NCBI GenBank assembly: GCA_043746695.1
Contig: JAYTQM010000830.1
Coordinates: 1-59,244 of the forward strand
DNA: 59,244 nt
Direction: 5' to 3'
Origin: Planctomyces sp.
Lineage (GTDB): Bacteria > Planctomycetota > Planctomycetia > Planctomycetales > Planctomycetaceae
Below the pieces are notes generated by a model. The model worked only from the letters and a program-made list of their open reading frames with translations, ran no database searches and had not been told where the DNA came from. Shown piece by piece: positions 1-59,244 of the stretch (its first letter is position 1; every line of letters begins with the position of its first letter). The position numbers and the translations under genes were made by a program.

Positions 1-2249
1 CGGCTCGGCAGGAGCCTCGCCCTCCCGAATTCGCTCGCCCTCCCGTTGCTGGGTTGCCCGAAAAATATCGCGGTCATCTCTTCGGGATTGAGCCGCTTCA
101 AGGTCGCCTTGTTGAAGCGGACTTCAAGGACGATCGCTCCTCGTTCCAGTCCACAGACCTCGGCTTTCCGATCACGTCGACCGACAAACGCTTTCGCCCG
201 GTCGATGTCAAAGTGGGACCAGACGGAGCGATCTATGTCGCGGACATGTACGAACCGCAGATCGCGCATCACCAGCACTTTCAAGGCTTGATCGACAAGG
301 ACAACGGTCGCATCTATCGCTTGCAGTCAAAGAGTGTGAGCAACGCGTTGAAGCCGTTTGATCTTGGGAAGAAGACGTCGGCGGAACTGGTCGAAGTCCT
401 CAAGCATCCGAATAAATGGCATCGTCAGACGGCGTTGCGACTGATTGGTCAACGGAAAGATGCGACGATCATTCCGTTGCTCAAGCAGAGCATCGAAAAG
501 AATGTCGGCCAGTTTTCGCTCGAATGTTTGTGGGCTCTGTATCAAGTCGGTGCGCTCGATGAGTCGTTCGCTCAAGTGGCGCTTTCGCACAAAGAGCCGC
601 TCGTCCGTGAGTGGACTGTGCGACTGCTCGGCGACATGACTCTCGCGGTTGCCGCAAAGCCGGTCGTCGATATGAGCCGTGTTCAACCCGTCGCCGCTTC
701 GACGAACAGGCAACCGTCGGTCGCAACCTCCGAAAAGCAAACAGCATTTCAAGCAGACGCGCACCTCATCGGGCATCGAGCATCGGAGACTCGCGTGAGT
801 GACTCGATCGCCAAGAAGCTGGTTGATGTCGCGAAGGCTGAAACTTACGTGCGAGTCCGCAGCCAATTGGCTTCGACCGCAAAACGATTGCCTGCCGATC
901 AAGCCCTGCCGCTGATCGACGCGCTGCTGGCACACAACGAAGATGCCGACGACATTCACATCCCGTTGCTGCTGTGGTGGGCCATCGAATCCAAGGCGAC
1001 CAAGAACGCGACCGACATCGTCGCACTGTTTAATAACGCGGAAGTGTGGAAACGCCCGCTCGCCGAAAAACATCTCGTCGCACGACTCATGCAACGGTTT
1101 GCTCAAGGTGGCTCGCGAAACGATTTGATGATCTGTGCAAAGTTGCTCGCAAAGGCACCGACGATCGAGCACAAGAAGGAGTTGTTGAAGGGCTTTGAGA
1201 CTGCATTCAAAGGCCGCCCGCTGAGTGGATTACCAGACGATCTTGTTCGTGAAATCACCGCCGCAGGTGGCGGCTCGCTCGCACTGCGAGTCCGACAGAA
1301 AGAGACATCGGCCATCGAAGAGGCACTCAAGACAGTCGCGGTCGAACCAGCGGCGACTCCTGCGGATAAAGTCGCTGCCGCTGATGTGAAGGCTCGCCGT
1401 ATCGAACTCATTCAAACATTGGGCGAAGTTCAACCCGCTGGATCAATGGCGGCTCTCGTCGCGGTGATGAAGACCGCACAGGACAACGAGATTCGGTCAA
1501 CGGCCCTCACCTCGCTGCTGGCGTTCAAAGACGAAAGCATCGGAGCAGACGTCGTCGCGATCTACGGGAGCCTTCCCGATGACGTGCAGTCTGTCGCTCA
1601 AACATTGCTCTCCAGCCGAGCCGCTTGGAGCCGCCAGTGGCTGGAAGCGGTCGATGCGGGCAAAGTCAAAGCCGATGCGATTCCGCTCGACGTGGTTCGC
1701 AAGCTGACGTTCCACAAAGAGGCGCGCGTGGCCGAACTGCTCAAGAAGCATTGGCCGAAACTCGAAGGGGCTTCGACCGCCGAGATGCAGCAACAGATGG
1801 AACGCTTCGCTCCAATCGCGAAGACCGAAGGGGGCGTGCCGTTCGAGGGGAAGAAGATCTACATGCAATCGTGCGGCAAGTGCCACTTGCTGTTCGGCGA
1901 GGGAGGCCGCATCGGGCCGGACCTGACGACGTTCAAGCGAGACGACGTGATGCGGATTCTGCTCAACGTCGTGAACCCCAGCGCCGAAATCCGCGAAGGG
2001 TTTGAGAGCATCACCGTAGTCAGCACCGACGGTCGTACCATCAACGGTTTCCTCGCCGATCAAGACAACCGAGTCGTCGTCGTCCGCGGTATCGACGGCC
2101 AAAACATCACGATCGCTCGCGACGACATCGAAGAGATTGTGCCGTCCAAGAAATCGCTGATGCCCGAAGGTCTGCTCAACAATCTGACCGACGAGCAAAT
2201 TCGAAATCTCTTCACGTATTTGAAGATTTCACAGCCATTGAATCAGTAG
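1..2249 (+). CDS. PVC-type heme-binding CxxCH protein (HEAT-like repeats + C-terminal cytochrome c domain), 5' partial at window edge
   Basis: The frame is open from nt 3 to the window edge; the track start at 54 is only a TTG. Helical HEAT-like repeats are followed by a C-terminal c-type heme motif CGKCH (IYMQSCGKCHLLFGEGGRIGPDLT). This matches planctomycete/verrucomicrobial heme-binding proteins, whose N-terminal dehydrogenase-like domain would lie upstream of the window. Confidence 0.8.
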   Translation, partial: ARQEPRPPEFARPPVAGLPEKYRGHLFGIEPLQGRLVEADFKDDRSSFQSTDLGFPITSTDKRFRPVDVKVGPDGAIYVADMYEPQIAHHQHFQGLIDKDNGRIYRLQSKSVSNALKPFDLGKKTSAELVEVLKHPNKWHRQTALRLIGQRKDATIIPLLKQSIEKNVGQFSLECLWALYQVGALDESFAQVALSHKEPLVREWTVRLLGDMTLAVAAKPVVDMSRVQPVAASTNRQPSVATSEKQTAFQADAHLIGHRASETRVSDSIAKKLVDVAKAETYVRVRSQLASTAKRLPADQALPLIDALLAHNEDADDIHIPLLLWWAIESKATKNATDIVALFNNAEVWKRPLAEKHLVARLMQRFAQGGSRNDLMICAKLLAKAPTIEHKKELLKGFETAFKGRPLSGLPDDLVREITAAGGGSLALRVRQKETSAIEEALKTVAVEPAATPADKVAAADVKARRIELIQTLGEVQPAGSMAALVAVMKTAQDNEIRSTALTSLLAFKDESIGADVVAIYGSLPDDVQSVAQTLLSSRAAWSRQWLEAVDAGKVKADAIPLDVVRKLTFHKEARVAELLKKHWPKLEGASTAEMQQQMERFAPIAKTEGGVPFEGKKIYMQSCGKCHLLFGEGGRIGPDLTTFKRDDVMRILLNVVNPSAEIREGFESITVVSTDGRTINGFLADQDNRVVVVRGIDGQNITIARDDIEEIVPSKKSLMPEGLLNNLTDEQIRNLFTYLKISQPLNQ
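1611..2249 (+). repeat. Copy 1 of a 639-bp direct duplication (3' end of the heme-binding gene)
   Basis: Aligns without gaps to 3800-4438 at a constant offset of 2189. Hand alignment gives about 41 mismatches (~94% identity). Confidence 0.9.
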
Positions 2250-2401
2250 TTCTTGTTGCCGATCTCAACGACTTCAATTTGGCACAGAAATGCCTCTCGT
2301 TGACCGGATCGAAACCGTTTTCGGTGCTGGCAGCCGACGCTACGGCGGCTGGCTCCGATCCCGGGATATGGAAGGAGTGGCCCTTCACCAGTAAACGGTT
2401 T

Positions 2402-2456
2402 CTGGCACCTTTGGACCTTTTTGGATTCCTGGCACCTTTGGATTCCACCTTTGGAT
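2402..2456. repeat. Short tandem CTGGCACCTTTGGA element
   Basis: CTGGCACCTTTGGA occurs at 2402 and 2429, with a partial CCACCTTTGGA at 2446. The reverse complement CAAAGGTGCCA occurs at 2970-2980. Confidence 0.7.
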
Positions 2457-2461
2457 TTCCG

Positions 2462-2950
2462 ATGAATAGTTTTTTCGCTCCCGATCAGAAATTGATTTCA
2501 ATACAAGGAGATTGCGTGGAGGCAATCACGTATCGCTCAGCGATGCTTCGCATCCTTGGCGGGTCAGCGGACTATTCAATACCAGAGGCGTTGATTGATG
2601 ACTCATTTTGTACTTACCAAGTGATTGGTGAATTTAGACCGAAGCCGGCACCAAGCATGTGGGGATACCTCAAGTGGTGGCTCTCCCCGGTTTATCATGC
2701 TGAATTGATAATCGACGGACCACCAACACAGAGGACGCTTGAGGAATGTCGGGAGCTGATTTACCAAGCAATCGAACTTGATCCAGAACACTTTGAAGCA
2801 TCGCGCCCAATAGAAGAATGGAAGAACGATTTGTGGGCGGCAGTCTCATTTGAGGAACTCTTTCTCGTAATCACCTGTAGTCTTGAATCGAACGCCCGGT
2901 TCGATGAATTACGTAGGTCACGAGAAGGAAGTGGACGATCTGCCTACTAA
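2462..2950 (+). CDS. hypothetical protein (orphan, low-GC)
   Basis: 162-aa ORF taken from an internal ATG; the track ORF start at 2279 lies inside repeat DNA. Rough count gives ~48% GC versus ~57-60% in the flanks. No motif recognised. Confidence 0.4.
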   Translation: MNSFFAPDQKLISIQGDCVEAITYRSAMLRILGGSADYSIPEALIDDSFCTYQVIGEFRPKPAPSMWGYLKWWLSPVYHAELIIDGPPTQRTLEECRELIYQAIELDPEHFEASRPIEEWKNDLWAAVSFEELFLVITCSLESNARFDELRRSREGSGRSAY

Positions 2951-2965
2951 CTCCTGTCCTGGGCC

Positions 2966-3001
2966 AAAACAAAGGTGCCATTCGTACCAGGAACCAATTA
3001 T
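2966..3001. repeat. Short dispersed element AAAACAAAGG..GGAACCAATTAT (long form)
   Basis: Sequence is AAAACAAAGGTGCCATTCGTACCAGGAACCAATTAT. A shortened copy, AAAACAAAGGAACCGGGAACCAATTAT, sits at 3766-3792. Confidence 0.6.
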
Positions 3002-3080
3002 GGGATTGACCAGGAAAGGGTTCCTTCCACCTTCACGTCCCAACCTTTTCTGTGTCTTCTTTTCTGTCCTCAGACAAGCT

Positions 3081-3788
3081 TCATCGCAGATCCTGAGCCA
3101 TGAAGTACAGGATCATGTTGACGGCCAGCTTGGTGGCGTCGGCGGAGACGTAGCCTTCGCAGGCGATGGCTGTTTGGCGTTCGAGGGCGCAGCTGATGTC
3201 GTACTTGCTGTAGATCACGGCGAAGCGGCCATCAATGTCGATCCCTTCGAGCAGTGGTTCGCCAGTTGTGATTGAGTTGGCGAGGACTCCTTTGCCCCCC
3301 GCGATGTCGTTGCCTCGACGGCGGACCTGTTTGAGATCGTGGCCTCCGTTGCGGTCTTTGAACAATTCGTGATCGACCGGAATTCGAGTCAGCTTTTTGT
3401 CGGGATACATCTGCGTCATCAGTTCTCGAAAGCTCTTGTCGAACTGCGGCGAACTGCAACAGGCATCGGCAAACAGGACGCCGCCGTTTTCGAGATACGA
3501 TTTGAGGCGATCTCGTTCTGCCTGATTGAGCGAGAACTTGAAGCGACCGTGCATATAGGCAATCGGGTAGTTGTAGAGATTCATATCGCTGGCATTGAGC
3601 GAGCGAGGCTTCGTCCCGGCGGCCAAGCCGGCTGTGTCGTTCATCGCGAAGAGCATGTTCCGCAGCGCGTGCGGAGCTGTGTCCCAGCCGCCGGTGTGTT
3701 TCAGTTGAACGACTTGCAACAGGCCCCCTTCGATGCGGTCTTGCTGACCGGCCAGCGCGGCGGGAAAAACAAAGGAACCGGGAACCAA
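3081..3788 (-). CDS. DUF4159 domain-containing protein, probably 5'-truncated
   Basis: Recognised by the pattern GGWDTAP..NL, YPIAYMHGRFKFSL..ERDRLKSYLENGGVLFADACC and FAVIYSKYDISCA. The only start is a TTG created by the repeat at 3766-3792. Only the tail of a signal peptide (FVFPAALA/GQQ) remains. Confidence 0.65.
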   Translation of the reverse strand: MVPGSFVFPAALAGQQDRIEGGLLQVVQLKHTGGWDTAPHALRNMLFAMNDTAGLAAGTKPRSLNASDMNLYNYPIAYMHGRFKFSLNQAERDRLKSYLENGGVLFADACCSSPQFDKSFRELMTQMYPDKKLTRIPVDHELFKDRNGGHDLKQVRRRGNDIAGGKGVLANSITTGEPLLEGIDIDGRFAVIYSKYDISCALERQTAIACEGYVSADATKLAVNMILYFMAQDLR

Positions 3789-3792
3789 TTAT
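3766..3792. repeat. Short dispersed element AAAACAAAGG..GGAACCAATTAT (truncated form) at the rearrangement junction
   Basis: Shares both ends with 2966-3001. It sits exactly between the truncated DUF4159 gene and copy 2 of the duplication. Confidence 0.6.
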
Positions 3793-3799
3793 AGCGTCC

Positions 3800-4438
3800 T
3801 CCAGCCGAGCCGCTTGGAGCCGTCAGTGGTTGGAAGCGGTCGACGCGGGCCGGCTCAAAGGCGAGGCGATTCCGCTCGACGTGGTTCGCAAGCTGACGTT
3901 CCACAAAGAGGCGCGCGTGGCCGAACTGCTGAAGAAGCACTGGCCGAAACTCGAAGGAGCGTCGACCGCCGAGATGCAGCAACAAATGGAACGTTTTGCT
4001 CCAATCGCGAAGACCGAAGGGGGCGTGCCGTTCGAGGGGAAGAAGATCTACATGCAGTCGTGCGGCAAGTGTCACTTGCTGTTCGGCGAGGGAGGCCGCA
4101 TCGGGCCGGACCTGACGACGTTCAAACGGGACGACGTGATGCGGATTCTGCTCAACGTCGTGAACCCCAGCGCCGAAATCCGCGAAGGCTTTGAGAGCAT
4201 CACCGTCGTCAGCACCGACGGTCGCACGGTCAACGGATTCCTGGCCGATCAAGACAACCGAGTCGTCGTCGTCCGCGGCATCGACGGCCAGAACATCACG
4301 ATCGCTCGCGATGACATCGAAGAGATCGTCCCGTCCAAGAAGTCGCTGATGCCCGAAGGACTGCTTAACAATCTGACCGACGAGCAAATTCGGAATCTCT
4401 TCACGTACCTGAAAATTTCGCAGCCGTTGAATCAGTAG
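3800..4438 (+). pseudogene. Copy 2 of the duplication: 3' fragment (cytochrome c domain) of a paralogous PVC-type heme-binding gene
   Basis: 213 codons plus stop, 208/213 aa identical to the end of the 1-2249 product. It has no upstream domain, no signal peptide and no ATG/SD; the only start is a TTG at 3830. Confidence 0.6.
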
Positions 4439-4549
4439 TCCCCGGACGATGAACGATCGGAGTCGTCTACTTTGGTAGTTGACTCCGTTGCAACTGACTA
4501 CGCTTTTCAGCCGATCCGATCTTCCAACCACACACCTTCGAGAACACTC

Positions 4550-5485
4550 ATGGCTGCAATTCGCAAAGTGATCATCACCTGTGCTGTGACTGGTGCGATT
4601 CATACTCCGACGATGTCCCCTTATTTGCCGATCACACCGCAGCAAATTGCGGACAGCGCCGTTGAGGCGGCTGAGGCGGGAGCGGGTATTCTGCATTTGC
4701 ACGCTCGCGATCCGGAGACCGGATGCCCGACACCCGATCCGGCTGTCTTTTGGGATTTCCTGCCGCAGATCAAGGCACGCACTGATGCGATCATCAACAT
4801 CACCACCGGTGGCGGACATAACATGACCGTCGAGCAACGGCTCGTCGGGCCGACGAAGGCTCAGCCGGAGATGACGTCGCTCAACATGGGTTCGATGAAC
4901 TTCGGGCTTTATCCAGCACTTAGTAAGTTCAGTAATTGGCAACATCCGTGGGAGCCGCAGTATCTCGAAAACACGCGCGATGGAATTTTTAAGAACACGT
5001 TTCGAGACATCGAAACGATCCTGCAAACGCTCGGCCAAGGTTGCGGAACTAAGTTTGAATTTGAGTGCTACGATATCGGCCACCTTTACACGCTGGCCCA
5101 TTTCCTCGAACGCGGTCTGGTTCAACCGCCACTCTTCGTGCAGACGATCTTCGGCATCCTCGGCGGGATTGGCTGCGATGTCGAAAACCTCGTCCACATG
5201 CGTCGCATCGCGGACAAGCTCTTCGGCGACGACTATCACTGGTCCATTCTTGCGGCAGGACGCCATCAAACAAACTTCGTCACGACAGGCGCGATCATGG
5301 GTGGCAACATCCGAGTCGGCCTTGAAGACAATCTCTATCTGGCGAAAGGTGAACTCGCTCAATCCAACGCGGCCCAAGTCCAAAAGATTCGCCGCATCCT
5401 GAACGAGCTGTCGCTCGAAGTTGCGACCCCAGCCGAGGTGCGTCAAATGCTGGCGTTGAAGGGGAAAGACGACGTCGCGTTTTGA
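4550..5485 (+). CDS. BKACE family enzyme (3-keto-5-aminohexanoate cleavage enzyme-like, DUF849)
   Basis: N-terminus is KVIITCAVTGAIHTPTMSPYLPITPQQIADSAVEAAEAGAGILHLHARDPETG, with a TIM-barrel-type continuation. Start taken at the ATG at 4550 rather than the track start at 4472. Confidence 0.85.
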   Translation: MAAIRKVIITCAVTGAIHTPTMSPYLPITPQQIADSAVEAAEAGAGILHLHARDPETGCPTPDPAVFWDFLPQIKARTDAIINITTGGGHNMTVEQRLVGPTKAQPEMTSLNMGSMNFGLYPALSKFSNWQHPWEPQYLENTRDGIFKNTFRDIETILQTLGQGCGTKFEFECYDIGHLYTLAHFLERGLVQPPLFVQTIFGILGGIGCDVENLVHMRRIADKLFGDDYHWSILAAGRHQTNFVTTGAIMGGNIRVGLEDNLYLAKGELAQSNAAQVQKIRRILNELSLEVATPAEVRQMLALKGKDDVAF

Positions 5486-5517
5486 ACCGCTGTTTGAAAA
5501 CGTGCGATGCCCACAAA

Positions 5518-5631
5518 CCCCATCGAGCTTGTCTCGATGGATTTGGGCTTTTGCACTACGTGGTGTGTCACTCGAAATCTTGAGCGTCGTAGTGCAAAGG
5601 CCCGCGAGTCACGGAGACAAGCTCGATGGGG
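5518..5631. repeat. REPIN-like family 1, copy A
   Basis: Left arm CCCCATCGAGCTTGTCTCGATGG..GGGCTTTTGCACTACG, 27-nt spacer, right arm CGTAGTGCAAAGGCCCGCGAG..GAGACAAGCTCGATGGGG. About 20 nt of family-specific flank on each side (5497-5646). Lies between convergent genes. Confidence 0.9.
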
Positions 5632-5646
5632 CGGTTTAATTGAAGG

Positions 5647-6378
5647 CTACTGATAATCCTGATGCGTCGGCTTGAGGATCAACTCCGGCACGTGAGCGCG
5701 CTTCGGGAGCGCGGCGATGGAGACGACGATGTCGCCGAAATCTTCCGGCTTAAGGATCGCGGCGCGGTGCTCGTCACTGACCGGCTTCGGGCGATGTTCG
5801 AGGATCGGGGTATCGACTTCGCCGGGATAGATCGTCGTCACGCGGATGCCGTTCTTGCCGTCTTCGTTGGCGACTGCGGTCGAGAGGCCAGACATCGCAA
5901 ACTTCGACGCAACATACGCGATGCCACCGAGCGCGAACGCTCGTTTGCCGCTGATCGACGAGATGTTGATGATGACGCCGTCTTGGCGTGCTCGCATCTG
6001 TGGCAACACGGCGTACATGCAGTTGTAGACGCCGGTCGCGTTGGCCGACATCAATTCGTCCCACTGCTCCGGACGCATCTCGGCCATCGTGCGATTCTTG
6101 ATATTCGTCCCGGCGGCGTTGACCAAGATGTCGATCTGGCCGAGCTGTTGCGTGGCCCAATCGAACAACGCATTCACTCCGGGGCGATCGCCGACATCGC
6201 ACGTGTGATAGATCATCAGCGGAGCTCTGGACCACGCGGCGACGGCCTCTTTCAGTTTGTCTTCGCGACGTCCGGCAATCGCGACTCGACAGCCAGCAGC
6301 CGCGAGTGCCTGCGCAATTCCGTATCCAATTCCCGTTGCTCCGCCGGTAATGAGCGCGGTTTTGTTTTGCAGTTTCAT
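5647..6378 (-). CDS. SDR family oxidoreductase
   Basis: Contains TGGATGIGYGIA (Rossmann glycine motif), NAAG, and the S..YVASK catalytic motif. Confidence 0.9.
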   Translation of the reverse strand: MKLQNKTALITGGATGIGYGIAQALAAAGCRVAIAGRREDKLKEAVAAWSRAPLMIYHTCDVGDRPGVNALFDWATQQLGQIDILVNAAGTNIKNRTMAEMRPEQWDELMSANATGVYNCMYAVLPQMRARQDGVIINISSISGKRAFALGGIAYVASKFAMSGLSTAVANEDGKNGIRVTTIYPGEVDTPILEHRPKPVSDEHRAAILKPEDFGDIVVSIAALPKRAHVPELILKPTHQDYQ

Positions 6379-6434
6379 GGGAGTGTTCCTCGTGGTGTGA
6401 AAAATATTTGTGCCAGAAGAGTTTGTTGCTCGGC

Positions 6435-6502
6435 GAGCCGGGTGGCGTTAACCCCCGGATTTTTGAATTGAAAACAGTCCGGGGGCTAACGCCCTCCGGC
6501 TC
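6435..6502. repeat. Long imperfect hairpin (about 25-bp stem)
   Basis: GAGCCGGGTGGCGTTAACCCCCGGA pairs with TCCGGGGGCTAACGCCCTCCGGCTC across an 18-nt loop. Lies between the CE15 stop and the SDR start. Confidence 0.6.
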
Positions 6503-6521
6503 ACCAAATAAGTTCTTGAAA

Positions 6522-7820
6522 TTATTTGCTTCCCAACTTCAGGTCGGCGAAGTCGAGAATTCGTTTCCAGTAATCACGGTTGAGAACATGCTTCTCGTCG
6601 CGGCGGTATTGGACGAGGTCGCCGCAGTTCGCGTTGGTCAGCGTGTCGTCCCCGCTGATAACTCCGGTCCCGATGAGGCCGCGTCCGCCGAGAAACTTGT
6701 AGACCTTGTCGGCTCCTTGCAGCGACTTCAACGCTCCGTCGGGACTCGCCCATTTGTCTTGATCACCTTCGCCATCGAATACGGGACGCGGAGCGACGAG
6801 CGCGACCAGCAGGTGCTGATCGATCGGCAATTTGTCTTCGTGACCTCCGAATGGGACGAACGAGTCGCTGAACCAATGCGGGAAGACTCGGTTGATTCGC
6901 TCGACGGTTTCTTGATCGTTGCCTCGGTTCATGGCCATGCCGCCAGTTCCGGATTGATGTGGCACGACCAGCGCGATCCGCTCATCGAAGGCCCCCGCGA
7001 GGATTGCCGTTTTGCCGAGCCGCGAGTGGCCGACGACGCTGATCCGCTTCGCGTCAATCTCAGGATTTGCGGAGAGGTAATCGACGACGCGAGACAAGCC
7101 CCATGCCCAAGCTCTGACCGTTCCCCAATCGTTCGGGCCAAGTTGAGTCTGCCCGGCAGGCAAATAATGTGGATGGATGCCATCGGTCAGTTCGGGCGTG
7201 TCGGGATCGATGTCACCGTTGTAGAACGTCGCCAGCGCATAGCCGCGTTCGACGAGCAAGTCCGCCGGCCAAGCGTCCGCTTGAGTCCCTCGTCCTTTTT
7301 CAGTGGCGTGCTCGTTTTCGCTTCCAGCACAACTTTTGTAGACCCATTGTGACGGGATCGCGATCAGCGGATCGCTCAATACGGTGTGGTTGCCGCAGAA
7401 GCTCAACCCAGCGAAGACCGGAGCCGGTCCCTTGCGATCGTTCGGCGTGATCAGCAACAGATTGATCGGCGGCGCGGACTTGGGACCGAACTTAAGCGTC
7501 ACCTCACGCAGTGTTGCCTTACCGCCAAGTGCCTTCGCGTCCGTGCGGACGATCGTCGCTTCGACTTTGTCCGGCGCGGCGGGAGGCTTGCCATACATGT
7601 AATGCTCGAAGAGCGCTTTCAATTCTGGGCGTCGTTTTTGAAACCAGTCTTCCTTCGTCCTTACCGGAGTCCCGTCCAACATTACCAACGGATCGGGCGG
7701 CTCAGGTCGAGCAGGCAGCTTGTCAATCGCGGGAAAGTCAGCAGCGGTTGTCATCCCAACGCTGATCAACAGCACGCAGCAATAGGGCGTGAAACAAGAC
7801 AAAGCACGCGGTACGACCAT
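6522..7820 (-). CDS. CE15-like glucuronoyl esterase / alpha-beta hydrolase, secreted
   Basis: VVGHSRLGKTAILAGAFDERIALVVPHQSGTGG and INRVFPHWF resemble the CE15 serine-nucleophile region. The signal-peptide-like N-terminus begins at the ATG at 7820. Confidence 0.7.
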   Translation of the reverse strand: MVVPRALSCFTPYCCVLLISVGMTTAADFPAIDKLPARPEPPDPLVMLDGTPVRTKEDWFQKRRPELKALFEHYMYGKPPAAPDKVEATIVRTDAKALGGKATLREVTLKFGPKSAPPINLLLITPNDRKGPAPVFAGLSFCGNHTVLSDPLIAIPSQWVYKSCAGSENEHATEKGRGTQADAWPADLLVERGYALATFYNGDIDPDTPELTDGIHPHYLPAGQTQLGPNDWGTVRAWAWGLSRVVDYLSANPEIDAKRISVVGHSRLGKTAILAGAFDERIALVVPHQSGTGGMAMNRGNDQETVERINRVFPHWFSDSFVPFGGHEDKLPIDQHLLVALVAPRPVFDGEGDQDKWASPDGALKSLQGADKVYKFLGGRGLIGTGVISGDDTLTNANCGDLVQYRRDEKHVLNRDYWKRILDFADLKLGSK

Positions 7821-7986
7821 GAAAAAGCTCCTCAGCAATTTTGAAGCCAGCAGTGAGGCGGGGAGGCTAAAGACTCGACTCCAACGACTGCAACGCAACG
7901 AGCACAATGGCTGCGAAAGATTGCTCCAAAGTTGCGAAGCACACCGGCAGAGTGAGGCGAGTGCTTCGCCAGCCTTATGTTTCGGA

Positions 7987-8038
7987 GTAGCTGAACTCGT
8001 AAGAGTTCAGATGTCTGAAGTCTCACGATTTCAGCGAC
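7987..8038. repeat. REPIN-like family 3, copy a
   Basis: GTAGCTGAACTCGTAAGAGTTCAG, spacer ATGT, CTGAAGTCTCACGATTTCAGCGAC. This is an inverted doublet with GTAG on the outside. Confidence 0.8.
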
Positions 8039-8082
8039 CTATCAACTTACGATTCGTGGACTACTAGATCTCAATCAAGCGA

Positions 8083-8196
8083 CCCCACCGAGCTTTTCTC
8101 GGTGGCTCGCAGGCTTTTGCACTACGGCGGTCATGATCCCGAGTGAAATATTCCGTAGTGCAAAAGCCCGAATCCACCGAGGCAAGCTCGGTGGGG
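8083..8196. repeat. REPIN-like family 1, copy B (opposite orientation)
   Basis: Same architecture as copy A, but the CGCGAG linker is on the left arm. Family flanks CTCAATCAAGCGA / TCGCTTGTTTGAGG extend it to about 8069-8220. Confidence 0.9.
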
Positions 8197-8227
8197 TTGG
8201 TGGACATCGCTTGTTTGAGGACTTGGC

Positions 8228-9796
8228 TCACGAAAACGAACGTGGGGTTGAATCGTTGCTGTTCGTGACGTGACGTGATTGGCGCGGTAGGCGATGAGTG
8301 GTCGTCGCTTCTTTCCGGCGGGATTGGCTGTTGTCTGAGGGCAGGATTTGTTTGAGGAACTGGGGCAGGTCACTGCGGCCACCGCGTTGGTAGTCAGTGA
8401 GCAACACCTTGGCGGTCGGCTCTGCCAGAAGGTCACGTTCACTCGTCAGATAATCAAACAGCAACTCGGCGAGCTTGGCCAGCGGAATGCCAGCGAATCG
8501 ACCAAGGCGATCGTGTAACCACGCACTCAATTTCCAGAGCGACCAAAACGGCGATTGATCGCGCCACAGCAGCGGCAGTGTCTCCACAAAGTTACCGCTG
8601 TTGCCGAGCAAGTCCCACACGCGAGCAAACCGACGGACTCGACCAAGTGTTTCAGCGGTCATCGCGCCAGTGGAGAGAACTTCGTAAGGAGCATGTGGGC
8701 TGTAAACCATTTTCTCGGTCGCGTCATGTCGGATGATCGGCGTGCCACGCAGTCGCTTGAGAATGCCGACTTGAATCTCTTGCGGCTGCAAGGCGATCAA
8801 ACGATCGAACCCGTCGGCGAAACTTTCAAGCGGTTCACCGGGCAAACCCGCGATGAGGTCGGCATGAATGTGAACTCCGGTTTGTTCCCGAAGGAACTGA
8901 AAGTTCGCGGCAAGTTGTGCATTGTCCTGTCGTCGGCTGATGAGGTCCGCGACGTGATCGCTGAAGGTCTGCACGCCGACTTCAAACTGCAACACGCCAG
9001 GGGGGAACTGGACGATCAACTCACGCAACGCTTCAGGGAGTCGGTCGGGGATCATCTCGAAATGCAGAAAGAGATCCGGCTGCATTCGCTCCAAGAAGAA
9101 CTGCAAGATCGAGCGGCTGACGCGCGGATTCAAATTGAAGGTTCGATCGACAAACTTGAAGACACGACAGCCGCGATCTAACAACGACTGCATCGCATTC
9201 AAGAATGGTTCGAGCGGAAATTGACGAACCGGAATATCGAGCGCAGACAGACAGAATTCGCACGTGAAGGGACAACCGCGCGAGGCTTCGACGTAGATCA
9301 CTCGATGTGCGATGTCGTGATCCGAATACAGGTCATACGGCAAAACCAAGTCATCCAACCGTGGGATTTCCGGCACGATGATTTTTGTTTCTGGTCGGTG
9401 GCCAGCGAGCAACTCGCGACAAAGACGAGCGAACGCCAAATCCCCTTCGCCGGTGATGACGTAATCAGCCATCGCGACGATCGGCTGCTCGTCAAATTCA
9501 AAACTCACTTCCGGCCCGCCGAGCACAACAATAATGTCCGGCCGCAGTCGTTTCAGATCGGCAACGAGCCGTGTCGTTTGGTCGATGTTCCAGATGTAAA
9601 CCCCGATGCCGATGATCTTCGGCGAGGCCGTCAAAATAGCATCGAGCACTTCCAGCGTCAGATCATTGATCGTGAACTCAAGCAACGCGGCCCGGTCGCG
9701 AAGCTCACCCAAATTGGCCAGCAGATACCGCAACCCGAATGCACAATGCGGGTATTTGGCGTTCAACGTCGTCAGCAGGATTTCAGGCGGAGTCAT
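8228..9796 (-). CDS. B12-binding domain-containing radical SAM protein (DUF4080-type C-terminus)
   Basis: N-terminal B12-binding-like domain, then the [11 protein letters not shown] radical SAM cluster motif and a long C-terminal extension. Start is ATG at 9796 or GTG at 9805. Confidence 0.85.
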
Positions 9797-9980
9797 GAGT
9801 GGCACTGTAGCGAATCAAGCTCCGCCGCACTTGCCTCATCGGCGTCAACCAATCATTTATGAATTAGGACCGATCTCACGCGTCTCACCCCTCTGATAGC
9901 CAAGACCACAAGAAGACTTTGGCGAATTCAATCAGAGGAATGAAAGAAAGACAGTGGGATGAGGAGCTTTCAGCGAAAAA

Positions 9981-10226
9981 TTATCGCGGCAACTCGGACC
10001 AGCCGGAGTCCTCGAATGAGTCATGGTCGTCGGTCACGAGGTCCACTCGCAGCATGGAGGCGTCGCCGTCAATGTCCATGAGACGCAGAACTCGGTCGCC
10101 GATTCGCACGGAGTCTCCCACATTCAAAAGCATCTCGACCAACGGTCGTTCGTCGGTAAACGAATCGGGATTGTGTGAGTCATTCGGCACGAGGCATCTC
10201 CGAGCAAGCGTGGCGAGAAGTCGCAT
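9981..10226 (-). CDS. small hypothetical protein with acidic tail (weak CsrA-like strand pattern)
   Basis: Codon usage looks coding. MLLNVGDSVRIGDRVLRLMDIDGDASMLRV loosely resembles the CsrA pattern ML.L.R..GE.I.IGD.I...V....G..V.LGI but lacks the conserved ends. An alternative start at 10133 would give 50 aa. No SD. Confidence 0.3.
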   Translation of the reverse strand: MRLLATLARRCLVPNDSHNPDSFTDERPLVEMLLNVGDSVRIGDRVLRLMDIDGDASMLRVDLVTDDHDSFEDSGWSELPR

Positions 10227-10312
10227 TCGAGAGGACGTTGACCGCTTCGGTCGCGAAGGGAGGCGGACTATAGTCCCGGTTCACGAAACGAGGCAAACTG
10301 AGTTTTCAATCC

Positions 10313-11065
10313 ATGAATTCCCTGCAAATTATCCCTGTGCTCGACCTCTTGAACGGCGTCGTGGTGCGCGGTGTCGGCGGCCGACGAGATGAGTATCGTC
10401 CCATTGAAAGCGTGCTGACGACCTCAACCAAGCCAATGGACGTGGCTGTTGCCTTTCGCGAGATGTTTGGGCTGACGACGTTGTATGTGGCCGATTTGGA
10501 CGGGATCGTGCGACGCGAACCGAATCTGCAAACTCTTCGCGAACTCTGTGCGGCGGGCTTTGATATTTGGATCGACGCCGGAGTACGTGGGCTTGACGAA
10601 GCCCGTACGCTGCTGAATGCCGGAGCAACCAAAATCATTGCTGGTCTGGAGTCGCTGTCAGGGCCGGCGCTGCTCAGTTCGCTGATTAGCGAAGTCACGC
10701 CGGAACGAGTGATCTTCAGTTTGGATCTCAAGGCAGGTCGTCCGCTGATCGACTCGACCGCGAACTGGCCTGACGAATCGGCAATGGGGATTGCTCGCTC
10801 CGCGATTCAAGCGGGAGTGACGCAGATGATCGTGCTCGATCTCATCAGCGTGGGGGAGCAAGCTGGGCCGAGCACGCTCAGTCTCTGCGACGAGATTCGC
10901 GGTCTCTCACCACAAATGACATTGATCACCGGCGGCGGCATTCGCGGGGCGGATGATTTGCGAACGCTGCATTCGCGAGCGATCGACGGTGTCTTAGTTG
11001 CGACAGCATTACACAACGGCTCGCTGAGTCACGAGCCATCAAATTCTGTCGTCCAGAAATCATGA
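10313..11065 (+). CDS. HisA/HisF-related TIM-barrel protein
   Basis: IIPVLDLLNGVVVRGVGGRRDEYRPI, LYVADLDG and the C-terminal GGGIR..DDL..L motifs are typical of the HisA/HisF fold. There is no other his gene nearby. Confidence 0.75.
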   Translation: MNSLQIIPVLDLLNGVVVRGVGGRRDEYRPIESVLTTSTKPMDVAVAFREMFGLTTLYVADLDGIVRREPNLQTLRELCAAGFDIWIDAGVRGLDEARTLLNAGATKIIAGLESLSGPALLSSLISEVTPERVIFSLDLKAGRPLIDSTANWPDESAMGIARSAIQAGVTQMIVLDLISVGEQAGPSTLSLCDEIRGLSPQMTLITGGGIRGADDLRTLHSRAIDGVLVATALHNGSLSHEPSNSVVQKS

Positions 11066-11336
11066 ATGAGCGGCGCAAATCGCACTTGTTCGCCTCCGTG
11101 TCTTCCGTGTTGTCCGTGTCCAATTTTCATGGCGACAGAAGATGTGGGACACCTATTCGCTGCCTGATTGGGATTCGCAGTCTTCGTTTCCCAGATTTTT
11201 CTGGCTCATCCGCCTAAAGCGTACATGGGGCAGTACCACCGTGGATTGACCCGCGCGCTTGAGTCGGATGAACCATTCTTGATGACGCGGCACCGATAAA
11301 CGGCAACATGAATCGTCATCGACTCTGAAAAGCCAA

Positions 11337-11366
11337 GAGGCTCGGCTTTTGGGAAAGCCGAGCCTC
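11337..11366. terminator. Strong hairpin, candidate bidirectional terminator
   Basis: GAGGCTCGGCTTT, loop TGGG, AAAGCCGAGCCTC: a perfect 13-bp stem between convergent genes, with T-rich tracts on both sides. Confidence 0.55.
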
Positions 11367-11393
11367 ATTTGGTCATTCTGAAAACATTGCTCA

Positions 11394-13490
11394 CTATTTG
11401 GAGTCGGCTGATTTCTCAGCGTCTGTGGGCTTCGCCGCATCGCCCTCTTTCTTTTCAGCGTCGGGCTTGGCGTCTTCTTTCGCAGGCTCTTCCTTTTTCT
11501 CGTCAGTTGGCTTGGGTTTGTCGTCCTTCTTCGTTTCTTCTGGCTTTGCGTCGTCCTTCGTTTCTGCTTTCTCTTCCGACGTTTTTTCCAAGGTCTTTTC
11601 TTTAGCCTTGATCAAGCTGGCTCGGTTGAGACGGAGCTTGTCAAAGCTGTCGTTGGAGATCACGTAGTACCAGTCGGCAAAGCGGTCGTTGAGTTCTTTG
11701 ACCTTTTGCTTTCCCGTTTCGATCTTAGATTCGCGAAGTTTGACCTCTGTGTTGTAGCGGCCTTTTTCAGCGTCGTAGCGTTTGAGTGCATCAATGTATT
11801 CGGCCTTCAGATCGCGCTTCGGTTCTTCCTTCTTTTCTTCTGGCTTCTTTTCTTCAGCAGGCTTCGTTTCGGCTGGCTTGTCGTCCGCAGCTTTCTTCTC
11901 GGCCTTGTCGTCGGTCTTGGGTTTGTCTTCTTTGGTTTCTGCGGGAGCGTCCTGCTTGTCTTCGTCCTGTTTCACTGCAGATTCTGCTTTGGCCTCTTCG
12001 GACGCGGCGACCTTGTCGTCTCCCTTGGCTCCTTCAGGCTTATCGGTCTTGTCGTCAGCAGTTGGTTTTTCCTCTTTGGTGTCCTTGTCATCGGACGTTT
12101 TCTCGTCAGCCTTTTTCTCTTCGGGCTTCGTGTCGGATTCCGGCTTCTCAGACTTCTTGTCTGCATCCTTCTTTTCGTCTGTGTCCTTCTTCGCGTCCCC
12201 GTCTGATTTCAAATCGGCGGGAGCTTCGACGCCTGGAGGCGGCTCTGGCTTCACAGGTTCAGTAGGAGGTTCGCCCAACAGCTTTTCGTCGAACTCAGCG
12301 CGAACGAACAAGTAGCGACTCTTCTTTTGAGCGTCCGCCTTGTCCTTGCCAACTTTCTTCTTGCTTGCTTCACCCTCTTTGGGCTCTTCTTTGCTACCGG
12401 TTTCAATCTCTTCGTCAGTACCCGTAAAGACGCTGCCAAAGGTGAGGCGATAGACGATGCCGTCCTTGGTAGACGAAGTGAGTTCACCTTCGCGAGACAC
12501 GATCTGTCGTTCCCCGCCTTCGCCTTTACCGAGAAAGAAGCCTTTTTCGCGGAGGTTGCTCTGAACGAACTCCACGACTTCGTTCCGAATCTGCGGATTG
12601 GCGGCGAGTTCCTTGGGGAGTTGAATCTTGAGGTCAGCATTAAGAACGGGCTGCCCTTTGAAGGCGGGCTTAGGACGCACGCCGACCAAGCGCAGGTCGC
12701 TAAGAGTGGTCACCATCGTGTTGATTTCTTCGGTCTTCAGTTCTTCGGTGGCTTCGTCGTTCCCGGCTAACTTCCAGGGATCGGCCGACTTTTCGCGGTC
12801 GAGTTCCACGATTTCGACACCTTCGAGTTCGTCCTGATCGTTGTACTTAGGCTGCGACGCGCGGAGCTTGACCAAGTCGACACCGTTGAGCTTGAGCAAA
12901 TTGGTTTCGGCCCAATCGGCAAACTTAGTGGAGACATCGAACCTCATCGCGATGACGTAAACTTTCTGCTCGTCGGCCTTCCGCACATAGCGTTTGTCAT
13001 CGCTCCCTTCGACCTTCTTACCGATGATAAAGTCGGCCAGTGCGGTGTCACCTTTCTCGAACAGGGTGATGCGTGAACCACGTCCTTTGAGGGCGGTATT
13101 CTTTTCATCCAAAGGATCGATCACGCCGAGCCGTTCGTGATCTGCGGTGCGTTGCGTCATCAGCGAACCGCGTTTCAGGCTAATCACCGAAGCGGCTGCC
13201 TTCGCGAGTTGATCTTTGCCGTCGGCGGGATAGTCGTTGTGAGACTTGATCCGCCAGCCGTCTTTGTTGACGACAGTGAAGTCCTTGGCAACAGCGGTCT
13301 CGTCGTCAAAGGTGACGACGCGAATGGCCGAGGCTTTCGACGGATCGGTGAACTCCGGGAAAAAGTCCTTGCCGAACTCACCATGCTCAGCGAGCTTTTT
13401 CGGCTTCGTAAATTCACTGGCGGTATAAGCGAGTCCCGTCGAAACGATCGCGGCGACGACAAACACAAGAGTGCGTTGCAGAGAGTTCAT
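11394..13490 (-). CDS. DUF4340 domain-containing protein with long K/E/D/P-rich disordered regions
   Basis: N-terminal TM segment (LVFVVAAIVSTGLAY). Sits downstream of a GldG-type gene, as DUF4340 genes usually do. Start ATG at 13490 with GGAG 7 nt upstream. Confidence 0.8.
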   Translation of the reverse strand: MNSLQRTLVFVVAAIVSTGLAYTASEFTKPKKLAEHGEFGKDFFPEFTDPSKASAIRVVTFDDETAVAKDFTVVNKDGWRIKSHNDYPADGKDQLAKAAASVISLKRGSLMTQRTADHERLGVIDPLDEKNTALKGRGSRITLFEKGDTALADFIIGKKVEGSDDKRYVRKADEQKVYVIAMRFDVSTKFADWAETNLLKLNGVDLVKLRASQPKYNDQDELEGVEIVELDREKSADPWKLAGNDEATEELKTEEINTMVTTLSDLRLVGVRPKPAFKGQPVLNADLKIQLPKELAANPQIRNEVVEFVQSNLREKGFFLGKGEGGERQIVSREGELTSSTKDGIVYRLTFGSVFTGTDEEIETGSKEEPKEGEASKKKVGKDKADAQKKSRYLFVRAEFDEKLLGEPPTEPVKPEPPPGVEAPADLKSDGDAKKDTDEKKDADKKSEKPESDTKPEEKKADEKTSDDKDTKEEKPTADDKTDKPEGAKGDDKVAASEEAKAESAVKQDEDKQDAPAETKEDKPKTDDKAEKKAADDKPAETKPAEEKKPEEKKEEPKRDLKAEYIDALKRYDAEKGRYNTEVKLRESKIETGKQKVKELNDRFADWYYVISNDSFDKLRLNRASLIKAKEKTLEKTSEEKAETKDDAKPEETKKDDKPKPTDEKKEEPAKEDAKPDAEKKEGDAAKPTDAEKSADSK

Positions 13491-13566
13491 AGCGGTTCTC
13501 CGTCGTGCGACGGTCATCAATCTAAGGAGGTTAAATGAATCCGGGCGAACATCAGTCAGACAAGTT

Positions 13567-16245
13567 TCAGCGTTTCACAAGCCGATCCGCTTCGACGTTG
13601 CGGTACTCGGCGTTGATCCGAGCGGACAGCACGATGATTCCCAACACGATCGCTGGAATGGGCGGAATGAAGATCGCCCACCAACGCATCCGGTCTTCGT
13701 AGGCTCGCATTTTTTGTTGGGTAACGATCGAGATGCGTTCGATCTCTTGGTTCTTCTTCTGCTCGATGTTGGCTTGCACCACATTGAGCTTGCGCTGTTC
13801 GGATTCACGAGCGATCTCGATCTTTTGGCGTCGTTGAGCCGGTGTCATCGACGTGTCATTTTCAATTTGCTCGATGATCTTCTTCAGTCGTTCTTGCGCC
13901 TTTTCAAGTTGCTCGACCGCATCACCTTCGGCTTTGCCACGCTCTTTGACTTGATCTTTGCGGAACTCATCCGCGACCTGTTGCATGGCAGTCAGCGTGC
14001 GGAGTTGAGCGCGGCGTTTGCGAAGGTCGATGTAGGATTTTTCGCCGGCTAAGAGGTCCACGCAGTTGAGTGCAAACTTCACATTGTCGATCCGCAGGTT
14101 TTGGAACTGCTGTTGGAACTCAATGTTGAAAAGCTGGTTGCTGATGAGGTCGGCATCGGCGACGAAAATGACATTGATTCCCTTGTGGTCTTTCGCATCT
14201 TTGCTCGTGATGTGAGCCGCCAAGGTGTAGGAATCATCGGTGATTTTTCGTGGCGGATTTTGGTTAATCTCAATCCCTTGTCCGAACTGACCACCGGATT
14301 TCGTGATCTCACCCCATTCCAGCGACCCTGACTTTTTCGGCGTTGAACGGAGTAACGCCTCGAATTTGAATTCGCTCCCTTGGCGTTGCTTCAAGTTGCC
14401 GGGAAAGAATGCCAGGACTTCTTGCAATTCAGAAGTTGCGGGACTGGTCGGCGAAAACGCCGTCTTGTGATCTTTTCGTGAACTCACAAAAACGAGTTCC
14501 GGTGGAATCTGGCCGAACTCAGGATGAATTTGAGTACCGCTGATGTCGAAGATGACTTCGCCATTGTCCCAAGAGCACTCCATAACTCGCAGTAACGAAG
14601 TCAGCTTGCCGTCCTCAGCCTTCGGCTCCGGCTGTTGATTGAAGCCGCCGAACATTCCGCCTGGTTTTGGTTTTGGCAATCGGGGAGCCATTTGTCCTGC
14701 GCCGTCGAAAATCGGCAACGGATCGTCGAAGACGAGTGTGGGCTTGCCCTTCTTGACGTAGTCTACGAAGTTTTGCATTTGCGACGGGTTCAAAGAAGAG
14801 GGCATGACGGCCATCAGCACGTCGTACTTGCCTTCGTCGATCGGTGTGTCGGCAGAGACTTCTTCGACGCGATATTGCTTCTTCAATTCGGTCTGAATTC
14901 GCCATTCGGACAATTGCCGCATGGCCTGCATGTCGAAGCCGCCAGTGACGTGCGCGTCGGTACGAAGAACCCCGACTGTCAGTCGTTTTTCCGTAGCAAC
15001 GGTGCGAATCGAGCGAGTCAGTTCGTATTCGATGGAAGTCCCCGCTTCAAACATCGGCACGACCACTTCGTCAGTCGGGCTGCTGATGACGACGCCCATG
15101 TAGATGATCTGCGAACTACGGCGACCGTCTTCTTCGGTGAAGGCTTGGATCGGCGTGATCCCCAGCAGTTTGGCTTCTTCTGCTTCTTGGCTGAACGGTG
15201 CGACGTCCACAAATCGGACTTCCAGAAGTGCGCCACCTTCGCGGTCGTATTGTCGCAACAGGCCCTTCAGACGCTTCTGAATCATGACCTGCTCACGCGG
15301 AACTTCCGCCGTGATGAAGGCTTGAATGGTGACCGGGTGAGTGGCATCGATCTTTTTGATCAAATCGCGTGTCGTCGGTGAGAGTGTGAAGAGATGCTCG
15401 CTCGTCAGGTCCGCGCTCACCGGGAACGGAAACGCCTCGCTGACTCGAACCGCCAAGACGTTGACGCTGATCAACGTCGTCATCAAGCAGACTCCGCGAA
15501 TCCAAAATTGCACTCCCATCGTCGCGCCGTCAGGCCCACCACTCCAGTGCCGCTTGCCAATGAAGATCGAATTCAAATACAGCAAGAATCCAGTCAGAGA
15601 GAGAAAGTAGATCACACTCGTCAGTGGAATCAGTCCCAAGTTGTATTCACGCATCTGCTCCGTCAGGCTCAGTGCCGCGAATGCCGGGTGAGCCGTGGAC
15701 AGCTTCCCGATGAAGATCGGGATCGCACAAAAAACGACACCCAACACGAACGAAACTGTGACACTGCTGGTCAACACTGACGCAAACATGCCTGCCGCCA
15801 ACAATGCTCCGCCAGCCAGCCAGTAGCCGAAGTAAGTCGTGCAGAGCAGACCCCAATCGGGATCGGCGTAGTATTCGAGCATCACCAAGTTGAAACCTGA
15901 AAAGACCAACGCGACGGTGAAGACCGCCAGCATCGACAGGTACTTGCCGAGCAGAATCTCAAAGTCAGCCGCCGGCAACGTGAAGAGCAACTCGTCGGTC
16001 CCTTGTCGCTTCTCCTCGGCCCACGACGTCATCGTCACTGCGGGCACAATGAAGAGCAGCAGTAACGGGAAATACTCGCTGAGTTGATCTAGCGTCGCGA
16101 GATTGTTCGTGAAGAACCGCGGGCTGAACGCTGCCGCCGCACAGGCGACGACGAAGACGACGATGAACAAATAACCGAGAATTCCCGAGAAGTAACTGGC
16201 GAGGTTCCGCCAGAAGACAGCTCTAATCACATGACTCTTCAGCAT
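13567..16245 (-). CDS. ABC-2 type permease (GldF-like) fused to GldG-like auxiliary domain
   Basis: About six N-terminal TM helices, a large extracytoplasmic domain, a coiled-coil stretch and a C-terminal TM anchor. Start ATG at 16245 with a GGGAGA SD. Confidence 0.85.
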   Translation of the reverse strand: MLKSHVIRAVFWRNLASYFSGILGYLFIVVFVVACAAAAFSPRFFTNNLATLDQLSEYFPLLLLFIVPAVTMTSWAEEKRQGTDELLFTLPAADFEILLGKYLSMLAVFTVALVFSGFNLVMLEYYADPDWGLLCTTYFGYWLAGGALLAAGMFASVLTSSVTVSFVLGVVFCAIPIFIGKLSTAHPAFAALSLTEQMREYNLGLIPLTSVIYFLSLTGFLLYLNSIFIGKRHWSGGPDGATMGVQFWIRGVCLMTTLISVNVLAVRVSEAFPFPVSADLTSEHLFTLSPTTRDLIKKIDATHPVTIQAFITAEVPREQVMIQKRLKGLLRQYDREGGALLEVRFVDVAPFSQEAEEAKLLGITPIQAFTEEDGRRSSQIIYMGVVISSPTDEVVVPMFEAGTSIEYELTRSIRTVATEKRLTVGVLRTDAHVTGGFDMQAMRQLSEWRIQTELKKQYRVEEVSADTPIDEGKYDVLMAVMPSSLNPSQMQNFVDYVKKGKPTLVFDDPLPIFDGAGQMAPRLPKPKPGGMFGGFNQQPEPKAEDGKLTSLLRVMECSWDNGEVIFDISGTQIHPEFGQIPPELVFVSSRKDHKTAFSPTSPATSELQEVLAFFPGNLKQRQGSEFKFEALLRSTPKKSGSLEWGEITKSGGQFGQGIEINQNPPRKITDDSYTLAAHITSKDAKDHKGINVIFVADADLISNQLFNIEFQQQFQNLRIDNVKFALNCVDLLAGEKSYIDLRKRRAQLRTLTAMQQVADEFRKDQVKERGKAEGDAVEQLEKAQERLKKIIEQIENDTSMTPAQRRQKIEIARESEQRKLNVVQANIEQKKNQEIERISIVTQQKMRAYEDRMRWWAIFIPPIPAIVLGIIVLSARINAEYRNVEADRLVKR

Positions 16246-16367
16246 GGTTTCTCCCAAGCTCTTTCTGACCGCAATACTGCGGATAATTTCCATTGACTCA
16301 AAAATCGCGAGGCCGAATTCGATAAGGAAACGCTTACGAATCGCGGCCCAATTTTTCTCGTCCCACA

Positions 16368-16426
16368 CTAGCCCGACGCGCAAGCGAGGGTTGTTCGCGG
16401 CACCCCTCGCTTGCGCGTCGGGCTAG
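16368..16426. repeat. CTAG-type hairpin family (family 5), intact copy
   Basis: CTAGCCCGACGCGCAAGCGAGGG, 13-nt loop, CCCTCGCTTGCGCGTCGGGCTAG: a perfect 23-bp stem. Lies inside the ABC operon spacer. Confidence 0.9.
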
Positions 16427-16454
16427 TTTGAAACGTCCAACCAGAATTTCTTCT

Positions 16455-17207
16455 TTACGTCATTCGTGCCTTCGTCAGTTCTCGGAATCGCTGTTCCATG
16501 TCGTGACCTTGCCCTTCCATTTCCTGGACCGAGCCATCGAACACAATTCTTCCCGCGCTGATCAGGACTACGCGGTCACAGCAGACCTGAACCTCTCGCA
16601 AAATGTGTGTTGAGAGCAGAATCGTTTTCGTTTTCGACAGGCTGTGAATGAGGTCGCGGACTTCATGCACTTGGTTTGGATCGAGACCACTGGTTGGTTC
16701 GTCCAAGATCAGAACTTCCGGATCGTGCAACAAAGCCTGAGCCATTCCGACTCGTTGTTTATAGCCGCGAGAGAGCTTGCCGATGGTTTTATTCCAGACA
16801 GTCTTCAGGGCACATTTTTGGGCCACAAAGTCCATTCGGCTGGCGAGGTATACTCCCGTCAGGCCACGTGCCATGCCCAAATATTCGAGCAGCGACTTGG
16901 GAGTCATCTCATGGTACAGCGGGCCGTTTTCTGGCAAATAGCCAATCAATTTGACCGCGTCCAACCGCTGAGTAGAGACATCAAAGCCACCGATCCGCGC
17001 CGAGCCTTCTGTGGGAGCTAGAAAGCCGGTGAGCATTTTCATCGTGGTTGATTTGCCCGCACCGTTTGGCCCCAAGAACGCGGCCACTTGGCCGCGTGGC
17101 ACGGAGAAGGTGACGTTTTGAGTGGCCGCGAACGGCCCGTAAAATTTGCTGAGTCCACAAGCTTCGATCATCATGTCGCCGCTGGCTTCGCCGCTGTTTT
17201 TGCTCAT
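16455..17207 (-). CDS. ABC transporter ATP-binding protein (GldA-like)
   Basis: Walker A GPNGAGKST, signature LSRGYKQR, Walker B LILDEPTSGLD. Confidence 0.93.
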   Translation of the reverse strand: MSKNSGEASGDMMIEACGLSKFYGPFAATQNVTFSVPRGQVAAFLGPNGAGKSTTMKMLTGFLAPTEGSARIGGFDVSTQRLDAVKLIGYLPENGPLYHEMTPKSLLEYLGMARGLTGVYLASRMDFVAQKCALKTVWNKTIGKLSRGYKQRVGMAQALLHDPEVLILDEPTSGLDPNQVHEVRDLIHSLSKTKTILLSTHILREVQVCCDRVVLISAGRIVFDGSVQEMEGQGHDMEQRFRELTKARMT

Positions 17208-17746
17208 ACGTCCGATCCCATTTCCCGTTTTGAAAATCCCCTGCGAGCAGTCCGCTGAGTCTCGCCAGGAACCTGTTCTAACTCACTGTCTTCTTACCGA
17301 TACTGCCGACTCAGTTGACACCGGCTTCGCAACTCGACCGCCTGAAAACTGAGTCCCTCGTTTGAAAACCGGACAACTGGCCGGTCGAACTCATTCGCCC
17401 CACTTTGAACAATAAGCGGCAAAACTCATTGTGGCTTGTACATTCAAAGTGCAGAAGCCGACGATCATCCGCTTCGCCAAGTCAGCCATTGTCGGCTTTC
17501 AAGGCCAGACATTCGGGTGTCCGACACATCAGCCAAGCCAACTGATTGCGAACGACCACGAAGTACGCACGAAATTACTCGTCACGTTGGAGGAAGTCCA
17601 GCAACCGGAAGTCGGAAGGCAAAAGGCAGCAAGTCATAAAAAGTTGGCGGGCCAGCAGATCACCACGGCTCGGTTGCTTCGCGAAACCGGTATCTTCAAA
17701 AAGCGGTACTACGTTGCCGTCATCAACTCGACCGGGAGACTGTTAC

Positions 17747-19057
17747 ATGTCAACTGAGAACCACGAACTGTTGCAGCGAGCTGACGTCGCCTGGTCGCGG
17801 CGTGAAGCAACTCACTTATTGTGGCGAACCGGATTCGGTGCGAGTGCTGAAGAGATTGACGAGGTCACAAATCGCGGACTCGACCAGACGCTTGATCGCT
17901 TGCTGACTCCGCAACCGGAGACGCCGGAGTTCGTGAAGGCCGATCGGTTGCTCCGGCAGGCGGCGTTGGACAGCGGTAACATTCTTGATTTGAAGGCGTG
18001 GTGGTTGCATCGAATGGTGGCCTCAGCCAATCCACTCGTCGAGAAGCTCACATTGCTGTGGCATAATCATTTTGCGACGTCGAATGCCAAAGTGGATTCC
18101 GTACCGCTCATGGTGGCTCAAAACGATTTGCTGCGGCGTGAGTCGCTGGGGAGCTTTCGGCGAGTGCTGCATGGTGTTGCGAAGGATGTCGCGATGCTGT
18201 TGTGGCTCGACAGTAACTCGAACCGCAAGCGGCATCCGAACGAGAACTTTGCCCGCGAGGTGATGGAACTCTTCAGCCTCGGCGTCGGCAACTACTCCGA
18301 ACATGACATCCAAGAAGCTGCGAGAGCATTCACCGGCTGGCACGTTCGTAATGGCGAATTCTGGTTCAATACGATTCAGCACGATGTCGCCGAAAAGGTC
18401 GTCTTTGGCAAGCGAGGCAACTTCGATGGTGATGAGATTGTCGAATTTTGCCTGGAACACCCTGCCTGCCCGCAATTTCTGGCATTCAAACTGTTGCGCC
18501 AGTTTGTCGAACCATCGCCATTGAAAGATCACATCGCCGCGCTCGCCGCTCGCATTCGGCATCACAATTATGAATGGAGTCCAATCCTTCGCGAACTGTT
18601 CGCCTCGCGATTGTTCTTCAGCGTGGAAGCAAGGCAGTCGATCATCAAGTCGCCGGTTGAGTTATTGCTTGGAGCCATTCGGCAGCTAACGGTTAACCCT
18701 AACCTACAAAACGTCGCTCGGCTTTCAGCAGAACTCGGGCAAGACCTCTTTGAACCGCCAACAGTCAAAGGCTGGGACGGCGGTCGATTGTGGATCAGTT
18801 CCACAACGTTGATCCAACGTGCGAACTTCGCCACGGCACTGCTCAAATCAAATCAACTCGGCACCACTTCGCTCGCAAGACTGCGATTCGAAGACGCTGT
18901 GCGCTATTTTGTTGAGCTACTCCTGGCACGAGATATCGGCCCGGAATCTATTTCAGAGCTTCAGCAATTTTTACAGAACCAAACCGGCGACACAGAATCA
19001 CGACTCCGCTCGTTGGCTCAGTTCGTGATGCAAATGCCCGAGTATCAGTTGACGTAG
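17747..19057 (+). CDS. DUF1800 domain-containing protein
   Basis: LTLLWHNHFATS and MELFSLGVGNYSEHDIQEAARAFTGW are typical DUF1800 blocks. Start ATG at 17747 with a GGGAGA SD. Confidence 0.85.
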   Translation: MSTENHELLQRADVAWSRREATHLLWRTGFGASAEEIDEVTNRGLDQTLDRLLTPQPETPEFVKADRLLRQAALDSGNILDLKAWWLHRMVASANPLVEKLTLLWHNHFATSNAKVDSVPLMVAQNDLLRRESLGSFRRVLHGVAKDVAMLLWLDSNSNRKRHPNENFAREVMELFSLGVGNYSEHDIQEAARAFTGWHVRNGEFWFNTIQHDVAEKVVFGKRGNFDGDEIVEFCLEHPACPQFLAFKLLRQFVEPSPLKDHIAALAARIRHHNYEWSPILRELFASRLFFSVEARQSIIKSPVELLLGAIRQLTVNPNLQNVARLSAELGQDLFEPPTVKGWDGGRLWISSTTLIQRANFATALLKSNQLGTTSLARLRFEDAVRYFVELLLARDIGPESISELQQFLQNQTGDTESRLRSLAQFVMQMPEYQLT

Positions 19058-19136
19058 TTGTCGATCTGCCGAACTCGCATCAGGTGCTCGTGTAGTTCCG
19101 GAACGAATTCGTCTCGGAGAGGCTGTGAAAAAATCG

Positions 19137-19199
19137 GTAGCTGAACTCGTGAGAGTTCAGTTTTCGCGACGAATTCTGAAGGCTCACGACTTCAGCTAC
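19137..19199. repeat. REPIN-like family 3, copy b
   Basis: GTAGCTGAACTCGTGAGAGTTCAG, 15-nt spacer, CTGAAGGCTCACGACTTCAGCTAC. Confidence 0.8.
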
Positions 19200-19297
19200 T
19201 AAAAAATCAGAGCCTCGGAGATCGCGCTCCGCCGACTTACCGAGCGATCGCTCTTGGTGGCTTCGCCCTCATTGATTGTTCGGGCTACAGTGCCGCG

Positions 19298-20221
19298 ATG
19301 GCTTACGTCCTTTTTTTGTCGATCTGCTCAATTTGGAGCGGCAGCTTTTTACTCATGAAGAAAGCGTCGCTCGTTTTTTCTCCGATTAGCGTTGGGGCGT
19401 GGCGCGTGGCCGGAGGAGCGGCGGTTTTGCTGCTCTTGTGGCTCTGGCGACGGCAGCCGATCGGTTGGCGACGACGTGATCTCTGGTCGTTGGCGGCGAT
19501 CGTCTTCGCGGGATATGCGTGGCCGTATTGCATTCAAGCGTGGTTGGTCAAACGAAACGGCAGTGCATTCATCGGCATGACGGTGAGCTTTACGCCACTC
19601 TTCACGATGTTGGCTTCGGTCCCGTTGTTGAAAGTGATCCCGCATCCTCGGCAAGCGGCAGGGGTTTTCGGAGCGTTGTGTGGACTCGGTTTGCTGATGA
19701 GCGAAGGGTTCTCGCGACAGATTCCGGCGTTGGATTTGTTGCTGGCGATCACCGTTCCGTTGGGATACGCGCTCGTTAATACGTGGATTCGCCGCGAGCT
19801 GACGCACGTGCCGCCGTTGACGATGTCGCTCGTTTCCATGTCGATTGCGTCGATGATCTTGCAGCCGATGTCGTGGTATGTTGCGTCGCCGATACCGCCA
19901 CGAGCGGATGCGTTCTGGCCAGCAGTTGCCTCACTGGCGGTCCTCGGAATCATCGGAACCGGCCTGGCGATGTTTTGGTTCAACAAGCTGATTCATGATC
20001 GAGGCCCGCTCTTCGCAGGAATGGTGACGAACTTGGTTCCTGCCGGCGCAGTGGTCTGGGGTTGGTGCGACGGCGAAGTAGTCACGCAGCAGCAACTGAT
20101 GGCACTCGCGGTCATTCTTCCGATGGCCGCCCTAGTACAGTTTGGTGGACGACGAGAGATCGCCTTCAGCTTAGACGAGTCACTCCGTGACTCGAAGATG
20201 TCGGATGCAGAAAAGGAGTGA
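19298..20221 (+). CDS. DMT/EamA family transporter
   Basis: About ten hydrophobic helices arranged as two EamA-like halves. Confidence 0.8.
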   Translation: MAYVLFLSICSIWSGSFLLMKKASLVFSPISVGAWRVAGGAAVLLLLWLWRRQPIGWRRRDLWSLAAIVFAGYAWPYCIQAWLVKRNGSAFIGMTVSFTPLFTMLASVPLLKVIPHPRQAAGVFGALCGLGLLMSEGFSRQIPALDLLLAITVPLGYALVNTWIRRELTHVPPLTMSLVSMSIASMILQPMSWYVASPIPPRADAFWPAVASLAVLGIIGTGLAMFWFNKLIHDRGPLFAGMVTNLVPAGAVVWGWCDGEVVTQQQLMALAVILPMAALVQFGGRREIAFSLDESLRDSKMSDAEKE

Positions 20222-20230
20222 CCTCACCCC

Positions 20231-20345
20231 GTAGCGACAGGCGGCTCGCCTGTCGTTTGCTACGAACTCGAACGTGTTCGAGCGAAGCAATTCAACTTCA
20301 GTCGCGGGACCAACTCCGACCACAGGCGAGCCGCCTGTGGCTACG
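20231..20345. repeat. REPIN-like family 2, copy a (long spacer)
   Basis: GTAGCGACAGGCGGCTCGCCTGTCG.., about 56 nt, ..CCACAGGCGAGCCGCCTGTGGCTACG. Confidence 0.85.
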
Positions 20346-20695
20346 CAAACATACCGCAGGGGAACATGGCTCAAGAGCGGAAGAGTCTGCCGCATGACGT
20401 CACGTCCAAGTTCGATGAAGAGTTCATCAACCAATGCGACGGGACGTTGGTGTTGCTCAATTGGGACCAACGTGTGCCGCAGCGTCAGCCCGCCCCGCTC
20501 GCCGGGGAATCTGTTTTTTCACCGGTTGGACGCAGCGACTCGCCCCCGTCGGCGTCGAGGAACTTCCAGTTCGGCATCCGCTGATTCACAAGCGCTCCGC
20601 GTCGCGATTCACGACTCAGAGCATCGTGCCATATTCATGGAAGCGACCGGCTCGTCATGCTTAAGACGGATGGTCCAGATTCCTTGATTCACCGC

Positions 20696-21910
20696 CTACC
20701 GATTAGAAAAGCCTTCGACCTCGTGGATCGTCTTGCGGGGTGCTTTGGGGCGAGCGGATTCGAAGTTGGGAATTTTGTATTCCGGCAGCATTGTGTTGAT
20801 GCGGATTTCGATGTTGGTGAGCTGCTCGCCTTGATCGCGCGTGACGAAGGTGAAGGCGTAACCTTTTTCATCCGACGACAGACGACCGGTGCGACCGACG
20901 CGGTGAACGTAGTCGTCGCAATACTCCGGGATGTCGTAGTTGATGATGTGCGAGATGCCGCTGATGTCGATCCCTCGGCCGACGACGTCGGTGGCGATCA
21001 ACATGCGGACTTCGCCTGAGCGGAACTGCTTCATGACTCGATCGCGGTGCGTCTGAGCCAAGTCGCCATGCAAAATCGCAACGTTCGGCAGCTTGCCGGC
21101 GAACTTGCGATACAAGTCATCGGCTCCTCGTTTTGTGCGGAGAAAAACCAACACTTGCTGCGGACGTTGATCGATCAACAACCAACGGAGAGTTTCCATT
21201 TTGCGATCGTAATCGACGGTCACGTAATACTGCTCGACTGTCTTCACCGCGATGCCGTTCGTAGACATGTCCACTTTTTGTGGCGATTTCATGTAACGAT
21301 TTGCGAGCCTTTCGACCGGTGGCGGCAATGTCGCGGAGAGCAACAGCGTTTGTCGCTCAGATGGGCAGCGACGAAGGATCTTTTCGATGTCCGGTCGAAA
21401 GCCGATGTCGAGCATTCGATCCGCTTCATCTAAGACCACGAATTTCAAATCGCCGAGGTTCAGGGATTGTCGTTCAATCAAGTCGATCACTCGACCTGGC
21501 GTACCAACCGCGACATGCACTCCCTTCTGGAGTTCCGCGATCTGTGCTCGAGCGGGGCGACCGCCGACGATGCAAACAGTCTTACACAGCGAGGAATAAG
21601 ACAGCCGTTTGCACTCCTCGGCGACTTGCTCACTGAGTTCACGAGTCGGAGTCAGCACGAGGGCCTGCACGACGGGGCGACCGAAGTCCAAACGCTCCAG
21701 CAGGGGCAAAACGAACGCAGCGGTTTTGCCCGTTCCTGTGTGAGCTTGGCCGATGCAGTCGGAGCCGCTCATGGCAATTGGAATGAAAGCGGCTTGAATC
21801 GGACTGGGCTTCTCGAACTGCATTTTATGCAGCGCGGCCAAGGTCGGTTCACTCAAGCCCAGATCGGCGAACGAGTCCGACACACTCTTAGCAGATATTG
21901 TCAAAACCAA
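20696..21910 (-). CDS. DEAD-box ATP-dependent RNA helicase
   Basis: AHTGTGKTAAF (motif I), DEAD, SAT, HRVGRTGR. Confidence 0.93.
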   Translation of the reverse strand: MVLTISAKSVSDSFADLGLSEPTLAALHKMQFEKPSPIQAAFIPIAMSGSDCIGQAHTGTGKTAAFVLPLLERLDFGRPVVQALVLTPTRELSEQVAEECKRLSYSSLCKTVCIVGGRPARAQIAELQKGVHVAVGTPGRVIDLIERQSLNLGDLKFVVLDEADRMLDIGFRPDIEKILRRCPSERQTLLLSATLPPPVERLANRYMKSPQKVDMSTNGIAVKTVEQYYVTVDYDRKMETLRWLLIDQRPQQVLVFLRTKRGADDLYRKFAGKLPNVAILHGDLAQTHRDRVMKQFRSGEVRMLIATDVVGRGIDISGISHIINYDIPEYCDDYVHRVGRTGRLSSDEKGYAFTFVTRDQGEQLTNIEIRINTMLPEYKIPNFESARPKAPRKTIHEVEGFSNR

Positions 21911-22013
21911 AACTCCTAATAATTCCCAGCGATTTGATGCAGGCGAAGATAGCTCGGTGGCTAAGGAGCGTCAATTTGCTGTGCGATTCTAGTCATCGCC
22001 TTGCGTGCGACGT

Positions 22014-22505
22014 TTACGACAAATAACGAGCGAGCAACTTACGGCTCGTGGCGTCGAGTTGCTTGGCGTTGGGAACCAAATAGCGCAGACCATGCGAATC
22101 AAGGATCAATGCTTTCTCGTCACCGAGCTTACGAACGTGTTCGTCGCTGTTGAGCACAAAGGTCGTCGCACCGCGATCCGTCTCGACAACCCATTCGCAA
22201 GGTTCCGCGAGAGAGGAAATGCTGATGATGCGTTGAATGACTGGAACGAACTCACGTCGCGTCAGTTCTGTCTGCAATAACTCTCGTTGGTTGTCAGCCA
22301 TCTCTTGAAGGTCGCGAATTTGTGCGATTTCATGCCCCGAAGTATCACACAACGAAATCCAGTGTTCCGGATCGGAAATCGGAAATGCACGGATTGGCTC
22401 GACATTTTCATGAAGTCGGCCTTGTGCGTCAGTCACGATCAAGCGTCCGGCAGCATCTCGCGCGAGTGAAAATGTGGAGCTTCGTTCTGCCAGTGTCGCG
22501 GCCAT
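22014..22505 (-). CDS. DUF1854 domain-containing protein
   Basis: Pattern L.RD..GRL..TDA.G..H..V.P.RAFP.S.P...IS, then REF.P.I..I, W.V.TDRG.T.F.L and LD..SRKLL. Confidence 0.7.
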   Translation of the reverse strand: MAATLAERSSTFSLARDAAGRLIVTDAQGRLHENVEPIRAFPISDPEHWISLCDTSGHEIAQIRDLQEMADNQRELLQTELTRREFVPVIQRIISISSLAEPCEWVVETDRGATTFVLNSDEHVRKLGDEKALILDSHGLRYLVPNAKQLDATSRKLLARYLS

Positions 22506-22620
22506 GCGGAGTTGAGTTCGTTGTCAGTGATAAATGGTCTGCGGCAAACGAGCGTGTGCCGCTTTGAGTTTTTACGAGTCAGCAAGTTGGCGAATGATCC
22601 ACATTTCTTGCGGTGCCGCA

Positions 22621-23505
22621 ATGTCGCTCGCCGAAGGAGTGGCGATTGGTTGTGACGTGGCCTCATTTACCCAACAATTGTCGCGGCGTTTGGGAATCGA
22701 AATTCTTCGAGCCGAGAGTGCTCGTGGCAGACAGGATCGTCGCGTGAGCTTGTTGACGTTGGGTATCGAAACATCGGGTTTTACCGGAGCCATTGCGCTG
22801 CGACGAAACGGCGAGTTGCTGGAGGCGGTGTTGATCGAACAAGTTGGACGACGACACGCTCAGACGTTGGTTTCGGAAGTCGATATTCTGTTGCGGCGAC
22901 ACGCGCTGACCGCAAAACAGCTTGAAGCCGTCGCCGTCAGCATCGGGCCGGGGAGCTTCACCGGGTTAAGAGTTGGTGTGGTCTTTGCCAAAACATTGGC
23001 TTACGCGATTGGCTGTCGATTGGTCGCGGTCGATACTTTCCGAGCGATTGCGTTGGCCAGCCCTGTTGATGTCACAGAAGTCTTTGTGGTTTCAGACGCT
23101 CAGCGAAGTGATCTGTTTGTGGGCCATTACGTTCGCGAGACAACGGCATCGGACAATGAAATCAGCCGCTGGACACGCTCCGCAGAAATCTCGATTGAGC
23201 CACAAGAAGATTGGTGCGTTCGTTTCAGCAAACTCGCTGAGTCACAACCACAGATCGCACTCAGCGGCATTGCTGCCGAATCACTGCGGACGGTGCTCTC
23301 GAGTAACGTAAGAATCCTGGCTCCGGAATACTGTGCGCCGCAAGCGAGCCATATTACCCATTTGGGCGAGCATCAAGTAGAGGTCGGTGACCTAGCAGAT
23401 CATTGGACATTGGAACCGTTTTATCTTCGTCGCAGCGCGGCTGAGGAGAAAGCCGCAGCGGTCAGCCAGCGTTGTCGTGAGACAATCATCAGGGGTGAAT
23501 TGTGA
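22621..23505 (+). CDS. tsaB: tRNA threonylcarbamoyladenosine biosynthesis protein TsaB
   Basis: LLTLGIETSG.. and the VSIGPGSFTGLRVGVVFAKTLA hallmark. The start is uncertain: ATG at 22621, or GTG at 22744 just before the conserved core. Confidence 0.8.
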   Translation: MSLAEGVAIGCDVASFTQQLSRRLGIEILRAESARGRQDRRVSLLTLGIETSGFTGAIALRRNGELLEAVLIEQVGRRHAQTLVSEVDILLRRHALTAKQLEAVAVSIGPGSFTGLRVGVVFAKTLAYAIGCRLVAVDTFRAIALASPVDVTEVFVVSDAQRSDLFVGHYVRETTASDNEISRWTRSAEISIEPQEDWCVRFSKLAESQPQIALSGIAAESLRTVLSSNVRILAPEYCAPQASHITHLGEHQVEVGDLADHWTLEPFYLRRSAAEEKAAAVSQRCRETIIRGEL

Positions 23506-24785
23506 TGCGCAGGCGACTGACTTGCTTGATTGCAACTGTGCTAGTTGTTGGAACAACACTGGCCTACTGGTGGAATGACTGGCGCATCGAGCGGTATGTC
23601 CGCGTTGCACGGTCGGCGCTGAAGGCTCGCGATTCGGAAGGAGCGTTGATCGCTCTGGAAAAAGCGGCAAAAATCGCACCCAACAGTGGCGAAGTTCAAT
23701 TTGTCATGGCTCGCGCGTATCGCCTGCAAGGACGGCTTGAAGATGTGCGTGCGTGCCTTGAGCGAGCACACAAGGTGCAATTCTCGAAAACCTTGATCTC
23801 GCGAGAAGAGTGGCTGGCAATGGCACAGGCCGGTCAAATGGCTCAAGCGGAACCACACCTGGTGGAATTGCTCCTTGATCCGGGCGACGATGGAGCAGAA
23901 ATCTGTGAGGCTTATGCGAATGGCTATCTATTAGCCTATCGATTCGCAGATGCCTTCAGAGTCGTCGATGCTTGGCAGAAAGAGTTTCCCAATGACCCGC
24001 AGCCCCATGTCTTTCGCGGGTTGGTTGCCAATAAGAGCTCTGCTTGGACGGAAGCTGCTGAGCACTTTCAAAAGGCGTTCGAGCTGGATTCAAAGCGAAC
24101 CGATATCCAACTCAAGCTGGCGGATGCACTCCTTGCATTAAGGAAGACGGACGAAGCCGCCAGTCACTTTCGGCAACTCACAAAGACCTGCCCCAATTCA
24201 CCCGAGGTTCAGACTGGCCTGGGACGCACGCTGGTTGAGCAGGGACACTTGGGCGAAGCTCGTGAGTTATTCTCCAGAGTTTTGAAGACCTACCCCAATG
24301 ATTACGACGCGGTCCTGGCGCTTGGAGAACTGGAGTTAAATAATAATCACCTCGAACCGGCTCTCACCCTTCTGCAGCAGGCGCTCAAATTGAATCCCGA
24401 TGATCCAGAAGTCCGCAACGCTTTGGCTGGTGCATTACAACGGGCCGGCCGAACAACAGAAGCCCGCACTCATTTTGAGTTTGTCGCAAATGCTCAAGAA
24501 GTGAATTTGAAGATGCAAGCACTTCGCGAGCGGATTACAGCTAATGCGAAAGACCTCGATGCCCGCTTCGCGCTCGCTGAGTTGCTTCTCGGCAATGGCA
24601 ATCAGACGGATCGAATCACATGGCTGCGCAGCATTGTTGAAATTGATCCCAAATACCAACGTGCTCATGCGGCCTTGGCCGAGCACTACGAGAAAGTCGG
24701 AGACCGTAAGTTGGCGTCGTTGCATCGAGCCCAGTCTCAAACACTCTTGGAAAACACGACTCTTGAAGACAAGCCAAATCAGTAA
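23502..24785 (+). CDS. tetratricopeptide repeat protein (N-terminal TM anchor)
   Basis: Repeated TPR consensus (A..Y...G....A...F..AL..DP). The GTG/ATG start overlaps the tsaB stop (GTGATG). Confidence 0.85.
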   Translation: MMRRRLTCLIATVLVVGTTLAYWWNDWRIERYVRVARSALKARDSEGALIALEKAAKIAPNSGEVQFVMARAYRLQGRLEDVRACLERAHKVQFSKTLISREEWLAMAQAGQMAQAEPHLVELLLDPGDDGAEICEAYANGYLLAYRFADAFRVVDAWQKEFPNDPQPHVFRGLVANKSSAWTEAAEHFQKAFELDSKRTDIQLKLADALLALRKTDEAASHFRQLTKTCPNSPEVQTGLGRTLVEQGHLGEARELFSRVLKTYPNDYDAVLALGELELNNNHLEPALTLLQQALKLNPDDPEVRNALAGALQRAGRTTEARTHFEFVANAQEVNLKMQALRERITANAKDLDARFALAELLLGNGNQTDRITWLRSIVEIDPKYQRAHAALAEHYEKVGDRKLASLHRAQSQTLLENTTLEDKPNQ

Positions 24786-25116
24786 CGCTCACTCCACTGT
24801 CAGCAGTAACGCAAAACGGAAGCCTTGGTTGCATTGATCTGAGTTGTCAGACTCACGGAAAGCGTTGTTGGTCATCTGACGCTCGCTCATCTCAATTGCA
24901 AATGACCTGAACGAAGAGCAGGTAAAGGAAGACATCGCTGCGAGGTTCTTATAGGGTGTGTTTTGGAAAGGCCCTTTGGGAAAGGAGTCCCAGCGATGGT
25001 TCAGCAGATTACTTTTGAAGAGCGTGTTCGGAGAGACGCGTTGCTGGTCGAGAAGTATTCTCCAATACTGACCCTTGTGGCCTTGCCGTCTTGGTCCGAC
25101 AGTCGAGTGCTGCTCC

Positions 25117-25145
25117 TTGACAGTCCGGGTGGCCAAAAGTAATGT
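25117..25145 (+). promoter_or_regulatory. sigma70-like promoter candidate
   Basis: TTGACA (25117-25122), 17-nt spacer, TAATGT (25140-25145), about 315 nt upstream of the nusA ATG. Confidence 0.3.
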
Positions 25146-25460
25146 CACGCTCCGCTCAGCAGGATGGGCAGAAGCCGTCGAAGCCCCGATCGATTTCGGT
25201 GACTCCGACGACACTAATCTGGATGTTGGCATAACCGCGTGAAACCGCGTGAGGAAGTCGACTATGTAGACGTGTCAGTTCTAGGACGTTCCTTTTGGTA
25301 GCGTCTTTGATGGCTTAGCTCTGATGGTTGAGTGTGTTGTCGCTTTGCGACAGCAACGAGAAAAGTGGGTTGACGCCCGCTTTTTTTGTTCCACGGGAAC
25401 CGTCGGCAGGTTGTCTGGCGACTGGGGGGTCGACTCACCCGATCCCACGAAAGGAAAAGT

Positions 25461-26834
25461 ATGAACGGGGCGGACGTCTTACGATTCGTCGATGCATTGC
25501 ACCGCGATCGCAATATCGACAAGACCATCGTCGTTGAAGCGCTGGAGCAGGCGATTTTGTCGGCTGCTAAAAAGCACTTCGGCGAGGATTTTCAAATCGC
25601 GGCGTCAATTGACCCGAGCACTGGCAATCCCACTGTAAAGTGTGATGAAAAAGATATTGACCCGGACATGCTTGGTGAAATTCTCGGACGAATTTCCTCA
25701 CAGACTGCTAAGCAAGTTCTGATGCAGCGGATTCGTGAAGCTGAGCGGGATTCGATCTTCGATGAATACGAAGAATTAAAGGGGCAGTTGGTCAGTGGAG
25801 CGGTGACTCGGTTTGAGGGTGGTTCAGCACTTGTGACTCTCGGTAAAATCGACGGTTTTTTGCCGAAGAGCGAACAGATCCCCGGTGAGTCGCATCGCAT
25901 TGGCGAGCGGATCAGGGCTGTAGTGATTGAAGTTCGCAAGTCAGGCAGTCGAGTGAAGGTCATCCTCTCGCGAACTCACCCGGACCTTGTTCTTCGCTTA
26001 TTTGAGACGGAGATCCCCGAAGTTGCCGAACGGATCATTGAGGTGCGCTCTCTGGCTCGCGAAGCGGGTTATCGTTCAAAGGTTGCTGTATCTTGCTTTG
26101 ATAGCAAGATCGACTCAGTCGGAGCGTGTGTTGGTGTTCGCGGCGCTCGCATCAAGAACATTGTCGATGAATTGGCTGGCGAGCGAATAGACATTGTCCG
26201 ATGGAACGACTCGCTGCAGGTGCTCGTGCCGAATGCGATGCAGCCATCTGAGGTTGAAGACGTTATTTTGTGCCCAATGCTGGGCCGTGTAATTGTATTG
26301 GTCCGCGAAGATCAGCTTTCATTGGCGATCGGTAAGCGTGGCCAAAATGTTCGACTTGCTTCCAAATTAGTTGGCTGGGACATCGAGGTGATGACTCGCG
26401 ACGAATTGAATGAGCAGCTCGAAAAGTCGGTTGCGGCGTTTTCACAAGTGCCGCATATTACGGAAGAATTGGCGGAGAGCTTGGTGTCGCAGGGCTTTTT
26501 TAGCTTCTACGACTTGTCTGTGATTGAGCCGGATCAACTTCAAGAAATGAGCGGGCTAACCCCCGAGGAGTGTGAAGAGATCGTTGTCCATGCCGACGAT
26601 GAAAGCGAAAAACAAGAACACGAAGAAACTCGCCGCAAGGCGGAAATGAAGTTGCAACGAGAAATCGATGCGCGAACTCCAACTGCTTCCGCTACTGTGC
26701 CGTCAGCATCAACTGACGTTGCTGTCGTGGAAGTGTTAGAGGTTGCTGCATCAACCGACGAAGAGACCGCGCCTAACACAGAGACTGAGCCCGAACCACC
26801 TGCGAGTGTCGTGACTGAACCAACCGCCGAGTGA
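25461..26834 (+). CDS. nusA: transcription termination/antitermination factor NusA
   Basis: N-terminal domain, S1 and two KH regions ([34 protein letters not shown]), then an acidic C-terminal extension. AAGGAAAA SD. Confidence 0.95.
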
Positions 26835-26911
26835 TGTTTCATCACACCGGCCGATGACCTCCGGCCGCAGGCGCTATTTCGACACTTGCCTATCCAATAC
26901 CGAGGGTCCCT

Positions 26912-29740
26912 TTGACCGAGAATCTGGCTGAGGACAAACAGCAGCTCAAAGTTCGTATTTTCGCATTGGCGAAAGAGCTGGGTATGGACAGCAAAGTGCT
27001 GATCCAGCATTGCAATGATGCTGGCATCCCGGTGAAGGCGTCGGCGTTGGCCAGCATTTCTCCGGCCGAACGCGATGTTGTCTTGGGTTACATTAACTCC
27101 AAGAGCACTAAGCCTGCGAAAGGTGATGCTGCAGTTCTGCCGCGAGACGTGCCTGTTGAGGTGGCCGCTAAGGCCCGCCCAATTAAGACGATTCCTACGT
27201 CTCCACGGACAATGGCTCCGGTTATGCGACCGCTAGCTCCGTCCAAGCCGGTTCGAGAACGTGAGGAAGAGCCTGAGGCACCGATCGTTGAACAGATAGT
27301 TGCTCCGGTTCCGGAAGTTTCGGATGTGGTTGTTGAGGTTGAGAAAGAGGCGCAATTAGAAGAGATCCTCACGACCACTGAAGTTGTTCCGCAACCTGAA
27401 GTTCTTGACCTCCCAGCAGTCGGTGCAGTCGATTTGGATAACGGTGCGATTGTCGATGACCCCGCAGTCGTTGGAGCACATCGCCGAGAAGACTACATCA
27501 CCCCGCATGGGGCGACCCCGACCAAGTTGCGTGAAATGCGACCAATCGGGTCAACCGGGGACATGCGGCCCACCGGCACCGTGCGCAAATCGAAGCCGAA
27601 TCTTCCGCAGTTGGCCGCGATTCCTGACGCGCCTGTGGTTAAAGCGAAGAGAGACGACCGTCCGGCTCAGAAGCCAGATATTAAGATCACCGCCGACTTC
27701 GACCACACAGGTCCGTTGGCTGGCCGAGTGAGTCAGGTTGTCGAAGGGAAAAAGTCTCCCGTTGCGCCACGCAAGCGGATGATGACTCACGAAGAGGAAG
27801 AGGCCGAACGGACAAAAGGGAAAGGGCCGGGCGGTGTGTTGGTGGGTACGCGTGAAGAGCGTCGCCAAAAGAGACATACTCGCGTCGAAATTCCGACCGA
27901 TGAAGATGAGGATCGCCCCACACGAACTCGCGTGCGGATGCGTCGCCCGAAAACTGTGACTTACGGCGAACACAAGACGCACGCGGAAGTTGAACTCCCG
28001 ATTTCGCTGCGGTCATTGTCAGAGGCAATGGGACGACCGGTTAAGGCGCTGATGGGCATCTTGTTTAAGCAAAACAAGATGGTCGGCATCAATGATGCCA
28101 TCGAAGAGGAACTGGCGCTTGAGTTGTCGATGGAACTCGGCGTCGAGTTGACCATTCTGCGAGAGAAAGATCTCGAAGAAGAGTTGATGGAGACCCTTAA
28201 GGTCATTGATGCGCCGGAGAATTTGGTCACTCGTCCGCCGATCGTCACAATTCTTGGTCACGTCGATCACGGCAAGACAACGTTGCTCGACAAGATTCGG
28301 TCATCGAATGTCGCTGGCGGCGAAGCGGGAGGCATTACTCAACACATTCGTGCGTATCAAATTGAACACAACGGGCATAGGGTGACGTTTGTGGACACGC
28401 CGGGCCACGCGGCGTTCGGTGAAATGCGAGCTCGTGGTGCGAACGTTACTGACGTCATCGTGCTGGTCGTTGCCGCGAATGATGGCGTTATGCCGCAAAC
28501 AATTGAATGTATTGCTCATGCGAAGGCGTCGGGAGCGACGGTCGTAGTGGCAATGAACAAGATCGACTTGCCGGATCGCAACGAACAAAAATTGCTCAGC
28601 GATTTGGCAACCCATGGACTGCTGGTGCAGGAGTGGGGCGGCGATGTTGAAATGGTCCGCACATCTGGCATCACTGGAGCGGGCCTCGACGACCTGTTGG
28701 AGCTGTTGCTCCTGACCGCTGAAGTTCACGAATTGAAAGCAAACCCGAACCGCCCGGCTGTTGGTCTTTGCCTGGAAGGCTTCCGCGACGAAGGTCGTGG
28801 AGTGTTGGCATTAATGATGGTTCGCCAGGGAACGTTGCGAGTCGGGGATATTATTCTTTGTGCTGGTGCTCATGGGCGTATTCGAGCGTTGTACAACGAC
28901 CGTGATGAGGAAGTGTCCGAGGCTCCGCCATCGACTCCGGTGCGAGTGGCTGGCTTGGATATCATGCCGAATGCTGGCGAGCAGTTCTTCGTGATGGACG
29001 ATCTTGATGCGGCTCGCGAGATCGCTGAGATTCGTCAGCAACGAGGACGCAGTACGACGTTGTCTGGCCGGACTCGCAAGCGAACGCTGGATGACATTCT
29101 CAATTCGGATCGTGAAAACGCGATCAAGGATTTGCCGCTTATTATCAAGGCAGATACGCCGGGTTCGATCGAGGCACTCAAGCACGAATTGGCAAAGTTC
29201 GACCACCCGGAAGTTCGCGTCAACTTGTTGCATGCGGCAGTTGGTGGCGTGAACGAAAGCGATATCTACTTGGCGAGTGCGTCTGGTGCGATCATCGTCG
29301 CGTTCCACGTGATTGCAGATGATCGTGCAGCGGCGTTGGCTGACAAAGAGGGTGTTGATATCCGCCGATATCAGATCATCTATGAAGTCACTGATGAGAT
29401 TAAGGTCGCTCTGGAAGGACTGCTCACCCCTGAGAAGCGGCAGGTTTCGACAGGGCGGGCGATTGTCTTGCAAACCTTCAGCATTAGCCGTACTGGCACG
29501 ATCGCTGGCTGCCGTGTGCTTAGCGGTAACATCGAACGCAACAGTCGAATTCGATTGATTCGCGATCAAAAAGTACTCAACGATTATGGCATCGCATCAC
29601 TCAAGCGAGTGAAAGAAGATGCACGTGAAGTTCGCGAAGGAATGGAATGTGGTATTCGGCTTGAGCATTTCAATGATGTGAAGGAGGGCGACCTGCTGGA
29701 GGCGTATCGTATTGAGGAAGTGAAGCGGACGATGGATTGA
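26912..29740 (+). CDS. infB: translation initiation factor IF-2
   Basis: IF2_N ([12 protein letters not shown]), GTPase motifs [14 protein letters not shown] and NKID, and the C-terminal IF-2 domains. TTG start as in the track. Confidence 0.95.
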
Positions 29741-29884
29741 AGCGAACTGGATGGTGTTAGCCTCCAGGCAAGACCTCTGAAGGTCCGAGGGTTGGTGTGC
29801 TCCGGTTCGCCTCCGGATGGCTGTGTTGTTTGAAGTACTGCTGTTAGTTCTGAAGATTGAGTTTCTCGTTTTGGATTTGTAACG

Positions 29885-30340
29885 ATGCCTTCACGCCGGA
29901 TTGCCAAAGTGAATCAGGCCATTTTGGAGACACTCAGTTCCGCGATGTTGTTTCAGCTTCGCGATCCGCGAGTGAAAAATGTCACGATTCTGCATGTCGA
30001 AACCACGGATGATTTGAGGGCCGCGAAGGTTCATATCGGTGTCCGTGGAGATGAGAAGGTGCAGTCTCTCACTTTACATGGTCTCGATTCTGCGCGAGGT
30101 TTTTTGCAGTCGAAAATTGCCGAGCGATTAGATACTCGGTACACCCCGGTACTGAAGTTTGTTTTGGAACCGAATTGGTTGGCGAGTTTGACGGAAACAT
30201 CCGCAGACCTACATGTCGCAGAGGCAACAGTTTCTGAAGCGAATGCTGCGATCGCAGATGCAAACGGTGAATCAGACGATCATGGCGATGAGACTGATGA
30301 CGATGGCGAGTTTGGTGAGGACGACGATGAAGACCAGTAA
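29885..30340 (+). CDS. rbfA: ribosome-binding factor A with acidic C-terminal tail
   Basis: RIAKVNQAILETLS..LRDPRV..VTILHVETTDDLR.AKV. Positioned directly after infB. Confidence 0.9.
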   Translation: MPSRRIAKVNQAILETLSSAMLFQLRDPRVKNVTILHVETTDDLRAAKVHIGVRGDEKVQSLTLHGLDSARGFLQSKIAERLDTRYTPVLKFVLEPNWLASLTETSADLHVAEATVSEANAAIADANGESDDHGDETDDDGEFGEDDDEDQ

Positions 30341-30521
30341 GACAACTTTTGAGAATGAATCAATCGGGCCTTGCCCTTCCCCTGAAAAGCAAGAAGCTCG
30401 TCAGTGGCCGTGGTTCTGGCAGTGTCCCGTACCTTTGCCAGCGAGTTGATGCGAACGTGAAGCCTCTCGTTGTCCGAAATTTTCCCGATACTATCGACTT
30501 TCAAATTCAGGTGCGTTGCTC

Positions 30522-31385
30522 ATGGCCATCCTCAAGAAGACCAAAGCGTCCGACCTGCAAGGGCTTTGCAAGAAGCTCGTCACCCTGCTGAAAAAGCACT
30601 ACAAACCAGCCGCTCATAAAAAAGATCGGTCGGTTTTGGAGACGATGCTGTACGCCGTTTGCTTGGAAAATTCGACTCCAGAACTCGCGGACGCCGCTTA
30701 CGACCGATTGCATTCAGTGTTCCACGACATGAATGAAATTCGAGTCAGCACGTACTACGAGTTGACTCCTGTATTTGACGGCCTGTCGGAACCCGAAGCG
30801 CGTGCTGCTCGGATTCGAGCGATCCTGCAATATGTCTTCGAGATCAATTTTGATTTCGACTTTGAACCACTCAAACGTAAGACGCTCGAACTGGCCGAGA
30901 AGCAAATTCAGAAAATCCGCTTCATCACCAGCTTCATCCAAGCACACACGCTGCATACGGCACTCGGCACGCACATGATCCCCATTGATGATCACATGCG
31001 AGACGCCGCCGTGTGGCTGGGGTTGGCGACTCCCGGTGCAACGACGCACGATGCATCCGATGGCCTCAAAGCGGCAATCCTCAAATCTGACGCGCCGATC
31101 TTTTGTCATTACCTTCGATTGTTTGCTTCAGATCCGCGATTGTTGCCGCATTTCACGAAGCCTAAGCCTCCACCAGAGGGATTCGACGTTGAAGAGATGC
31201 TCGACCGTATGGAGGATCTGATCGCCAATGCTGACAAACTTGCGAAAGCCAAACCAGCAGTGAAGGCCGCACCGAGTAAGCCAGTGGCGAAGCCTGCGGG
31301 TAAGGCCGCTGTTCATCACGAAACGAAAAAGCCAACAGCCAAGCGTCCGACCAAGGTGGCTCCTACGAAAAAGAAGCCTCGGTAA
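30522..31385 (+). CDS. hypothetical protein: endonuclease III-like helical core + Lys/Ala/Pro-rich histone H1-like tail
   Basis: The core pattern is reminiscent of the HhH-GPD fold but has no clear LPGVG hairpin or catalytic Lys/Asp. The tail is KAKPAVKAAPSKPVAKPAGKAAV..KKPTAKRPTKVAPTKKKPR. Confidence 0.7.
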   Translation: MAILKKTKASDLQGLCKKLVTLLKKHYKPAAHKKDRSVLETMLYAVCLENSTPELADAAYDRLHSVFHDMNEIRVSTYYELTPVFDGLSEPEARAARIRAILQYVFEINFDFDFEPLKRKTLELAEKQIQKIRFITSFIQAHTLHTALGTHMIPIDDHMRDAAVWLGLATPGATTHDASDGLKAAILKSDAPIFCHYLRLFASDPRLLPHFTKPKPPPEGFDVEEMLDRMEDLIANADKLAKAKPAVKAAPSKPVAKPAGKAAVHHETKKPTAKRPTKVAPTKKKPR

Positions 31386-31515
31386 AGTTCCGGCCCCTTT
31401 GAGTCATTGGCGTACCCGGCTTGGAAATGCTCGCTAGAATCCGCCGCCGCTTGCGAACGCTTGGTGCTTCGCCGGTGACTTTGGTTTCAATTGCCAGTCC
31501 AAGGAAGCTCTGGTC

Positions 31516-33804
31516 ATGACACAGTCACGACAATGGATCGGCCGATTCATTCAAACGGTAAGTGCGATTGCCATCTTCGCCCTCTCCTTCATCGGAGGCA
31601 GTGTTGGGCTCGACTCGATGGCTACAGCAAGTCTCTTTGCTGGGAGTTTTGCTCAAGAAAAGAGTCCGCCTGCTGACTCGATTCACGGCACGATCACTCG
31701 CGGTGATTTTCGGATCGACTTCAACGATCCTCCCGAAAAATTGGTCCCAGTTCACGCACGCACGCCGGATGACCAAAAGCGGCTCGACGCTATGTCTTGG
31801 TACATGAAGGGACGGTTTCTGGAGCAGCGTGAGGAATTCAAAGGGGCGCTCGAAGCCTATGAAAAGTCTGTGCTGCTCAGCCCAAACGCGGTTGAGGTTT
31901 ATCGCGCGCTGATTCCCTTGGCGTTCGGATTGAACGACGCCGATCTCGCGATCAAGTACGCACTCAAAGCGATCGAGTTGATGCCTGACGACTTTCTGTT
32001 GTTGCAGCGCGTCGGGATTCATTTGGCGACGAAAGAGAAGATTCCTGAAGCGCTCAAGCTATTGGAACAAGCCTCGCGATCAAACAAGCTCGACCGTCAA
32101 TCCGGTCAATATGTCGCAATCATGCGTGACCTCGCGTTTTTGTATTTGATCACTGGTCAGGTTGAGAAATCGGCAGATGCTTTTGAAGTCGTCTTCGATG
32201 CGAAGGTCGATCCGGATAAGTACCACCTCGACTTCCAAATGAAGTCGGAATTGGAAAAGCATCAGCGGACGACCTACGAGGCAATTGGCCAAGTCTTCTT
32301 GGAAGCGAAACGTCCTGATCGTGCGATCGTCGCTTTGGAGCGAGCTGCGAAGGCCAAGAAATCAAAACCAGGCAACGTCGCCTTCAGCTTAGCTCAAGCC
32401 TATTTGATGACGGCACAGCCAGACAAAGCGCTCGACCAATTGCAGACATACTTTGATGCTCAACTGCAATCGAAAGGGAAGGTCGCATATCAATTGCTGG
32501 CGGAGATTTTGAAGGCTCAAGGGAAGTCGGGTGATCTGGTTTCTCGGTTAGAACAACTCGCCGAAAAAGATCAGCACAATCTCACGCTGCAATTCTTTCT
32601 GGCTCAGCAATACGTCGAAGCGAAGCGGTTCGATGATGCAGAGAGGCTCTATAAGAAAACGTTAGACAAAGAGAAGACAATCGAAGGTTATGTTGGTTTG
32701 GCGTCGCTATATCGACGGCAAAATCGTCCGACCGAATTGCTGCAAGCCCTGTCGCTAGCGATGTCCCGTGAATCGGAATTGGAAAAGTCTGCCGACGATC
32801 TTGAACGCGAACTGCAAGCGATCGCAGCAGATGAAAAGTTGGTGGCTGGATTATTGGATGTTGGAAAACAACAGACAGAAGGTGATGCGGCTAAGCTCGA
32901 TTTCGGTAGCAGTTTGTTGCTCGCCAAGATCGCTGCGCAAGGGAAGCAAGCGGACTTATCCGAAAAGTTTTACCGCCATGCGTTGAAGTTGCGTCGTGAT
33001 AAGGCGGGTGGTATCTATGAAGAACTTGGCAAGTTGTTGCTCGACGCTCGCAAGTTCGCCGAAGCTGCGAAGGTCTTTCAAGAGGCCGTCAAAGATGCGT
33101 CGCTTTTGAATGCTCGCCCGAACTTCCTTTTCATGCTCTCGCAAGCAGAGGAGATGGCCGGTAACACAGACGCCGCTTTGGAAGCGATTGCGGAAGCTCG
33201 CAAGGCGATCCCCGATCATCCGCTCCTGGCGTTTCAAGAAGCTTGGGTGCATTACCACGCTCATAATTGGGACAAGGCGGTGCCGTTGCTGGAGGCCTTC
33301 ATCGAGAAGCATGCGCAACATCGACTTGCGCGTCAGTGCCAATACAGCCTGTCGAACATCCATGTTCAAAAGGGTGAGATTCGCAAAGGTGAAGAGATCT
33401 TGGAAAAGGTCTTGGCAGAATCACCAGATGACCCGTCGGTGAACAACGATCTTGGTTACCTGTATGCGGATCAGGGGAAAAATTTGGAGCAGGCTCGCAG
33501 CATGATTGAGAAGGCGGTGAAGGCCGAACCCGACAACGCCGCCTATCAAGATAGCCTGGGCTGGGTGCTTTACAAACTTGGCAAATACCAAGAGGCGATT
33601 CCGTACTTGGAAAAATCAGCGAACTCACCACGCGGCGGCGACGCCACAATTTGGGATCATCTCGGTGATGCTCAAGACAAGCTCGGCCAAAAAGAGAAGG
33701 CGATCGAAAACTGGAAGAAGGCCCTGAAGGATGCGAAAGAAGACAAGCATCCGGATGCCAAGCTGATCGAAAAATTGGAACTCAAACTGAAAGCGAAGCC
33801 GTAG
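31516..33804 (+). CDS. tetratricopeptide repeat protein, secreted/anchored
   Basis: N-terminal hydrophobic segment followed by many TPR units. The TAG stop lies inside the GTAG of the following repeat. Confidence 0.85.
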   Translation: MTQSRQWIGRFIQTVSAIAIFALSFIGGSVGLDSMATASLFAGSFAQEKSPPADSIHGTITRGDFRIDFNDPPEKLVPVHARTPDDQKRLDAMSWYMKGRFLEQREEFKGALEAYEKSVLLSPNAVEVYRALIPLAFGLNDADLAIKYALKAIELMPDDFLLLQRVGIHLATKEKIPEALKLLEQASRSNKLDRQSGQYVAIMRDLAFLYLITGQVEKSADAFEVVFDAKVDPDKYHLDFQMKSELEKHQRTTYEAIGQVFLEAKRPDRAIVALERAAKAKKSKPGNVAFSLAQAYLMTAQPDKALDQLQTYFDAQLQSKGKVAYQLLAEILKAQGKSGDLVSRLEQLAEKDQHNLTLQFFLAQQYVEAKRFDDAERLYKKTLDKEKTIEGYVGLASLYRRQNRPTELLQALSLAMSRESELEKSADDLERELQAIAADEKLVAGLLDVGKQQTEGDAAKLDFGSSLLLAKIAAQGKQADLSEKFYRHALKLRRDKAGGIYEELGKLLLDARKFAEAAKVFQEAVKDASLLNARPNFLFMLSQAEEMAGNTDAALEAIAEARKAIPDHPLLAFQEAWVHYHAHNWDKAVPLLEAFIEKHAQHRLARQCQYSLSNIHVQKGEIRKGEEILEKVLAESPDDPSVNNDLGYLYADQGKNLEQARSMIEKAVKAEPDNAAYQDSLGWVLYKLGKYQEAIPYLEKSANSPRGGDATIWDHLGDAQDKLGQKEKAIENWKKALKDAKEDKHPDAKLIEKLELKLKAKP

Positions 33805-33864
33805 CACAGGCGGCTCGCCTGTGGGTTCCTCGATAAAATGCACAGGCGAGCCGCCTGTGCTACG
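33801..33864. repeat. REPIN-like family 2, copy b
   Basis: GTAGCACAGGCGGCTCGCCTGTGG, 16-nt spacer, CACAGGCGAGCCGCCTGTGCTACG. Stem of about 23 bp. Confidence 0.9.
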
Positions 33865-33948
33865 TTTTGAAGCCGACTCTCGTTTCTGGCTGCCAGCTTG
33901 AAGCAGATTCGCTCGCAATTATTCGTCTCAACCACCTTAATGACCTCC

Positions 33949-33965
33949 GCAAGCTGGCAGCTTGC
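33949..33965. promoter_or_regulatory. 17-nt perfect palindrome upstream of yebC (candidate operator)
   Basis: GCAAGCTG-G-CAGCTTGC, 22 nt before the yebC ATG. A related GCTGCCAGCTTG lies at 33889-33900. Confidence 0.3.
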
Positions 33966-33986
33966 GGCTACGTAAAAAAAAGACTC

Positions 33987-34736
33987 ATGGCAGGACATTC
34001 CCATTCGGCGAACATCGCCATCCGCAAAGGCGCGGTCGATAAAAAGCGTGGCAAGCTGTTTGGCAAGCTCAGCCGAGCAATCATCGTCGCCGCGCGGATT
34101 GGTGGCGGCGATCCGACTGGCAATTTGGCGCTGCGGTATGCACTCGACAAAGCTCGCAAGAACAGCATGCCTAAGGAGAACATTGATCGCGCCGTTAAAA
34201 AGGGCTGCGGCGAGTCATCTGACGAACAATACGACGACCTGGTTTATGAAGGTTACGGCCCTGGAGGCGTCGCGGTTCTCTGCGACATTCTTACCGATAA
34301 TCGCAACCGGACTGCGGGCGAAGTCCGTAAGGTCTTTGAAGTCCACGGCGGCAATCTTGGCAGCACGGGCTGCGTCTCATATTTGTTCGCTCGCAAAGGT
34401 TTTTTTGTCATCCCCGCTCAGCATGTTGAAGAAGACAAGCTATTTGAAATCGCGCTGGAAGCAGGAGCCGACGATGTGAAACGAGTCGACGATCACTTTG
34501 AAGTGACGTGCGATCCAGCGGTCTTCCAGCAAGTCAACGAAACGCTCGACACGGCAAAGATTCCGACGGACGTCGCCGAAATCCAAAAGATCCCGAACAA
34601 TCGAGTCGAAGTAGACCTCGAAATGGGTCGCCGAGTCCTCGCCTTCATTGATGCGCTCGAAGATCAAGACGATATCCAAACGGTGACGGCAAACGTCAGC
34701 TATCCGAATGAGTTGATTGCCGAGTTGTCTACGTGA
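33987..34736 (+). CDS. yebC: YebC/PmpR family DNA-binding transcriptional regulator
   Basis: The N-terminus MAGHSHSANIAIRKGAVDKKRGKLFGKL is diagnostic for this family. Confidence 0.93.
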   Translation: MAGHSHSANIAIRKGAVDKKRGKLFGKLSRAIIVAARIGGGDPTGNLALRYALDKARKNSMPKENIDRAVKKGCGESSDEQYDDLVYEGYGPGGVAVLCDILTDNRNRTAGEVRKVFEVHGGNLGSTGCVSYLFARKGFFVIPAQHVEEDKLFEIALEAGADDVKRVDDHFEVTCDPAVFQQVNETLDTAKIPTDVAEIQKIPNNRVEVDLEMGRRVLAFIDALEDQDDIQTVTANVSYPNELIAELST

Positions 34737-34819
34737 TCTTCAATGTTTGCGCGGGTAGTTTTCCTGCGATGTCAGTTTCATTAGGCCACTGACAACTGAC
34801 TTTGGACGACGGACAAATC

Positions 34820-35905
34820 ATGGCAAGGCAACGGATCATCAATGGCAGCCCTGACGAAGATCCGGATGACGAGTCACCTCGCCCGCCGCTTGGTCCCAAG
34901 GTGGGCTTTCGCCCTGACGACGAAAAGCATGACGATGAACTGCGCCCACAACGGCTCGAAGACATCGTCGGTCAACGCAAGGTTGTCGAGCGGTTACGCA
35001 TCATGCTTGACGCGGCGAAGAAGCGAAACGAGCCGCTCGGGCACGTCCTCTTCGATGGTCCGCCAGGATTAGGGAAGACGACCTTCGCGACGGTGATCCC
35101 GAAAGAACTCGGCACCGATTTTCAAATCGCGTCCGCTCCCGCGCTAACCGCTCCGAAGGATGTGTTGTCCTATTTGACGAATGCGAGTCACGGCTCGGTG
35201 TTATTCATCGACGAAATTCATCGTCTGCCGCCGGCCGTCGAGGAGTTCCTTTATCCGGCGATGGAAGACTTTCGAGTCGATATTTCGTTGGGCGAAGGGA
35301 TCAACGCGCGGACGATCAACATGCCTCTCAAGCGATTCACGATGATCGGTGCGACGACACGCAGCGGCATGTTGACCGCTCCGCTGCGCGATCGGTTTGT
35401 GAATCGCCTGCATGTCGATTTCTACGACGAACCCGATCTCGCTGAAATCATTACTCGTAACTCACGCAAGCTGCGTACAGAGATCGAACCGGCTGCTGCC
35501 GTCGAAGTCGCCCGCCGCAGCCGAGGGACGCCACGCAAAGCGAACAACTTGCTGTATTGGTGCCGCGACTACGCCGACAGTAAAGCTCAAGGCCGCATCA
35601 CAGATGACGTCGCAAAGCGGGCACTTGAAATGATCGAAGTTGATCACGTCGGCCTGGATGAACTCGATCGCCGCTATTTGATGATCTTGATTAACGTCTT
35701 CTGCGGCGGCCCGGCAGGCGTGCAAGCAATCGGCCACAGCATGAATTGCCCGGCAGATACTCTCGAAGACGAGATCGAACCGTTCTTGCTGCGAGTCGGT
35801 TTCTTACAACGAACTCCACGTGGACGACTCGTGACAGCAGCGGCACTCGCGCATCTCGGCATCACCGCACCGCCTGACAAGCCCGCTCAGGGGTCTCTGT
35901 TCTAA
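34820..35905 (+). CDS. ruvB: Holliday junction branch migration DNA helicase RuvB
   Basis: [30 protein letters not shown], and the winged-helix C-terminus [10 protein letters not shown]. Confidence 0.95.
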
Positions 35906-36095
35906 GTACGAGACCCCAGCATCCGCTCGCTCACGCATCGGGTTAGTTTGGTTGCGGCTTTTCTGCCTCAAATTCACTGCGTCTCTGCGGGACATTTTTT
36001 CAACACGCATGGCAGAGAGCCGCAAATCGCTTCACCCAGACGAGGAGTTTCCAAGTACTCCTGCCGCGTGAGTTGCTCGCAAAAATCTCATACTC

Positions 36096-37031
36096 TCAAC
36101 TCACATCTGAGAGCGATGCCGATTCATCCGGAGCGGCCTCGCGTCGTCGCACCAGCAGCCACGCCGTGGGAGCGAGTACCAGCAGCATTCCCGCGATTGA
36201 CGCCGCCGAGTACTGACGGTTTTCAAACAGGACTTCAAACACCAACGCAAATCCGACCTGCGTCAGCCCGACCACAGAGACTCGCGAAGGGACGCCCAGC
36301 GTAAATGCTTTCGTCAAACAGAACTGGCCGATCGTTGCCGACATGCCGACTCCCAGCAGAAACAAGCAACTCGTCGGCGTCACTGGCAACGCTTTGTCTG
36401 GAAGTCGGCCATCGAGCAGCCACATCGCGCTGCCCGCAAAAACTAGCGACACACCGCTGAAGTGCCAGACGATCGCACGCGTGTCGAGACCTCGCACACG
36501 ATGCAGTCCGATCATTGCCAGCGAACTCGTGAATGAAGCAATCAACGCTCCCAACGTGGCGAGGTTGCCGTCTTCCAAATGTGGCTGCTGAATCAAAATG
36601 ACTCCACAAACAGCACACACCGCGCAACCCCAAACGAACATTTCCGGTCGTTGTCGCAGCATAGGCCAAGACAGCAATGCGACCCAAATTGGAAAGAGAT
36701 TCGTCAGCGTGAGTGCGTCCGCCACCGGCAATCGAGTCAGTGCATAGAACGTGCAAACTAAACTCGTGCTCCCCGCCAGACTTCGCAACCACAATGCCTT
36801 CGGGCCGAACAAAACCAAACGACCGCCCGCGATCCACGCGGATAATCCGGTCAGCACAAACGGCACGCTCGATCGACCAATCGCAATTGCCTGCCACGAA
36901 AAACGATCGCGAACCAAGTGCGCGAGCATGCTCATCACAGCAAATGCGAACGCTCCGCAAAGCATCCACAGATACGGCACGATAGGACGGACACGTGAGC
37001 CAGTTGGCGCGTTCGCAACAGTGTGGTCCAT
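36096..37031 (-). CDS. DMT/EamA family transporter
   Basis: Ten predicted helices. The ATG shares one base with the upstream gene's TGA stop (TGATG). Confidence 0.8.
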   Translation of the reverse strand: MDHTVANAPTGSRVRPIVPYLWMLCGAFAFAVMSMLAHLVRDRFSWQAIAIGRSSVPFVLTGLSAWIAGGRLVLFGPKALWLRSLAGSTSLVCTFYALTRLPVADALTLTNLFPIWVALLSWPMLRQRPEMFVWGCAVCAVCGVILIQQPHLEDGNLATLGALIASFTSSLAMIGLHRVRGLDTRAIVWHFSGVSLVFAGSAMWLLDGRLPDKALPVTPTSCLFLLGVGMSATIGQFCLTKAFTLGVPSRVSVVGLTQVGFALVFEVLFENRQYSAASIAGMLLVLAPTAWLLVRRREAAPDESASLSDVS

Positions 37032-38272
37032 CACTTCTCCCACGACCTCCGCAGCCATTCGGCAATGCGAGTCGTATGAAACGGCAACCATGCTCGCTTC
37101 GTGTAGATGCCGTGTCCCAATTTTTCTGTTTCATCAACGCCGTAATCGAACAACCACGCAGCATCACCATCCGCGTGGATGCGCGATCCACAGTCCAGTC
37201 GAGCGAGCAGAATTGAAAGTTCTGGCAGCCGATTTTGAAGACTGGCCCTGATCGGTTGCGGCAGTCGGTCCAAGGGCGAGTTGTCGTTCGTGACTTGCGG
37301 AATGTCCAACCCGATCTCCAAAAGCTGACCCACGACATGATCCGCCTCACGCCGCCGCCGATCGACTGGAGTCAGTTCGCTGCCAGCAATCCCAAACGAC
37401 TGTACCCAATCGCCAAACTTTGCTCCCACGATCTCATCCAGAGATTGCGGCAGCGCTGGTTTCGCGATGAATTCTGCCAAGTTCGCTGCGGGGCGGTGAT
37501 GAACGATGTGCAATAACCTCGAATAACCGTCGCAGTCCCAGCCGTAGCCGACGGGAGTCCCCATCGTCACCAGACAAAGCGCTTTCGCCAGTGGATGCGG
37601 AGCTGTTGCCGCAGCCAGTCTGCTGCGAGCAAGTTCCCAATTCGTTGCCGACTCCGTCCTACCGCTTGTCGCCAGGAAGAACTGCTCGACCGACTCACGA
37701 TCGTTTGCCAACAGATTGCTCAACAACGCGAAGACGTTTCCTGCGTGGCTGTGCCCCCAAAGCAAGACTCGTTCTTGCGTCAGATCAATCGGCAAATCAG
37801 CCAATCGATTAAAGAGGTCAACTGCCGCCTCTGCTCGCGAGATGTGATCGTTCCCGCTCGACCAATCAAACCGTTCGACGTGAGGCCCATTCGATCCCAG
37901 GAATGTGCTCAGTTCGGCCAAGTAGTCATCGAGAAAACTTCCGGTTTCCCCCATCAATCGGCCACTCAACTGCTGGTTGACGCTGCGCAGGATTCGCCCC
38001 CAAGACTCCGTTGCGAACGCCTTGAAGGCTGGCTGCAACAGTGACGGAATCGACTTCGTGACCTCTTCCAATTTCTGAGCAAACCCAAAGGGATCGTTTC
38101 CCACGAACGTACCATGCACCAAAAGGAGATGTCGCACCTTCAATTGGCGAAGCGTCTCACCGGCGTCAATGCTTGCGATTTGGTTCGATCGAACGGCAGT
38201 CACGGTCGTCGGAATCGGTGGCAAGCCCCAAGCGACATACGGTTGATGCCGAAAACGATTTTGACGTGGCAT
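37031..38272 (-). CDS. hypothetical alpha/beta-hydrolase-like protein (GHSHAG nucleophile-elbow motif)
   Basis: LLLVHGTF.. followed by VLLWGHSHAGNV (a GxSxG motif). I cannot place it in a named family. Confidence 0.6.
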   Translation of the reverse strand: MPRQNRFRHQPYVAWGLPPIPTTVTAVRSNQIASIDAGETLRQLKVRHLLLVHGTFVGNDPFGFAQKLEEVTKSIPSLLQPAFKAFATESWGRILRSVNQQLSGRLMGETGSFLDDYLAELSTFLGSNGPHVERFDWSSGNDHISRAEAAVDLFNRLADLPIDLTQERVLLWGHSHAGNVFALLSNLLANDRESVEQFFLATSGRTESATNWELARSRLAAATAPHPLAKALCLVTMGTPVGYGWDCDGYSRLLHIVHHRPAANLAEFIAKPALPQSLDEIVGAKFGDWVQSFGIAGSELTPVDRRRREADHVVGQLLEIGLDIPQVTNDNSPLDRLPQPIRASLQNRLPELSILLARLDCGSRIHADGDAAWLFDYGVDETEKLGHGIYTKRAWLPFHTTRIAEWLRRSWEK

Positions 38273-38528
38273 GACACAAAGCCTCCAAGATTTCAGTGCA
38301 TCTGCGGTTCGTGTACCCGTCCGCTTTGCTCGAATAGCGTGATCTGCCACAACATCGCAACTCTACTTTCCGTTGTCTCGCAGTCCCAGCAAGGAAACTC
38401 ACTCGCGCACCCAGGCCACTGGTTTTGCACACTTCAGTGCCAAGTGACACAATTCGAGCCTGCCTGGATTTTTCATGAGTTGTGGGAGATTTCACCGCAG
38501 GCTGTTTCACACTTGCCCGACGCGCAAG

Positions 38529-38760
38529 TTTTGAAGTTGTGCGTTTTGACTTTTCCCCGAAGGGGGCTTGGAAATTAGCCCAGGGCAAGTGAGCGAAAGC
38601 GAGCGCCGCCCTGGGAAATAACGCCCGTTGGTCGTGTGCCCTGAAGGGGCACGACATCCATGGTCCTGTTTCCCTGGGGCGGCGCTCCCGTTGGTCGCTT
38701 GCCCCAGGCTGATTTCCGAGGCCCCTTCGGGGCGAAGACACTAAAACCCGCAACTTCAAA
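38529..38760. mobile_element. 232-bp MITE-like long palindrome inserted into a family-5 hairpin
   Basis: The termini TTTTGAAGTTG / CAACTTCAAA are inverted, and the ~90-nt arms are about 80% complementary. It is flanked by the direct repeats ACGCGCAAG (38520-38528) and ACGCGCCAG (38761-38769). Confidence 0.75.
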
Positions 38761-38816
38761 ACGCGCCAGCGAGGGAAGTCCGCCATCGTCCCTCGCTGGC
38801 GCGTCGGGCTAGTGTG
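38761..38816. repeat. CTAG-type hairpin family (family 5), copy split by the MITE (left end at 38503-38528)
   Basis: Deleting 38529-38760 plus one 9-bp repeat restores CTTGCCCGACGCGCCAGCGAGGG, 14-nt loop, CCCTCGCTGGCGCGTCGGGCTAG (22/23 bp paired). Confidence 0.8.
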
Positions 38817-38910
38817 TGCCTTGAATAATCTCGGCTAACGACAAGTTTGGTCTGCCGACGTCCAATGGGTGTTGGTTCAATTGCAGTGCGAAACAATGGG
38901 AAGAGTGACT

Positions 38911-40497
38911 ATGCACAATCGAGAACTGACACCGGGCGCGATGCGTGCATTGGACGGCGCTGGGAGGCTCGCGTGGATGGCGGGGCGTTCGGAAGTGGAA
39001 ACATCGCACTTGTTGTGGTCTCTTGTGTTGGATGAATCGCGAGCGGCGCTGTTGCTGCAACACGCGATGATTCGAGCCGAGATGCTGGACGCGGTCTTTC
39101 CGTTTCTTGGAAACCAGCAAGCGTCTCTTGAAAAATCCTCAGACCAAACGCCGTTCGCGATTTCTTATGAACCACCGCCGGTCCCGATGCCGCTGAGTCC
39201 GGCAGTGTCAGCCGTTTTGGTCGAAGCTCGCACGATTCTGGCACGGTTGGGGTTGGAACCGGAAGTCGGTAGTGAGCACTTGCTGGCAGCACTCGCGGTT
39301 GTGGACGTTTCGATCGGAGAGTTCTTCGGGCGGTTTGGGCTGGGGCCTGCTGGACTGGCTCAGAAGGTGGCCGAGACGGCCGGCTTCGTGACTGAGCCGA
39401 TCACTCCGGAGTTCAACATTCGCTGGAGTGAACCAACCGTGGCCGATCACACCGACACGTTACGAACGCTCGACGCAGCAGCGAATCGTTGTCGGGAAGG
39501 ACTGCGCGTCGTCGAAGACTTCGTCCGTTTTTCATTGGATGACGCGCACCTTTCACGACTGCTCAAAGAACTGCGGCACGAGTTGACCGAACGCCTCAGC
39601 GACCTCGATCGGCTCGGTCTAATTTCCGCTCGTGACACGCTGGGCGATGTCGGCACACGGATCAAAACCTCGCGAGAACAAACCCGACAACGTCCGTCCG
39701 ACATCGTGCTCGCCAACTGCCGCCGTGTGGCCGAGGCGCTCCGAACATTGGAAGAGTTTTCTAAATTCGTGATCACGAAACTCGCGGATCCGACACTGCC
39801 GTCACGTCTCGAACAAATGCGGTATCGGCTCTACACGATTGAGAAAGCGTTACTCACGACGCTCTCGTCGCGTGATCGGCTGGAAGGTTGCGATCTCTAT
39901 TTGCTGGCGACCGAAGCATTGTGCCATCACGGCATCGGCCCGGCTGTGCGACAAGCGTTGGAAGCGGGAGTTGGGATCGTGCAACTTCGCGAAAAAGACT
40001 TGACCGATCGTCGCACTTTGGAGCTGGCACATCGCGTGCGAGAGTGGACTCGCGAGGCCAGCGCACTCTTCATCATGAATGACCGAGCGGACCTTGCCGT
40101 CTTGTCTGATGCCGATGGCGTGCATGTCGGACAAGAAGAGCTGACGGTTCGCGAGGCTCGTCGCATTGTGGGAGCAAATCGGCTTGTCGGCGTTTCGACA
40201 CACACGGTTGAGCAAGCTCGACAAGCGGTGCTCGACGGAGCGGATTACATCGGCGTCGGCCCGGTGTTTTCGACGACCACAAAGTCGTTCAACCAGCTCG
40301 CGGGCCTGGAGTTCGTCCAACAAGTGGCGACAGAAATCAAACTTCCGTGGTTCGCGATCGGTGGCATCACGCTGGAAAACATTTCCGCTGTGAAGACCGC
40401 TGGCGCAACTCAAGTCGCCGCCAGCAGCGCAATCTGCTCATCGCCAAATCCTGGCCGAACGGCGGCTGAGCTATTGGACCGAGTGCGAATGCCTTGA
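38911..40497 (+). CDS. thiE: thiamine-phosphate synthase with N-terminal Clp_N-like repeats and a helical middle domain
   Basis: The C-terminal 210 aa form a classical ThiE (VQLREKD.., NDR.DLA..ADGVHVGQ, GVSTH, GVGPVF.T.TK, FAIGGI). The N-terminus has two Clp R-domain-like repeats (ETSHLLWSLVLDE, GSEHLLAALAV). The start could be 38869, 38896 or 38911. Confidence 0.85.
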   Translation: MHNRELTPGAMRALDGAGRLAWMAGRSEVETSHLLWSLVLDESRAALLLQHAMIRAEMLDAVFPFLGNQQASLEKSSDQTPFAISYEPPPVPMPLSPAVSAVLVEARTILARLGLEPEVGSEHLLAALAVVDVSIGEFFGRFGLGPAGLAQKVAETAGFVTEPITPEFNIRWSEPTVADHTDTLRTLDAAANRCREGLRVVEDFVRFSLDDAHLSRLLKELRHELTERLSDLDRLGLISARDTLGDVGTRIKTSREQTRQRPSDIVLANCRRVAEALRTLEEFSKFVITKLADPTLPSRLEQMRYRLYTIEKALLTTLSSRDRLEGCDLYLLATEALCHHGIGPAVRQALEAGVGIVQLREKDLTDRRTLELAHRVREWTREASALFIMNDRADLAVLSDADGVHVGQEELTVREARRIVGANRLVGVSTHTVEQARQAVLDGADYIGVGPVFSTTTKSFNQLAGLEFVQQVATEIKLPWFAIGGITLENISAVKTAGATQVAASSAICSSPNPGRTAAELLDRVRMP

Positions 40498-40534
40498 GTG
40501 TTCGATTGGTCGTGACATTTAGGATGGACCATCT

Positions 40535-43054
40535 CTATTTGATGGCCGACAGGCCACTGCACAATCCACGGAAGATGGCGATCTTTTCGGTAGGGGTCAG
40601 TCCGCTGGAGCGGTATTTTTTCCAAAGTGGTTCGACAGCGTTGATGTCGCGCGTCGCGAGCGAAGCGGCCAGTTCATAGCCCTCCTCACGCCACAGTTTG
40701 TCTGTAAAGGCAGCCGCGAACTCGAAGGCTTTATCGCTTTTGGCCGCAGGCTCTTGGCGGCTCAAGAGCCGCATGGCCCAAAGCAATGGCCAGTCTATGT
40801 CCTCGGTCGAAGTTCTTTGACCTTCGGCCTTCACCGGTTGGTAACCAATCAATCGCCGCGCGACATTGGCGAGATCCCCTTTGGCCCAGGATTCGACCGT
40901 CTCGCGTTCGAGAGTGTCGCGGGGGTCTGTGAACTCGCCGTTCGTCGCGGCTGTCTCACAGAGCCGTGCTTGATTGTCCTGCCCTGCTGCTCGCAATCCG
41001 CGACCAAGTCGGACGGACAAATTCGTTTTGAGGAAATCTTCACGTGCTTCTTCGGGAGTTGCGTCAGCAGAGTTGGCGGTTGCTTCCCCCCAGGCCGCTT
41101 CGACGAGAGATCCTGCGACAGCCGACTTCAGAATTTCCGTTTGCAGCGTGAAGCGAGCGTTCGCACCGTCGAGCGCCAGTCGGCACTTGGCTCGATACTG
41201 ATTGAGCGATTGGCGAACTTGATCTTCGGTCTTCAGATCCAGCGCTTTCTTGAGCTGCGCTTTGACATCGTTCGAATCATTCGCGATCGCATCAAAGCGA
41301 CTCTGTGCGGCAGCAGTGCTGGGAGCATGCCCTCGCAAATGTTGCAGAGCGTCGGCCAATGTTTGACCGGCGGCTTCGGTTTGACCGAGCATGGCTTGCG
41401 CTCGTACCACTTCCGCAGCAGCCATCGCATTCAATCGTGGCGGCAAAGCATCGGGCATTTCGAGCCGCATCATCTGCTTCATATCAGGCAAGACAAAGTT
41501 AGTCGGCAGCGAGAGAGTCTTAAGAGACGTTGCAGCCAGTGAAACGGCTCGCGTCGCGGCTGCCTTCTGCTTCACCGCAGCTCGCGCAGCCGCGACGCGG
41601 GCCCACACACGGGCTTGCAATGAAGGAGACTCATCACGAACGGCGGCGGTAATCAGATCATCGTTCTCTCTGGCGTTTGACTTGGGTGCGACGACGATTG
41701 CGTCACCCCACGCTGCGAAACAGTCCGTTCGAGTTTCAGCATCTGGCGCGAGCTTCGACCAAGCCAATGCTTTGTCGGCATGTCCGCGCAGGACCAACGT
41801 CATTGTCGTGACAACCCATTGCGGAGACTTCCAAGGAATGACTGGCAGCGATGAGACGGCCTCGTCCAGATTAAAAGTTTGCAGCAAACGAGCACGCCGC
41901 AATACGGCTGACAACGTGCCGCTCGAACCCGCCGGCAGCGAGTTCTTTTGCATCAGGCTTTGTGCCTCTTTGCTTCGCCCCTGAGCAAAATTCAAAGCGG
42001 CCAAGTCTGTCGAAACTTCAAACGTCAGACGACCAAAGTCCGGCAGTTCGCTGATGGCCGTGGCCGCTTCATCGAGTGCCGCTTTGGCGGCATCTGCTTT
42101 TCCTGCGGCGAGTTCTTGCCAAGCGATTTGCGTGAGCGGGATCACGCGATGAAAACGCAATTGCTTGGGTTCTAGTTTGACGAGCTGCTCAATGTTCTCG
42201 CGAGCGAGCTTGAGGTCTCCTGCTTCGACGCACGCTTCAGCGGTCAAACGTCGGCAGTAATGTTTGCTGCGATTGTTTTCAGTGATGCGTGAGACTTCGA
42301 CCATCACGGGGAGAATCTGCGATCGCAATTCCGAAGCTCGTTCTTTGGCGGGCTTCTCGACCTTTGCGTTGGCCTTTTCCTTTTCTTCCGCAGCCGGGTC
42401 AATCTTCGTGACGTCAACCTGCGCAGAGTTGTTCGCTGTCGGTGGAGGTAACGGAGCAGGTTTAATGTTCGCTGCCGGATCGTTGAGTACAAAGAACCAA
42501 ACGCTTCCCGCTGCGACCGCAACCATACTGACGGCGGCCAGAATCATGACCGCGTTCGACTTCTTCACCTCTGGAGCCGCTTTCGGCATTGGTGAAGCAT
42601 TCGCCGCACCGTCCGCTTTGGGAGCCGTGAAGATTGGCAGCGGACATTTCTCGTTGCAGCACTTCACTTCTTTGCCAGCGACTTCCGGCCCAGCAAAACC
42701 TTGAGTCTCACACATCGGACAGAGCAGCCGAGTGGTCTTGCCCTTCGCTGGTCGAGGAGACAACGCAATCGCTCGACTGGCCGACGCCGCTCCGACACCA
42801 AACGGATCGTCGTCATCACTCGCTGCCTTTGGAGTATCCGCAGAACCGGTCTTTGCCGCCGCTTTGGTCGGCTTTGTTGCCGGAGCGGGTGCTGCTGGCG
42901 AGGCTGCTGCCGCCGGACTCACTTTCGGTGTGGCCGGTTTCGGAGCAGGTGCCTTACCCGGCTTCCCGCCCTTCATCGAAGCACCACAAAACGGACAATG
43001 CTCGGCGTCATCGTCGAGCACCGATTGTTTGCACCCAGGACATGTCGGAAGCAT
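40535..43054 (-). CDS. hypothetical protein: two zinc ribbons, A/P/K-rich linker, one TM helix, large alpha-helical (TPR-like) domain
   Basis: CPGCKQ..HCPFCG and CPMCE..CCNEKCP, TM helix AVMILAAVSMVAVAAGSVWFFVL, then about 600 aa of A/L-rich helical sequence. Start taken at the ATG at 43054. Confidence 0.7.
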   Translation of the reverse strand: MLPTCPGCKQSVLDDDAEHCPFCGASMKGGKPGKAPAPKPATPKVSPAAAASPAAPAPATKPTKAAAKTGSADTPKAASDDDDPFGVGAASASRAIALSPRPAKGKTTRLLCPMCETQGFAGPEVAGKEVKCCNEKCPLPIFTAPKADGAANASPMPKAAPEVKKSNAVMILAAVSMVAVAAGSVWFFVLNDPAANIKPAPLPPPTANNSAQVDVTKIDPAAEEKEKANAKVEKPAKERASELRSQILPVMVEVSRITENNRSKHYCRRLTAEACVEAGDLKLARENIEQLVKLEPKQLRFHRVIPLTQIAWQELAAGKADAAKAALDEAATAISELPDFGRLTFEVSTDLAALNFAQGRSKEAQSLMQKNSLPAGSSGTLSAVLRRARLLQTFNLDEAVSSLPVIPWKSPQWVVTTMTLVLRGHADKALAWSKLAPDAETRTDCFAAWGDAIVVAPKSNARENDDLITAAVRDESPSLQARVWARVAAARAAVKQKAAATRAVSLAATSLKTLSLPTNFVLPDMKQMMRLEMPDALPPRLNAMAAAEVVRAQAMLGQTEAAGQTLADALQHLRGHAPSTAAAQSRFDAIANDSNDVKAQLKKALDLKTEDQVRQSLNQYRAKCRLALDGANARFTLQTEILKSAVAGSLVEAAWGEATANSADATPEEAREDFLKTNLSVRLGRGLRAAGQDNQARLCETAATNGEFTDPRDTLERETVESWAKGDLANVARRLIGYQPVKAEGQRTSTEDIDWPLLWAMRLLSRQEPAAKSDKAFEFAAAFTDKLWREEGYELAASLATRDINAVEPLWKKYRSSGLTPTEKIAIFRGLCSGLSAIK

Positions 43055-43228
43055 GAGCGTTTCGTTCAAAAAGAGAGGATGTGGGACATCGCCGTCAGGA
43101 TAACAGCCGACGACGAATGGCTGTAGCTCACGTGCAACGGGATTAGGATAACGCGACAATGACACGCATCAAAACGCACGCGAGCCGCGTGCATCACAAC
43201 TCAGTCAACCCGCTTTCTGGTTCGCCTC

Positions 43229-43837
43229 ATGATTGATACTGCACTCCTCACCGCCGAAACGTTTCTCGATTCGCTTTACGATCTGCCGGATGGCGGGCAG
43301 TGGGTGGAGCTGATTCGAGGCCGCGTCGAGACGTTGTCGCCGCCGGAGGATGAGCACCGCGTCGTCGTGCTAAATCTGTCGCAAGTACTCGCCGAGTACA
43401 TGAATCGCAATACCGAAGGTTATCCCTGCTTTGATCTCGGCCTAGTTTGCTCACGCAATCCAGACACGGTTCGCTTTCCTGCCGTGAGCTATTTCCTCGG
43501 TGGAGATATGTTTGGCGAATCCGATCAAACCATCACGGAGACTCGCCCCGCGCTGGTGATTGAGTTGTTGTCGTCCAACGATCGCCGCCGAACGCTCAAC
43601 GATCGCGTTCACGATTACACACTCGCGGGGATTGCGGTGATGTGGTTCGTCGATCCGTTCGACAAAGTGGTCCACATCATCCGACCCGGCTATCCGAACA
43701 AGTCTGTGCGCGATGACGAAGCGCTTTGCGGTAGTCTGGCTTGGAAACACAAAGCGTCGGGGTTGTCGATCCTGCCAGAGTTCCGCATCAGCGTGGCGGA
43801 TTTGTTCGCGGTGCCGGAATCATGGGCGAAGTCGTAG
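43229..43837 (+). CDS. Uma2 family endonuclease (DUF820)
   Basis: The pattern WVELIRGRVETLSPP..EH...V.NL and E..S.....D...K...Y...G is typical of the Uma2/PD-(D/E)xK fold. Confidence 0.8.
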   Translation: MIDTALLTAETFLDSLYDLPDGGQWVELIRGRVETLSPPEDEHRVVVLNLSQVLAEYMNRNTEGYPCFDLGLVCSRNPDTVRFPAVSYFLGGDMFGESDQTITETRPALVIELLSSNDRRRTLNDRVHDYTLAGIAVMWFVDPFDKVVHIIRPGYPNKSVRDDEALCGSLAWKHKASGLSILPEFRISVADLFAVPESWAKS

Positions 43838-43880
43838 AGGATCGTCGAAGCATTCGATGATCCTTCACGCGATGTGCAAA

Positions 43881-43992
43881 CCCCACTGAGCTTGTCTCAG
43901 TGGTTTCAGGGCTTTTGCACTACGCCATTTCCCGTCGGGTGAACTCACAGGTAGTGCAAAGGCCCGAGTCCACCGAGGCAAGCTCGGTGGGG
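43881..43992. repeat. REPIN-like family 1, copy C
   Basis: CCCCACTGAGCTTGTCTCAGTGG..GGGCTTTTGCACTACG, 26 nt, GTAGTGCAAAGGCCCGAGTCCACCGAGGCAAGCTCGGTGGGG. Lies between convergent genes. Confidence 0.9.
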
Positions 43993-44032
43993 TTCGTGTC
44001 ACGCCTCTCGCAGCAGGCTTGTCGCAAACACC

Positions 44033-45403
44033 TCACAGAATGAACTTGCTCAAGTCTTCATTTTGCATGATCTCTTGCAGCTTCTTGCGAACGTAATCGC
44101 CGTCGATGCTCAACGATTTCTTCTTCACGTCGGGCGCTTCAAAACTGATGTCTTCGAGCAACCGTTCCAAAATCGTGTGCAGGCGGCGTGCTCCGATGTT
44201 TTGCGTCGATTGATTCACTTGGTGAGCGATGTCGGCCAGTACTTCGACGGCGTCTTTCGTGAATTTCAATTTGACGCCGTCGGTGCCGAGCAGGTCTTGG
44301 TACTGCCGAGTGAGCGACGATTTCGGTTCGGTCAAGATGCGGATGAAGTCGTCGCGCGTCAGCGGTTGCAGCTCGACGCGAATGGGGAAGCGGCCTTGCA
44401 GTTCGGGCATCAAGTCGGACGGCTTCGAGCGATGAAAGGCCCCCGCTGCGATGAAGAGGACTTGGTCGGTCTTCACGTAACCGTATTTCGTCTGCACCGT
44501 CGTCCCTTCGACGATCGGCAGCAAATCGCGCTGCACACCTTGGCGGCTGACATCGGGGCCGCCGGAATTTTCAGGACCGCAGACCTTGTCGATTTCGTCG
44601 ATGAAGATCACGCCGTGCGTTTCGGCGAGCCGTACCGCTTCTTCGTTGATCGCGTCCTTGTCCATCAACGCATCGACTTCCTCTTCGAGCAGAACTTGGC
44701 GTGCCTTATGGACGGGCAGCGAACGATGTTTGGTTTGCTTCGGCCCGATCTTCTCGAACAGGTTTTGCAGTTCCATCTCCATCTGTTCGATACCGCCGAT
44801 GTTCGACATCACTTGCACCGGCATCATGCGATGCTCGACTCGCATTTCGACTTCGCGGTCTTCCAGATCACCCGCGCGCAACTTCTCGCGCAGACGCTCG
44901 CGTGTTTTGCTGGTTGGCGCGGAGATCGGATTCTTCGGCGGATCATCACCATCTTCGTCAGTCGCGAGCGACGTCCGTGACAGCGACGGACTCGGTAGCA
45001 GCAGATCGAGCAACCGCTCTTCGGCGCGCTGCTCCGCTTCCTTCTGGATCGTGTTCCGCTTCTTGTCGCGGACCAGCGAGATCGCCGCTTCGACCAAGTC
45101 GCGAACCATGCTCTCGACATCGCGGCCGTAGTAGCCGACTTCGGTGTATTTGGTCGCTTCGATCTTGATGAACGGAGCTTCGGTCAGCTTGGCCAGCCGC
45201 CGTGAGATCTCCGTTTTGCCGACCCCGGTCGGGCCGATCATGATGATGTTCTTCGGCGTGATGTCGCGACGAACCTCTTCGGAAAGTTGCTGCCAGCGCC
45301 AGCGATTTCGCAGGGCGATCGCGACAGCCTTCTTCGCGTCATTCTGGCCGATGATGTGTTTATCGAGTTCCGCGACGATCTCACGCGGCGTTAACGCTTG
45401 CAC
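44033..45403 (-). CDS. hslU: ATP-dependent protease ATPase subunit HslU
   Basis: LTPREIVAELDKHIIGQ, GPTGVGKTEI, IVFIDEIDK-type motifs. GTG start with a GAGGAA SD. Overlaps hslV by 13 nt. Confidence 0.95.
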   Translation of the reverse strand: MQALTPREIVAELDKHIIGQNDAKKAVAIALRNRWRWQQLSEEVRRDITPKNIIMIGPTGVGKTEISRRLAKLTEAPFIKIEATKYTEVGYYGRDVESMVRDLVEAAISLVRDKKRNTIQKEAEQRAEERLLDLLLPSPSLSRTSLATDEDGDDPPKNPISAPTSKTRERLREKLRAGDLEDREVEMRVEHRMMPVQVMSNIGGIEQMEMELQNLFEKIGPKQTKHRSLPVHKARQVLLEEEVDALMDKDAINEEAVRLAETHGVIFIDEIDKVCGPENSGGPDVSRQGVQRDLLPIVEGTTVQTKYGYVKTDQVLFIAAGAFHRSKPSDLMPELQGRFPIRVELQPLTRDDFIRILTEPKSSLTRQYQDLLGTDGVKLKFTKDAVEVLADIAHQVNQSTQNIGARRLHTILERLLEDISFEAPDVKKKSLSIDGDYVRKKLQEIMQNEDLSKFIL

Positions 45404-45945
45404 GGGAATTCCTCCACAATCAAGTTGTTGTTCGTATAAATATCGAGTTCCGAAGCGATCTTTAGCGAGTGCCTGACGATCTCGCCCGCATCGAGCTTCG
45501 AGTGTTGCACGAGCGCCCGAGCCGCCGCGATCGCGTACGGCGAACCGCTGCCGATGCCGAGCACTCCGTCCGTCGGCTGAATCACGTCACCCATGCCGGT
45601 GATGAGCAGCGCGTGCTCGTCGTTGGCGACAATCAACATCGCTTCCAGCCGCCGCAGCATCCGATCGGTGCGCCAGTCGCGCGCGAGTTCCGTCGCCGCG
45701 CGCGGGACGTTGTTCGGATAGTCCTTGAGCTTCGCTTCAAAACGTTCCATCAGTGCGAAGGCATCCGCAGTCGAGCCAGCGAATCCGACGAGCACCTTCT
45801 TCTCCAGTAGCCAGCGAATCTTCTTCGTGTCCGCCTTGAGAATTGTGGTGCCGTGAGTCACCTGCCCGTCGCCTCCCATCGCACATTGTCCGTTGTGCCG
45901 CACGCACAAAATTGTCGTCGAGTGCCATTCAGACTTTCGAGCCAT
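45391..45945 (-). CDS. hslV: ATP-dependent protease subunit HslV
   Basis: The HSTTILCVR..GDGQVT N-terminal Thr nucleophile region. Start ATG at 45945 with a GAGAGGAA SD. Confidence 0.93.
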   Translation of the reverse strand: MARKSEWHSTTILCVRHNGQCAMGGDGQVTHGTTILKADTKKIRWLLEKKVLVGFAGSTADAFALMERFEAKLKDYPNNVPRAATELARDWRTDRMLRRLEAMLIVANDEHALLITGMGDVIQPTDGVLGIGSGSPYAIAAARALVQHSKLDAGEIVRHSLKIASELDIYTNNNLIVEEFPCKR

Positions 45946-46303
45946 TGGTGTTCCTCTCGCGGTAAAGCCGTGTTTCTGTCTTAGGCGAGATATAGGGGGT
46001 CTGCATTGAGGTTGGAAAGGGACTACGCTTGTAGCGTTCGCGGCCCGCGCGCGGCACATTGTTTCTGGCCAACACGCACGCGAACCACGTGCGCCATACG
46101 TCCGAGTCTGCCGACGATACCGGTCGCATGAGCCGCCGGTTGTTGAACTTGTTCGTCGATCAAGAAACTCGAAAACTCAAAGGCCGTCACTCGTCGAAGT
46201 CGCCGTACAACACAGCTGTCGCAAACGTTGCCTGTGCCGCGATTCTACGTAGCCGTTGAAGCGAAACGCAGTTACCTAATTTCTCACGCTGGACGGCCAC
46301 GAC

Positions 46304-46612
46304 ATGATCCCCGTTTCTGATTCAACACCGGCGATGCTGCAAACCTTCTGCCTCGCGCATCAAATGCCCGAAGACCAACCGAGTTCGTTCGGCCTGATCT
46401 GTCGCGAGTGTCAGCAGCGTTTGCAAACCGAATCGCCGCAAGGCCGTTGCCGCAGCTTTTGGGAAAGTCAGCCGGTCATGAGCAACGGCGATCCGTGCGC
46501 GGTCTTCACACTCGCTTGGGACAACTTTCAGATTCGGTCATTGCATCAGAGCACCGCATGGGATGATCTCGAACGTGACGCAAGAGAGGTGTTGTCTTCA
46601 ACCCGCCGCTAA
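46304..46612 (+). CDS. hypothetical small protein
   Basis: 102-aa ORF with genome-like codon usage. No SD and no recognisable motif. Confidence 0.3.
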   Translation: MIPVSDSTPAMLQTFCLAHQMPEDQPSSFGLICRECQQRLQTESPQGRCRSFWESQPVMSNGDPCAVFTLAWDNFQIRSLHQSTAWDDLERDAREVLSSTRR

Positions 46613-46637
46613 TCCTCAAACAAACGCTGTTCTCCAG

Positions 46638-46752
46638 CTCCATCGAGCTTGCCTCGGTGGATTCCAGGCTTATGCACTACGAACGCTTTCACCCGAAATG
46701 CCACATCAAGTAGTGCCGAGGCCCGCGAGCCGCTGAGGCAAGCTCAATGGGG
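46638..46752. repeat. REPIN-like family 1, copy D (degenerate), overlapping a CDS 3' end
   Basis: CTCCATCGAGCTTGCCTCGGTGG..GCTTATGCACTACG, 28 nt, GTAGTGCCGAGGCCCGCGAGCCGCTGAGGCAAGCTCAATGGGG. Confidence 0.85.
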
Positions 46753-47548
46753 TTTCTTGGTTGAGCGCGATCTCTTCATCGCGCACGTCGGTCACGAACA
46801 TGCAACCGGGACTATGCGTGATGATCAGCGGCGGCTTCGCGGCCATGATCGCTGCTTGAGGCGTCACACCGCAGGCCCAGAAGACGGGAACCTCGTGGGC
46901 GTTCAGCGATACCGGATCGCCGAAGTCAGGACGGTCGATGTTCGTGATGCCGATTGCTGACGGATCGCCGATGTGGATCGGTGCTCCATGCACTGCCGGG
47001 TAACGTGAAGTGATTTGAACCGCGCGCACAGCATCGCTGGGTGTCATCGGCCGCATCGAAACGACGAGCGGACCATGAAACAGGCCCGCTGATCGGCAGG
47101 CGATGTTCGTCCGAAACATCGGCACGTTGACGCCGAGCTCGATGTGCCGCACCGGCAAGCCGGCTCGCAACAGCGCCGCCTCAAACGTGAACGAGCAGCC
47201 GATCACAAAGCTGACGAAATCGTCTTGCCAATACGCTGCGATGTCGGTCGGCTCATCAACCAACAGGCCATCACGCCACACACGGTAACGCGGCAAGTCC
47301 GTTCGCAAGTCTGCGTCCGGGGCCACGAGTCTCGGCACCGGATCACCCGGCTCGGTCACATCAAGCAACGGACAAGGCTTCGGGTTTCGCTGGCAGAACA
47401 GCAGAAAATCAAACGCCAATTCGCGCGGAAGGACAACGAGATTCGCCTGAGCGAACCCATCAGCCAGTCCACAAGTCGGCTTCGTCCAAGCACTTGATCG
47501 ACAGGCGGCACGCACGTCCGATCCGGCAGTGAGTTGGTGATTGCTCAT
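46706..47548 (-). CDS. putative hydro-lyase (DUF1445 / UPF0317, D-glutamate cyclase-like)
   Basis: [34 protein letters not shown] is highly characteristic. The last ~14 codons and the stop lie inside repeat copy D. Confidence 0.85.
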
Positions 47549-47632
47549 GATTGGCAGAGATTTCACCGCAAAGGCGCAAAGAACGCAAAGCGGCGGAGCG
47601 CCACCTTAAGTTGAAATCCCCTCCGCCTGTTT

Positions 47633-49885
47633 TCACGCAGCGGCAGCAGTCTCTGTTTCCGCTTCACTGTCAGGCAGGATGTGTGGCATCAGCAGCGTTT
47701 CGGCTTCGATCCGTTGTCGGCGATGAGTCATATACATCAACGCGGGAAGCATCAGTACGTCGCCGACCAACGCGGCGAGCATCAACGCGATCATCAGCCA
47801 GCCGAAGCGTGCGGTCGGAGCAAAGCTGCTGAGCGTCAGGCCGAGCATTCCGACGGTTGCAGTCAGCGTGGCTTGGATGAACGGGATGCTCGATTCCATC
47901 AGTGCGTGAAGCGAGGCGGTCGCGGCCGGATCGTCGTGGTCGGACTCCACCGCCAATGTATGATGGTGCCGGAAGCGAGACATGAAGTGAAACGTTCCAT
48001 CGACCGACATTCCCAACGCAATGCTTCCGGAAAGCATCATCGCAATATCAACCGGCCAACCAATCCAGCCCATGAAACCGTAAATCCAAATCAGCGGTGC
48101 GACGTTGGGAATCATCGCCAACACGCCACGCCACCAAGACCTCAAGAAGACCATCATCGCCAGCGTGATTAGACCCAGCGCGGCAATCACGCTCTGCCAG
48201 AAGCTTTCAAAGATCGCCTCTTGAGTGCTTTCAACTAACGCCGCCATACCAGTGATCGTGACCGGCTCATGCGCGAGCTTCGCGGTCAATTCTTCCATCG
48301 TTTTTTGGCGAGAGAACTTGTCATCGTTCCGAATTCGAATCGAGATGCGCCACAGTTGTTGGCCATGAGCCGAAAACTCGTCTTCGGTTTGTTTCTGCGA
48401 TGCACGCTTCAACAACGCCCCGAGTTCGATCGGGTTCTGAGGCAGTTCGTTCGGGAAAAATTTCGTCAGCGACAGCGTTTGATCGACTGCGGGATGTTGG
48501 CGAATCAGACCTTCAATCCCACGCACGTAATCGAGCTTGTCGGAAAACGGACGCTCGTCCGCGCCGCAATCGACCACCGCTTCGAGGCAATCCACGCGAG
48601 CCAGGTCGCGAGTGACTCGCAAGAAGTCTTGGCGCACTTTGGATTTCGCCGGCAGAAAGTCCACAACCTTCATGTCGGATTTCAGAAACATCACGCCGCC
48701 AGCGCAGAGCAACGTCATTGCGACTGTGGCGACAACGATTTTTTTGCTGCGATCGACGATCCAATTCGCAAACCCCAGTTCTCGGCGGCTGTCATTTTCA
48801 TTGCGGCGAGGCAACGTCGGACAGAACATCAACATCGCCGGTGTCAGTCCGAGTCCCGCGAACATTGCCATCACCGAACTGAAGGCTGAGGCATACGCGA
48901 ACTGGCGAATCGGCACGATGTCGCTGACCGACAACGCAATCTCACCGAGGCAAGTTGTGAGCGTCGCAATACAAGTCGGCCACCACGCGAGCTGAATTGC
49001 TCGTGCGGTCGGATGTGCGGCACCTTCGGCCAGCGCCTCTTGGTAGTAATAGAGGTAATGCACGCTGATCGACATTGTCAGAACCATCGTCAACACGGGG
49101 ATCGACGACAGGACAAAATTCATCTCGCCGCCGAAGACGTTGAGCAACACCGTGGTCGTGTTGATCGTCCACACCGTCAGCCCAAAGACCAGCAACGAGA
49201 GCTTCACTTCGCGGATCAAGTAGAACAGCAGACTGAAGCAGATGCCGAGCGTGATCGTGAAGTAAGAAACATTCGCCTCACGGCTGCCAAGTCGATCCAA
49301 CTCCGACACAAACAACGGAGCTCCCGCAATCATTGTTTGTGGGCCATCCAACTGGCAGTACTTCAACACATTCTTAACGGTATCAACGGTCGCGGAGCGA
49401 TGCTTCAGGCCGTAATCCGACAGGCACGCCGCCACTCCGATAAGGCGACCATCTGCGTTGGTAAACAATCCGAGTAGTCTGCGTTCGATCTCGTCGTTGG
49501 GCACATCATGATCGCGCAAAATCGCTCGCATTCGGTCGGGCGACATACTGCGACGAATACCGGGGACTCGCTCTAATCGACCACACAGCGATTCCACCAG
49601 CTTTGCGTTCGGAGCGTCTTTGTGGTTCAGATCAAACCCAATGAAGAGGAACTCTTCGACGCCGAACGTCCGCTTGAATTCTTCGTAACGCACCCGCGCG
49701 GGAGACGTCTGTGGCATCCACGTTTCAAGGTCGTTGTTCGAGCGAATGCTCAAAGACAATACCGTGAGCAGTGGTAGCGACAACAACACCGCGAACACCA
49801 TGCGGCGGTGAAAAATATCGTAGAAGCGACCGAGCATTCTGAATCCCATTCGTATGTCGCAACGCCTTGGAGTGGAATCACTCAT
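47633..49885 (-). CDS. MMPL/RND superfamily transporter
   Basis: Two 6-TM bundles separated by a soluble loop. About 750 aa, a size typical of HpnN-like MMPL proteins. Confidence 0.8.
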   Translation of the reverse strand: MSDSTPRRCDIRMGFRMLGRFYDIFHRRMVFAVLLSLPLLTVLSLSIRSNNDLETWMPQTSPARVRYEEFKRTFGVEEFLFIGFDLNHKDAPNAKLVESLCGRLERVPGIRRSMSPDRMRAILRDHDVPNDEIERRLLGLFTNADGRLIGVAACLSDYGLKHRSATVDTVKNVLKYCQLDGPQTMIAGAPLFVSELDRLGSREANVSYFTITLGICFSLLFYLIREVKLSLLVFGLTVWTINTTTVLLNVFGGEMNFVLSSIPVLTMVLTMSISVHYLYYYQEALAEGAAHPTARAIQLAWWPTCIATLTTCLGEIALSVSDIVPIRQFAYASAFSSVMAMFAGLGLTPAMLMFCPTLPRRNENDSRRELGFANWIVDRSKKIVVATVAMTLLCAGGVMFLKSDMKVVDFLPAKSKVRQDFLRVTRDLARVDCLEAVVDCGADERPFSDKLDYVRGIEGLIRQHPAVDQTLSLTKFFPNELPQNPIELGALLKRASQKQTEDEFSAHGQQLWRISIRIRNDDKFSRQKTMEELTAKLAHEPVTITGMAALVESTQEAIFESFWQSVIAALGLITLAMMVFLRSWWRGVLAMIPNVAPLIWIYGFMGWIGWPVDIAMMLSGSIALGMSVDGTFHFMSRFRHHHTLAVESDHDDPAATASLHALMESSIPFIQATLTATVGMLGLTLSSFAPTARFGWLMIALMLAALVGDVLMLPALMYMTHRRQRIEAETLLMPHILPDSEAETETAAAA

Positions 49886-50008
49886 CAGTGTCCTGAAGCG
49901 GCACTGTTCGACAAGCTCATGAACCTGTCTTCGTCATTCAGACGGACAACCAATCCCGTCTTGCCCAACCAGACTCTTCCTGTTTCACACGAACTCTCGA
50001 TCAAGCGA

Positions 50009-50120
50009 CCCCACCGAGCTTGCCTCGGTGGCTCGCGGGCTTTGGCACTACGGCAACCTTGATTTCGGATGAAACCACGTAGTGCAAAAGCCCAAATCCA
50101 CCGAGACAAGCTCGGTGGGG
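50009..50120. repeat. REPIN-like family 1, copy E (same orientation as copy B)
   Basis: CCCCACCGAGCTTGCCTCGGTGGCTCGCGGGCTTTGGCACTACG, 26 nt, CGTAGTGCAAAAGCCCAAATCCACCGAGACAAGCTCGGTGGGG. Family flanks extend it to about 49991-50142. Confidence 0.9.
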
Positions 50121-50388
50121 TTGATGGACCTCGCTTAATTGAGGGCTAGTGTGAAACGACAGTCCTCACTATCGACGCAGCTTCGCAGAGAACTGGGAAA
50201 AAGAGGCAGTTGCGTCAGGACCGCATTGCGCCACAGCCCCGTCAAAGCCCGAGAAGTTCGCCACGTTTCACCAAGCGGTCGATGAGCCGCACGAAGTCAC
50301 CGCATAGATTGCGATGCGCGATTTCTCGCTGAATACCGCCGGTTGATTTGACCAAGTGTGGCACGACGCTCCGAGTCGTGATTCTTTC

Positions 50389-50453
50389 GTAGAGTAGGCG
50401 GCTCGCCTGCTGCATTTTTCGTGAAAACAAACAGGCGAGCCGCCTGTTCTACG
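50389..50453. repeat. REPIN-like family 2, copy c
   Basis: CGTAGAGTAGGCGGCTCGCCTGCTG, about 18 nt, AACAGGCGAGCCGCCTGTTCTACG. Confidence 0.85.
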
Positions 50454-50475
50454 ATCGAGTCACGGAATGACTCGG

Positions 50476-51723
50476 CTACTTTACGGCAGACGCCGCTTGC
50501 TTCAGTTGCCGATCGAGCAGCGTCATCACCAGCGCTTGTTCCATTTCGCCGCTCTTGAAGCCGAACGGGCCACGGCCACCTTTGTAGGTGACTTTGCCGT
50601 CGGTATCGATCACGTAAAGGCGGGCGGGCATTCCGCTGTAAGCATTGCCGACGGGGTCGTTGATCTCATCAACCAACAACGGCATTGAGTACTTGAGCTT
50701 CGCGTAGCACTGTTGTGCCACCGACTTCCGCTCTGCAAAGTTTTGCGGCTGAGCGACCTTCACTCCGACCTTCGTGTTCGATTCCATCAACCAGCCGTCA
50801 CTCGGATGTGCTTCGCGAACATAGACAGCCAAAAAGGTCGCCTCGCTTTGATAGCGCTGACACAGCTCATCCACCATCGGATAGAACGAGCGAAACGGCC
50901 CGCACGTGAAGTTGCCGAAGACCAACACGATCGGCTTTGAACCGATCTGTTCGCTGAGCCGAATTTTGCGGCTGCCATCTTGAGTCAGCAGTTCAAAATC
51001 GGGAGCGAGTTCGTCCACCTTCGGTCCTTCATTCAACGATCCGACTTCACCGCGAAGTAGCCCGCGTACCAGCACTTCCTGATTCGGAGCATCTCCCGGC
51101 AAAAAGCCGGACGGGCCGCCGATCAACGCGTCACGCAAATCTTCTGACCGAATGAAATCTTTTCCCTGAGCGACCTTATCGAAGAACGTCTGCAACTCCT
51201 CGCGAGTCACTCGACCATCACCTTGTTGGTCGATGCGACGAAACAGGCGATTGACGATGCCAGACTGTTGCACGTACGGGTTTCTATCAGACCAATCGAA
51301 ATCGTCTGCGGCCGCTTGTCCGTCTTTATTGCGATCCAGCCGATTGAACATCTCCGGCGTCCCTTTGAACACCGCCGTGGAGATCGACTCAGACTCCGCC
51401 ACGCCGTGCAACTTCGCCAGCCATTCCCATGAATACCGCCCCTGAGCCGGCCCGAACCAACCCGACCCCGGTCCCATCTGCGACCCGCGAGCAATCGCAA
51501 TCAACATCCGCACCGACTCCGGCGGCTGAGCCGGTTCGTACTTTTTCTCAAGCTCATCAGCGAGCTTCTCAAGCTCCTCTGGCGACGAGCCTTTCTCTTT
51601 GATCAACGCTTCCAGCGCGGCCGCAGTCGGGATCGCTTCGGCGGCTGGCGGATCAGCGAACACGTTGGCGGTCATCATCCCCATTGAAATCAATCCTGCC
51701 AGAGTGAGTGCGAGACGTTGCAT
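50476..51723 (-). CDS. secreted EF-hand protein fused to an iodothyronine-deiodinase-like thioredoxin-fold domain
   Basis: Signal peptide, then EF-hand loops DRNKDGQAAADDF and DQQGDGRVTREEL. The C-terminus LVFGNFTCGPFR..VYVREAHPSDGW..PARLYVID.DGKV.YKGGRGPFGF matches the deiodinase active-site pattern, with Cys (TGC) at the Sec position. Confidence 0.8.
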   Translation of the reverse strand: MQRLALTLAGLISMGMMTANVFADPPAAEAIPTAAALEALIKEKGSSPEELEKLADELEKKYEPAQPPESVRMLIAIARGSQMGPGSGWFGPAQGRYSWEWLAKLHGVAESESISTAVFKGTPEMFNRLDRNKDGQAAADDFDWSDRNPYVQQSGIVNRLFRRIDQQGDGRVTREELQTFFDKVAQGKDFIRSEDLRDALIGGPSGFLPGDAPNQEVLVRGLLRGEVGSLNEGPKVDELAPDFELLTQDGSRKIRLSEQIGSKPIVLVFGNFTCGPFRSFYPMVDELCQRYQSEATFLAVYVREAHPSDGWLMESNTKVGVKVAQPQNFAERKSVAQQCYAKLKYSMPLLVDEINDPVGNAYSGMPARLYVIDTDGKVTYKGGRGPFGFKSGEMEQALVMTLLDRQLKQAASAVK

Positions 51724-51761
51724 GAGAGTGCCCTAATCCTAAAACAAGCGATCTCCACCAA

Positions 51762-51875
51762 CCCCACTGAGCATGTCTCAGTGGATTCGGGCTTTTGCAC
51801 TACGTCATGTTCCAATCGAAATCATGAACGCCGTAGTGCAAAAGCCCGCGAGCCACCGAGGCAAGCTCGGCGGGG
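51762..51875. repeat. REPIN-like family 1, copy F
   Basis: CCCCACTGAGCATGTCTCAGTGGATTCGGGCTTTTGCACTACG, 27 nt, CGTAGTGCAAAAGCCCGCGAGCCACCGAGGCAAGCTCGGCGGGG. The left flank AAAACAAGCGATCTCCACCAA is the reverse complement of copy B's right flank. Confidence 0.9.
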
Positions 51876-51940
51876 TCGCATATTTGTAGCCTGACGAGGC
51901 ATTTGTGTTATACCCCGACCCCACTTCTGAGATTTCCAGC

Positions 51941-53122
51941 TTACGGCGAGAACGTCGCCTGTGGTTGGCGGTTGAACTTCACGGTTGACGTTTCTTGAAG
52001 TTGCGAAATTTCGTTGGCAATCGTCGAGACACTTGCAGCGTCAGCGTGAATCGCCATTTCAAGTGTCAGTCGCCGCGAAGCTCCAGGGGCCAATGTCGTG
52101 ACTCGGCCTTGTGCTCGTTCAAAGCTGCGAACGTTGGGGAAGTTGGTTCCGGGTTCAAGTCCCGTGACATAGCCGTCTGCTTCGGCACCAGTGTTTTTCC
52201 AAAGCGTAAAGCAAGGAAAGTCGATCAACGAAAATCGCAAGCTCAAGCCGCGATCTCCCGCCGCGTTTCGCAAGAGCGTGACCGTTTGACGCTTTGCGTT
52301 GCCGATCAAGCGAAACAAATACGCTTGCTCGGCGTAGCCAACATCGGAACCTTCATACTTATCAAATGAGTCGATCCCTTCCGCCGCGCGCGCATCGCGA
52401 GGACTCATCTCCAGAACTGGTGCCAAAAAACGCCCGTCGGTGTCGAGGAACGGACGACCGATGTTGGTGTGATACAGCAATTGAAACTCGGCGGGCTTCG
52501 CGGAAAGGTTCGTCACTTCATCAATGATCGTGAGGCTGTTTGATCCGACCGTCGTTTCAATCGTCGAGGTCAACCGCAAGCAGGGGCCGAACATCGAGCA
52601 CTCATCGACGACTCCGGTCACGGCGAGTTTGCCGGTTGCGGAATCGGTACTGAACTCGACTCGATGTGCCGGTGTGTTGGCGATCTTCCCGTGTAACGTC
52701 AGCTCGCCGAGGATTGGATGATCTTTGAAGTCCGCGTCGCGACCGGGCGGCCCCATGAACGACAGACCGCAACGGCAAAGCAACTCGTTGAAGCCCGCCA
52801 ACCAACCGAGTCCGCCGCGTTCGGTCTGATTGACGAACGCCGGATTCACCGGCAACTTCACCGGCGAATCCCAGCCAATCGGAATCCCTTGAAAGCTGCC
52901 GCGCCACAAGCCCATGCCGCGCGTCGGCAAGACTTCCATCCGCAACGCACCGTTGTCGAGTTCGACGACATCGACGCCGTCCGACAACCCACCTTTCATC
53001 CGCCGCTGCCGCACGGACCAATTGGTCGAACCGGCCAGCGGCGTGCTCGCTCCGGTCAATTCAAAGTGATCGTGATAAACGTGGTTCGCGACATCCGTCA
53101 AAACGCGACGCTCAACAGACAT
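51941..53122 (-). CDS. DUF4432 / aldose 1-epimerase-like family protein
   Basis: Assigned from size and the pattern GG.S.GVDVVELDNG.L...VLPTRGMG.W and LHG.I.N.PA, from memory of the family only. Confidence 0.7.
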   Translation of the reverse strand: MSVERRVLTDVANHVYHDHFELTGASTPLAGSTNWSVRQRRMKGGLSDGVDVVELDNGALRMEVLPTRGMGLWRGSFQGIPIGWDSPVKLPVNPAFVNQTERGGLGWLAGFNELLCRCGLSFMGPPGRDADFKDHPILGELTLHGKIANTPAHRVEFSTDSATGKLAVTGVVDECSMFGPCLRLTSTIETTVGSNSLTIIDEVTNLSAKPAEFQLLYHTNIGRPFLDTDGRFLAPVLEMSPRDARAAEGIDSFDKYEGSDVGYAEQAYLFRLIGNAKRQTVTLLRNAAGDRGLSLRFSLIDFPCFTLWKNTGAEADGYVTGLEPGTNFPNVRSFERAQGRVTTLAPGASRRLTLEMAIHADAASVSTIANEISQLQETSTVKFNRQPQATFSP

Positions 53123-53249
53123 GTATGGCTCCGAGGAAACTCAAACTCAAAACGAAGAAACTCGAACGACGTCAATCGACGTGGTTCGAGTTTCAGGTTT
53201 CTGCCGATGAGTTTCAACGCCACGAACGATCTCGCTCGGGCAGACCCTC

Positions 53250-53344
53250 CCCCACTGAGCTTGCCTCAGTGGAATCGGGCCTTTGCACTACGAGTTAGTA
53301 AGCGTAGTGCAAAAGCCCTAAGACCACCGAAACAAGCTCGGTGG
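53250..53344. repeat. REPIN-like family 1, copy G (short 10-nt spacer)
   Basis: CCCCACTGAGCTTGCCTCAGTGGAATCGGGCCTTTGCACTACG, spacer AGTTAGTAAG, CGTAGTGCAAAAGCCCTAAGACCACCGAAACAAGCTCGGTGG. Confidence 0.9.
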
Positions 53345-53359
53345 TCTCGACACAACTAC

Positions 53360-53471
53360 GTAGCCATCACGCTCCGCGTGATGAGCCGGATACTTCAAAC
53401 AGCTTTAATTCCGGTAAGTATCGTTGACTGTTGGGAGCGACCGGCTCGTCACGCGGAGCGATGACGGCTAC
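53360..53471. repeat. REPIN-like family 4 (single doublet)
   Basis: GTAGCCATCACGCTCCGCGTGATGAGCCGG, 51-nt spacer, CCGGCTCGTCACGCGGAGCGATGACGGCTAC. Each unit is a GTAG followed by a 7-bp hairpin. A fragment AGCGACCGGCTCGTCA also occurs at about 20646-20661. Confidence 0.8.
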
Positions 53472-53504
53472 GTAATTCTTCGGCTTCGCCGAGTTGTGTA
53501 GAGA

Positions 53505-53527
53505 CCACCGAGACAAGCTCGGTGGGG
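53505..53527. repeat. REPIN-like family 1, isolated terminal hairpin (half copy H)
   Basis: CCACCGAGACAAGCTCGGTGGGG lies in direct orientation to the terminal hairpin of copy G, separated from it by the family-4 doublet. Confidence 0.8.
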
Positions 53528-53550
53528 TCACAATCTTTTCGATGACGAAA

Positions 53551-56256
53551 TCACAGCCCGGCCAGCAAAGGGTCGAAGTCGAAAGAGTAAATTTCATTGA
53601 TCTCCGACGCAGACCCGATGATCGTGTCGCTCGGATCTTTTCCAATACCGTTTCCGCCACCGGCCAGCTTGTCGGTTCCAGAATCGCCGGAAACAAAATC
53701 AACGCCCGCTTCGCCAAGCACTTTGTCGTTGCCGCTGCCGCCGTTAAGAGAATCATCGCCATCGCTGCCGAGGATCGTGTCGTTTCCGGAGCCGCCACTG
53801 ATTGTGTCGTTATCTGCCCCGCCGCGAATTGCGTCATTGCCTAATCCGCCTGAGAGACTGTCATCTCCTTCCTCGCCGTCGATGACGTCGTTTCCTTGGC
53901 CGCCGTCGATTGCGTCATTGCCGTCGCCGCCCTGCAGAATGTCGTTGCTCATTCCACCAAGCAGCGTGTCATCGCCGTTGGCTCCATTGAGGAAGACCGG
54001 AATTGGCGAACTGGTCGCGTCGATGAAGTTGTTGGAGTCGCCGCCCACGACTTGCACTTGCTCGAATTCCGAAATCGTCTTGCTTTCGAGCAGGATCGCA
54101 CTTTGCTCGATGATGACCACGTTGAAGTTCTGCTGCTTGACGAACACCAAGACCGAATCGGTCTCCTCGTAAAACAGGTCTTGGCCCGCACCGCCATTGA
54201 CCTTGTCGGCTCCTTGGCTACCGCTGATGGTGTCGTCTCCCTCTTGGCCATCCAGCGTGTCGTTCCCGTCGCCGCCCGTCATCTCATCATTGCCGAGACC
54301 ACCGAGTACTTGGTCGTTACCCGCTCCCCCTTCGAGTGTGTCGTTGCCGGAACCGCCCAAAACCGTGTCGTTCCCCTCGTCGCCGCTCACGAAGTCGTTG
54401 CCACCTGAGCCGTTCACGAGATCGTTGCCGGTGCCACCATCGACGAAATCATCTCCCAGCCCACCATCCAGGATGTCATTGCCTGACGCATCCGTGAGCG
54501 AGTCGTCGCCCAGTTCGCCGTAGATCTTGTCGTTATCAGCACCACCTTCGAGCGTGTCGTTTCCAGCCTGACCGGTGACGGTATCTTTGCCCGCACCGCC
54601 GTCGATTTCGTCGTTGTCGTTGCCCCCGACGAGGGAGTCGTTGCCATCTCCGCCCGACAGGCTGTCGTCACCATTCAGGCCATTCACAAGGTCGTTTCCA
54701 GCATCGCCACTGACAGTGTCGTCGCCATCATCGCCAGAGAGCGTGTCGTTCCCCGCTCCACCGGTGATGAGGTCCTCGTCACCACCGCCGACGATCGAAT
54801 CATTTCCGTCCTCGCCGTCGATGGTGTCATTGTCGATACCGCCGCTGATGACGTCGTTGCCGCTGCCGCCGAGAATTGAATCCGCACCCTCATCGCCGGT
54901 GATGCCATCCAGACCAGCTCCGCCATTGATCTCGTCGTCACCATCGCGGCCACGCAGCGAATCGTTGCCGTCTCCGCCGTTGAGGATGTCGTTTCCACTG
55001 CCGGCATCCAGGCTGTCGTTCCCGGTGTTTCCTTCGAGCGAGTCGTCCCCAACTCCGCCGAGCAGCGTGTCATTTCCGCTGCTGCCATCCAAGGTGTCAT
55101 CTCCGAATGCACCGTCGAGCAAGTCATCTCCGGAGCCGCCGGTGATGACGTCATTACCGGTTCCCCCTTCATCAGAGTTTTTGGCTCCGCCTCTAATCGA
55201 TCCGATGGCCGCTTCGATCGCTTTGCTTTCCACCGCGATATTGAGTGGATTGAAATTTTGCAGGCCCGCGACGGCGTCGTTGACTCCGCCACCTTCGAGC
55301 GTGTCGTTTTTCCCGCCACCTTCCAGCGTGTCAGACCCATCACCGCCGATCACCAAATCTTTGCCACCGCCACCAAACAGGACGTCGTCACCTAAACCTC
55401 CGACGAGAGTCACTGACATGGATGCCGCAGAAGCGTCGATCGAATTGCCGTCGTCGCCGCCAATCAGCAGCACTCGCTCGATGCCTGTGAAGCTTTCGAC
55501 ATCTTCTGGCAACGTCCCTAATCCCGTAAGGGTGGAATTCGTCAGCTTGATCGAGCTGACGTTGCTCTGTTGGACGAACAGGTCAACTCCGCCACAGCCC
55601 CCTTCGATGCGGTCTGTCCCGGCCCCCGCTTGAAGTGTGTCGTTGCCGTTCTGGCCATCCACGACGTCGTTGTCGTCGCCACCATCCAAGAAGTCCGCTC
55701 CGTCGCCGCCTCGCAAAGTGTCATTGCCCAAGCCGCCGAAAATCGTGTCGTCACCGGCGCGGCCGTGGAGCACATCGTTTCCATCTTCGCCGCCAAAGAA
55801 ATCGCCGCTCTTGCCCCCCAGAACCGTGTCGTTGCCGGCACCGCCAAACACCGTTGTTGCCTGTGGGAAGTCCGGCAGGTCCAAGCGGTCGTCTCCGTCA
55901 CCCAAGTTCGCAATCAGACCACGACTTACCAACGCGCCGGAGACGCGAACCTGATCTGTGAAAGTGACTTTGTCAGTCGTCAACTCGTCCGTCTTCGCAG
56001 TGACGAGGAACTCGTTGTTTTTCTTGTTGTATTGCACGGTGATATTGCTGGATGTTCCGGCAATGTCGTCGAGCAAAAGATGCCCTTTGTTATCGACATG
56101 GACGAAGACGTCTGCGGTTAGCAGCCGCCGCGATTCCAGTTGCTCAGCGTGCGGAATTCGCAGCGTCATGCGGCCGGTTGGACGCAGCATCTCTTTGACG
56201 AAACGGGAGGAACGCAATTTGGACTGAACCGACCGGAGCCACGACGAGAAGAACAT
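53551..56256 (-). CDS. RTX-type calcium-binding repeat protein (hemolysin-type GGxGxD nonapeptides)
   Basis: Dozens of GG.GNDxLxG repeats are interrupted by three related ~60-aa modules. The N-terminus carries a signal-like segment and LESRRLL. Start ATG at 56256. Confidence 0.85.
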   Translation of the reverse strand: MFFSSWLRSVQSKLRSSRFVKEMLRPTGRMTLRIPHAEQLESRRLLTADVFVHVDNKGHLLLDDIAGTSSNITVQYNKKNNEFLVTAKTDELTTDKVTFTDQVRVSGALVSRGLIANLGDGDDRLDLPDFPQATTVFGGAGNDTVLGGKSGDFFGGEDGNDVLHGRAGDDTIFGGLGNDTLRGGDGADFLDGGDDNDVVDGQNGNDTLQAGAGTDRIEGGCGGVDLFVQQSNVSSIKLTNSTLTGLGTLPEDVESFTGIERVLLIGGDDGNSIDASAASMSVTLVGGLGDDVLFGGGGKDLVIGGDGSDTLEGGGKNDTLEGGGVNDAVAGLQNFNPLNIAVESKAIEAAIGSIRGGAKNSDEGGTGNDVITGGSGDDLLDGAFGDDTLDGSSGNDTLLGGVGDDSLEGNTGNDSLDAGSGNDILNGGDGNDSLRGRDGDDEINGGAGLDGITGDEGADSILGGSGNDVISGGIDNDTIDGEDGNDSIVGGGDEDLITGGAGNDTLSGDDGDDTVSGDAGNDLVNGLNGDDSLSGGDGNDSLVGGNDNDEIDGGAGKDTVTGQAGNDTLEGGADNDKIYGELGDDSLTDASGNDILDGGLGDDFVDGGTGNDLVNGSGGNDFVSGDEGNDTVLGGSGNDTLEGGAGNDQVLGGLGNDEMTGGDGNDTLDGQEGDDTISGSQGADKVNGGAGQDLFYEETDSVLVFVKQQNFNVVIIEQSAILLESKTISEFEQVQVVGGDSNNFIDATSSPIPVFLNGANGDDTLLGGMSNDILQGGDGNDAIDGGQGNDVIDGEEGDDSLSGGLGNDAIRGGADNDTISGGSGNDTILGSDGDDSLNGGSGNDKVLGEAGVDFVSGDSGTDKLAGGGNGIGKDPSDTIIGSASEINEIYSFDFDPLLAGL

Positions 56257-56590
56257 GCTGAGCGTCTCCCAAACGACACAACTGGCGAAGCAAGCTGGAG
56301 CGGCACGGTGAGCACACTCCGCATTCCAGATCGGTTCGCCACGGCGCTTCACCGCACCATCGGTAGAAAGGTTCTAACCGTCTCGCGAATGAGCGGATGG
56401 TTGTCGCGGGCGTATGGATTTTGCTGCCATTGGCGCGGGCATCGGCAAGAAAGTATCTCTTTGACACTCAGGGCTGAGTTCGTGTCGGCCGGGGTGTATT
56501 CGGATTGGCTCAACCGTCGCTGTTCCCTTTTCTTGCCCCACTTCTCTTGCCAGATTTGAGGTCAAACACAGGTTTCAAATGCTGCGCACA

Positions 56591-56614
56591 CACAGCTTGC
56601 TATCACAAGCTGTG
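56591..56614. promoter_or_regulatory. Perfect 9-bp inverted repeat in the divergent promoter region
   Basis: CACAGCTTG, spacer CTATCA, CAAGCTGTG. Lies between the RTX gene start (56256) and the hydrolase start (56832). Confidence 0.25.
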
Positions 56615-56831
56615 CCACCCGTGAAAAAGTTCTCACCTCCAAGACGCGAAGAACTCGAAGGAAGGCAAAGAGCAGGAGTTGATGACCATTCGCGGAATGT
56701 CGGTGAGAGCAATGATCACTTGGAGTTCCTTTGCGAATTCCAGAAACGATGATGGTTCGATTCAATGCTGCCTGACAAGAGAGATGTCGCGATTGCGATT
56801 TCACCAAACTCCACATTGATGAGGTGCCTTG

Positions 56832-59244
56832 ATGACGTTCTGCCGACATTGGTTGTGCTTGTGGGGATTATGTCTGAGCGGTTCGCTTCAGGCCGATGAT
56901 CGGTCGCTCGCTTTGGCCCGCGAATTTCAGCCTGATCCTGTCGCCGTGCAGCGGTTTGAAAAGGCTTGGAAATATCCGCAGGCGGGTTGGCTCGTGTTGC
57001 ACATTGAAGGCTCGCCGTATCAGCGCGGTGTGCAACATGGACATCTTCTGGCACGCGAGATTGTGGACTACATCAAGACCATTGCGCGAGTCCGTAGCCA
57101 CAAAGATCCGGAGGCCGCGTGGAAGTCGCTGCGTCTGCTGACCGACGCCACGTTCCTCCGGAGATATGACGTCGAATGCTTGGAAGAGATGAAAGGGATC
57201 GCTGATGGTGCGGCGGCAGCGGGCGCGAAGTTTGATGGGCGACGGCTCGATCTGCTGGATATCGTCGCACTGAACTCAGAAGTCGAAGCTGGGTTCTTGG
57301 AGTCCGCGCTGCAAGCGACTCCGACTGGGATTGATGAACTCAAATTCGATCGACAGCAAGCCTCTCCGCCAGTTGTCAAAAAGCGAGAGATGTGTTCGGC
57401 ATTTGTGGCGACGACTCCCGCGACCGACAAATCGACCGGCGGTGTGATGTTGGGGCATATCACGATGTCGGACCTCAGTTGGGTGCAGCACTTCAATGTG
57501 TGGCTCGATATCACGCCATCGAAAGGACATCGCTTCGTCTGCCAGACGTTTCCCGGCGGCATTCAAAGCGGACTCGATTACTACATTTCCGCGAGTGGCT
57601 TGATCGTTGCGGAGACGACGATCGACCAGACGTTCTTCGACGTGACCGGTGAAACAGAATCGTCACGCATTCGGCGAGCAGTGCAGTACTCGAACACGAT
57701 CGACGAGTTCGTCGCAATCTTGAGTGCCAAGAACAATGGCCTTTACGCCAACGAATGGCTGATTGCCGACACGAAGACCAATGAGATCGCGATGTTTGAA
57801 CTGGGAACAAAGTACACGAAGTTGTGGCGCAGCAGTCGCAATGAATGGCCCGGTGGTACGAAAGGTTTTTACTGGAGCTGCAACAACCCGAAAGATCGTG
57901 ACGTCCTTTCTGACACTGTTGCCGCTGCGCGCGGGAAGCCGGGGAACCTCACATTGCATCCAGCACGCCGCGATGTTGCGTGGCTGAAAATCTTTGACAA
58001 GCATCATCAACAAGGTGGACTGACCGAGGCATTCGGCTTCGAGGCCTTTCAAACTCCGCCGATCGCCGCGTACCCGTCTTGCGACGCAAAGTTCACAACA
58101 TCGGCATTGGCGAAAGACCTTTCGTCTTGGGCACTCTTCGGTCCACCGCTTGGAAGGGCTTGGACGCCGTCTACAGAAGAACTCGTCGCTGATCCCGATG
58201 TGAAGCCATTGATCGCCAACGCTTGGACGCTCATTCGGACGCTCGATCTTTCTAAGGTCGAGGCCGCCAAGAACGTTGCCGATCACGCGCCGTTTCCGAG
58301 CGACGACGAAACGAAAGAACCGACTTTGAAGTTTAAGCAGCGTCATCCGTTTGCTTGGCGAGGAACGTTGCGTGCCAAGAGTGATGCCGATCTTGGACTC
58401 ACCGCTGCATTTGCCGAGTACGAAAAAGTGATCGCACTCGAACAGGCATTCCGCGCTGACTCGAAGGACGACAAGCTCGATCGAGTGGCTCAGGAGACGG
58501 TCGAGGTGGCACTCTTTACTTATCAATCTAACTGGTGGGCCGCGAGGCAACGGCTTGGTCGCGACCTCTCGATTGCCGCGACGAAGCCAGATCAGCGCAA
58601 CTTAAACTGGTATCCGATCGCGCTCGGACAAAGTGTCTCAATGCTCGCTGAATTGCGACGAACGCTCGGTGCGGAAGAGTTCGATCGCCAGATGGACTCA
58701 TTCGGGTTGAAGCACGCTGATCACGAGGTTGATGTTGCTGAATTTCGTGCGCACTTTGAACAAAACAAGATGAGCGAATCGAAAGCCTCAACCGATGCGA
58801 AGTCAGTGTTTCACAAATGGCTCGATCGAGATGTTGTCGCGAAGGATCACGTTGGCGGTCACTGGTCGATTCATTCGTTCGAAATGGAGTTAGACAAGAC
58901 TTTGATTGTCTTCAGCGGTAGCACAAACGCCGTTGCCAATCGTGAAATCGCCGAGCGCCTACAACGAGCGGTTGCTCGCCGATTTGGGAACACTTATGTG
59001 ACGCTGAAGTCAGATCGCGAAGTGACCGAAGCAGATCTCAAGAATCATCATCTGCTGGTGATCGGCGAACCGACAGGCAATTCGCTGTTGTTGAAAGCGG
59101 CGGCAAAGTCATCCGTGAAATTCGGAACGCAAGCATTCGTTGTGCGAAGCGAAACGTTCGCCGATCACAATAGCGGAGTGATCGCGGCCAGTGAGAATCC
59201 GTGGAACGACCGCTTCAGCGTTGTGATTTTCGCAGGTCTCAGTT
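56832..59244 (+). CDS. C45 peptidase / phospholipase B-like Ntn-hydrolase family protein, 3' partial at window edge
   Basis: Not in the ORF track because no stop is reached. Translating from the ATG at 56832 gives a signal peptide (MTFCRHWLCLWGLCLSGSLQA), EMCSAFVA (a candidate autoprocessing Cys nucleophile) and FPGGIQSGLDYYISASGLIVAETTI. The frame is open to nt 59244. Confidence 0.75.
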   Translation, partial: MTFCRHWLCLWGLCLSGSLQADDRSLALAREFQPDPVAVQRFEKAWKYPQAGWLVLHIEGSPYQRGVQHGHLLAREIVDYIKTIARVRSHKDPEAAWKSLRLLTDATFLRRYDVECLEEMKGIADGAAAAGAKFDGRRLDLLDIVALNSEVEAGFLESALQATPTGIDELKFDRQQASPPVVKKREMCSAFVATTPATDKSTGGVMLGHITMSDLSWVQHFNVWLDITPSKGHRFVCQTFPGGIQSGLDYYISASGLIVAETTIDQTFFDVTGETESSRIRRAVQYSNTIDEFVAILSAKNNGLYANEWLIADTKTNEIAMFELGTKYTKLWRSSRNEWPGGTKGFYWSCNNPKDRDVLSDTVAAARGKPGNLTLHPARRDVAWLKIFDKHHQQGGLTEAFGFEAFQTPPIAAYPSCDAKFTTSALAKDLSSWALFGPPLGRAWTPSTEELVADPDVKPLIANAWTLIRTLDLSKVEAAKNVADHAPFPSDDETKEPTLKFKQRHPFAWRGTLRAKSDADLGLTAAFAEYEKVIALEQAFRADSKDDKLDRVAQETVEVALFTYQSNWWAARQRLGRDLSIAATKPDQRNLNWYPIALGQSVSMLAELRRTLGAEEFDRQMDSFGLKHADHEVDVAEFRAHFEQNKMSESKASTDAKSVFHKWLDRDVVAKDHVGGHWSIHSFEMELDKTLIVFSGSTNAVANREIAERLQRAVARRFGNTYVTLKSDREVTEADLKNHHLLVIGEPTGNSLLLKAAAKSSVKFGTQAFVVRSETFADHNSGVIAASENPWNDRFSVVIFAGLS

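Follow-up and report, generated by a model that had tools for sequence, protein, structure and literature searches.

GTAG-tagged head-to-head doublets of Planctomycetaceae: a REPIN-like family probably tied to a bracketed two-domain Y1 gene

Background

REP and REPIN elements with their RAYT proteins are best studied in a few Proteobacteria, and their origin from IS200-like insertion sequences is still argued. In the REPs that have been studied the GTAG is at the foot of the hairpin. Of the systems with which our family is compared at the end of this paper, the REP/REPIN-RAYT systems of Proteobacteria are reportedly treated by Nunvar in 2010, Ton-Hoang in 2012 and Messing in 2012. GTAG-tagged REPs have been described in the PVC superphylum, namely, GTAG-20, -21, and -22 of R. 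baltica and those of O. terrae (Di Nocera 2013, PMC3733652), and by that account this kind of element is already known in the phylum because it is reported in R. baltica. Among the TnpA-Y1 proteins classified by Quentin (2018, PMC6006769), those of subclass 1.2 are 148 aa long, combine HUH and the tyrosine in a single domain, lack REPs and come from Cyanobacteria and Bacteroidetes. Those of class 3, mainly from Planctomycetes, are 178 aa long, with the motifs NHVH and YV..EQ; their foot is CnGA, and their genes are flanked by atypical hairpins that are sometimes numerous (PMC6006769).

Here we analyze a repeat found in a 59,244-nucleotide stretch of Planctomyces sp. DNA, referred to below as the window, where the original prediction, made from the letters of the sequence, had described a REPIN-like family. 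We conclude, with a probability of about 0.75, that the repeats are non-autonomous REPIN-like head-to-head heterodimers that occur throughout the Planctomycetaceae and are tied to a bracketed two-domain Y1 gene elsewhere in the genome.

Results and discussion

Copies in the window and their architecture

With up to three mismatches allowed, the GTAG box GTAGTGCAAAAGCCCG matches the window 15 times, whereas 0.37 matches were expected and none of 100 shuffles reached 15. Fourteen of the 15 matches make up seven inverted pairs. The hairpin CCACCGAGGCAAGCTCGGTGGGG has 11 matches in the window against 0.00 expected, and one of these is a lone copy at 53505-53527. Thus, the pattern matches, set against the shuffles, recovered all seven full copies and the half copy that had been predicted, each at its predicted position (Table 1). 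A second, canonical GTAG family is present in the window at 53354-53477.

Table 1. Copies of the element in the window, with limits, strand and setting
Feature	Extent	Core doublet or hairpin	Strand	Basis	Setting and remarks
Copy 1	5493..5650	5518-5631	+	nhmmer, 156.9 bits on + vs 80.6 on -	Full extent approximate; occupies the 161-nt gap between convergent BKACE and SDR genes
Copy 2	8064..8221	8083-8196	-	nhmmer, 167.2 vs 97.9 bits	Starts about 7 nt past the stop codon of a radical-SAM gene (8228-9805, - strand)
Copy 3	43856..44011	43881-43992	+	125.0 vs 105.1 bits, weakly polar	Between convergent Uma2 and hslU; spacer core inverted and interrupted
Copy 4	46613..46771		+	Exact limits set by two empty alleles	Directly 3' of the TAA stop of ORF 46304-46612
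Copy 5	49990..50145	50009-50120	-	Pattern and nhmmer	
Copy 6	51737..51894	51762-51875	+	Pattern and nhmmer	Flanked by a DUF4432 gene and a deiodinase-like gene, both on the - strand; element against transcription
Copy 7	53250..53346		+		Short doublet with 12-nt spacer, without conserved outer arms
Lone terminal hairpin	53498..53527	53505-53527	+		Preceded by GTAG-AGA; without TGCAAAAGCCC box

Each copy is laid out as an 8-bp hairpin, GGGCTTTTGCACTAC, a spacer, GTAGTGCAAAAGCCC, a linker and a second 8-bp hairpin followed by GG. The single unit, about 43 nt long, consists of GTAG, TGCAAAAG, CC, a bulge of 4-5 nt and an 8-bp stem that encloses a GCAAG or ACAAG loop and is followed by GG. The GTAG is invariant in all 14 units of the window and is separated from the foot of the hairpin by 8-10 nt. 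Of the claimed design, GTAG plus a hairpin, the tag was found as such but it is not adjacent to the hairpin foot. Counted from CTAC to GTAG, the spacers are 27-29 nt long, or 12 nt in the 53.3-kb copy; the lengths given earlier, 26-28 and 10 nt, agree with these and differ solely in how the flanking G/C was counted.

Three features described earlier are real and recur in other species: linkers that differ between the arms (CGCGAG versus a GAAT-type), the core TTTCACTCGAAAT of the spacer, and flanks that travel with the element. At 27 sites in several MAGs one strand scored at least 20 bits better than the other against a profile derived from the window. Because the flanks form an outer inverted repeat of about 13-19 nt, CCTCAAACAAGCGA ... 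TCGCTTGATTGAGG, the full element is about 159 nt long. The copies at 5.5, 46.6, 51.8, and 53.3 kb are in the + orientation and those at 8.1 and 50.0 kb in the - orientation. The orientations assigned earlier hold; the 43.9-kb copy, however, is weakly polar (125 versus 105 bits).

Distribution of the family

The copies are not restricted to the window: at least 88 stretches in the genome collection match the pattern, almost all of them in Planctomycetaceae MAGs. The family is common in freshwater Planctomycetaceae and, with seven copies in 59 kb and these stretches, it has the many dispersed, mostly extragenic copies that mark a REP. Among the matches listed there are 82 head-to-head doublets versus about six true singletons, which start exactly at GTAG, and the spacers of the doublets are 9-41 nt long, most often 29 nt. 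The identical left/right heterodimer is present at four loci within one MAG and the asymmetric polar long form is found again across MAGs; therefore, the doublet is the unit that is copied, as it is in REPINs.

Several searches returned no copy or no counterpart. The family is absent from Rfam, which had zero matches in the window at the gathering score; the sub-threshold matches were to microRNA-precursor models alone and are explained by generic long hairpins. The element did not match plasmids, and about 30 kb from relatives whose marker proteins are 74-84% identical carried no copy. Four look-ups of orthologues of the glucuronyl-esterase neighbour revealed neither conserved synteny nor copies and so gave no extra empty sites, and identical-protein look-ups returned the same configuration alone. 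Contigs break inside the element. Repeats of this family fragment Planctomycetaceae metagenome assemblies and we advise annotators to mask them.

A Y1 gene bracketed by the units

Motif and tblastn searches of the window found no encoded Y1 transposase, which bears out the earlier statement that a RAYT/Y1 gene is lacking there. The original prediction had instead placed a Y1 gene flanked by the units outside the window, and this gene was found in six related contexts. Reading the ORFs inside a repeat cluster revealed, at locus L071, a 284-aa ORF that is bracketed by units and scores 28.7 bits against Pfam Y1_Tnp (cut-off 23). Its homologues P0249, P0251, P0248, and P0245 (74-78% identity; loci L109-L117), which belong to other assemblies and to metagenomes, have the same bracketing, and the wider gene neighbourhood differs in each. 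In the 56% identical P0266 (L118) the gene is exactly inside one doublet, with its ATG and its TAG overlapping both GTAG boxes. Bracketing was thus observed in six out of six related contexts (L071, L109/L110, L111/L112, L113, L114-L117, and L118), two of which are the same locus in two assemblies. The units are within tens of bases of the gene, which codes for an IS200-like Y1 protein of about 264 aa, so that related genomes have a Y1/HUH gene flanked by the same units, as is expected of REPs. For the window's own genome a 62.6-kb scaffold was available, and no partner gene is present on it.

Neither regular expressions of the form HUH...Y..NP nor E. coli RayT as a tblastn query had any match, be it in the window or among the 88 loci; the expressions missed the partner because they were too strict for a protein with split motifs. 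A search for homologues of E. coli RayT returned enterobacterial proteins alone, and tblastn of this protein against plasmids gave no PVC match. For most of the matching proteins each cluster is on one or a few contigs; as a contig count per cluster, this would fit a low copy number of the partner gene.

The partner consists of two Y1 domains, both IS200-like. A Y-x3-Q-x2-HH tyrosine motif is retained in the N-terminal domain, which has S-x-F where HUH would be, and the C-terminal domain, to which the PF01797 match is confined, keeps D-H-u-H and is without the tyrosine helix. Of 118 members of the family, 115-118 have these catalytic motifs conserved; the family comprises 223 clusters at 50% identity (E <= 1e-30). 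A profile search of solved structures returned the IS200 transposases 2EC2 and 2F4F (E = 1.8e-11), and an AlphaFold2 model (pLDDT 91.9) was matched by Foldseek to ISDra2 and IS608 TnpA with a TM of about 0.75 and an rmsd of 2.3 A. The protein has the Y1_Tnp domain and fold of IS200/IS605. We rejected it as a full IS200/IS605 TnpA on three grounds: it scores 32 bits against NF033573 (IS200), below the cut-off of 55, its motifs are split over fused domains, and the examined loci of the gene have no tnpB-like neighbour. It was likewise rejected as a canonical RAYT, with 19 bits against NF047646 (cut-off 80), Y-x3-Q-x2-HH in the N-terminal domain and HUH in the C-terminal domain. The RAYT-type mobiliser that had been proposed is thus borne out as a Y1 gene flanked by the units but not as a canonical RAYT, its place being taken by an IS200-like two-domain protein. 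Many members carry the JGI label "REP element-mobilizing transposase RayT", which is an automatic name.

Insertion sites and gene context

Copy 4 is the single insertion site with a clean empty allele. It is missing from two orthologous alleles and is a precise insertion of 159 nt between TAA and CTCTTC, directly after CTAA and without target duplication. As a consequence of this insertion the D-Glu cyclase gene (46706-47566, - strand) loses its last four codons and gains 19 codons encoded by the element. Two metagenome contigs with 85% identity, L090 and L091, lack copy 5 at the corresponding position, but the rest of the intergenic region has diverged there as well. A metagenome scan with the MMPL neighbour protein gave 11 loci, two of which were used as empty alleles. 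Of the 13 copies whose left arm is recognisable, eight are preceded by the tetranucleotide YTAR, for which base counting gives an expectation of about 1.6%. In three of these eight the tetranucleotide serves as in-frame stop of a long ORF. Since YTAR contains TAA/TAG, it may help to explain why several copies are directly after a stop codon.

All seven copies in the window are between genes or at the last codons of a gene. An alternative explanation is that the elements serve mainly the host, in mRNA 3'-end protection, protein binding or nucleoid structuring, and are immobile now, with the Y1 link a historical one. Host functions of this kind have been proposed for E. coli REP/BIME. We regard this explanation as rather unlikely, though likelier than the others considered below. 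Consistent with it, the core match is a median of 14 nt from the stop codon, an indicative value since the gene calls were crude and ORF-based, three of the window copies are between convergent genes and four between tandem genes, and the sequence is conserved across genera. It is also consistent with the single orthologous filled pair that flank-to-flank BLAST among the loci gave in addition to some partial cases. In this pair (L034/L076) the arms differ at one position and the spacer at five, and the flanks are 81-89% identical. Near invariant arms amid a diverging spacer and flanks may be due to selection at the level of the host or to gene conversion, and not to recent mobility. However, in tandem gene contexts the polar long form is co-oriented with transcription in nine cases and anti-oriented in six (crude ORF-based calls, indicative), which agrees with the earlier claim that orientation is unrelated to gene direction. 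Presence and absence also differ between close relatives, genome-specific heterodimers recur, and at L006 and L033 different subfamilies of the repeat are beside homologous neighbour genes. Also against this explanation, the gene is tightly bracketed in six contexts and has conserved catalytic residues. Host function and mobility are not mutually exclusive. DUF1501, PSCyt/PSD1 and protein kinases are recurrent families among the neighbouring ORFs.

The terminal hairpin is the selected structure

The original prediction offered two folds, one hairpin of about 45 bp or two terminal hairpins of 8 bp. With -61 kcal/mol (z = -11) the long hairpin is very stable, and z for the folded elements ranges from -8 to -11, but covariation supports the terminal hairpins and not the long one. 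In 64 distinct arm pairs, stem pairing within the arm is 94.6% Watson-Crick, whereas shuffled partners gave 86.4 +/- 0.5% and none of 1000 shuffles reached 94.6%. Between the arms, pairing of the same columns is 86.1%, which is like that of random re-pairing (86.3%). Double changes occupy 52 cells in 11 of the 16 pairs of the same 64 arm pairs. Among 183 units the double changes C-G to T-A (24 units) and A-T to G-C (17 units) are at least as frequent as half-changes, and variant stems are confined to one arm in 17 of 18 and in 14 of 15 doublets. Because the covariation supports pairing within arms and not between them, the selected structure is the terminal 8-bp hairpin of each unit and not the hairpin of about 45 bp. 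The units thus have the short stem-loop with maintained pairing that is typical of REPs.

Very stable folds and compensatory changes in the terminal hairpins would also be expected if the copies were strand-specific structured RNA genes or intrinsic terminators. We consider this highly improbable because no Rfam family matches and, relative to the flanking genes, the copies occur in both orientations. The hairpins are not followed by a T-tract, and 21 terminator-like sites between 43 and 54 kb are all at places other than the copies. In addition, a gene of transposase type is flanked by the units and, in one lineage, lies within a pair of them. A genuine terminator-like hairpin adjoins one copy. 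That the copies are ordinary MITEs, which would have terminal inverted repeats and derive by deletion from an insertion sequence with a DDE transposase, is scarcely credible despite the outer inverted repeats of about 13-19 nt in the long form, since target-site duplication is absent at the one clean empty site, no DDE transposase recurs beside the units and the bracketed gene is of the Y1/HUH type.

Proposed mechanism

The interpretation of the family as REP/REPIN is supported by the doublets, the GTAG units and the bracketed Y1 gene. On this reading of non-autonomous heterodimers tied to a Y1 gene, the elements are probably mobile and the Y1 protein is most likely what moves the doublets. 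We propose that the enzyme would act on single-stranded DNA, where it would recognise a unit by its small hairpin and GTAG box, and would cut and rejoin by HUH/tyrosine chemistry as in IS200/IS605 TnpA and RAYTs. The whole doublet with an outer arm of about 20-25 nt per side would move as one oriented piece and would insert 3' of a YTAR tetranucleotide without target duplication. Since HUH and the tyrosine motif are on separate domains, the protein would have one composite active site, possibly built like the trans sites of two TnpA subunits. The doublets may descend from an element that carried the gene and have lost it since; the gene-carrying state would still be visible in L118.

A more specific proposal, to which we give somewhat less than an even chance, is that the partner is a single-chain pseudo-dimer of an IS200-type Y1 with one composite site, and that the doublets are its gene-less derivatives inserting 3' of YTAR, hence frequently at stop codons. 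If this is the case, then the system is a living intermediate between dimeric IS transposases and single-site enzymes that maintain REP populations, and a single composite site, if true, indicates one way in which a dimeric transposase with two sites can become an enzyme with one. The REP family described here is well populated, belongs to a distant phylum, is clearly polar and has at least one precise insertion site. It also offers a lineage in which the gene is still inside the doublet and a partner whose catalytic motifs are split over fused domains. The simple protein and the putative 43-nt substrate would suit biochemistry.

Comparison with known systems

Like the REP/REPIN-RAYT systems of Proteobacteria, that is, E. 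coli REP/BIME with RayT and the Pseudomonas REPINs (PMC3116915, PMC3337134), the family consists of short GTAG-tagged extragenic palindromes, mostly in inverted doublets with a spacer and with many copies per genome. It also shares with them a Y1/HUH gene bracketed by the same units, the lack of target duplication and persistence across related species. Unlike them, the planctomycete units have a conserved 8-nt box, TGCAAAAG, between GTAG and the hairpin foot and a stem bulge of 4-5 nt, and their doublets are heterodimeric and polar, with outer arms that are conserved. The partner differs from RAYTs in that it is not a single-domain protein, has the tyrosine motif Y---Q--HH instead of YxxxNP and reaches 19 of the 80 bits required by NF047646.

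The GTAG REPs of the PVC superphylum, as described in PMC3733652, are alike in phylum, in kind and in their predominant head-to-head dimers with conserved spacers, including heterodimers. According to the same source there are several REP families per genome, and the window also has a second one. The hosts named there are Pirellulales, whereas the family of the window is from freshwater Planctomycetaceae. GTAGTGC and CCACCGAG are absent from the text supplements of PMC3733652, which is the part of that source compared, and the family is probably distinct from those described there.

With IS200/IS605 and their gene-less derivatives (IS608 and ISDra2 TnpA; PMC6006769) the family shares the protein fold, subterminal hairpins that are about 20-25 nt away from the end of the element, an oriented element, insertion without duplication and apparently 3' of a short specific sequence and, in L118, a gene between two ends as in an insertion sequence. 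The planctomycete loci differ from these in having no adjacent tnpB, in having ends that are inverted copies instead of same-strand hairpins, and in having HUH and tyrosine divided between two fused domains, where the insertion sequences have them on the two subunits of a homodimer.

The Y---Q--HH signature and the low copy number are also found in TnpA-Y1 subclass 1.2, and class 3 resembles the family in its mainly planctomycete hosts and in the hairpins that flank its genes (PMC6006769). Judged from its sequence against the descriptions in PMC6006769, the 264-aa split-motif protein with GTAG units fits neither subclass 1.2 nor class 3. Based on these descriptions and on PMC3733652, a single-chain pseudo-dimer Y1 may be a previously undescribed addition to the known systems.

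Repeat copies in the window and in related genomes

With up to three mismatches allowed, the 16-nt box GTAGTGCAAAAGCCCG is found 15 times in the window, where shuffled sequences give an expectation of 0.37, and 14 of the 15 pair up as seven inverted pairs near 5.5, 8.1, 43.9, 46.6, 50.0, 51.8 and 53.3 kb (copies 1 to 7), which is where the original prediction had placed inverted doublets. The 23-nt hairpin CCACCGAGGCAAGCTCGGTGGGG was found 11 times in the window with 0.00 expected, and the lone half copy that had also been predicted is among these. Reading the copies recovered the asymmetric linkers, the spacer core and the conserved flanks as well. The left half of a doublet is made up of CC, an 8-bp stem with a CTTGY loop, a linker and GGGCTTTTGCACTAC; then comes the spacer with its core, TTTCACTCGAAAT, and after it the right half, which is made up of GTAGTGCAAAAGCCC, a linker, and the stem with an RCAAG loop followed by GG. 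The flanks form an outer inverted repeat, whose left arm is CCTCAAACAAGCGA plus a 10-nt insert and whose right arm is TCGCTTGATTGAGG. The orientations proposed for the copies were confirmed by a profile derived from the copies in the window, in which five copies prefer one strand by 58-76 bits and the short 53.3-kb copy by 30 bits, except that the 43.9-kb copy is weakly polar.

The family extends beyond the window: a degenerate pattern scan of a one-genome-per-species collection matched the unit in at least 88 stretches. Nearly all of the related sequences are labelled Planctomycetaceae or Planctomycetales MAGs and come from lakes and groundwater. In the window and the loci among the matches listed there are 183 units, which form 82 head-to-head doublets with spacers of 9-41 nt (mode 29) and leave about six true singletons, each of which starts exactly at GTAG. 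The polar long form is present at 27 sites spread over several MAGs, and therefore the polarity and the outer arms are features of the family and no accident of the window. No Rfam family matches at its gathering score, the sub-threshold hits being microRNA-precursor noise only, and so this is not a catalogued Rfam family. No copy was found in the PLSDB plasmids or in about 30 kb from organisms with a 74-84% identical esterase, and the latter shows that the distribution is patchy. Typical copies are also present in CAMDPK01 (loci L016 and L063) and CAYYVW01 (L032), MAGs labelled 'Candidatus Kuenenia stuttgartiensis' and 'uncultured Verrucomicrobiaceae', whose labels or binning may be wrong. 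Five metagenome contigs (L102, L104, L112, L116 and L117) terminate within the element; the repeats systematically break assemblies of the host organisms.

The window belongs to a 62.6-kb metagenome scaffold in ENA. The genes flanking the window copies are ordinary chromosomal genes (BKACE, SDR, glucuronyl esterase, radical-SAM protein, Uma2, hslU/hslV, D-Glu cyclase, MMPL, deiodinase-like protein, DUF4432 and RTX protein), and three of the copies have convergent neighbours and four tandem ones. In agreement with the original prediction, searches within the window found no transposase gene. The gap that holds copy 7 and the lone hairpin is a REP mosaic, since it also holds a second, canonical GTAG REP family with units of GTAGCC and a 7-bp stem (ATCACGC/GCGTGAT) with a TCC loop, arranged tail-to-tail about 50 nt apart; this second family is also in L022, L027, L065, L070, L077 and L078. 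Homologues of the 933-aa RTX protein, which are giant repeat proteins, adjoin REP copies in L006, L007, L033 and L071. Two direct repeats of 300 nt that share 94% identity and are separated by 2.2 kb lie in or beside large ORFs that have paralogues in several loci, and they are probably a partial gene duplication.

Coordinates of repeat copies and neighbouring features (window unless a locus is named)
Feature	Position	Strand	Remark
Copy 4, full element	46613-46771		159 nt
Lone hairpin	53505-53527
Second GTAG REP family	53354-53477
REP mosaic	53.25-53.53 kb
RTX calcium-binding nonapeptide repeat protein	53551-56352	-	933 aa
27-nt periodic DNA repeats	53.7-55.8 kb		dense; from the RTX nonapeptide repeats
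300-nt direct repeats	1610-1909; 3799-4098
Large ORFs at the 300-nt repeats	54-2249; 3830-4438
35-nt motif	50419-50453; 33830-33864		83% identical
T-rich-linker form	L006 4321-4434		beside gene 3' end
Long polar form	L033 7273-7384		beside gene 3' end
Spacer tandem duplication	L015 1145-1186		TTGAATTGCTCAGAAAAAAC x2

Structure maintained in the repeats

The original prediction allowed one long hairpin of about 45 bp or two terminal 8-bp hairpins. Either strand folds into the long hairpin (-61 kcal/mol, z = -11), as any palindrome would. Within the terminal hairpins of 64 distinct arm pairs, 94.6% of positions are Watson-Crick and 52 double-change cells are spread over 11 of 16 pairs; shuffling the partners gave 86.4 +/- 0.5%, none of 1000 shuffles reaching the observed value. 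Pairing between the arms in the same columns is 86.1% as against 86.3% for random re-pairing, and the stem variants are confined to one arm in 17 of 18 and 14 of 15 doublets. Thus, what is maintained is each terminal hairpin by itself, not the long hairpin. Among the 183 units, the fifth stem position has C-G in 135, T-A in 24 and a half-change in 18, and at the seventh position 164 units have A-T and 17 have G-C. A 2-base stem extension over a 4-5 nt bulge, read directly from the sequences, co-varies with subfamily (..GCCC/..GG and ..GCCG/..CG). An identical left/right heterodimer recurs at four loci of one MAG, which would fit with the doublet being copied as a unit. At L015 the spacer of one doublet is a tandem duplication.

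It could be that the elements are kept for a host function, which is compatible with mobility. In its favour, the orthologous filled pair L034/L076 has one difference in the arms versus five in the spacer, with flanks that are 81-89% identical. That the elements are terminators or RNA genes is less tenable because the hairpins have no T-tract after them, no copy overlies any of the 21 terminator-like sites in 43-54 kb, and the copies occur in both orientations, unrelated to the direction of the neighbouring genes as the original prediction had stated. A genuine terminator-like hairpin with a T-run separates copy 5 from the deiodinase-like gene. A 35-nt motif with a GC-rich hairpin (ACAGGCGAGCCGCCTGT), followed by a T-run on the - strand, occurs twice in the window; it is distinct from the REP elements and has the look of a true intrinsic terminator for the deiodinase-like gene, which lies upstream of it.

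Insertion sites

Copy 4 is absent from two independent relatives, a MAG (L056) and a metagenome contig (L090), with flanking genes about 85% identical in both. The empty alleles read ..CCGCTAA|CTCTTC.. or ..TAA|TTCTTC.., and in the window the element lies between TAA and CTCTTC with no duplication, directly behind the stop of one gene; the convergent D-Glu cyclase gene has lost its last four codons to the insertion and has 19 element-encoded codons in their place. Copy 5 is absent from L090 and L091, where the intergenic region has otherwise diverged. YTAR (CTAA, CTAG or TTAG) stands one base ahead of the left arm in 8 of the 13 copies with a recognisable left arm, when about 1.6% is expected by base counting, and in three of these eight a long ORF ends in frame at the TAR. 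A similar tetranucleotide terminates several copies at the right end. From the one clean site and these flank statistics we infer a target rule for the element. A DDE-type MITE is unlikely because the one clean site shows no duplication and no DDE gene recurs beside the copies. In L006 and L033, different subfamilies lie beside the 3' ends of homologous genes, as if separate insertions, or turnover, had taken place at similar positions.

Insertion 3' of a short motif, the lack of a duplication and a distance of about 20-25 nt from the ends to subterminal hairpins are the signature of single-strand transposition of the IS608/ISDra2 type (IS200/IS605), and the doublets appear to have all three.

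A Y1 gene bracketed by the units

The original prediction presumed a RAYT-type mobiliser outside the window. When the ORFs of the repeat cluster were read, a 284-aa ORF with LPDHVHLL was found in L071, bracketed by units of which the nearest ends 30 nt ahead of the ATG, with a doublet that begins 10 nt past the stop. It scores 28.7 bits against Pfam Y1_Tnp (cut-off 23) and has 738 homologues in the database, typically of about 264 aa, many of them with the JGI automatic name 'REP element-mobilizing transposase RayT'. Many are on contigs of about 1 kb, often as the only gene, which is expected if the flanking repeats break assemblies. All four homologues of 74-78% identity that were looked up are bracketed by the same units, which end 29-49 nt ahead of the start, with a doublet 7-25 nt past the stop, and their neighbours differ (type I restriction genes, antitoxin, ECF sigma factor, cytochrome-c protein). 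In L118, with a 56% identical homologue, the ATG overlaps the ..GCACTA end of the left unit and the gene's TAG stop coincides with the TAG in the (G)TAG box of the right unit; the left and right units are almost perfect inverted copies of each other, with a second unit nested outside on each side. Because of this arrangement the head-to-head doublet looks like a gene-removed version of the L118 structure. A Y1 gene bracketed by the units therefore exists; its product scores below the cut-off of the curated RAYT model and is an IS200-like protein of two domains.

In IS200/IS605 TnpA dimers, each active site is formed by HUH from one subunit and the tyrosine from its partner. In alignments of 33 and 118 members the partner protein has two domains, and the N-terminal one has S-x-F at the HUH position (S in 117 and F in 113 of 118) and retains Y141 (116), Q145 (118), H148 (105) and H149 (115). 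The C-terminal domain has D231-H232-u-H234 (115, 117 and 117 of 118), and the chain stops about 50 residues later without a tyrosine helix. In profile searches of solved structures, the second half of the N-terminal domain aligns to residues 65-136 and the C-terminal domain to residues 3-77 of Sulfolobus IS200 transposases. The two halves match weakly profile to profile (E = 0.038), with S-L-F aligned with H-V-H. The AlphaFold2 model is confident (pLDDT 91.9, pTM 0.86), and the best specific hits that Foldseek gives for it are to transposases of ISDra2, IS608 and IS200, with a TM of about 0.75 and an rmsd of about 2.3 A across some 115 residues. When cluster representatives were searched exhaustively, there were 223 clusters at E <= 1e-30, mostly of full two-domain length. 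The simplest reading would be a single-chain pseudo-dimer with one composite active site.

The Y---Q--HH signature retained in the N-terminal domain has been described for TnpA-Y1 subclass 1.2 (PMC6006769). The length and motif arrangement of the partner protein are absent among the classes tabulated there, and unusually long proteins, few per subclass, were set aside as gene fusions or annotation errors.

Comparison with known REP systems

With most of the defining features of REP/REPIN-RAYT systems present and a unit-bracketed Y1 gene found, the evidence supports the proposal that the doublets operate like these systems, and the arrangement of units and gene suggests that the doublets are mobilised. 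REPs with a GTAG tag are known, among others from the planctomycete R. baltica, and so are heterodimers, conserved spacers and a predominance of head-to-head dimers (PMC3733652); in the text supplements of that paper there is no trace of the present unit. The repeats are probably a new family within this known GTAG REP kind. Unlike in the REP systems studied, GTAG stands at a distance from the hairpin and the doublet is polar with outer arms, but the main difference is the partner protein, which scores below the cut-off of the curated RAYT model and is IS200-like and two-domain. What would be new relative to known REP systems is, alongside the repeat family, the partner protein and the state in which the gene lies inside the doublet.

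Follow-up and report, generated by a model that had tools for sequence, protein, structure and literature searches.

A probable IS4-type MITE with a REPIN-type interior, inserted at a fixed position of a REP-like hairpin in a planctomycete genome

The window analyzed in this study, i.e. a whole stretch of 59,244 nucleotides from Planctomyces sp. (GCA_043746695.1, JAYTQM010000830.1:1-59244; genome G000), contains a palindromic element located in a 518-bp divergent intergenic region, between an upstream gene and a thiamine-synthesis gene. The element begins at position 38529 with TTTTGAAGTTG and ends with CAACTTCAAA(A), i.e. with CAACTTCAAAA up to position 38761. Its length is 232 or 233 bp, depending on whether the right end is placed at 38760 (9-bp duplication of the flanking sequence) or at 38761 (8-bp duplication). 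The two arms of the palindrome are 73-80% complementary, and the 233-bp sequence is predicted to form a very stable fold (-83.6 kcal/mol). The features of the element and of the interrupted host hairpin are presented in Table 1.

Table 1. Predicted features of the palindromic element, its host hairpin and the reference hairpin in the window.
Feature	Position	Strand	Remarks
206-aa ORF reading through the element, not a gene	38166-38786	-	no Pfam family
Host REP-like hairpin ('family 5'), outer left arm CACACTTGCCCGA	38508-38520	+	
Left copy of the target-site duplication, CGCGCAAG	38521-38528 (9-bp reading: 38520-38528)	+	same 8-mer target in the full-length IS of L153
MITE left terminus TTTTGAAGTTGTGCGTTTTGAC	38529-38550	+	14-nt core with 1 mismatch to the IS consensus TTTTGAAGTTGCGC
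Cargo, REPIN-type palindromic doublet	38551-38742	no strand	alignment to C634, C786, C782
Cargo hairpin modules	38555-38566 with 38721-38733; 38579-38615 with 38672-38708		
Single central REP hairpin of the cargo, GTGCCCTGAAGGGGCAC	38636-38652		
MITE right terminus AAAACCCGCAACTTCAAAA	38743-38761	+	
Right copy of the target-site duplication, CGCGCCAG	38762-38769	+	7 of 8 positions identical to the left copy
Rest of the host hairpin: inner left arm CGAGGG, loop of approximately 14 nt, full right arm CCCTCGCTGGCGCGTCGGGCTAGTGTG (38790-38816)	38770-38816	+	
Intact paralogous hairpin of the same family ('empty site' reference)	16363-16431	+	

The arrangement described in the first-pass annotation, i.e. 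a palindrome with inverted termini and repeated flanks, whose removal restores a hairpin, was reproduced in our re-examination of the window. The flanking sequences ACGCGCAAG (38520-38528) and ACGCGCCAG (38761-38769) are identical at 8 of 9 positions. When the element is taken out together with one flank copy, the remaining sequence forms the hairpin TGTTTCACACTTGCCCGACGCGCCAGCGAGGG-loop-CCCTCGCTGGCGCGTCGGGCTAGTGTG, with a calculated folding energy of -40.2 kcal/mol (DNA parameters), versus -38.8 kcal/mol for the intact paralogue (16358-16436). The direct flank repeat, originally read as a 9-bp duplication, is real, but its length is better described as 8 bp. With the termini taken as symmetric (TTTT...AAAA), the duplicated sequences are CGCGCAAG (38521-38528) and CGCGCCAG (38762-38769), and the ninth nucleotide, an A, may come from either the target or the element, since all hairpins have an A at target position -1 and the last base of the element is likewise an A. 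To judge from the symmetry of the ends, the duplication is most simply read as 8 bp in the MITEs and in the full-length ISs (see below) alike.

The 206-aa ORF that spans the element was already suspected to be spurious. It has no match in Pfam, and the region between approximately 38461 and 38836 is wholly absent from the closest relative (G002), in which the flanking genes are 92-93% identical; the ORF is therefore not a gene. A scan of positions 38300-39000 against Rfam produced only sub-threshold matches, of the kind that any long hairpin gives. The relation between the window copy and the intact hairpin had also been described as that of a textbook filled and empty site, with the suggestion that an empty site be sought in a related strain. 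No orthologous empty site was found in G002: at all eight comparable loci (window positions 38461-38836, C634, C262, C236, C825, C493, C878 and C770) this genome lacks the hairpin and the element together, and in the more distant congeners there is no synteny across the spacer. The empty/filled relationship therefore holds between paralogues, from which the insertion is deduced, and not between orthologous alleles. Comparison of G000 with G002 (approximately 92% gene identity) also showed that repeat-bearing intergenic blocks of 100-450 bp are swapped for short unrelated sequences. At this divergence such blocks turn over wholesale, and the two genomes do not differ merely by the presence or absence of individual elements.

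The family of the host hairpin is represented in G000 by 513 fuzzy arm matches, 178 exact arm cores and at least 136-144 intact hairpins. The arms, approximately 27 nt long, are separated by loops of approximately 14 or 46 nt and may be divided into subfamilies (GTAACCCGAAGCG..., CTAGCCCGACGCG... and CAAGCCCGACGCG...). The distribution of the hairpin in the phylum is patchy (7 of 151 evenly sampled genomes). The arm core CCCGAMGCGYNAGCGAGGG is kept in distant planctomycete families, namely in G168 (530 copies) and G126; in the latter, the cores are arranged in same-strand tandem runs with a spacing of approximately 74-104 bp. No enzyme mobilizing the hairpin was found among the Y1 genes of the genus or on the assembled IS contigs of G000. 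We rejected the possibility that it constitutes a REP of a Y1 transposase, since its arms bracket none of the 30 Y1 genes in the genus, and also that it is a MITE of IS66 or of another assembled IS, since no arms are present on those contigs. The window contains another disrupted hairpin of this family (49981-50158), in which a different palindromic repeat lies between the outermost flanks. This repeat is devoid of the terminal sequence TTTTGAAGTTGCGC, and the disruption therefore arose by another route.

The first-pass annotation had proposed a search for other copies of the 232-bp element, and this search revealed more than 20 loci (approximately 23) in G000, in size classes of approximately 271, 233, 150, 95 and 80 bp. 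Alignment to the copies on contigs C634, C786 and C782 showed that the window copy corresponds to the 271-bp form minus 38 bp at its centre. The same termini (TTTTGAAGTTGCGC, nn, TTTGAC) are also found around at least three unrelated classes of interior, and more interior types are present in the congeners. In total, approximately 80 loci of all classes with these termini were identified in G000, i.e. approximately 60 beyond the class of the element itself. Approximately 30 contig ends of G000 (e.g. C6:5658, C15:5632, C154:11815 and C850:97) carry an unrelated IS of high copy number, with the terminus GGCTCAACCGGCGATCCGGGGAGG. This IS lies behind many of the assembly breaks and is inserted in some of the MITEs (C154, C421, C850); there is no copy in the window. 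Its terminus was reached from two of the MITE termini.

Of 20 congeners, 17 have a match to the 232-bp element, compared with none of 20 genomes of other genera or families. The junction between the hairpin arm and the terminus (AG-TTTTGAAGTTGCGC, the hyphen marking the joint) is present in at least 118 stretches of the public genome collection. Approximately 68 of the 80 matches listed are from Planctomycetota (records of Pirellulales, Planctomycetales and Gemmatales), and the non-planctomycete matches among those listed are no more numerous than chance would give for a 16-mer. An even sample of 150 genomes of the phylum contained neither the junction nor any close homologue of the transposase described below. 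Occurrence in several orders, combined with absence from this sample, indicates that the system is scattered but rare overall.

The position of the element within the hairpin is fixed. Among 443 arm-plus-target sites of G000, 341 run on as a normal hairpin and approximately 35 switch to the terminus at the same nucleotide, while no other recurrent element ends at that nucleotide of the arm in these 443 sites. The exact 16-mer terminus/arm junction was found 13 times in G000, compared with 0 for a control with the pattern reversed; the junction pattern is far beyond chance. The target may be written as CCCGA-N8-CGAGGG or, in a fuller form, CCCGA-NGCG(T/C)NAG-CGAGGG. The outer arm of the hairpin adjoins 57 of 75 planctomycete termini, and within the genus all copies of the IS end adjoin hairpin arms. 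Most copies are thus placed at a fixed position in one REP family, the property that defines a REP-targeting IS.

Two configurations of the flanks were distinguished. In type A, the element is bordered by a direct duplication and the remainder of the hairpin lies beside it. Copies of this type were identified in G000 (C386, C825, C878, C68, C830, C898, C782 and C143), in congeners (L072, L033 and L089) and in other planctomycete genomes, where they comprise 20 of 33 bounded elements; 13 of these 20 have perfect 8/8 duplications, and the inner arm CGAGG follows the element in 18. Direct repeats accordingly flank other copies of the element, as they do in the window (at least 10 in G000 and the congeners, besides the 20 elsewhere). 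The duplicated 8-mer varies with the local variant of the hairpin (AGCGTGAG, AGCGTCAG, CGCGCAAG or TGCGTCAG), which identifies it as target DNA, as opposed to an att core borne by the element. Both full-length ISs with matching flanks (L149 and L153, see below) are of type A.

In type B, two outer hairpin arms adjoin the element, i.e. the flanks are inverted, and the centre of the hairpin is absent. This configuration was observed in G000 (C634, C786, C494, C927 and C684), in congeners (L031 and L038) and in six elements elsewhere. It accounts for approximately 7 of the 15 classifiable copies in G000 and the congeners and for 6 of 26 in the other genomes. Inverted flanks characterize about one third to two-fifths of the copies. 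Type B is not produced by one simple insertion. Possible routes include (i) insertions in both mirror-image sites, followed by recombination between the near-palindromic copies, (ii) an intramolecular reaction in which one end of the element attacks the mirror site, with deletion of the hairpin centre, and (iii) nuclease trimming of an asymmetric palindrome. A further rearrangement was noted in G000 (C420:4800-4845), where a 14-nt terminus stands alone, joined straight onto the right hairpin arm (...CTTGCGCGTTTTGAAGTTGCGCGTCGGGCTAG), apparently through deletion of the whole element via the GCGC common to the terminus and the target.

It had been suggested that a full-length IS with the same termini might be found, and three such elements were identified in hairpin arms: (i) L149, in a Mariniblastus MAG (1508 bp, duplication AGCGTGAG), (ii) L153, in a Schlesneria MAG (1506 bp, duplication CGCGCAAG, identical to the target site of the window) and (iii) L237, an intact element of 1506 bp in the congener G017 (C727:488-1993). 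They share the 14-bp terminal core TTTTGAAGTTGCGC, from which the window copy differs by one mismatch at each end. The flanks of L237 do not match, being arms of two different hairpin subfamilies (CTCACGCT, left; CTTGCGCG, right), which suggests either that two IS copies recombined or that the assembly is chimeric here. Within the genus, the IS is intact in G017, near-complete in G005, and present as fragments or pseudogenes in G011 and G004.

The transposases of L149 and L153 (455 and 484 aa, respectively) share 63% aa sequence identity. Both pass the Pfam model DDE_Tnp_1 (63 bits versus a cut-off of 23), and the match to DDE_5 is borderline. The Y-(2)-R-(3)-E-(6)-K motif is complete, and YSLRWQIELFFKELK is conserved across the homologues. 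Residues D128 and D230 show no variation, and 8 of the 9 sequences have E373, with the spacing D(101)D(142)E; their alignment and motif context point to these three as the probable catalytic residues. More than 2,600 homologues were identified, typically of 454 aa, mostly encoded on contigs of approximately 1.5-2 kb and almost all unnamed.

The first-pass annotation had named two candidate families, one of which was IS4, and the transposase is indeed of the IS4 type in its DDE_Tnp_1 domain, YREK motif and DDE spacing. Judged by the criteria published for the IS4 family proper, namely D(60-110)D(100-150)E, a complete YREK and a duplication of about one helical turn, 8-13 bp (PMC2266710), the IS belongs to this family, as its motif, its D(101)D(142)E spacing and the length of its duplication all agree with them. 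In size and duplication length the IS would be closest to the ISPepr1 subgroup, as judged from the published description of that subgroup and not from an alignment of its members. ISPepr1-type elements are likewise 1500-1600 bp long, with a single ORF, a complete YREK and a duplication of 7-8 bp (PMC2266710). However, their end consensus (YT-AA-YTT) fits the IS only with a 2-nt shift, and they prefer AT-rich targets, whereas the planctomycete IS uses a GC-rich hairpin arm. The best profile matches in NCBIfam were to IS701 (84-106 bits, cut-off 150), followed by IS4, all of them below the curated cut-offs. IS701 elements are strongly site-specific. They generate duplications of exactly 4 bp, and the Tyr of their YREK is mostly missing (PMC2266710); membership in IS701 was rejected on account of the 8-bp duplication and of the Tyr, which the planctomycete IS has.

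No match to either of these two IS4-type transposases was obtained in the G000 assembly (92% complete) by tblastn. Pairs of termini (up to 3 mismatches each) lying 600-4000 bp apart, with supporting extended repeats, were not detected in this genome, and none of its 21 assembled IS256, ISL3, IS4/IS5 or IS66 transposase loci has similar ends. Among approximately 40 termini of five congeners there is no interval that could accommodate a transposase gene, the exact pairs being separated by 147-290 bp; 20 seemingly unpaired termini in these five genomes all have degenerate partners 140-650 bp away.

The window element is a small multi-copy element without a transposase gene (233 bp, its only ORF being spurious), and its original description as a MITE-like palindrome holds in this respect. 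The palindromic interior, however, is not derived from the IS but is a separate REPIN-type repeat. The element thus differs from a classical deletion-type MITE, such as the genuine deletion derivative of the parent IS found at L239 (1069 bp). The nature of the interior was recognized in G010 (L078), where a gene for a 153-aa Y1 transposase is located between two complete copies of the interior (approximately 260 and 290 bp) in direct orientation, neither with TTTTGAAGTTGCGC termini. Inverted REP doublets are present on each side of the Y1 gene, in a REPtron-like arrangement. The Y1 protein passes the IS200 model NF033573 (NCBIfam IS200/IS605; 60.4 bits versus a cut-off of 55) and scores 20.7 bits with the RAYT model NF047646 (cut-off 80), which places it outside the RAYT clade.

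Doublets of both kinds coexist in G010, i.e. without termini in unique flanks (L093-L098) and with termini in hairpin arms (L089-L092). In G000 all non-truncated copies of the interior have termini, and the Y1 transposase of the cargo was not found in this genome, in which the nearest Y1 match is only 45% identical. The sequence just outside the Y1-associated doublets (L078) bears, by eye, a faint resemblance to the termini, so that the cargo and the termini may not be fully independent. An additional joint was observed in the cargo, where an element end, CAACGCCGTTAAGGATTTTT, is joined exactly at the tip of the GCCCTGAAGGGC hairpin; it recurs in G000 (C928:~13584, C804:~107, C853:~133 and C511:~6700), in L036 (G016) and in L039 (G007). 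This end may belong to a second REP-targeting element, possibly IS110-like, which would give four levels of nesting.

We consider it highly probable that the window element is a MITE of this IS4-family IS of approximately 1.5 kb, with a REPIN-type cargo inside and a fixed target in the arm of a REP-like hairpin. Transposase-mediated insertion, proposed on first inspection of the window, agrees with the termini, target and duplication shared by the window copy, its paralogues and the full-length ISs. In the mechanism that we propose, the DDE transposase would recognize the 14-bp terminal inverted repeats TTTTGAAGTTGCGC and integrate the element at one fixed position of the arm, with the staggered cuts being repaired to give the 8-bp duplication; by analogy with the IS4 family, the chemistry is presumably cut-and-paste. 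A REPIN-type doublet, by itself linked to an IS200-like Y1 (HUH) transposase, would have been captured between two IS ends, and the composite amplified as cargo by the DDE transposase, as suggested by copies that share terminus-interior junctions at different hairpins, each with its own duplication. Capture followed by amplification is the simplest history, and the window copy would later have lost 38 bp from its centre. This copy is expected to be immobile unless a transposase is supplied in trans and, as neither transposase was found in its genome (92% complete), it is probably a stranded relic.

A further, coupled reading is put forward tentatively, as somewhat more probably wrong than right: a Y1-dependent REPIN captured by IS4-type ends would have been spread by DDE mobilization, also into genomes such as G000 that are devoid of the REPIN's own Y1 enzyme, and type B copies would result from use of both mirror sites by the transposase. 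The mirror site may then be used by intramolecular attack or by insertion into the extruded stem, and not through later recombination.

Several other origins of the element were weighed against the IS4-type MITE. The whole 233-bp palindrome, termini included, might be a REPIN moved by a Y1 (RAYT-like) transposase, with the flank repeat being incidental. The REPtron-like bracketing of the Y1 gene by the interior in G010 speaks for this, as does the weak similarity to the termini just outside the G010 doublets. To our knowledge, however, Y1/HUH elements insert without target duplication, and duplications matching at 6-8 of 8 positions recur here in more than 30 independent copies. Moreover, the same termini bound unrelated interiors as well as a DDE transposase gene, and there are stand-alone doublets without the termini and without the hairpin context. 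This explanation is strongly disfavoured, and the probability that we assign to it is very small. Conservation of the palindrome as a functional structured RNA or as regulatory DNA of a divergent promoter region would be in keeping with its stable fold and its position in the 518-bp spacer. We regard this as most improbable, given that no Rfam family reaches threshold, that the whole block is missing upstream of these genes in G002 and that the copies occur in unrelated contexts.

The heavy nesting of repeats in G000, the secondary rearrangements evident from inverted flanks and central deletions, and the failure to find an orthologous empty site in G002 would all be expected if the locus were a static BIME-like mosaic, formed by recombination and replication slippage among palindromes without any transposase insertion. 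Such a process hardly explains a junction at the identical nucleotide of approximately 35 arms in G000 and in dozens of genomes from several orders, nor duplications that precisely copy the local target variant, and there is in addition an IS that shares these ends and this duplication; we therefore judge it very unlikely. Site-specific recombination by a tyrosine, serine or IS110-type enzyme, with the flank repeat as a shared att core, could account for the extreme target specificity, and elements of the IS110 type are known to target REPs (PMC1525189, PMC12288879). It is contradicted by the variable 8-mers, since both flank copies follow the local hairpin subfamily instead of forming a constant core. 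The elements also have perfect terminal inverted repeats, and the full-length copies have a gene for a DDE/YREK transposase but none for a recombinase, which makes this origin extremely improbable.

MITEs and mobile insertion cassettes, e.g. MIC231 of IS231, are short elements with the ends of an IS4-family IS that are moved in trans, and the interior of such cassettes need not derive from the IS. Compared with MIC231-type cassettes, the planctomycete element carries neither a gene nor an IS remnant but a mobile repeat of another class, a REPIN-type doublet. The insertion sites of IS1397 and ISKpn1 lie within or close to the loop of their targets, unlike that of the planctomycete IS, which is in the arm of the stem. 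These two elements (IS3) and ISPpu9, ISPpu10, ISPa11 and IS621 (IS110) all insert site-specifically in REP palindromes (PMC1525189, PMC12288879), and REP targeting by IS110-type elements is still under study (PMC12288879); they differ from the planctomycete IS in enzyme family and chemistry.

REP palindromes are targets of ISs from five families, including IS4 (PMC1525189). The closest parallel by description is ISRm22 of Sinorhizobium meliloti, an IS4-family element with essentially all its copies in REPs (Tobes & Pareja 2006, PMC1525189) that has been assigned to the IS4Sa subgroup (De Palmenaer et al. 2008, PMC2266710). Both systems involve an IS4-family DDE transposase and sites in REP-type sequences that are palindromic and GC-flanked; the phylum, the termini and the REP are different, and the comparison is one of descriptions and not of sequences. 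Of the accounts of ISRm22 (PMC1525189, PMC2266710), that of De Palmenaer et al. reports no MITE or cargo-bearing derivatives. REPIN-RAYT and REPtron systems are also well described (Bertels & Rainey 2011, PMC3116915; Nunvar et al. 2010, PMC2817692; Di Nocera et al. 2013, PMC3733652). The cargo resembles these in being a doublet of inverted REP hairpins, with copies on both sides of the Y1 gene in G010. It differs in that (i) the Y1 protein is recognized by the IS200 model but not by the RAYT model, (ii) the doublet is larger (approximately 260 bp, with three hairpin modules per arm) and (iii) in G000 it occurs only inside the DDE-type MITE.

Targeting of REPs by the IS4 family is already known from ISRm22; the novelty here lies in this IS itself, in the planctomycete hairpin that it targets and in a DDE-type MITE that carries a REPIN as its cargo. 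These elements provide a defined and testable system, comprised of an abundant unnamed IS4-type IS with exact 14-bp ends, a target precise to a single nucleotide and a set of MITEs with swappable interiors on common termini. In the annotation of planctomycete genomes, ORFs such as 38166-38786 should be masked, and many contig breaks in planctomycete MAGs are explained by such repeats. The three-level nesting, i.e. a hairpin that contains a DDE-type MITE that in turn contains a REPIN, is a clean natural example of a REPIN carried by a different class of transposase. If cross-mobilization proves true, it would bear on the persistence of REPINs after the loss of RAYT.
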